From positions 90,960 through 119,985 of IMG/VR virus record IMGVR_UViG_3300033069_001022: a stretch of 29,026 nucleotides of DNA. One strand, written 5' to 3'. Source of the stretch: a virus. Lineage: Duplodnaviria; Heunggongvirae; Uroviricota; Caudoviricetes. Positions within the stretch are counted from its first letter, which is position 1. Each line of letters opens with the position of its first letter. The notes under the pieces are model-generated. The model had not been told where the DNA came from. It did not search any database and worked only from the letters and a program-made list of their open reading frames with translations. Positions 1-29,026 of this stretch are shown piece by piece. A program made the translations under genes and the position numbers.

Positions 1-3000
1 AGATAAAGATAGTGCAGGATTTTATTCTTCTTTTGAGCATATCTCTGCTGACCAGCTATTTGCTGAAGTAAAGAGAAGGATATTAGGAGACAGCCCTGAT
101 AGTAAAAGAGAAGATAAAATTCCTGGTAGAATAAGAGAATATGTGGCTGCTTTATTAGAGCAATCTAAACAAGCAAGAGGAGCTAGGAAAATAGAACTTA
201 CAAACCAGATAAATCATGTATTAAGTGTATATGATTCTATCAATCAAAATTGGGAAGAGTCTGTCAAGATAACAAAAGAATTTCTCCGCAGTGCTTTTAA
301 AATAAAGATTACTGACGAGATTACTATGGATGAGAAGGAGAATAAAGGTAAGAATGAATATACAAAGAATGACTTTTTAATTGATACTAAGCAGAATTCT
401 ACTTCAGCAATGAAGTTGCTATTTGCTACATTGGTTAAAACAGATAAAACAGGACAGTTAATTGATGGTACTTTATTCCCTAAAGTAGAGGGAAACAGCT
501 ATGGTGGACCACAATTGGTTCATTCTGGCAAATCATTCATTGAAGTTATTAAGAACTTAGCTGGTGTAAATACACTAAAAGAGCAATTACAAAATCTTTA
601 CTTACTTGGTAAGAATAACCCTGATTATGTAAGATTATACACCAGGTTAAAGGGTAATCTAAGTGAAGAAGGTACTTTGGATTATGATAAAATGGATTTC
701 AATGACTGGAAATTAATCTTTGATTTCTATACGACTTTTGCTAAACAAGCCCCTGTTCCATTCATTGTCTTTAATAGAAAAGATACAGAGTTACAGGAAG
801 GAGAAACATATATGGCTCCAGCAGATTTGAATAACTTATCTAAGTTACAAATCCAACAATGGATTGGTAATCTGAGAGTTATAGCAAAAACTGGTAACAA
901 CTATGTGAAAAAAACAAAGGTAGGTAAACTTAATGCCTTTACTGTAGATACTTCCAGTTTTAGGGCTACTACAGGAATAGATGATAAAGGCATATTAAAA
1001 AGTAATCTTTTGCCTAAATTGGCTTTACTTGGTATAGAGATAGATAAAAAATTAATAAATAAATTAACCAAAGCAGAGGCTACAAAGATGAGAGTAGCTG
1101 CTCAAAGTTTACTTTTAAATATAAAGATAAAAGATGTCATAAGTATAACTGCTGAGAAGAGTGGTATTCAAGGTAGACTAAATGAATTAGCTGATATAGT
1201 TGTAAGAAATACTGATTTGGAACAAAAATCTACTTTCTTTAATATTGATAATGAACAACAACAGTTGTTTATTAATGACAACTATTATAGCAAATTTGCT
1301 AATGCTTTAAACAATACTACATCTCTAGCTAAATTTATTGAAGATAATCCACAGTACAAAGATGTATTGTTGGGTAATTCTTTAATATTTAAATTAGGTG
1401 GTGACTACTTTGATAAGAATGGTAATAGGACAGAAGAAAAATTAACTATTGCATATCTTAATGGTATACAGTTAGAGAATGATAGAACTAAAGCCGTTGA
1501 TAAATTAAATTTAGGAGAAAGGTTGCTCACTACTATTAATGCCTTGGTGAATGGTTATAGTAATATAATCATGCCAGGAGATAGTGCTACTGAGTGGATG
1601 ATGTCCATGAAGAATAATATACAGATGGAAGACTTATCTTCTGATGTGTATAAGAAAAAGCTAAAGTCTATATTTGGTGGTTATCTGGTGGATGAGATGA
1701 ATCTGATAGTAGACACTCCTAATAGGGTATTTAATTTAGAACGTAAAGATAATAAATTAAGACTTCTGGAAGGTATTCTGTCAGAAGAGTTTAAAAAACA
1801 AATATACAAGTTTACTGATACTAAACCTTCTCCAGAAGAAGTTGAGGAATTTGTAAAAAAGAATAGTGATAAATTAACTGAAGCTGTAGATAAGTTTGTT
1901 ACTGTTGAAGCAGAGAGTATTAAAAAAGATTTAACAAATGAAGGTAAAGTAGTAACACACTATTTGGAAGGCGCAGGTACTGTATACTCTATTAATGGTC
2001 TGGACTCAGCCTTTGAGAATGAACATTTTGGAAAGACTAAAATAGAAACTGATAGAGCTTATGCTGTTCTTGATAAGAAAGGACTAGACAATTTCTTCAA
2101 ATTTGTAGCTGTAAACTATGCTATAAATAACACAGAGATTGTAAAAACATTATTTGGTGATGTAAGTACTTTTAAAAGTATACAAGATTCCTTGAAGAGG
2201 ATCAAATCTCATGGGTCTCCTCGTAAATCCATAGCCTCTGATGGACAAGCAGATATTGCATTAACAAAATTAATGAATAACGCAGATAAAGTAGCTTTAA
2301 AATCTTCAGATTATGGTTATACTAATTTTGACAATGAGGTAACAACATACACTTTAAGTGATTTTAAAGTAGTAGGTTCCCCAGCTATATATGATGGTAA
2401 TGATGAATATGATAATGTAGATAGGTCCGATGGTCAGATGTGGGCTATGCCTACCTTTTATAGAGAAGCTTTATTAAAGAGTGGTATGTGGAATGCAGAA
2501 GATTTCTTCCAATATGATTCTGCTGCATTTAGGCAGTATTATGCTAAAAGAAATAAAGCTTATGGTAAAGCATATGCTAAAAATCTACAACTTGTTGCAC
2601 AGGATTTAAAGACTATCGAAAAAGGAAGACCGTCTGAAATGGTTGTTCCTCTTAAGCCTATTATTACAGGAGCCAAATCAGGTATTGAATATATAGATAC
2701 TGTACTAGATAAGCAATCTGCTTTTCCTTTATTCTTCTCTTTTACAGAAGAAGGCTCACATCTTAGGGAACATTTTATACAGAATTTTGAGAATTCCCAG
2801 GATTTCTCTATTGTATTGAGTGGTAGAAAGAAAGGTGCTCAGGAACTTCATAATTTCTATAACGGTAATGGAACTGTTAATAAGACTAAAATATCAGATG
2901 TTTCTACTTTCAAAATACCATTAACAGCTTTTGGTATTCAACAAGAAACTTCTGCCCATGATGATAATAGTCAGACTAGGGGTACACAGGCTACTAAATT

Positions 3001-6000
3001 AGCCCATGTAAACTTATATGACAATGGTGTTCCGGTTGATTATAAAGGTAAAAAGGACTGGTTTGAATTAACTGAAGAAGAAAGACTAAAGGAATCCCCT
3101 ATATATGTATTACTCAGGCATAATGAAAATATGCTTAAAGAACTTACTAATATAGGATACGACAATCTTTTGAAAGATTTAGGTATAGAAGATAATAATG
3201 GTACTTTTAAAGTAACTGATTATAAGAAATTATCAGATAGGCTTTATGATGAGATAGTTAGTAGAGAAGCTAATCAGAATGTATATGATAGTGTTAAATT
3301 AAATGAAGTAGGTAAACTGGCTATAGCTCCAGAAGCTTCTAATAACTATCAGGTTATTAAGAATATTCTATTATCTATAGTAGATAAAACAGTTGTTTCT
3401 CCTAAGATGCATGGTGGAGCAAAAATTCAGGTATCTTCTGCTATGTGGGATAATGATTCTACATTAAAGCCTTATATTAAAAAGGGAAAGAAATGGGAAG
3501 AAGTTAAAGACTTTGATTCTCTATCACCTACTGATAAAGAGAAAGTTAGATTATTTTCTACTAAATTAAAGTTCTATACTAAAAATGCAGATGGAACTAC
3601 TAATCCATGTGAAGTTTTACTTCCAAACTGGTTTAAAAGAAAATTACAACAATCTCCTAAATTAAAAGGAAAAACTGACCAGGAAATACTGGATTACTTA
3701 AACAATACTGAGGAAGGTAAAAGAATACTTACTGGTGTAGGTTTCCGTATTCCTACTCAGGAGATTAACTCTATTGAGGTATTTAAAGTAGCAGGGTTCT
3801 TACACCCATCGTTAGGGGATACAGTAGTAGTTCCTGCTGAGATTACTACTAAATCAGGCGGTGACTTTGACGTGGATAAATTGAATACATACCTAAAGAA
3901 TGTATATGTTGATGCCAAGGGGGATTTAAAGTTAGTTCAATATAAAGGAACTAAACAAGAATCAGATATATTTTATACAAATGAATTCTTAGATATAGCT
4001 GAGGCTGAGGCTTTAAATCTTAATAAAAAAATAATAAAGAAAGGAAACTTACAAGCTACATTATCTGCTATTATTCTTGGAGAGATGTCAGAAAAAGGAG
4101 AACAGAAGTGGAATAGGATTCTGAAGAATATGTTTGGTGACGATGCTACAGCTACAGATATTAAAGAGGAGTTAATGAGGAAACTCACTGACTATGGTAA
4201 ACAATTAAAAGATTTAGAAGATATAGATTTACAAGAGGCTTTATTACAAGTCTTCATAGACAAAATGTATAAGCAATCTATTCAGAATGAATATACAGAA
4301 TCTTTTGAAAAGATAATGCTTTTACCAGAGAACTATGATAGGTTATTAATACCTAATAGTGATCATGGTATGAGAGAGATGAGGGATAATCTGAATAAAC
4401 TTTTTGGTAGAGATAAAATTTCTACTAGTTCACCATTACTTTCTTTGTCTTATATTAATAATCAAAGACAACTTTCTATAGCTGGTAAAGATAATGTAGG
4501 TATAGGTGCTATAGCACAGGTGAATCACTCTCTTACTCAGAGGCAACCAGTTTATATTGACCCTGCTAAGATTGCAAAGACATACCCTAAAGACAAGGAT
4601 TTCTTAGGAGATGGCACTATTAAACTAAGGGATAAAAAGGGAAATCCTTTATATAATGAAATAGTAGTAAAAGGAAAACCATATATATCTTTATCTGGTA
4701 AAACAGATAAGGCTGGAAAACTTATAACAGATAAAATATCTGCTTATTTGAATGGATTTGTGGATATTCTAAAAGATACCTTTATTGCTGAATTAGGTGT
4801 TAACAGGGCTAATGCAGGTATCTTCTTATTCCTGGAAAGAATTGGAATACCTTCTGAAACAGTTATTCACTTTATGAATCAGCCTATTATAGTGGAATAT
4901 AATAAGTTGTTAACCCAGATGGGTAAACCTTTCTTATTTAATACGGAAAATATAGACTATATATTAGGTATGTTTGAAGGAGGAGAAGATGTGACTACTA
5001 TTAATACTGAAAGTCTTGCTAAAAATATTGAAACTTATTTTAAAGATGGTAAAAAAGGTTGGACTAATGTAGATAATTCTCAACAAAGACTTGTATTAAC
5101 TGAATTCTTGAAGTATGCTAAAATGGCTAATCAGTTAAGAGAGCATATACAAGCTGTTACTTGGGATACTGCTAATTTCAGTGACTTTACCCTGATGGAA
5201 ATTAAGAAGATGCTACTTAACAATGTTAATAAGTATTCTATCTTTAATACTCCAGAAGATATTTTGAATAACTCCTTCTTAGGGGATTTAAAAACAAAGA
5301 TTGGTAAAGCATCTAAAGCTATTGGTTCATTCCTTAAATTACAGGCAGGATCTGGACAGATGGCTATACTCAAAACCCTGTATCCTTTAATAGACCCTAA
5401 AGATAATTACTTATCTGCAAGAGAAGCTATGAAGCTTGGAAATAAAGTAACTGCTTCTTTCCTGGATTATTTAATACAGACCAGATCAAATGTATATGGT
5501 TCTCCATTAGGTTCTTATATAGCAAGGCAGTTAACTGACCAGGTTAATGGTACAGCTTTTAAAGTTAAAAGGATAAAAGATGACCCAGAAAATACCTTAA
5601 ATCAAAACTATGCAATTGCTTCACTTAATGTTATGATTGGTGAGCAGGAAGGTCAGGTAAATAATCTTAGGTTAAAGCTACCTACAAAAGATATATTCTC
5701 TCAAAATGCTTTTATACAAGGATTAAGAGAGCTTAAAGATATTGATCCAGAGCTTTATAGGTCTATAGCTTTTGCTTCTGTGTTACAATCTGGTACATAT
5801 AAATCATACTTGTCTTTTACAGATTTACTCCCATTAGAAGATTTCTCAGCTCTTGTTAATCCAATTCTGGAAATGACTGCTAGTGACTCTTCTCTGGAAT
5901 GGTATTCTGAAGCTAAGTTATTTTTAAAGAATAATTGGCAAGACCAGGATTTTGTACCTAGTACTCCTTACTTATTACAGAAAAAGGATAAATCTGGATG

Positions 6001-6616
6001 GTATAATCCTTGGAAAGTTAGTCCAAAATATTATGAAAGAGCTGTAAATAATTTTGAAAAAATAACTAATAATTCATTAGAACACCCTATCTTTGTATCA
6101 AGGTGGAGACAGGAAGCTGGTTCTCCTATTGTTACACTTAAAAAGGAAGACCATGTGAATTTTACCGATGTACAAATAAAACAATTTAAAAGAAAGGGTG
6201 ATTACAGAAGTTATAAAGTAACAGTTGGTTATCAATTGGTTATGGATGGTTCAGAACCATATATTATATATGACGATAAAAACTCTGCTTTTGATAAGTT
6301 TGTTTATAAAGCTGTAAACTTATATGGAGATGGTGTAAAAGCTCAGGAATACTATGAAGATAACAGACCTTCTCAATTGAATAATGGTACTTTACACCTT
6401 TCCCAGGAACTTACTGACCAGCAAGTAATTGATTCTTTTGAGGGAACTGTTAAATCAATAGCTAAAACATCAGCCCCTGTTGCTAAACAAATTCCACAGG
6501 CTAAGACTACTACTGTAGAAACTAAACCTGTTGTACAAGTAAAGAATGCCCCTCCTAAACAGAATAAAGGTGGAGTAGCTGCTATGTTAGCTATGAAAAA
6601 AGGTCCGTGTAAATAA
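1..6616 (+). CDS. Virion-packaged double-psi beta-barrel RNA polymerase, crAss-like (phi14:2 gp66 type); 5'-truncated by the window edge
   Basis: Frame is open from nt 2 (DKDSAGFYSSFEH...), so the 143 GTG is not the true start. Contains GFRIPTQ (~3740-3760) and the catalytic-type SGGDFDVDKL loop (DFDVD at 3863-3877), the DxDxD signature of crAss-like virion RNAPs. More than 2200 aa and adjacent to a second giant ORF. Confidence 0.9.
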   Translation, partial: DKDSAGFYSSFEHISADQLFAEVKRRILGDSPDSKREDKIPGRIREYVAALLEQSKQARGARKIELTNQINHVLSVYDSINQNWEESVKITKEFLRSAFKIKITDEITMDEKENKGKNEYTKNDFLIDTKQNSTSAMKLLFATLVKTDKTGQLIDGTLFPKVEGNSYGGPQLVHSGKSFIEVIKNLAGVNTLKEQLQNLYLLGKNNPDYVRLYTRLKGNLSEEGTLDYDKMDFNDWKLIFDFYTTFAKQAPVPFIVFNRKDTELQEGETYMAPADLNNLSKLQIQQWIGNLRVIAKTGNNYVKKTKVGKLNAFTVDTSSFRATTGIDDKGILKSNLLPKLALLGIEIDKKLINKLTKAEATKMRVAAQSLLLNIKIKDVISITAEKSGIQGRLNELADIVVRNTDLEQKSTFFNIDNEQQQLFINDNYYSKFANALNNTTSLAKFIEDNPQYKDVLLGNSLIFKLGGDYFDKNGNRTEEKLTIAYLNGIQLENDRTKAVDKLNLGERLLTTINALVNGYSNIIMPGDSATEWMMSMKNNIQMEDLSSDVYKKKLKSIFGGYLVDEMNLIVDTPNRVFNLERKDNKLRLLEGILSEEFKKQIYKFTDTKPSPEEVEEFVKKNSDKLTEAVDKFVTVEAESIKKDLTNEGKVVTHYLEGAGTVYSINGLDSAFENEHFGKTKIETDRAYAVLDKKGLDNFFKFVAVNYAINNTEIVKTLFGDVSTFKSIQDSLKRIKSHGSPRKSIASDGQADIALTKLMNNADKVALKSSDYGYTNFDNEVTTYTLSDFKVVGSPAIYDGNDEYDNVDRSDGQMWAMPTFYREALLKSGMWNAEDFFQYDSAAFRQYYAKRNKAYGKAYAKNLQLVAQDLKTIEKGRPSEMVVPLKPIITGAKSGIEYIDTVLDKQSAFPLFFSFTEEGSHLREHFIQNFENSQDFSIVLSGRKKGAQELHNFYNGNGTVNKTKISDVSTFKIPLTAFGIQQETSAHDDNSQTRGTQATKLAHVNLYDNGVPVDYKGKKDWFELTEEERLKESPIYVLLRHNENMLKELTNIGYDNLLKDLGIEDNNGTFKVTDYKKLSDRLYDEIVSREANQNVYDSVKLNEVGKLAIAPEASNNYQVIKNILLSIVDKTVVSPKMHGGAKIQVSSAMWDNDSTLKPYIKKGKKWEEVKDFDSLSPTDKEKVRLFSTKLKFYTKNADGTTNPCEVLLPNWFKRKLQQSPKLKGKTDQEILDYLNNTEEGKRILTGVGFRIPTQEINSIEVFKVAGFLHPSLGDTVVVPAEITTKSGGDFDVDKLNTYLKNVYVDAKGDLKLVQYKGTKQESDIFYTNEFLDIAEAEALNLNKKIIKKGNLQATLSAIILGEMSEKGEQKWNRILKNMFGDDATATDIKEELMRKLTDYGKQLKDLEDIDLQEALLQVFIDKMYKQSIQNEYTESFEKIMLLPENYDRLLIPNSDHGMREMRDNLNKLFGRDKISTSSPLLSLSYINNQRQLSIAGKDNVGIGAIAQVNHSLTQRQPVYIDPAKIAKTYPKDKDFLGDGTIKLRDKKGNPLYNEIVVKGKPYISLSGKTDKAGKLITDKISAYLNGFVDILKDTFIAELGVNRANAGIFLFLERIGIPSETVIHFMNQPIIVEYNKLLTQMGKPFLFNTENIDYILGMFEGGEDVTTINTESLAKNIETYFKDGKKGWTNVDNSQQRLVLTEFLKYAKMANQLREHIQAVTWDTANFSDFTLMEIKKMLLNNVNKYSIFNTPEDILNNSFLGDLKTKIGKASKAIGSFLKLQAGSGQMAILKTLYPLIDPKDNYLSAREAMKLGNKVTASFLDYLIQTRSNVYGSPLGSYIARQLTDQVNGTAFKVKRIKDDPENTLNQNYAIASLNVMIGEQEGQVNNLRLKLPTKDIFSQNAFIQGLRELKDIDPELYRSIAFASVLQSGTYKSYLSFTDLLPLEDFSALVNPILEMTASDSSLEWYSEAKLFLKNNWQDQDFVPSTPYLLQKKDKSGWYNPWKVSPKYYERAVNNFEKITNNSLEHPIFVSRWRQEAGSPIVTLKKEDHVNFTDVQIKQFKRKGDYRSYKVTVGYQLVMDGSEPYIIYDDKNSAFDKFVYKAVNLYGDGVKAQEYYEDNRPSQLNNGTLHLSQELTDQQVIDSFEGTVKSIAKTSAPVAKQIPQAKTTTVETKPVVQVKNAPPKQNKGGVAAMLAMKKGPCK

Positions 6617-6632
6617 TATAAATAATTAATTA

Positions 6633-9600
6633 ATGAGTTGTCGCATAATTTCAAGCCCTACAACTGGCAAAGAAGAAACTTCTATTCTATGGAATGAAAT
6701 CCGTGATATAGTAGCTTCTGATGAACAAGCTGATGTGGCTTACAGTAATATTGTTACAGAGGAATTCGTAGAAGTATTTGGAAACTGGGTTGAAGAGCCT
6801 GAATCTATAGATAAATCTAAAGTTAATTCTGTAGGGGAACCACTTCTTACTGAAGAAGTAAGGAGCTTTATTGGTATTAATTCTACTATAGTAAAAGGTC
6901 CAATAAATTACTATGACGAACCTGGGTTTAAGAAAAGAAATCCAAACTTTAATCCAGAAACTTATGTAAATACAGTTAATAAGTTTGGAGAAAGTAAACA
7001 AGAATTCCCTGAATTAACTCCTACTTTGGAAGAAGGTGTAATGTTGCAAACAGAGAATGAAGATTTAACCCCCAGTAAAGCTTCTCCTGAAACTATAGAA
7101 AGAGTTAAAGAGTGGTTAAGCAGAATTGGTGTAGATATAAAAGCTTTGGACACTGCTAGGTATAAAGGAATTAATGGTGTAGCAGATATATTGAATAACA
7201 TCATTGAAATAGCCGAAGGTAAAACCAATGAAGCTTTAACAGAAGAAGCTATGCACTTTGCTGTAGAGATATTAGAAATCACAAATCCTGCTCTTTACAA
7301 AAAAATGTTAAGTAAGATTGGTAACTACCAGATTTACAAAAACTTATCTGTGGATGAAACTTATATCAAACAATTTACTAAACAAGGTAAGCTGGATGTT
7401 ATAGGCATGAAGAAAGAAGCCATTGGTAAAGTACTGGCTGAAACACTTATCAGACAAGAACAGGAAGGTGTGGAAAAACCTGAATTCCTTGAGCAATCTA
7501 AAAGCTGGTGGCAGCAGATTGTAGAATGGTTTAAAGGACTTATTAATCAGGCAGGGTACAATCCTTTTGAAAAAGCAATAGAAGGCTTGAATAATATAGG
7601 CACTGTAGAATCTTTAAAGAATAGACAGGAACTTGTTAAGCTTGGTAAAAGAGTAGAAGCTATACAGAGTTCAGAGACTGGTGTATTTCAGGATGAGATA
7701 AACAAAGCTCTGGATAATAAAGATTATAGAGCAGCTATTTCATTGATAGCTAATCAGTTAACACCTGAAACTTTTCAAACAGTAATAGACAAAAACCTAA
7801 ATGGTGATACTAAACTTGGGCAGGATATACAAGATTTTGCCAGAGTTTATTTACAAACTGCTCCAGAGAACCCTACTGCTGATGCTATTATAGCAGCTAT
7901 TAAAAAGATAAGAGCTGATTATAAAGTAGTAAAGCATAGTGATACTGTAGACCCAGAGGATGAGAATAATAACTCTTATTATACTGCTGTAATAAATGGT
8001 GTAGAAAAGAAAACAGATAGAACTACTGAATGGGCTAAAAGAGAGAATCTTAAAAAGACTGGTGGTAAAGACTATATGAAAGAAAGGGCTAAAGATCCTA
8101 TTCTTAAAATGCAGGATACTGCTAAAGCTTTAACTGGTACTAAACTTCATAATTTTATAGAAGAAACTATTAAGGTATTCTTAAGGGATGATGGTACTAT
8201 AATGAATGAGGATGAGGCAGATTTAAGTCTGTTACCTGAAACTAAGGGACCAGTTTTAAACGCTATCCAAACCTATTTATTAGGAGACCCTAGAAAAGGT
8301 ATTAATGGTTTCTTATTTCAATTCCCTGCTGGTACAAAGATTCTCACAGAGGAAATAATCTTTAATCCTAATGCAAAGAATGAAAAGGGAGAAGTAGTAG
8401 GTAGAGCAGGTACTGTGGATTTAATGGTTTTTCTACCAGATGGTAAAGTAAAAGTATATGATTGGAAATTTATGGGCTTCACTCCTGATAAAATAGACCA
8501 GGCTCCTCAAAAGAAAACTCAACATGCTTTGCAATTAGCTGATTATAGAAGGACTATGAAGGAGTCTTTTGGTGTGAAGGACATTGAATTACAGACTGTA
8601 CCATTTGGAGCAGTTTATAAAATGAAAGATGTAGATGGTAAAAAAGTTCCAGTATTAAAATCAGTAGTAACTGGTAATATAAATATAAGGAATGAGGAAA
8701 ATACATTCTTATTACCTGTAGTACCTGAAGACCAATCTTCAGGAAACAAAGATGTTGATAATCTTGTAAAAGCTTTAAAAGCGCATTACAAAAAACTTTA
8801 TGATAAACCTGTTGGGCCAGAAGGTGAAAGATATATAAAGATACAGGGACTTAACCAGTTGTCTGTAGCTATTAGAAATTTACAGGTAGCTCTAAACTTC
8901 AAACCTTTAGAGGCTGAAGCTGTAACTTTTAAAAAGAATATATTAGAGACTATTGATAAGTATAAGGAAATAGATGTATCTGGTTTGGAAAAAGAAGATA
9001 TAAACAAGCAAATCAATGAGTTATTAGACTTATTAAAAAGTGCAGACACTTATTCCAATCTTGATAAAGCTTTTATTAGTGAGTATGGTGAAGACAATCT
9101 TGGTAAAGACGAGACTTTACTTTTAAAAAATCTTAGTGCTGCATCATCTGCTGCTAAAAATTCTAAAAAAGAACTTACTGATTTACTTAAAAAGTATGTA
9201 GCACAAGCTGCTATAGAACAAGGATTTTCTCCTACTGAAGTATTATCAGCTACTAAAGAAGTACAAGGAATTATAAATTCTTTCTTAGAAGGTACTAAAC
9301 TGCCTAATGCTACTATGAACCTTGCAGCTAAAATTGTACTGGAAGCAAGGAGTAATGATAAAAGACTTATAGCTGCGGAGATTGAAAAGTTTGGTAAAAT
9401 ATATACAGAGTTACAAAAAGCCCATCCATCTGATCCTTTCAAAGCTATAGGTGATGGACATGAGTTAATAAGGAAAACTAAAGCAGAGTTCTGGAAGGCT
9501 CTAAGTGATGCTTATGAGAATGAGAATGCAAATTTTATCTTAGAAAATGTAGACCAAGAAAAGTTAAAAAAATCAATAGCTGACCTTATTGAAAAAAGGT

Positions 9601-11885
9601 TTGAGCAAATTGAAAATACAATATATACAACTGATGAGAAGGAAAATAGAAAAAGAAAAGAAGAGCATAGATTAAGAACAATAAAGGATTTTGACTTCTT
9701 TAGAGGTAGAGGATTTGAAGGTTTTCAAAATAGAACTTTTCAAAACCTTGTGAAACAAGCAGTTATTGAAGAGAAACATTACACTGAAGAGTTTAAAAAA
9801 CTATCTGGTCCAGCACTGGATATGTATAATTTTATTTTTGAACTGAACAGAAGAGCTTTTAAACAAGGTTACTTAGGACAGGGTAATTCTATGAGGTTTT
9901 TCCCTTTTGTTTTAGGCACTACTCTGGAAAGATTACAGCAAAGTGATAATATATTAACAGGTGCTTATAGTAGTTTATCAGATGCTTTTACTGTACAGAA
10001 AGATGATACAATAGAATATGGACAGATTGATCCTGAAACAGGTAAACTAGCTAAATCTATACCTAAATTCTTCACCAAAAAAGGTGATAAAGAGGGTAAA
10101 GAAAATGAGCTATCTACTGATTTATTAAAAGTTATTCCTTTATATATCAGGGCTTTACAGGAATATGAAACCTCTAAAGACTTGGAAATGACTCTATTAG
10201 CTATGCACACTGTTGAGAAAGCTAAAGGACACTTTGAAGTTAAGAATAATAAAGTTGTTTTTGAAGGAGATGTTCCCAAGGTATTTGATTCAAATGAGGC
10301 AAATGCTGCTGTATTAGAGGTAATGACTGATGATGCTATATATGGTATTAGACAAGAAGCAGATACACTTCTGGATACAGTAATCTCCAAAACTTCTAAA
10401 GGAACTGAAGAAGAGAAACAAAGAAGGGCTATGTCTGCTAAGAAAACTATTCAGCAGACTAATGCTTATACACAGGGTTTAGCAGTAGGTCTAAAAGTTT
10501 TAGTTGCAATACCTAACTTTGTTGGTGCTTTTATGCAATCAGTAGTTAATGCTGGATTATATTACACAGTAGCTGATTATAACAGGAACTTTGGTAATGT
10601 AGTGGGTAGTATATTTACTGGGAAAGAGGGTAATGTAATGAAGGGATTATTGGATTTAGTGATACCTTTAAATGAAGATATTGTAAAAGAGGGACAGAAG
10701 AAAATAGCAGCTAAACAATCTCCTCTTAAATGGCTATCTGTTTGGTCTTTTCAGGATGTATTAATGTCTACCAATAGAATTGGGGATATAGCACATCAAC
10801 TTACTAATGCATACTCTTGGTTGGATAATAGTATGGTAGTAGATGGTAAGATTGAAAATATAAGGCAGTATGTTCAAAAAAAGAATGCAAAAAGGTATGA
10901 GAACCCATCTACTTTAGCTCAAGTAGAAAAGGATATGGAAGAAGAGGTTAAAACCTTAAAACAAACTAAATCTCTACCAAAGATAGCTACTTTTAACAAG
11001 GATGGTATATTAGAAATTCCTGGAGTTACAGAAGAAGAGATTTCCAGATATAGAACAAAAGTAACAGAATATGGTAGATATATAACTGGTCAGATGTCTA
11101 CAGAGAATAAAGCCCAGTATAGAAGAAATATACTGGCACAATCTTTCATGATGTTCAAGAACTGGATACCTAAACAGGTTTCCTTAAGAGCTATGGATAT
11201 TAAGAAAGATCCTGTATTGGGACAATGGGAATATGGTAGAACAAGACTATTTGCAAAGACTATAATGCATATAGGCTTTACTAAAATAAATAAAATTAAA
11301 GATATAATAAATGCTACTCCGGAAGGCATAGCTATTATGCAAGCTATGCTAGAGCAGAAAAGAGAAGATTACTACCAAAAAACAGGATTAGAATTACAAA
11401 TCACGGAATCTGAGTTCTTTGATATGATGAGAAAAGAACTACAGGCAGAGATGAAGGAACTTGCTATTCTCGTATCTGTTATAGCGTTGGTAGTAGCTGC
11501 TAAAGTAGCTCAACCACCTGAAGAGGAAGAGGATTTATTAAAGAACAGGTATAAATTCTGGGCTAAAGCAATTAATAAGATATCTGATGAGATGTGGTTC
11601 TATTATAACCCAACATCTGCTGAAAGTATAACCAGAGGTTCTGTAGCTCCTTCCCTTGGTTTATTAAGCAAGGTAACTAAAGTATTCACTTCTTTTGGTA
11701 AAGAAACAACTGGTTATATACTGGAAGATGAGAAGATGCAAAAAGAAGCTTATCCACAGAAATACTTCTTTAATATTGTACCATTTGCTTCCCAGTTTCA
11801 AAATGAGATACTTCCTATAGTATTCCCTGAAGAAGCTAAAGAAAGAGGTATCAGAACTTCTGCTGAGGCAAGAGCTATGAGATAA
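6633..11885 (+). CDS. Large virion cargo/ejection protein (1750 aa) with degenerate zincin-like region, PD-(D/E)xK nuclease domain and C-terminal TM helix
   Basis: EEAMHFAVE ... KVLAE ... SWWQQIVEWFK resembles a zincin with HExxH changed to EExxH. GTKLHNFIEE ... AGTVDL ... VYDWKF ... QLADY are RecB/Cas4-like nuclease motifs. Hydrophobic LAILVSVIALVVAAKVA lies at ~11459-11510. Position next to the virion RNAP matches crAss-like cargo genes. Confidence 0.7.
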   Translation: MSCRIISSPTTGKEETSILWNEIRDIVASDEQADVAYSNIVTEEFVEVFGNWVEEPESIDKSKVNSVGEPLLTEEVRSFIGINSTIVKGPINYYDEPGFKKRNPNFNPETYVNTVNKFGESKQEFPELTPTLEEGVMLQTENEDLTPSKASPETIERVKEWLSRIGVDIKALDTARYKGINGVADILNNIIEIAEGKTNEALTEEAMHFAVEILEITNPALYKKMLSKIGNYQIYKNLSVDETYIKQFTKQGKLDVIGMKKEAIGKVLAETLIRQEQEGVEKPEFLEQSKSWWQQIVEWFKGLINQAGYNPFEKAIEGLNNIGTVESLKNRQELVKLGKRVEAIQSSETGVFQDEINKALDNKDYRAAISLIANQLTPETFQTVIDKNLNGDTKLGQDIQDFARVYLQTAPENPTADAIIAAIKKIRADYKVVKHSDTVDPEDENNNSYYTAVINGVEKKTDRTTEWAKRENLKKTGGKDYMKERAKDPILKMQDTAKALTGTKLHNFIEETIKVFLRDDGTIMNEDEADLSLLPETKGPVLNAIQTYLLGDPRKGINGFLFQFPAGTKILTEEIIFNPNAKNEKGEVVGRAGTVDLMVFLPDGKVKVYDWKFMGFTPDKIDQAPQKKTQHALQLADYRRTMKESFGVKDIELQTVPFGAVYKMKDVDGKKVPVLKSVVTGNINIRNEENTFLLPVVPEDQSSGNKDVDNLVKALKAHYKKLYDKPVGPEGERYIKIQGLNQLSVAIRNLQVALNFKPLEAEAVTFKKNILETIDKYKEIDVSGLEKEDINKQINELLDLLKSADTYSNLDKAFISEYGEDNLGKDETLLLKNLSAASSAAKNSKKELTDLLKKYVAQAAIEQGFSPTEVLSATKEVQGIINSFLEGTKLPNATMNLAAKIVLEARSNDKRLIAAEIEKFGKIYTELQKAHPSDPFKAIGDGHELIRKTKAEFWKALSDAYENENANFILENVDQEKLKKSIADLIEKRFEQIENTIYTTDEKENRKRKEEHRLRTIKDFDFFRGRGFEGFQNRTFQNLVKQAVIEEKHYTEEFKKLSGPALDMYNFIFELNRRAFKQGYLGQGNSMRFFPFVLGTTLERLQQSDNILTGAYSSLSDAFTVQKDDTIEYGQIDPETGKLAKSIPKFFTKKGDKEGKENELSTDLLKVIPLYIRALQEYETSKDLEMTLLAMHTVEKAKGHFEVKNNKVVFEGDVPKVFDSNEANAAVLEVMTDDAIYGIRQEADTLLDTVISKTSKGTEEEKQRRAMSAKKTIQQTNAYTQGLAVGLKVLVAIPNFVGAFMQSVVNAGLYYTVADYNRNFGNVVGSIFTGKEGNVMKGLLDLVIPLNEDIVKEGQKKIAAKQSPLKWLSVWSFQDVLMSTNRIGDIAHQLTNAYSWLDNSMVVDGKIENIRQYVQKKNAKRYENPSTLAQVEKDMEEEVKTLKQTKSLPKIATFNKDGILEIPGVTEEEISRYRTKVTEYGRYITGQMSTENKAQYRRNILAQSFMMFKNWIPKQVSLRAMDIKKDPVLGQWEYGRTRLFAKTIMHIGFTKINKIKDIINATPEGIAIMQAMLEQKREDYYQKTGLELQITESEFFDMMRKELQAEMKELAILVSVIALVVAAKVAQPPEEEEDLLKNRYKFWAKAINKISDEMWFYYNPTSAESITRGSVAPSLGLLSKVTKVFTSFGKETTGYILEDEKMQKEAYPQKYFFNIVPFASQFQNEILPIVFPEEAKERGIRTSAEARAMR

Positions 11886-11972
11886 TGCTATATAAGGTAA
11901 AAATCTTCAAAATCACTTGGTTTTTACAGATGAATAAATTAATTTTACACTAATCACTCTAATAAATATCTA

Positions 11973-13685
11973 ATGAATATCTGTAATTATAAACCTATAC
12001 ACTGGCAACCAAATATAGTACCAGATGTAAATAGCAGGTTTAGATTTGTTTATAGGTCAATTTGTCATATTCAAGCTAGTTCTTTTGAATTCTTGTATGG
12101 TAGTAATGATCCTTTAAATGACCCTAATCACTCTCATGCTATATATCTGAATACAACTGATGGCACTATTTGGGACTGGAATAATACTACCAGTACTTGG
12201 GAATTAATATATACACCAACAGGTGGACCAGGTGGTTCCCAAAATCTTCAACAAGTTTTAGATGAAGGTAATACAGCAATTAATCAAACAATTACGCTTT
12301 TTGCTGATGGTTCTAGATATTCCGCAATAAGTGATGATGATGTAGCTGAAGCCATAATAGGTGTAGATACTGAACCCTATCTATTGTTTAGAAATAGCTC
12401 AAACAATGAATTATATCTAAGAATGAGTTTGGCTTCCGGGAATACAGTTGAATATCCAGCAAATTCTGGAACATTAGCTCTTCTTTCAGATATACCTCCA
12501 GCAACCCCAACTGTAATAGTTACTAAAACAACTACTTATACTCTTCAATTAGCTGATGCAGATAATGATACACTGTTTGAGATGAATGCAGCTACAGATG
12601 AAGATTTCATCATAGATTCTGCTATTAATTTTCCTATTGGTACTTCTTTTATCTTTGCAAGAAGAGGAATAGGGGAATTGAATATAATTCCAAATGGCTC
12701 TACTGTTATTTTATCCGCTAATGCAGCTACAAATTTAACCTTTCAAGATAGTGGTGCTACAATTATAAAAGTATCAGCTACAGAATGGAGGTTATTTGGA
12801 GATATTGGTGATCCAGTAGTAACGACTCCAGGTGGATTAAATAAAGAAATTCAATTTAATGATAATAATACAGGATTTGGAGGAGCAAGTGGTTTCACAT
12901 ATGGTCCATTAAATGTTAGTGGAGTATTAGAACTTGATTCAACAGAAACAGTAAGAGCTGTATTTTCTATTAATAGTAGTGCAGCATCATCTACCATATT
13001 CCAAATAGTTGATAGAGCTAATCCTGGAACTAGTAAATATTTTACCGTTGGCCCTGCTGGTGGATTAATGGCTGGTAGTTGGGTAGTCAGTAATGGAGGG
13101 AATTTAACAATAGCTACAGCAGCTTTAGGTGCAAGTTCTATGTTTCGTTTAAGTAATGTAGCTACAACCAGACGTATAGATTTTCTTCTTAATTCTGATA
13201 ATACCTTTAGTATAAAGGATAATACAGCAGGTGCTGATAGATTTATTATAAACCCAGCAGGTGAGATTTTAATACCAACTTTAGATACAGACGGTACAGC
13301 TCCAACCACTACAGGAACTACTAAAAATGTAATGGCAGATGGTGCAGGAAAATTAACTTTCTCAACTATTAAAGAGTATGTAGCGATACTTGATCAAACC
13401 GGTACATCTGCACCAACTGCAACAGTATTACGTAATACATTAGGAGGTACTGTAGTATGGAGTTATGTAAGCGATGGGGCTTACGAAGCCACATTAACAG
13501 GTGCTTTTCCAACTTTAAAAACAGTGTTCTCTATTGTTAATTATAGCTCTGATTATCAAGTGGCAGCTTACGCAGATGGTAGTAACAATAAAATAATTCT
13601 AAATGTAGTATCTGTATCTGGAGGGTATTTGCCATCCAATGACGGACTTACGCAATGTTCTTTTCAAATATTTGTTTATCCATAA
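11973..13685 (+). CDS. Tail fibre-like structural protein (570 aa)
   Basis: G/T/S/N-rich beta-strand composition, QNLQQVLDEGN motif, an internal YTL..D...EW.L.GD module and a C-terminal YVAILDQTGTSAPTATVL module; lies in the tail region. Confidence 0.6.
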   Translation: MNICNYKPIHWQPNIVPDVNSRFRFVYRSICHIQASSFEFLYGSNDPLNDPNHSHAIYLNTTDGTIWDWNNTTSTWELIYTPTGGPGGSQNLQQVLDEGNTAINQTITLFADGSRYSAISDDDVAEAIIGVDTEPYLLFRNSSNNELYLRMSLASGNTVEYPANSGTLALLSDIPPATPTVIVTKTTTYTLQLADADNDTLFEMNAATDEDFIIDSAINFPIGTSFIFARRGIGELNIIPNGSTVILSANAATNLTFQDSGATIIKVSATEWRLFGDIGDPVVTTPGGLNKEIQFNDNNTGFGGASGFTYGPLNVSGVLELDSTETVRAVFSINSSAASSTIFQIVDRANPGTSKYFTVGPAGGLMAGSWVVSNGGNLTIATAALGASSMFRLSNVATTRRIDFLLNSDNTFSIKDNTAGADRFIINPAGEILIPTLDTDGTAPTTTGTTKNVMADGAGKLTFSTIKEYVAILDQTGTSAPTATVLRNTLGGTVVWSYVSDGAYEATLTGAFPTLKTVFSIVNYSSDYQVAAYADGSNNKIILNVVSVSGGYLPSNDGLTQCSFQIFVYP

Positions 13686-13702
13686 TTTAAAAACATAAAA
13701 AA

Positions 13703-13936
13703 ATGAATGTACAAAACTCAGTAAAAACAACAATTGCAACTGAAAACGGAACATTTGAGGTAAAACTCGATGTTGATGTTGATGGAAATGTATGCGAAGT
13801 ATCAATCTACAATCCTTTGACAGGCTTTGGTGGAACGGTACAATACGACATTCCAAGCAACCAGTTTGGTATCATGGTAAAGAACCAATCAAAATTGCAG
13901 ATTGATACCAACGGTAATGTATTGGATTGTGGGTAA
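13703..13936 (+). CDS. Hypothetical protein (77 aa, beta-rich)
   Basis: ATG after an A-rich leader (aaacataaaaaaATG); directly follows the fibre gene. Confidence 0.55.
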   Translation: MNVQNSVKTTIATENGTFEVKLDVDVDGNVCEVSIYNPLTGFGGTVQYDIPSNQFGIMVKNQSKLQIDTNGNVLDCG

Positions 13937-14092
13937 ACTATCTATCAAACTAGTTCTACTTTTTTAGGTATTATACTATTATTAATTGTATTATTTTTAC
14001 CTTTATCCGAAATAACTAAAGTATGGTTAACAGTTTTTGGAGTTATACTAACTGTAATATTTGGAGGATTAATTGTTCTTAAAAATGAATAT

Positions 14093-14284
14093 ATGTTTCA
14101 AGAAGCTTTTGGTTATGGTCAATGGGTTGCTTTACTGATAGGTATAGTAATGTCATGTGTATTTGGTTGGATGGGATGGGTACGAAAAGTATCTTGGGCT
14201 AATGCTTGGAAATGGGCATCTATTGGATTGTTTTTATTAACAATACTATCTGCATTAGTAATGTGGAATGATGCTAAACCATGA
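14093..14284 (+). CDS. Small membrane protein (63 aa, 2 predicted TM); frame is open upstream to 13937
   Basis: Two hydrophobic segments; TGA overlaps the next ATG (ATGA at 14281-14284). Confidence 0.6.
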   Translation: MFQEAFGYGQWVALLIGIVMSCVFGWMGWVRKVSWANAWKWASIGLFLLTILSALVMWNDAKP

Positions 14285-14436
14285 GTAAATTGCTCAAAAT
14301 ATTGTCCTTAGTACTAGGAGCTGGTCTTATCTATCTCTCTACTAAAGTATATTCTAATACTGGTATGGTTTTAATATCCTTATTGGGCATAGCTTTTATT
14401 GTATTAGGTCTTATAGCTTTAACATTTAAGAAATGA
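14281..14436 (+). CDS. Small membrane protein (51 aa, 2 predicted TM), absent from the ORF track
   Basis: Manual translation MSKLLKILSLVLGAGLIYLSTKVYSNTGMVLISLLGIAFIVLGLIALTFKK*; ATGA overlaps with both neighbours. Confidence 0.7.
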   Translation: MSKLLKILSLVLGAGLIYLSTKVYSNTGMVLISLLGIAFIVLGLIALTFKK

Positions 14437-14792
14437 TAGAATTAATTATTAGCTTTTTATTATATCTTTTAGCTATTGCATCTAAATCCATTGCAGATAC
14501 TATACATCATCATCCAAAGACAATGATTTTTAAAGGCAATTTTTGGAAGATGTGGCCTCATGACAACGGATATTACCCATTTACCAAAATACCTAAAGAT
14601 GGTTGGCATACTTTTAATGGATTAATGATTTGTTTTTTAACAGCCATTCCCTTTGTACAATTATTTAGATTTTTTCATTGGGGAATTGTCTGTAGTGGGT
14701 ATGCTTTAGCTGGTATTATATGGATTCTTGGTTTTAATCTATTATATAATAAAACATTTCAAAATGGCAAAAATAAAAAAAATAACGGGTAA
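14433..14792 (+). CDS. Membrane protein (119 aa) with DGWH motif
   Basis: About 3 hydrophobic segments; ATG overlaps the upstream TGA. Confidence 0.65.
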   Translation: MIELIISFLLYLLAIASKSIADTIHHHPKTMIFKGNFWKMWPHDNGYYPFTKIPKDGWHTFNGLMICFLTAIPFVQLFRFFHWGIVCSGYALAGIIWILGFNLLYNKTFQNGKNKKNNG

Positions 14793-15060
14793 TTATACTA
14801 TAATCTCATCGGATGCTGGTAAACACCTTATTGTAGACAGTCCAAATGATGTTACTATAATTGTTCCAGCAACTACTGCTTCAGTAGAGAGTGAGATTCT
14901 TATCAGGAGATATGGAGCAGGAAAGGTAAATATCGTAAGTGATAGTACTTCTAATATAAGGAGTTCCAGAAATGAGTGGGAGATAGCAGATGTATATTCT
15001 GCTGTGGTTTTAATAAAAATTTCATCAAGAGAGTGGACTTTAGATGGTGATAAAAAATAA
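14764..15060 (+). CDS. Stand-alone tail-fibre-type beta module (98 aa)
   Basis: Likely start is ATG 14764 (aaaATGgca). Shares YT....D, R.G.G..NI and IK.S..EW.L.GD with the internal module of the 570-aa protein. Confidence 0.6.
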   Translation: MAKIKKITGNYTIISSDAGKHLIVDSPNDVTIIVPATTASVESEILIRRYGAGKVNIVSDSTSNIRSSRNEWEIADVYSAVVLIKISSREWTLDGDKK

Positions 15061-15068
15061 TTAATTAA

Positions 15069-17939
15069 ATGGGAAATATAGCAAGAAATGGTGTTATAGC
15101 CAGAAAAACCAAAGTTGGTCAACCTCCTTTGAATCTACCTCCTGTTGTAGATGCTGGTATTAATCAGGTAATTACTTTACCTACTAATAGTGTATCTGTA
15201 ACAGGTACAGCTACAGATGCTGATGGTTCTATATCTTCAGTATTATGGACACAGGTATCTGGCCCATCTACTGCAACTATTGTAAATCCTATATTAAATA
15301 CCACTACTATAAGTAATTTAGTAGCAGGGATTTATACTTTTAAATTTACTGCAACAGATAATAAGGGTTTATCAAGTTCTGATACTATAGTAGTCACAAT
15401 TAATGCTGCTGTTCCTGTAAATGTTCCACCAATAGCTAATGCTGGACCAGACAGAAACTTACAGTTACCATCTACTCTTGTTCTGTTAGGAAGTGGAACA
15501 GATACTGATGGTACAATAACAAGTTATGCATGGTCATTTATATCTGGTCCGAATACCCCAATTATTACAACTCCAAATGCTCAAAACACTTCTGTAACCA
15601 ATTTAGTAGAAGGTTCTTATACATTTAGATTGACTGTAACAGATAATAACTCATCTACAGATACGGATGATGTTGTAATAACTGTATTTCCAGAAGTTAT
15701 ATTACCAACTTTAGATGCAAAGATAGCTTTGTTATCTGCTCCCACAGTTCCAATAACAACTTTATCTATTACTAATCCTTCTTTTGTAAATCTTACAAGT
15801 GCCTCTACTTCTTCTGTTAATATTTCTACATACCAATGGACTAAAGTAAGTGGTCCAACATGCACCATTATTAATGGTAATACAAATACATGTACAATCA
15901 ATAACTTAATAACTGGTAATTATGTATTTAGACTACAAATTTGGTTAATATCTCCTTGGGATTCTTATACTGATACTCAGGATTTATCAGTTACAGTAGT
16001 AAATACAGCCAGCCCTACTTATTTTGTAGATACTATAGATGGGGCAGACAGTAATAATGGCACAAGTGAACTTACTGCATGGAGGTCAACAACTAAAGTA
16101 AATGCTGCAATACAAGCTGGTACTATTTTACCTGGTAATGCAGTACTCTTTAAAAGAAATCAAGTTCATTATGGGTCTATAAATGTAACCAGGTCTGGAG
16201 CTTTAAATAATCCAATTACTTTTGGGGCTTATGGTATAGGTCAACTACCTGTATTAACAGGTTTTAATAGTGTGTCAATCTGGAACTCTGTAGGTACAAA
16301 TCTTTGGGAATCAGCTTCTTCACCAAGTACTTTAGCATCCTGTAATATAATATCTTTAAATGGTGTTAACCAGCCTTATGGTAAAATGCCTAAAAGTGGA
16401 TATTGGACTATTACATCAACTACACCAACCAGTATAACTTCTTCTAATTTAAATAGTGCAACAACTGATTGGACAGGTGCAAATGTAGCTTCAAAAACAG
16501 CTAGATGGCATGTTGATAGGTCTGTTGTTTCCAGTCATAGTGGAAATACCATAGCTTTTTCACCTATGTCTTATGAGCCTGTAGCTGGTTGGGGATTCTT
16601 TTTACAAAATCATATTAAAGCTTGTACCCAGCAGAATGACTGGTGCTATAATGCCACTACCAAAAAAATAAGTATATATAGTACAACAACACCTGTTAAT
16701 GTAAAGGTTCCTAATTTAGATATTGGAATTAACCTGAATGCTGTTAACTATATAAAAATCAATAATATAGCTTTTGAAGGGTATAATTCCTATGGTATTT
16801 TTGCAAACCTGTCTAATACTGTAAGTAATACTGGAATTGAGATACAAAATTGTACTTTTAATTTTACAGGTATAGGCGCAGTACATACTAATAGAAGAAA
16901 TAGTGTTGGTATAAATGTTACTAATAACACTATTACAGAAAGTAATGATGTAGGAATACATGTAGGAAATAGTAACAATGCTGTTATCTCTGATAACAAG
17001 ATAACCAATGCTGGTAATCTATTAGGAATGGGTATTAGTGGAGATGAAAGCTATACAGGAATTGTGTGTTATGCTGGAGATGATTGTAAAGTTTATCGTA
17101 ATACTGTTACAAATTCAGGATATGTAGGTATAAGATGGGATGGAAATGGTACTGAAATTGTAAACAATGTTGTTATAAATACCAATTATATTAAAGATGA
17201 TGGTGGGGGTATTTACAATTATCCAAATGAAGGAGATGATATTATTACTTCCCATACACGAAGAAGACTGGTTCAAGGAAATATTGTAATTAGCTCCCCA
17301 GGTGTATTTGAAGGCACTCCTTATAGTAACCTAGAAGGTTATTGTATCTATAATGATGGTAATAGCTCTGATACAGACTTCATTGGAAACTTCTGTTACA
17401 ACGGAGCAGGAACAGTAGGGTGTTTCTTTATGAATGGTGGCTACAATAATGTTGTTGATAACAATGTGTTATTGGGTGGTCAAAGAGCTATTAGAAGTCA
17501 TGTTGTTAGTGGTATTACACCATTGGCACATAAATATACAAACAATACTTATGTAGCCAAAGAGAGTAATCAATACCCTGTTTATATGGAAATAGCAAGT
17601 TTACCTGCTTCCTGGACTTTAACAGGAAATAGATATGCTAAACCTGTAAATGATAGTTCTGCTAAAATCTGGATAGATAAAAGTGGAGTGGATGAATTCT
17701 TTACATTAGCAGCTTACAAAGCATTACCATTTACAGGTGGTAAAGATGCTAATGCTACAAATTCTCCTTTGTCAGTTGCAAACTCTTCAAAAATTATCCA
17801 TTATTACAATGAAACCAGTATTGGTAAAAGTATAAATTTAGGAAGTGGAGTGTATATAGATGCTAAAGATGGTTCTACAAAAACCGGAACTATTATACTA
17901 CAACCATATACAGGAATAGTATTATTAAATACAGTATGA
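15069..17939 (+). CDS. Tailspike/depolymerase-like protein: 2-3 PKD-like Ig domains plus right-handed parallel beta-helix (956 aa)
   Basis: Repeats such as PPVVDAG.NQ.ITLP...GT.TD.DG.I.S..W..VSGP...YTF..T.TDN are PKD-like. YFVD..DG.DSNNGTS...W...PG...FKR...G.....PITFGAYG followed by N/I/G-rich ladders is a pectate-lyase-like beta-helix. Confidence 0.75.
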   Translation: MGNIARNGVIARKTKVGQPPLNLPPVVDAGINQVITLPTNSVSVTGTATDADGSISSVLWTQVSGPSTATIVNPILNTTTISNLVAGIYTFKFTATDNKGLSSSDTIVVTINAAVPVNVPPIANAGPDRNLQLPSTLVLLGSGTDTDGTITSYAWSFISGPNTPIITTPNAQNTSVTNLVEGSYTFRLTVTDNNSSTDTDDVVITVFPEVILPTLDAKIALLSAPTVPITTLSITNPSFVNLTSASTSSVNISTYQWTKVSGPTCTIINGNTNTCTINNLITGNYVFRLQIWLISPWDSYTDTQDLSVTVVNTASPTYFVDTIDGADSNNGTSELTAWRSTTKVNAAIQAGTILPGNAVLFKRNQVHYGSINVTRSGALNNPITFGAYGIGQLPVLTGFNSVSIWNSVGTNLWESASSPSTLASCNIISLNGVNQPYGKMPKSGYWTITSTTPTSITSSNLNSATTDWTGANVASKTARWHVDRSVVSSHSGNTIAFSPMSYEPVAGWGFFLQNHIKACTQQNDWCYNATTKKISIYSTTTPVNVKVPNLDIGINLNAVNYIKINNIAFEGYNSYGIFANLSNTVSNTGIEIQNCTFNFTGIGAVHTNRRNSVGINVTNNTITESNDVGIHVGNSNNAVISDNKITNAGNLLGMGISGDESYTGIVCYAGDDCKVYRNTVTNSGYVGIRWDGNGTEIVNNVVINTNYIKDDGGGIYNYPNEGDDIITSHTRRRLVQGNIVISSPGVFEGTPYSNLEGYCIYNDGNSSDTDFIGNFCYNGAGTVGCFFMNGGYNNVVDNNVLLGGQRAIRSHVVSGITPLAHKYTNNTYVAKESNQYPVYMEIASLPASWTLTGNRYAKPVNDSSAKIWIDKSGVDEFFTLAAYKALPFTGGKDANATNSPLSVANSSKIIHYYNETSIGKSINLGSGVYIDAKDGSTKTGTIILQPYTGIVLLNTV

Positions 17940-18241
17940 TTATAACATCACAAGGAGATCTTAATGTTGGAGGAGGGGTAATTTATGGTCCTCCAGTAAA
18001 CAATCAAGGATATATTACAGGTATGTCCTTTACAAACCTATCTTCTTTTGTGTTGGAAGTGTATTTATACCGAAAAGTACCAAATTCTAAAAAATTACTA
18101 TATAAATTAACACTTGATGCAGGTGATATAGTAGAGGATGATACAGAATATGTATTAGATTATGGAGATTACCTATGGGCAAAGTCTTCAGTAACTGGTA
18201 CTCAATTTGTAATTATGGGAAGTGTATCAAGAACAGTATGA
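17936..18241 (+). CDS. Small structural protein (101 aa), probable beta-sandwich
   Basis: ATGA-coupled to both neighbours; alternating hydrophobic beta pattern; tail module context. Confidence 0.55.
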   Translation: MIITSQGDLNVGGGVIYGPPVNNQGYITGMSFTNLSSFVLEVYLYRKVPNSKKLLYKLTLDAGDIVEDDTEYVLDYGDYLWAKSSVTGTQFVIMGSVSRTV

Positions 18242-19179
18242 TAAAAGTATTTACATATCAAGGTAATTTAAAACAGACTAGTTCAGGAGGTTTATTTGCT
18301 TGTTCTTTATTATCTACATGTACAACAGATAATCTAGCAGAAGGGTCTAATTTATATTTTACAGACAGTAGGGCTGTAACAGCTTTAACTGGGGAGAATA
18401 TATCTATTTTTACCAATGATTCTGGATATTTAACCTCCTTATCCGGAGCTGTTTTAACAACCAGAAGTTTAACTATAAATGGTGTATCTTTTGATTTATC
18501 TGCTGATAGAACTTGGACCATAAGTACTGTAACAGGTAATGCAGGAACTGCAACTGCTTTACAGACAGCTAGAAGGATAAATAGTGTATTATTTGATGGT
18601 ACATCAGATATAAATACTGATGAGAAAATACTTACCTATCAAGCTTTGGGGTCAACAATACTATCCCAAAATGTAAATGGTGGACTAGGAGATGCTACAG
18701 GAACATACACAATGGCTGATAATCGTGTATGTTTTATGGCTACATATTTAAAGAAAGCAGGAACTATTACAGGAATAAAATGGAAACAAGCTACTCAAGG
18801 TAGCTATACAGCAGATGGTTATAATGGAGTAGGTCTATATACCTATTCTGGAGGAACATTAACACTAGTAGCTTCATCAACTGATGATGGTAATATATGG
18901 AAGGCAACTACAGGAACAATATCAAGTAAAGCTTTTTCAAGTACTTATGCTGCCAGTGCAGGTTTACACTTTATAGGGGTACTTTATTGTAACTCTTCAC
19001 AATCAACAGCTCCTGTTATAGGAGCTATACTTGGTGCAACAGGTACTAATATAGTTAACGATTTTACGAATTCTGCAAAATTAAATGGTCATGTTGTAGG
19101 ACAGACTTCTTTACCAGCAAGTATAGCCATGAGTAGTATAACAGCTTTTTTTAATGAGCCTTGGGCCGCCACTTACTAA
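18238..19179 (+). CDS. Tail fibre protein (~313 aa)
   Basis: Likely start ATG 18238 overlaps the upstream TGA. Fibre shaft motifs TTDNLAEGSNLYFTDSRA, LTINGVSFDLSADRTW and GNAGTATALQTARRINSVLFDGTSDI, then a C-terminal globular domain. Confidence 0.75.
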   Translation: MIKVFTYQGNLKQTSSGGLFACSLLSTCTTDNLAEGSNLYFTDSRAVTALTGENISIFTNDSGYLTSLSGAVLTTRSLTINGVSFDLSADRTWTISTVTGNAGTATALQTARRINSVLFDGTSDINTDEKILTYQALGSTILSQNVNGGLGDATGTYTMADNRVCFMATYLKKAGTITGIKWKQATQGSYTADGYNGVGLYTYSGGTLTLVASSTDDGNIWKATTGTISSKAFSSTYAASAGLHFIGVLYCNSSQSTAPVIGAILGATGTNIVNDFTNSAKLNGHVVGQTSLPASIAMSSITAFFNEPWAATY

Positions 19180-19186
19180 ACTTAAA

Positions 19187-19777
19187 ATGAATATTATATT
19201 AGATTCTATGTCTTATTTACTAGCAGCAACTTTACTTATTCTTTGTAAAGCGTTATTTGATTATATAGTAAAATACATTAAAGGAAGAGATATAGGCAGC
19301 ATATTTCATAGATCAATGAAGCAGGCAGTACTTATTAATCAGGAATTAGCCTCTTTAAGAGATAAATATGCGTTTAATAGGGCATCTTTAATTGATTATC
19401 ACAATGGAGTGAGTTCATTCCAAGGTATAAGTTTTAAAAATGCTTCTATGAGAAATGAGATGACTGACATTAATACAAAATCCATCATAAAGGATTTTCA
19501 AAATATACCATGTTCAATTCTTGCCACTATGCTTATAGAGCTGGAAAATTCCAAAGAAGGTTATACAGTTACAACTGATGATATGGATAATGAAACAGCT
19601 ATAACTTATAAAATGTATGGTATAAAAAAAGCATATAACTTTAAAGTTGGTAAAAATCTGACAGAGGGTGTAGTTAGTCTTTTACTGAATGAGGACAATG
19701 TAAATTTAAGTATAGAAGACATTAAAGATATTAAAGGACATATTCAAAAAATAAGATTAATAAGACGAGTGAAATGA
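19187..19777 (+). CDS. Putative holin: N-terminal TM plus GAF-like soluble domain (T4 gp t-like architecture)
   Basis: Likely start ATG 19187. One N-terminal TM, then L..LR....NRA.LIDYHNG...F..AS...E...QNIP; two genes upstream of the endolysin. Confidence 0.5.
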   Translation: MNIILDSMSYLLAATLLILCKALFDYIVKYIKGRDIGSIFHRSMKQAVLINQELASLRDKYAFNRASLIDYHNGVSSFQGISFKNASMRNEMTDINTKSIIKDFQNIPCSILATMLIELENSKEGYTVTTDDMDNETAITYKMYGIKKAYNFKVGKNLTEGVVSLLLNEDNVNLSIEDIKDIKGHIQKIRLIRRVK

Positions 19778-20163
19778 AGCCAAATGTAAAAAAATTCTTT
19801 TATGATTTAATAGACTCTGATAATGAAAAATCTTCAAAAAGATTTATAACATTAGTGGCTATGCTTCATTTTATTATAGGATCTTTTTTAATACTTGGAT
19901 TGTTTACATTTGTTGCCATTCACCCTACTAAAGGAGATATTGAGTTTTTAAAGATAATGAATGATATACTAAAAGTTATACTAGAGTATGATTTTTTAAT
20001 AATTGTAGCAGGTTTAGGAATGATTACCAGTGAAAATTTAGGTAAGATACTTGTTAAAAAATTCACCAAAGGATATGATGGTGGTGGATGGGGTTCATGG
20101 GGAAATGATGAAGAAAAAAATATTGGCTCACAAAAAACACCCAAAGAAGATGGCGAACTTTAG
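19774..20163 (+). CDS. Putative holin/antiholin (129 aa, 2 TM)
   Basis: SSKR followed by two hydrophobic helices and a charged C-terminal tail; overlaps the endolysin start. Confidence 0.55.
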   Translation: MKPNVKKFFYDLIDSDNEKSSKRFITLVAMLHFIIGSFLILGLFTFVAIHPTKGDIEFLKIMNDILKVILEYDFLIIVAGLGMITSENLGKILVKKFTKGYDGGGWGSWGNDEEKNIGSQKTPKEDGEL

Positions 20164-20674
20164 TTTATACTTTCCTATTTTATTAAAATTTGAAGGTGGT
20201 TATGTTAATAACCCAAAAGATAATGGTGGTCCTACTAATCTAGGAGTTACGTTAAAAGAGTGGTTATCAAGTGGTTATGATAAAGACGGTGATGGAGATA
20301 TAGATGTTCAGGATCTGAAAAGAATTACTCCAAAAGATGCTGAGAAAATAGCAAAATTGAAATACTGGGATAAAGTCAGGGGGGATGAAATTAATTCCCA
20401 AAGTGTAGCAGAGTTTTTATTTGATTGGGCTTATATGTCTGGACCAGGTACTGCAATAAGAAAACTTCAGGAAGTTTTAGAAATTACAATTGATGGTATT
20501 ATAGGCAATAAAACAATAGGAGCTATAAACTCCACAAATCCTGTCACTTTATTTAACTTATTAAAAGCCAGAAGAGAAAAGTTTTTCAGAGATATTGTTA
20601 ATAATAACCCCTCTCAGAAAGTATTTTTAAAAGGTTGGTTAAATAGAAATAATTTATTTGTATTTCACGGATAA
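20150..20674 (+). CDS. Endolysin, glycoside hydrolase family 108 with peptidoglycan-binding C-terminus
   Basis: Likely start ATG 20150 (MANF). EGGYVNNPKDNGGPTNLGVT is the GH108 motif; EF-hand-like DKDGDGDIDVQD insert; DGIIGNKT and FLKGWLNR C-terminal motifs. Confidence 0.9.
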   Translation: MANFSLYFPILLKFEGGYVNNPKDNGGPTNLGVTLKEWLSSGYDKDGDGDIDVQDLKRITPKDAEKIAKLKYWDKVRGDEINSQSVAEFLFDWAYMSGPGTAIRKLQEVLEITIDGIIGNKTIGAINSTNPVTLFNLLKARREKFFRDIVNNNPSQKVFLKGWLNRNNLFVFHG

Positions 20675-20686
20675 GTTGTATATTTG
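20657..20686 (+). promoter_or_regulatory. Bacteroidetes housekeeping-sigma-type promoter for the GIY-YIG gene
   Basis: TTTG (20657-20660), 18 nt, TATATTTG (20679-20686) matches -33 TTTG / -7 TAnnTTTG; the ATG follows 4 nt later. Confidence 0.5.
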
Positions 20687-20690
20687 TAAT

Positions 20691-21377
20691 ATGAAAGAAC
20701 TACATATCTTGGGAATCTATAAAATAACAAGCCCTTCCGGAAAAGTTTATATTGGTCAGAGTGCAAATATACTAAAGAGATTTAGATATTATAAATATTA
20801 TAGTGCTTACCAACAACCCAAATTACATAGTTCATTATTGAAATATGGTTGGGAAACACACATATTTGAAGTAATACATGAGTTACCTTTTGATGTTTCT
20901 CAAGAAGTTTTAGATAAATATGAAAATTTATATATAGATTTATATAAAAGTTGTAATTTAGATTTACTAAATATAAGAGGTGGGGGAAGTAGAGGAAAAG
21001 TGTCAGAAGACACAAAAAAGAAATTAAGCATAGCCCATACGGGCAAAATACTTAGTGAAGCAACAAAAAAGAAAATTAGTGAAAGTAGAAAAGGTAAATG
21101 TTTAGGAGAAAATAATCATAGGTATGGGAAACCCGTTCCAAATCAAGACCATAATAAAGGTAAGAAACAGTCTAAAGAATTAATAGACAAAAGAATGAAA
21201 AAAAGTAGAATACCGATACTTCAATATGATTTAGAAGATAATTTTATAAAAGAATGGATTTGTGCAGAAGAAGTATTTAGACATTTAAAAATATGGCCCC
21301 AGAGTATAAGAATATGTTGTAGAAATAAAGGTCCTTTGTGGAGTACTGGAGGTTTTAAATGGAAAAACAAAAACTAA
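20691..21377 (+). CDS. Free-standing GIY-YIG homing endonuclease with NUMOD3 and NUMOD1-like motifs
   Basis: GIYKITSPSGKVYIGQS; SEDTKKKLSIAHTGK and SEATKKKISESRKGK repeats; C-terminal PILQYDL...CC...GGFKWK. Confidence 0.9.
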   Translation: MKELHILGIYKITSPSGKVYIGQSANILKRFRYYKYYSAYQQPKLHSSLLKYGWETHIFEVIHELPFDVSQEVLDKYENLYIDLYKSCNLDLLNIRGGGSRGKVSEDTKKKLSIAHTGKILSEATKKKISESRKGKCLGENNHRYGKPVPNQDHNKGKKQSKELIDKRMKKSRIPILQYDLEDNFIKEWICAEEVFRHLKIWPQSIRICCRNKGPLWSTGGFKWKNKN

Positions 21378-21379
21378 AT

Positions 21380-22132
21380 ATGAAGGAATTATCAATAATC
21401 GGAATTTGCGCTACTAAGAACCGGGTTTCTCACTTAAAGAAAGTGATAAGGTGCTTTATAGAGCAAGATTATACTGGTCCATCTACATTATTTATATACA
21501 ATAATGCAAAAGAAGAGCAACAGTTAGGGGATTTTGAACTTCCTCCAAATAAAACTATCATTTTAATTAACCACAGTACTAAATTAGGAGAGGACAGAGA
21601 TTATAATAATCTTGGTGAGATATACAATGATATTTTAGAGTTCATTCCCTTAGCTGATTTAGTGGTACATATGGATGATGATGATACCTATCTTCCTGAT
21701 CATTTTTCCAAAGGATTAGAAGGTTATAAAAGAGGTGGTTTATTAGCTTACAAACCTGAAAAATCTTGGTTTAAGACACATGATAAACTTTCTCTTGAGA
21801 AAAATGTACTAGAACCTTCTATATTTGTAAATTATGATCATTTAAAATCAGAAGGTTATTTTCCTAGAAATGTGGATTTACATCATAAATGGGTACAACC
21901 TTTAATAGATAAGGAACAAATATATGTAGATCCAAAAGGGAAAGCTACTTTTATATATGATTGGAGTGGTACAATACCTGTTTGGAAAACATCTGGAGAT
22001 CCTCATAATCCAAACAATTTTAATAACTACACAGCAAATTCAACAGATAAAGGTACTGGTATATTATTACCTATTAGTAAAGAAGACTTATTAAAATATG
22101 AACCTCAATATAATCTGTTGTACAGAAAATAA
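21380..22132 (+). CDS. GT-A fold glycosyltransferase (GT2-like)
   Basis: N-terminal I...TKNR...L...I..F..QDY and acidic VVHMDDDDTYLP motif; likely start ATG 21380. Confidence 0.8.
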   Translation: MKELSIIGICATKNRVSHLKKVIRCFIEQDYTGPSTLFIYNNAKEEQQLGDFELPPNKTIILINHSTKLGEDRDYNNLGEIYNDILEFIPLADLVVHMDDDDTYLPDHFSKGLEGYKRGGLLAYKPEKSWFKTHDKLSLEKNVLEPSIFVNYDHLKSEGYFPRNVDLHHKWVQPLIDKEQIYVDPKGKATFIYDWSGTIPVWKTSGDPHNPNNFNNYTANSTDKGTGILLPISKEDLLKYEPQYNLLYRK

Positions 22133-23186
22133 ATTAAGATTTGCCTGGGAAACCAGGGTACTTTTAACTTCTTTAAAAGAGTTTGATTATTCAGATAAAG
22201 CAAGAGTACTTATATACAAATCTCAAGAAGGTACTCATACAGAGTGGGGTACTTTAGAACATGATTTTCCTGAAGCTCAGTTTTTCTATTATGATGATAA
22301 AAACATAATGAAGACTGCCAGAGCATTTGGTTATCCTCCTTTGTGCAGGTTATATTGTTTACAAAAACATTGGGAACAATTTCCACATTTACAACAAGAG
22401 GCTATATTTTATTGTGATACAGATATAGTATTTACTAAGAAATTTGATTTTACACCCTATTTAGAAGACTCTATTAATTATTTATCCTGGACTGGTAATA
22501 TAGAAAGAACAGATAATTACTTATGGCAACCTTATTTGGACTCAAAATTAGATAAGGTGAATCCTTTAAAAATAGAAAAATTTAAAAAGATAGATATAGT
22601 ATCTAGATTAGGAAATATCTGTGGAATTAACAGAGAAATTATAACTAAGAACAATGAACATACCGGAGGAGCACAATATTTGTTAAAAAATATAACCAAG
22701 CAATTCTGGATTGACTGTTTTAACACCTGTTGTGAAATAAAAATGTATCTGGCTGATATTAACCAGATATATATGCAAGGTACAACAGCTCAGGAAAGAG
22801 AAAATAATGGATTTCAATCCTGGTGTGCAGATATGTGGTGTGTATTGTATAATCTCTGGAAAACTTCAGAAACAAGGTGTCCCAAAGAATTTGACTTTGC
22901 ATGGAGTACAGATAAAATAGAAAGATTAAATGAGGTATTTGTCCTACATAATGCAGGAGTTACTTCTGATGAAAAAATAGCAGTTGCTAACCAAAGAGAT
23001 GAAAATGGAGGGAGAATAACTTTAGAGGGACCATTATTCTTTAAAGGTAATTCTAAGTATTTAGTATCTACACCGCAACAAGATATAGAAAAATTATTGG
23101 AAATATATAACAATCCAATTAATAAACAGTTTTGTAACAATTTTTATATAAAAACAATTTTAAAATCCACAAAAAATGAGTATTGA
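22098..23186 (+). CDS. GT-A fold glycosyltransferase-like protein (362 aa)
   Basis: IFYCDTDIVF (DxD), GGAQYLLKN, WCADMWCVLYNLW and HNAG; overlaps both neighbours. Confidence 0.65.
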   Translation: MNLNIICCTENKLRFAWETRVLLTSLKEFDYSDKARVLIYKSQEGTHTEWGTLEHDFPEAQFFYYDDKNIMKTARAFGYPPLCRLYCLQKHWEQFPHLQQEAIFYCDTDIVFTKKFDFTPYLEDSINYLSWTGNIERTDNYLWQPYLDSKLDKVNPLKIEKFKKIDIVSRLGNICGINREIITKNNEHTGGAQYLLKNITKQFWIDCFNTCCEIKMYLADINQIYMQGTTAQERENNGFQSWCADMWCVLYNLWKTSETRCPKEFDFAWSTDKIERLNEVFVLHNAGVTSDEKIAVANQRDENGGRITLEGPLFFKGNSKYLVSTPQQDIEKLLEIYNNPINKQFCNNFYIKTILKSTKNEY

Positions 23187-23637
23187 TAAAAGCATGAAGT
23201 ATTTCACAAGATTAGACTACCAAGGTAGAAGGATTGCTGGTAGTGGAGTTATCCGTAGAAAAAAACCATCTATAGGCAGATGGGTAGAAGAAACTGAAGC
23301 AACTTGTTGTTTCCCATTCACATCTTTAACCCAAACACCTGCTGATACTTATATATCAGACATTACATTGACTATTCTGTGTGATGATGTAGAGGTTATG
23401 GTAACTACTATACTAGCTAGTTCTACTGATATAGACACATTAGTAGCTGAGTTAAATAGTAATCTAGCTTATCTGGGTACTTTTAGTACTGATGGAACAG
23501 ATGTTATCTTACATCTTCACCAGGATATTGCAGATTCAATGTGTGCTGGGGAGTTGACAATGGCAGTAACTGGTACTCCTACGACTACCACTACAACCAC
23601 TACTACAAGTACTACAACCACAACGGCCACACCTTGA
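23176..23637 (+). CDS. Putative virion/decoration protein (153 aa) with C-terminal poly-Thr tail
   Basis: Ends TGTPTTTTTTTTTSTTTTTATP; start overlaps the GT stop; no signal peptide or TM. Confidence 0.65.
   Translation: MSIDKSMKYFTRLDYQGRRIAGSGVIRRKKPSIGRWVEETEATCCFPFTSLTQTPADTYISDITLTILCDDVEVMVTTILASSTDIDTLVAELNSNLAYLGTFSTDGTDVILHLHQDIADSMCAGELTMAVTGTPTTTTTTTTTSTTTTTATP
23569..23634 (+). repeat. Low-complexity Thr-codon tract (17 Thr and 1 Ser in 22 residues)
   Basis: All four ACN codons are mixed (acg act acc act aca acc ...), so it is a protein-level repeat rather than a pure microsatellite. Confidence 0.85.
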
Positions 23638-23641
23638 TGAT

Positions 23642-23698
23642 TTAACAAATATTTAACAAGGTACTACTTGTAGTTGTCGTTTTTATTATATATCTTTG
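23642..23698 (+). promoter_or_regulatory. TTAACAA direct-repeat box plus Bacteroidetes-type promoter upstream of the HNH-like gene
   Basis: TTAACAA-ATAT-TTAACAA (23642-23659); TTG (23668-23670), 20 nt, TATCTTTG (23691-23698). Confidence 0.5.
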
Positions 23699-23715
23699 TG
23701 TTTAAATATGTAAAG

Positions 23716-24339
23716 ATGTGTAATAGAGTATGTAAAGTGTGTAGCATTAATAAAGCATTAGAGTTTTTTCAGTATCATTCAGCTACAGGATATTACAGTA
23801 AAACTTGTAAAGATTGTTCTAATAAGCTTAGAAGACAGAATTTTGCTAATAAAGCCACTTTAGAAGGAAGAATTTTAAATAAACTATCTACCCTAATAAG
23901 ATATAAAACATGTAATAAATGTAAAGAAGAAAAAGAGGTAAATAGGAATAATTTTACAAGACATAATAGTAGATATAGTAATATTTGTAGAGTTTGTAAC
24001 GAAACTGAAAAACTAAAAAACAAACTTATAAAGGACAATGAGAAAGTTAATGATAGAACTATTGTTAAACACTCAACATATAGAGCTAATGATTTTAGAA
24101 AAGGATTACTATTTCAACTAACAAAAAAATTTCTAGAAAAAGCTTTGAATAGTGAATGTGTATATTGTGGATTTCCTGCTAATGGTGTAGATAGATTAGA
24201 TAATAATATTGGGCATACTGATGAAAATTGTGTACCTTGCTGTACTCAATGTAATCATGCTAGAAATAATTATTTTACAGTAGAAGAAATGAAAATAATA
24301 GGAAATACTATAAGGGAAATTAAACTTAAAAGAAAGTGA
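23716..24339 (+). CDS. HNH-like (His-Me finger) homing endonuclease with N-terminal CxxC zinc ribbons
   Basis: Likely start ATG 23716. Several CxxC pairs; CVYCG...GVDRLDNNIGHTDENCVPCCTQCN..R. Confidence 0.75.
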   Translation: MCNRVCKVCSINKALEFFQYHSATGYYSKTCKDCSNKLRRQNFANKATLEGRILNKLSTLIRYKTCNKCKEEKEVNRNNFTRHNSRYSNICRVCNETEKLKNKLIKDNEKVNDRTIVKHSTYRANDFRKGLLFQLTKKFLEKALNSECVYCGFPANGVDRLDNNIGHTDENCVPCCTQCNHARNNYFTVEEMKIIGNTIREIKLKRK

Positions 24340-24620
24340 CAATATATTTTAAAGATGTTCCTAAAGTTATACCAGATAACGAAAGGTCTTATTTTAATTT
24401 ATTAGAGGGAGTATTGAATACAGTAGACGAACTTTCTACAATGGAAGTTAGAAAGAATTTATCTAATTATAGCTTTAGAATAGCTATCTCTAATCCTGTA
24501 TATCTATCTTTAATAATAGATAAACTGAATGAGTTACATTCAATGTTAAATACAAGACTTGTTTATTCTAAATCTATTAAAAATCTTAGTGCTATATCTT
24601 TTACTGTGCCAATATTTTAA
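24336..24620 (+). CDS. Hypothetical protein (94 aa)
   Basis: GTG start overlaps the upstream TGA; ordinary globular composition. Confidence 0.6.
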   Translation: MTIYFKDVPKVIPDNERSYFNLLEGVLNTVDELSTMEVRKNLSNYSFRIAISNPVYLSLIIDKLNELHSMLNTRLVYSKSIKNLSAISFTVPIF

Positions 24621-24651
24621 CTTTTCTTTAACATATTATTTAGTATATTTG
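24617..24651 (+). promoter_or_regulatory. TTAAC repeat (11-bp period) plus TATATTTG -7 box upstream of ORF 24670
   Basis: TTAAC at 24617 and 24628; TATATTTG at 24644-24651; no clear -33 TTG. Confidence 0.4.
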
Positions 24652-24669
24652 CTAAAAATATAAATTTAT

Positions 24670-24969
24670 ATGGATACTAGTACGATTCAAGAAGCTGAAG
24701 TGGTTAAGAACAAATTTAATCCACAAGCAAATTATGAGTGGAAGCCTACTGACACATTTACTATCTCGGGAGGTGAACTTAATTTATTACACCAAACACT
24801 GCATATAGTGTTTAACACTGGTGAAACTGAACCTAAAAAATGGGTCATGTTAAGTAAGTTATATGAGTTAACTACAGGAGTAATTAAGAGAGGAGTAGAA
24901 AATGGACTTATACAAGAAGTAAAACCAACTACTGCAAGTCCTTTAATACAGGATAATCCAGGAGAGTAA
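24670..24969 (+). CDS. Hypothetical protein (99 aa)
   Basis: ATG downstream of the -7 box; ends just before the terminator. Confidence 0.7.
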   Translation: MDTSTIQEAEVVKNKFNPQANYEWKPTDTFTISGGELNLLHQTLHIVFNTGETEPKKWVMLSKLYELTTGVIKRGVENGLIQEVKPTTASPLIQDNPGE

Positions 24970-24975
24970 AATTAA

Positions 24976-25006
24976 AAAAGCCCTTAGCTAATAACTAAGG
25001 GCTTTT
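24976..25006. terminator. Bidirectional rho-independent terminator between the convergent gene blocks
   Basis: AAAAGCCCTTAG-ctaataa-CTAAGGGCTTTT perfect inverted repeat with an A-tract upstream and a T-tract downstream. Confidence 0.85.
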
Positions 25007-25009
25007 CTT

Positions 25010-25306
25010 TTATAACTTATTTTGTTGAACCATTCCTGCTTTAACAAAGAAATACGCATCAACGGCTGGCATACCATATTGCTGAAAGAGTTTTTTAACT
25101 CTTCTACCATGATTAACAGGGTATTTTTCAACTACTCCAAATACCATTCTTCTTTTACTACCATCTTTTTCTTCCCTTTCATTATGAAGATTTCCTTCTG
25201 CATCCTGAAATAATGGCTTATAGAACTTGTTAAATACCGGATACTCCTCCAAAGGAATTTTCTTCGCTTCCCTTTTCAGAATTTTTATCATTTTTTTCTT
25301 TTTCAT
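25010..25306 (-). CDS. Hypothetical protein (98 aa)
   Basis: Last gene of the - strand block; contains VNHGRRVKKLF; start uncertain. Confidence 0.65.
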   Translation of the reverse strand: MKKKKMIKILKREAKKIPLEEYPVFNKFYKPLFQDAEGNLHNEREEKDGSKRRMVFGVVEKYPVNHGRRVKKLFQQYGMPAVDAYFFVKAGMVQQNKL

Positions 25307-25598
25307 ATCTTGCTTTTGCTCTTTTAATATGTGATTTATATATTTTATCTGTTTCAGTTTCTATTCCTGGAAACCCTCTCCCTTTTCTAGTATGTTCATC
25401 CGGAGTAACTAAAAGGATATTCCATTCTTCATATTCTACTTCTGGATATTTACTTCTTTCCAGTAAATGGTCGCAAAAGGTACTTTTTAATTGCATCCCC
25501 AATCCTTTCCCAGAAACCTCGGATTTGTGGGACCTCTTTAACCAAATTTTCCGAAATAGTTCCCACCTCTTTTCGTAACTCTCCTTTTTTTCTGTCAT
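25230..25598 (-). CDS. HNH-like protein lacking the zinc-ribbon cysteines
   Basis: F..IW..R.HKSEVSG...DHLLERSKYPE...NILLVTPDEH resembles CxxC...H...N...CxxCH HNH proteins with the Cys residues replaced. Confidence 0.45.
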   Translation of the reverse strand: MTEKKESYEKRWELFRKIWLKRSHKSEVSGKGLGMQLKSTFCDHLLERSKYPEVEYEEWNILLVTPDEHTRKGRGFPGIETETDKIYKSHIKRAKARYEKEKNDKNSEKGSEENSFGGVSGI

Positions 25599-25914
25599 TT
25601 TCTTTAAATTTATTTTCTATCCATATACTCTTTACTATACCTTTTCCTAATACCAAAGCTACAAACATCCATTTATCCTTTTTATAATCCAGTCTTACAC
25701 AAGCTTCTATTAATCTTGTACTATTGTTATTAGCAATACTTCCATTATATAGGTTATCTCTAGTAACTCTTAGTAAAGTAGGAGCTACAATAAGTTCCCC
25801 ATCTACTCTTTCCACTAATCTTGCTTTAGCATGTTTAGAATAAGAGAGAGGAATTAAACCCTCTCTCCATTTTAATTGTTTAATTAATATCTCGTTTCTA
25901 TTTAATCTAATCAT
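25450..25914 (-). CDS. Hypothetical protein (154 aa)
   Basis: ATGA-type overlap with the upstream gene; YSKHAKARL motif. Confidence 0.6.
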   Translation of the reverse strand: MIRLNRNEILIKQLKWREGLIPLSYSKHAKARLVERVDGELIVAPTLLRVTRDNLYNGSIANNNSTRLIEACVRLDYKKDKWMFVALVLGKGIVKSIWIENKFKENDRKKGELRKEVGTISENLVKEVPQIRGFWERIGDAIKKYLLRPFTGKK

Positions 25915-26126
25915 TTTACGTATTTATATATGTGACCATAACTTGTGTTATACACATCTATAAGATTATTTACTTCTCTTTTCCAAATAGCATGTAATTT
26001 ACCTTTAGCTGGTTCATTGGATATTTTCTGTTCTATTAACTCTTGTAATTCCATAGCAGAAGTTACATTAGGTATTACATCTGTATTCTCCTCATTACCC
26101 TCATAATAATCAATATTCCTCTTCAT
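25911..26126 (-). CDS. Hypothetical protein (71 aa)
   Basis: Tightly overlapped within the operon. Confidence 0.65.
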   Translation of the reverse strand: MKRNIDYYEGNEENTDVIPNVTSAMELQELIEQKISNEPAKGKLHAIWKREVNNLIDVYNTSYGHIYKYVK

Positions 26127-26454
26127 ATCTTATTAATTTTTGATTGATTAAATGTGGTAAGACAACATCTACCATAGGGTGTTCAACACTCATCCACTCC
26201 GAAGAATAGCATTCTAAATCTTGAATATTCAACATTGGCAATCCCTTAGTGATAAACAAATTTACTATTTCTTTCATATTATTAAAATTTACTACCCAAG
26301 TACTATTTTGAGGTATATATAATTGATCATCCGTATCATAAATACTTTCCCTGTCTAAAGAAAAAACACTTCCAATTAAAGTTAATTTAATTTTCTCTTT
26401 AATAGGATTATTATCAAATACATATTTTCCTGTATTTTTACTATAGTAGCCCAT
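26110..26454 (-). CDS. Hypothetical protein (114 aa)
   Basis: Starts 2 nt after the mazG stop. Confidence 0.65.
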   Translation of the reverse strand: MGYYSKNTGKYVFDNNPIKEKIKLTLIGSVFSLDRESIYDTDDQLYIPQNSTWVVNFNNMKEIVNLFITKGLPMLNIQDLECYSSEWMSVEHPMVDVVLPHLINQKLIRYEEEY

Positions 26455-26456
26455 GA

Positions 26457-26783
26457 TTAACGATTATCTCCAGAACCTTGTATAACACCTCTTTCTCTAC
26501 GAGAAGTTAGTTTAACTATATTCATTTCTGCAATATCTTCTAAAGTATATCCAAGATCTTCAGCAGTAGCTGCCAAATACCAAAGAACATCACCTAGTTC
26601 ATCTGCTATAAGTCTCTTATTTTCAGCATTGAAATCTCCACCACTATCCCTAAGAACTTTCTTTACTTTACCCTGTACTTCTCCTGCCTCATTACCTAAT
26701 CCTAATACTGGATATATAATCTTATCACCATATCCATATATCTTATTCTTCATTGCCTCATTCTGATATTCATTTAATTTCAT
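26457..26783 (-). CDS. mazG: MazG-like nucleotide pyrophosphohydrolase
   Basis: NEYQ...LGL.NEAGEV..KVKK...DELGDVLWY...LG..LE.IA..N..KL..R..RG.I.GSGDNR. Confidence 0.92.
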   Translation of the reverse strand: MKLNEYQNEAMKNKIYGYGDKIIYPVLGLGNEAGEVQGKVKKVLRDSGGDFNAENKRLIADELGDVLWYLAATAEDLGYTLEDIAEMNIVKLTSRRERGVIQGSGDNR

Positions 26784-26784
26784 A

Positions 26785-27747
26785 TTAATTTTCTTTTATT
26801 TTGTTTAAAACTTTTGTTTCCAATTCTAACGCATAATCAGGGTTATCCCTAAGAAATTCCCTTAGTTTTCCATCTTGTAATTTAGTATCACTTACTGTAT
26901 ACCAAGTTCCTGACTTTTCAAGAAACTTATATTCTACTGCTAAATCTATCAACTCACCTATTCTATCTACACCTACTCCCCATATGATATTAAACTCTGC
27001 TTTTCCAAATGGTGGTGCACATTTATTTTTAACTACTTCCACAGTAGTTTTGTTTGTTTCTTTTGCTTTATCCAGTACCTTAGATACTTTGTATCTCATA
27101 TCAGCATAGAACTTGTAAGCATTTCCCCCTGATGGAACATTTGGATCTCCATAACCACCTATATTAGTTCTTAACTGGCTAATAGTAATCATAGTAGTTC
27201 CAGTAGACATTAGATTAGGTTTAATCTTTCTAAGAGCATCATTATTTACTCTTGCTTGTAAAGCCATTTTAGCATCACCAATTTCACTCTCAAGAGAAGC
27301 TTTAGGTGGCATAGCTGTTTGACTATCTAGAACTATTAATCCAAATTCCTTACTCAATACTGCTTCATAAATCAGATTATAACCATCTTCCATAGTCTCT
27401 GGTTGAGCTATAAACATTTCTTCTACATTAACACCAATTGATTTTGCATATTTTTTATCAAAAGATTGCTCAAAATCAACTAACATAGTTTTCTCACCAG
27501 CTTTTTGAAATTCAGATATAAAGTGTAGGCATAAAGTACTTTTACCTGAACTCTCTGGTCCAAAAATTTCAATCAATTTACCTTTAGGATTACCACCAAC
27601 TCCTGTTGCAATATCAAGGGTTAAACTCCCTGTCTTAACAACATCTAAATGGTCTGGAGCTTGTCCACCTCCTATAATGGTTCCCTTACCATACTTCTTG
27701 TTGAGTACATCTACTATACTCTCTTTCTTTACTTTTTCTTCTGCCAT
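26785..27747 (-). CDS. recA: RecA recombinase
   Basis: TGSLTLDIATGVGG.PKG..IEIFGPESSGKST (Walker A), IVLDS (Walker B), ISQLR, GGNA.KFYADMR, VVKNKCAPPF. Confidence 0.97.
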   Translation of the reverse strand: MAEEKVKKESIVDVLNKKYGKGTIIGGGQAPDHLDVVKTGSLTLDIATGVGGNPKGKLIEIFGPESSGKSTLCLHFISEFQKAGEKTMLVDFEQSFDKKYAKSIGVNVEEMFIAQPETMEDGYNLIYEAVLSKEFGLIVLDSQTAMPPKASLESEIGDAKMALQARVNNDALRKIKPNLMSTGTTMITISQLRTNIGGYGDPNVPSGGNAYKFYADMRYKVSKVLDKAKETNKTTVEVVKNKCAPPFGKAEFNIIWGVGVDRIGELIDLAVEYKFLEKSGTWYTVSDTKLQDGKLREFLRDNPDYALELETKVLNKIKEN

Positions 27748-27756
27748 ATTAATTGT

Positions 27757-28020
27757 TTAATTTTCTTTATTAATCCACACAGTTTCTATCCTGCCACTTC
27801 TAGGTATAACTATCTCTTCTTTTTCCTCCCAAAGTTCTATTGTCCTGTCTGAATCAAGTAATATACCATTTTGATCATCTAATATTACACCAGTACAAGG
27901 CTCTTCGTTACAAGTACCTATATAAGTACCTCTTATAATACCTTCATAGAATTGTTTTCCATCCTCATATATTCTATATTTTTCTCCTGGTTTAATATCG
28001 TTATATATTTTCGCTTTCAT
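27757..28020 (-). CDS. Hypothetical protein (87 aa)
   Basis: ATG start in operon order upstream of recA. Confidence 0.6.
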   Translation of the reverse strand: MKAKIYNDIKPGEKYRIYEDGKQFYEGIIRGTYIGTCNEEPCTGVILDDQNGILLDSDRTIELWEEKEEIVIPRSGRIETVWINKEN

Positions 28021-28243
28021 TTTTATACTCCCAAGGAGCTTTATATAGTTTAAAAGTTATAAATTGTATTACTCTTTTGTACCATTTTCTCTTAGGCTCA
28101 TTTATAATCATAAATTCTTCTATAGAATGTGGCATCATAAAAATTGTACCTACTTCAAAAGCATAAGCCAGATTTAATTTAAAATAAGCCTTTGTAAAAC
28201 CTGTTTTTATAATATCTTTTGTACTGGTTATAAAATATTCCAT
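28001..28243 (-). CDS. Hypothetical protein (~80 aa)
   Basis: ATG at 28243 lies 3 nt downstream of a TATATTTG box. Confidence 0.55.
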   Translation of the reverse strand: MEYFITSTKDIIKTGFTKAYFKLNLAYAFEVGTIFMMPHSIEEFMIINEPKRKWYKRVIQFITFKLYKAPWEYKNESENI

Positions 28244-28246
28244 ATA

Positions 28247-28302
28247 CAAATATAATAAAAAAACCTAGCTATTTCTAGCTAGGTTTGTTAATGAATTGTT
28301 AA
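28247..28302 (-). promoter_or_regulatory. TTAACAA direct-repeat box plus TATATTTG -7 box driving the recA/mazG operon
   Basis: On the - strand, TTAACAA-TTCA-TTAACAA (28302-28285), 30 nt, then TATATTTG (28254-28247). Confidence 0.5.
28261..28286 (-). terminator. Rho-independent terminator after the HNH-like gene
   Basis: AAACCTAGCTA-tttc-TAGCTAGGTTT 11-bp inverted repeat followed on the - strand by a T-tract. Confidence 0.75.
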
Positions 28303-28851
28303 CTAATCTACAGTACAAGCTGCTACTTTTTTACACATATCAATAAAATATTGATTATCAAATTTATTCTTCATAATATTAATATCTTTATGTACCCATT
28401 GTACATTATCTAATGTATAATCTTTACTACTATCTATTCTATCTAAAGAAGCTGTATAAGACCCTTTACTTTTATTAGGGAATATCAAAATAATTCCTGT
28501 TAAAGCACATTTTCTTTCTTGTTTTAAAAATAGATTCCATGCTTCTTCAATAGTAATCGTTACTTTTTTTATTCTTCTATTACCTTTTACTCCACTAGCA
28601 CTTCTAATTATTTTATCATACCAGAAAGCTGAAGATATTTCCCCTATTCCTGCCCACAAGGAATGTTTAGCTCCGAAACTTCTTTCACACCCACAATGAG
28701 TTATCCTACCTGCTCTTAAATGAGTTGTAGATACTATATGAATATTTCCACAATCACATAAGCATTTGTATCTAGTATAATATCCATTCTTATCCTTTTC
28801 TTTATTTAAAGCTAGTAATTTACCAAATTTATTACCAATTTCTGTCTTCAT
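28303..28851 (-). CDS. HNH-like homing endonuclease (182 aa)
   Basis: N-terminal GNKFGKL...Y.C.CDCGN...L..G....CGC; C-terminal CALTG...ASLDRIDSSKDY..DNVQWVHK.IN.MK. Confidence 0.8.
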   Translation of the reverse strand: MKTEIGNKFGKLLALNKEKDKNGYYTRYKCLCDCGNIHIVSTTHLRAGRITHCGCERSFGAKHSLWAGIGEISSAFWYDKIIRSASGVKGNRRIKKVTITIEEAWNLFLKQERKCALTGIILIFPNKSKGSYTASLDRIDSSKDYTLDNVQWVHKDINIMKNKFDNQYFIDMCKKVAACTVD

Positions 28852-28871
28852 AATTTAACAAATATTTACCA

Positions 28872-28927
28872 CTAAGATAGTAAATAAATGTGAAAATACA
28901 AAGACATTTATGTTATTAAATTGTTAA
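28872..28927 (-). promoter_or_regulatory. TTAACA-like repeat box plus Bacteroidetes-type promoter for the HNH-like gene
   Basis: On the - strand: TTAACAA-TTTA-ATAACAT (28927-28910); TTTG (28902-28899), 19 nt, TATCTTAG (28879-28872, one mismatch to TAnnTTTG). Confidence 0.45.
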
Positions 28928-29026
28928 CTCACACTGGGAGCCACTACATGCAGCCACTTGACCAAATTGTACATTATCATCATGTTCAACTACCTGTGTA
29001 AGGTCTAAATCCTGTATAAACTCTAT
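28916..29026 (-). CDS. nrdJ: 3' end of class II (B12-dependent) ribonucleotide reductase; truncated by the window edge
   Basis: Manual translation IEFIQDLDLTQVVEHDDNVQFGQVAACSGSQCELTI* matches the D.t.V.E.dD...AC.G..CE C-terminal redox-cysteine tail of NrdJ. Confidence 0.75.
   Translation of the reverse strand: MEFIQDLDLTQVVEHDDNVQFGQVAACSGSQCELTI

Follow-up and report, generated by a model that had tools for sequence, protein, structure and literature searches.

What does a crAss-like phage do with two adjacent glycosyltransferase-like genes followed by a small protein that ends in a long run of threonines? The block that raises this question lies in a window of 29,026 nt (the whole stretch of DNA that was analysed) from a complete crAss-like phage genome of 120 kb. 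An earlier note on this DNA had described three overlapping genes and interpreted them as a virion O-glycosylation module, with one enzyme priming and the other extending glycans on the Thr tail of the third product. The three genes (21380–22132, 22098–23186 and 23176–23637, all on the + strand) and their overlaps, of 35 nt between ORF1 and ORF2 (22098–22132) and of 11 nt between ORF2 and ORF3 (23176–23186), are read directly in the sequence. We regard the block as a phage-encoded cytoplasmic protein O-glycosylation module, directed by tags onto virion-associated proteins, with a probability of roughly 0.7; no glycan has been shown. The features of the block are the following:

21380–22132, + strand: ORF1, predicted divergent GT2-type (GT-A) glycosyltransferase of 250 aa with the motif HMDDDD; accessory second glycosyltransferase
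22098–23186, + strand: ORF2, predicted GT-A glycosyltransferase of 362 aa (phrog_4417) with the motif CDTD; core enzyme linked to poly-Thr
23176–23316, + strand: ORF3 N-terminal domain (residues 1–47), with an invariant Cys44-Cys45 end
23317–23574, + strand: ORF3 C-terminal alpha/beta sandwich domain (residues 48–133), as seen in the AF2 model
23575–23637, + strand: ORF3 poly-Thr tail TPT9ST5ATP and stop codon, read directly; candidate O-glycan acceptor

Genomic context of the block

The source genome passes the Crassvirales test through its crAss-type major capsid protein (L093:4536-6086; PF23898 Crass_capsid, E 5.4e-26, 91.5 bits with a cut-off of 27), and its portal matches phrog_6547 (E 3e-93). 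Upstream of the block and on the same strand lie a tail-fibre-like gene (18175–19179), two small hydrophobic proteins and a GH108 endolysin (20051–20674), which agrees with the previous placement of the block after the tail and lysis genes on the structural strand. The opposite strand beside it carries MazG, a UvsX-like recombinase and RNR, marking the junction with the replication arm. No signal peptide or long hydrophobic stretch was found by eye in ORF1, ORF2 or ORF3, no integrase was seen in the window, and a blastn search of cultured-phage records with the whole block gave no match.

ORF2 has a predicted GT-A fold

ORF2 falls into phrog_4417 (E 1e-33), a family of unknown function. A Foldseek search of the PDB with its AF2 model (pLDDT 96.4) retrieved 227 chains at E up to 1e-3, the best 50 of which are all glycosyltransferases, most of them from known GT-A families; the matches listed include GT15, GT8 glycogenin, GT6 and XXYLT1 enzymes (E 4e-6 to 1e-4). 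The retaining enzymes glycogenin (GT8), Ktr4/Mnt (GT15), XXYLT1 and GT6 share with the model the GT-A Rossmann-like core and the DxD metal site (probability 1.0). The solved GT-A enzymes differ from it in other respects, since TM values reach only 0.3–0.44 at 7–14% identity and ORF2 carries extra helical and beta-hairpin elements after residue 200. Asp107 and Asp109 of the CDTD motif, together with His284, are invariant in 67 sequences with identities down to 37%. The folds and the conserved motifs are direct observations, and by this predicted structure and the DxD motif, with both the core and the DxD tests met, ORF2 is a GT-A fold glycosyltransferase, as the earlier note had suspected from CDTD; its activity has not been shown.

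The best predicted-structure matches, obtained in AFDB Swiss-Prot, are SGT1 (E 5e-10), a peptidyl-serine alpha-galactosyltransferase of CAZy family GT96, and HPAT1-3 (E to 3e-7), the hydroxyproline O-arabinosyltransferases of GT95, with TM values of 0.48–0.57 over residues 2–361 of ORF2. These plant and algal enzymes prime O-glycans on repetitive peptides rich in hydroxy amino acids, a likeness to the role proposed for ORF2, and glycogenin also O-glycosylates protein. The plant enzymes, however, are Golgi membrane proteins acting on Ser or Hyp of extensins, their similarity in fold to ORF2 is modest, and the identity is only 12–14%. As GT-A folds are generic, the type of acceptor cannot be read from this likeness, nor is membership of GT95 or GT96 established, because a sequence-level family match is lacking: ORF2 has no match in Pfam, and its profile found only chance matches among PDB sequences.

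ORF1 is a divergent and accessory second enzyme

The start of ORF1 was placed at the second ATG (21380), where its relatives begin, although an alternative ATG at 21359 would give 257 aa. When 61 relatives were combined into a profile, it matched SpsA of Bacillus subtilis (GT2; PDB 1h7l/1qg8) over the nucleotide-binding half (1h7l, E 1.4e-4, 24.5 bits, positions 3–146), with the DDD of the family aligned to the TDD of SpsA. In ORF1 the residues Asp100 to Asp102 of HMDDDD (counted from 21380) occupy columns that are invariant across the 61 sequences, and PF00535 is matched by 27 of these (best E 2e-9). The match with SpsA is weak, the C-terminal 100 residues of ORF1 remain unmatched, and what SpsA acts on is poorly established. 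ORF1 itself has no Pfam match at E up to 0.1, PF00535 was not found anywhere in the source genome at the same threshold, searches of PHROGs and tblastn searches of cultured-phage records were empty, and single-sequence PDB searches with ORF1 and ORF3 gave nothing or noise. At the level of profile homology with the DxD aligned, ORF1 is therefore of GT2 type, the assignment first made from MDDDD, even if its own PF00535 test is not met. Among 15 long relatives a strong match was seen in only 2, and two complete relatives lack it, so that ORF1 is an accessory gene of this lineage rather than a fixed part of the module.

The Thr tract and the domains of ORF3

The ORF3 gene encodes 153 aa with the end TGTPT9ST5ATP, exactly as had been reported. 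The 16 Thr codons of the tail comprise six ACT, five ACA, three ACC and two ACG, and in close relatives the tract persists despite in-frame changes of length and synonymous substitutions, with Ser residues encoded by AGT or TCA. Such mixed codons and in-frame or synonymous changes point to selection on the peptide and not to a simple DNA repeat, which is what the use of all four ACN codons had previously been taken to mean. Long S/T tracts occur in only four real genes of the source genome, ORF3 and three proteins of the structural module encoded 3–7 genes after the capsid gene, so that ORF3 is likely not the sole acceptor. One of these, of 379 aa, has orthologues at 40% identity, and one in record G003, that keep an S/T tail of differing sequence; tblastn found no match to it among cultured phages and Protein Atlas gave nothing usable.

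The AF2 model of ORF3 (pLDDT 90 over the whole protein) shows an N-terminal domain of three short strands, whose final residues Cys44 and Cys45 are invariant in 82 sequences. A profile of this domain found 489 cluster representatives, and we read it here as an anchor or recognition handle. The fold of the protein and its N-terminal domain stay unassigned: the Foldseek search that the earlier note had proposed was run and returned weak matches only. In searches of the PDB with Foldseek, of 48,161 chains with VIA-align and of BFVD, the C-terminal domain resembled surface or insertion domains of GbpA and FliD and phage sheath and tail-tip proteins (Z up to 5.7), besides unnamed phage proteins (E 2e-4), and ORF3 has no match in Pfam, in PHROGs or, by tblastn, in cultured-phage records. 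By-features scores from Protein Atlas were all below 0.9, and a crAss auxiliary-capsid cluster at 0.87 was treated as noise. A complex prediction for ORF2 and ORF3 scored 0.00; it allows no verdict and is evidence for neither side.

One to four small genes of this kind follow the glycosyltransferase in tandem, with a conserved N-terminus and a hypervariable C-terminus. Members of the family carry Thr linkers, large adhesin domains (up to 1292 aa) or a tail-fibre chaperone domain. The latter, Peptidase_S74 (PF13884), is C-terminal in two members (P0371, 31.2 bits; L065:7531-7941, 25 bits; cut-off 22) and was not found by Pfam in ORF3 itself, so that it speaks for the family and not for ORF3; other members contain LRR_5, DUF285, PKD or Fib_succ_major domains. 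The family is read as small fibres or decorations attached to the virion, a location that is inferred for ORF3 without direct evidence.

ORF2 homologues accompany poly-Thr proteins

A homologue of ORF2 occurs in each of the 8 relatives with a completeness of 90% or more. A poly-Thr ORF starts no more than 3 kb downstream of this gene in 65 of 83 related metagenomic loci (70 if slight overlaps are included), and the density of poly-Thr ORFs in these 83 loci is 0.43 per kb downstream of the enzyme versus 0.07 per kb elsewhere. Poly-Thr-bearing proteins also lie beside the ORF2 homologue in each of the eight cultured phages examined, which belong to distant lineages (phiFL1A, phiCTP1, VPE25, R3.3, Semele, CHPC971, Staphylococcus phage RQ1 and Chryseobacterium phage MA9V-3). 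The carriers include several with annotations as major capsid, head, tail or tail-tube proteins, besides others without annotation; in the Firmicutes siphoviruses the ORF2 homologues sit within head/tail morphogenesis modules, with the gene for the major tail or capsid protein immediately before them. The poly-Thr neighbours that follow ORF2 at the loci found through ORF1 lie outside the ORF3 family, so that the partner of ORF2 is the tract rather than any single carrier.

Both the gene linkage and the distribution of the tags are observed directly. The earlier note had held that its proposal would fall if glycosyltransferase homologues commonly occurred without a Ser/Thr-rich neighbour, and for ORF2 these counts show that they do not. 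Its idea of a syntenic trio survived only in part, since ORF2 and poly-Thr proteins are linked while a fixed three-gene unit is contradicted by the scarcity of ORF1. Most full-length relatives of ORF3 are tail-less. Both the ORF2-type glycosyltransferase and Thr7 codon runs are missing from the crAss-like phages phi14:2 and crAss001, and where a distant ORF1 homologue occurs without ORF2, poly-Thr is likewise absent apart from two short mixed Ser/Thr stretches. These negative controls are few (two genomes and five loci). Record G003, which has the enzyme and no Thr7 run, was considered as an exception and rejected, as its 381-aa structural protein has a mixed Ser/Thr tail.

Many of the full-length ORF3 relatives that adjoin an ORF2 homologue lack a Thr tract (e.g. 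L002, L006, L008 and L010), so adjacency could reflect the N-terminal domain, present beside the enzyme in 81 of 83 loci, rather than the tract. ORF2 might then modify the Cys-Cys domain (for instance by S- or O-glycosylation, the domain being a leader-like handle as in glycocins) or dock there, and the ORF3 family would be released or non-virion peptides. One enzyme with 1–4 variable small genes does resemble a RiPP cluster, both cysteines are invariant, and there is one apparent fusion of the glycosyltransferase with ORF3 (L053). The adhesin and S74 fusions, which point to trimeric virion fibres, nevertheless lead us to rank this reading low; moreover, Firmicutes phages and the loci found through ORF1 pair the enzyme with Thr-tract proteins that lack this domain, and genes for a protease, a transporter or immunity are not among the neighbours.

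The same tract-less relatives would also suit enzymes that alter host surface glycans or another host target, in superinfection exclusion or receptor masking, with the Thr-rich proteins as unglycosylated linkers or fibres. Phage glycosyltransferases acting on O-antigen or teichoic acids are well known, and Thr/Pro-rich linkers function free of sugar in many proteins. Serotype conversion, however, relies on membrane proteins and lipid carriers and is typically a trait of temperate phages, whereas ORF1 and ORF2 look soluble and belong to a crAss-like phage without a visible integrase. Such a role would explain neither why tracts are absent from crAss-like phages that lack the enzyme nor why, wherever it is present, they occur on carriers as unrelated as capsid, tail tube and fibres, and we consider it improbable. 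Glycosylation of phage DNA bases to evade restriction (T4-type, directed at 5-hydroxymethylpyrimidines), with an unrelated poly-Thr neighbour, can practically be set aside in spite of being the best-known role of phage glycosyltransferases according to review text and of the position near MazG, the UvsX-like recombinase and RNR, since a thymidylate-synthase-like (dNMP hydroxymethylase) gene, the only modified-base route searched, is absent from the complete genome, and neither the morphogenesis-module position of the Firmicutes homologues nor the tight pairing of ORF2 with poly-Thr across lineages would be accounted for.

Proposed mechanism

In the O-glycosylation module that we favour, ORF2 would act as a soluble GT-A enzyme that recognises Thr-rich tags, either C-terminal tails or internal linkers, and places the first sugar on their hydroxyls. 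In the source phage these tags would be those of ORF3 and of the three structural-module proteins encoded close to that of the major capsid. ORF1 would most likely add a further sugar, or may use a different donor. The transfer reaction, the sugar and the order of the two enzymes are all inferred, and so is the split into priming and extension. The ORF3 family is modular, with the 47-residue handle ending in Cys-Cys followed by a Thr spacer, a variable distal domain or both, and the glycosylated Thr segment may become a stiff, protease-resistant, mucin-like brush, with a presumed role in shielding or adhesion. Against this reading, poly-Thr can serve as a plain flexible linker, and direct evidence is lacking for a glycan, for activity of the enzymes and for the presence of ORF3 in virions. 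Where computation can reach, the virion O-glycosylation proposal of the earlier note is supported, by the GT-A assignment of both enzymes, by the linkage of ORF2 with the tract and by the crAss-like phages that lack both.

One enzyme travels with poly-Thr tails in many unrelated phages, which suggests that virion parts of these phages are probably sugar-coated. Whether phrog_4417 as a whole is a tag-directed protein O-glycosyltransferase across many phage lineages, with any virion protein that bears a poly-Thr tail or linker becoming glycosylated, we judge to be evenly balanced. If so, phages of Bacteroidota (aquatic crAss-like) and Firmicutes would bear mucin-like glycan coats, the mini-proteins with the N-terminal domain would be dedicated glycan-brush fibres with the glycosylated Thr spacer as stalk, and the whole would be a general, portable virion-glycosylation system whose enzymes and tags are unrelated to the mycobacteriophage one.

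Literature searches on poly-Thr, virion glycosylation and crAss-like glycosylation found no paper describing this module, in keeping with the earlier note, which was not aware of a description for crAss-like phages. If the proposal is true, particles with a sugar coat would be widespread among aquatic crAss-like phages, in which the ORF2 enzyme is a core gene, and among many phages that infect enterococci, lactobacilli, lactococci, staphylococci and clostridia, with a bearing on phage therapy (immune recognition, stability) and on dairy phage biology. Virion structure work would be affected, because the tails would be invisible or misread in cryo-EM maps, and glyco-engineering would gain a short acceptor tag that can be transferred and is served by one soluble enzyme. 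As cultured carriers exist (phiFL1A, VPE25 and Chryseobacterium phage MA9V-3), the idea is directly testable.

Comparison with known systems

In the serine-rich repeat adhesins of streptococci and staphylococci, the cytoplasmic enzymes GtfA and GtfB, encoded beside their substrate, glycosylate long Ser/Thr-rich repeats; they are GT-B enzymes that work with an accessory Sec export system. The likeness to the block described here lies in dedicated glycosyltransferases next to a Ser/Thr-rich, fibre-like substrate, and the difference in the GT-B fold and Sec export.

To our knowledge, experimental proof of virion glycosylation is confined to a few mycobacteriophages, in which the modification alters antibody recognition. 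For the virion O-glycosylation of Che8, Corndog and Myrna (Freeman et al. 2023, Cell Host Microbe 31:1216, as cited in PMC12619734), the proposal is that phage glycosyltransferases act in the cytoplasm on the C-termini of virion subunits and so form a glycan coat. In the Che8 genome the profiles of ORF1 and ORF2 match nothing at E up to 1, whereas the same ORF2 profile matches other records. The capsid and tail proteins of Che8 end in NKTGS and YSDGS, without a poly-Thr tract, and differ in this from the long Thr run of the present module. Common to both systems are phage-encoded glycosyltransferases and, in the Firmicutes phages that share ORF2, capsid and tail-tube carriers, but here the hosts are of Bacteroidota type and Firmicutes, and dedicated small proteins bear the tag.

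Organization of the locus

The phage record is complete at 119,985 bp, the window covering its final 29 kb, and both the major capsid protein (PF23898, E 5e-26) and the portal are crAss-type. The features of the window relevant here are the following.

Features of the window (coordinates, strand, description)
up to 11885, plus: two giant proteins
18175-19179, plus: tail-fibre-like gene
after 19154, plus: two small hydrophobic proteins, resembling holins or spanins by eye
20051-20674, plus: GH108 endolysin with PG_binding_3 domain
20658-21377, plus: GIY-YIG/NUMOD3 homing endonuclease
21380-22132, plus: ORF1, GT2-type glycosyltransferase
22098-23186, plus: ORF2, GT-A enzyme (the GT)
23176-23637, plus: ORF3, 153-aa protein with poly-Thr tail
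23674-24339, plus: HNH/endonuclease VII-like gene
28303-28851, minus: second HNH gene, near the window end

The overlaps of 35 and 11 nt between the three ORFs were both found as the earlier note had described them, and so was the ORF3 C-terminus, TGTPT9ST5ATP, encoded with all four ACN codons. In close relatives the tail persists while its length varies in frame and its codons change synonymously. The three genes are flanked by the GIY-YIG/NUMOD3 homing endonuclease on one side and the HNH/endonuclease VII-like gene on the other; the latter is an insertion in this phage, since genes of 94 and 100 aa directly follow ORF3 in the relative L004. The lysis cassette spans 19154-20674, where both small hydrophobic-segment proteins overlap the endolysin.

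ORF1 and ORF2 as glycosyltransferases

ORF1 gave no direct Pfam match. A profile of 61 relatives nevertheless matches SpsA, an enzyme of GT2, at E 1.4e-4 and aligns its DxD motif, and 27 of these relatives match PF00535. ORF2 belongs to phrog_4417 (E 1e-33), a family without assigned function. Its model, predicted from an alignment with 67 relatives (pLDDT 96.4), matches the solved GT-A enzymes GT15, GT8 glycogenin, GT6 and XXYLT1 with E values of 4e-6 to 1e-4, and the top matches among predicted structures are the plant peptidyl-Ser galactosyltransferase SGT1 and hydroxyproline arabinosyltransferases (TM about 0.5). Residues D107, D109 and H284 are invariant among the 67 relatives. Both enzymes look soluble. 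Bacillus subtilis YfnD and YfnF, uncharacterised in Swiss-Prot, are among the AFDB Swiss-Prot fold matches of the ORF2 model, over the full length of both Bacillus proteins, and may be cellular relatives of the ORF2 family.

Linkage of ORF2 to poly-Thr proteins

Linkage was assessed in 83 loci with an ORF2 homologue, mostly IMG/VR contigs with capsid proteins at least 70% identical to that of this phage. The earlier note would have been refuted had GT homologues commonly lacked a Ser/Thr-rich neighbour, which does not hold for ORF2: a poly-Thr ORF starts at most 3 kb downstream in 65 loci (70 including small overlaps), and such ORFs reach 0.43 per kb near the GT versus 0.07 per kb elsewhere. 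The proposed coupling of all three genes survives only in part. An ORF3-family gene is present in 81 of the 83 loci, usually as one to four copies directly downstream, and of 15 long relatives 13 have ORF2, as do all eight of those at least 90% complete, but ORF1 is strong in only 2/15. Starting from ORF1, ORF2 was found within about 5 kb in 9 of 14 loci; eight of these nine carry poly-Thr ORFs, and in seven of the eight the carrier protein is not an ORF3-family member. Neither ORF2 nor a poly-Thr tract accompanies the five ORF1 homologues that are most distant, except for two short mixed Ser/Thr stretches.

In relatives, other genes are inserted into the module: a 171-aa gene with faint methyltransferase matches separates the ORF1 and ORF2 homologues (L001:8411-8926), and a 331-aa PTL_trimer (PF26696) protein separates those of ORF2 and ORF3 (L002:8108-9103). 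In a 451-aa ORF (L053:3829-5184), the N-terminal ~300 residues of an ORF2 homologue are followed by an ORF3-like N-domain and C-domain; on this 6-kb contig the fusion could be genuine or an artefact of assembly or frameshifting.

The ORF3 family

A word-based search returned only five ORF3 relatives, four with the Thr tail, and an exhaustive profile search 489 cluster representatives. Four architectures share a 47-residue N-domain: followed, after its invariant terminal Cys-Cys, by an 85-residue domain, mostly tailless; followed directly by (Thr7-x-A-P)n repeats only (58-100 aa); followed by a Thr spacer and then a variable domain, either Cys-rich or large; or repeated in tandem. In the mini-proteins the Thr tract is strikingly regular, its units always seven Thr long with three-residue spacers such as AAP, VAP or TAP, as at L070:11024-11227, L034:11100-11342 and L062:4600-4845 among many loci, and some paralogues carry (TS)n stretches in place of these units.

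The ORF3 model (pLDDT 90) combines an alpha/beta sandwich with a small N-domain of three strands; in structure searches the sandwich showed no more than a weak likeness to surface insertion domains. Two family members end in a Peptidase_S74 intramolecular chaperone, typical of trimeric tail fibres, and others carry BspA-type LRR, DUF285, PKD, Fib_succ_major or PQQ domains; phage fibres are usually built this way, conserved at the N-terminus and variable distally. ORF3 is probably a small fibre or decoration protein.

Tagged proteins in this genome and in cultured phages

Long S/T tracts occur in only four real genes of the genome: ORF3 and three structural-module genes located before the window, between 3 and 7 genes downstream of the crAss-type capsid gene.

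S/T-tagged proteins before the window (genome coordinates; coordinates in locus L093)
63900-65039 (7901-9040): 379-aa protein, C-terminal tail
65746-66336 (9747-10337): 196-aa protein, internal tract or linker
67431-68996 (11432-12997): 521-aa protein, C-terminal tail

None of the three gave an informative family match. Orthologues of the 379-aa protein (about 40% identity) retain a Thr-rich tail of different sequence.

ORF2 matched 77 cultured phages by tblastn, and in all eight examined poly-Thr tracts adjoin the GT.

Poly-Thr carriers in cultured phages
phiFL1A: gp45 (331 aa, unannotated), which follows the scaffold gene, and gp50, the major tail protein
phiCTP1: 132-aa gp11, annotated 'major head protein'
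VPE25: major tail protein
R3.3: 305-aa protein immediately before the GT, unannotated
Semele: product annotated 'major tail protein'
CHPC971: upstream of the GT, proteins of 682 and 245 aa, both unannotated
Staphylococcus phage RQ1: major tail protein, plus the small protein that follows
Chryseobacterium phage MA9V-3: two unannotated upstream proteins

In the siphoviruses the GT is flanked by the tail-tube gene and the tail chaperones. GT-positive relatives contain many seven-Thr runs, all of them on the structural strand, and reversed-pattern controls are near zero. Seven consecutive Thr codons occur on neither strand of phi14:2 or crAss001, two crAss-like phages that lack the GT. In one complete relative that has no such run, a structural protein still ends in a tail of mixed Ser and Thr.

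Proposed glycosylation of virion proteins

The findings are most simply read as O-glycosylation directed by the tags on virion-associated proteins; the transfer reaction and the virion location of ORF3 are inferred, and no glycan has been shown. ORF2 would be the conserved enzyme recognising the tag, ORF1 a second, lineage-specific transferase and ORF3 one acceptor among several, the main ones probably being the 379-, 196- and 521-aa structural-module proteins. Prediction of an ORF2-ORF3 complex spoke neither for nor against their interaction. It cannot be excluded that the GTs modify host glycans, nor that the N-domain has a leader-peptide-like role. Glycosylation of DNA is unlikely, because the genome has no hydroxymethylase-type gene and the enzyme sits within morphogenesis modules elsewhere.

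For tag-directed O-glycosylation the closest known system is mycobacteriophage virion glycosylation (Freeman et al. 2023, as cited in PMC12619734). Literature searches turned up no paper describing the module, in line with the earlier note, which knew of no description for crAss-like phages. Mycobacteriophage Che8 has no match to the ORF1 or ORF2 profile and its capsid and tail proteins, unlike the tagged proteins here, lack Thr tracts; the module, if it acts as proposed, is therefore a new form of an already known virion glycosylation.
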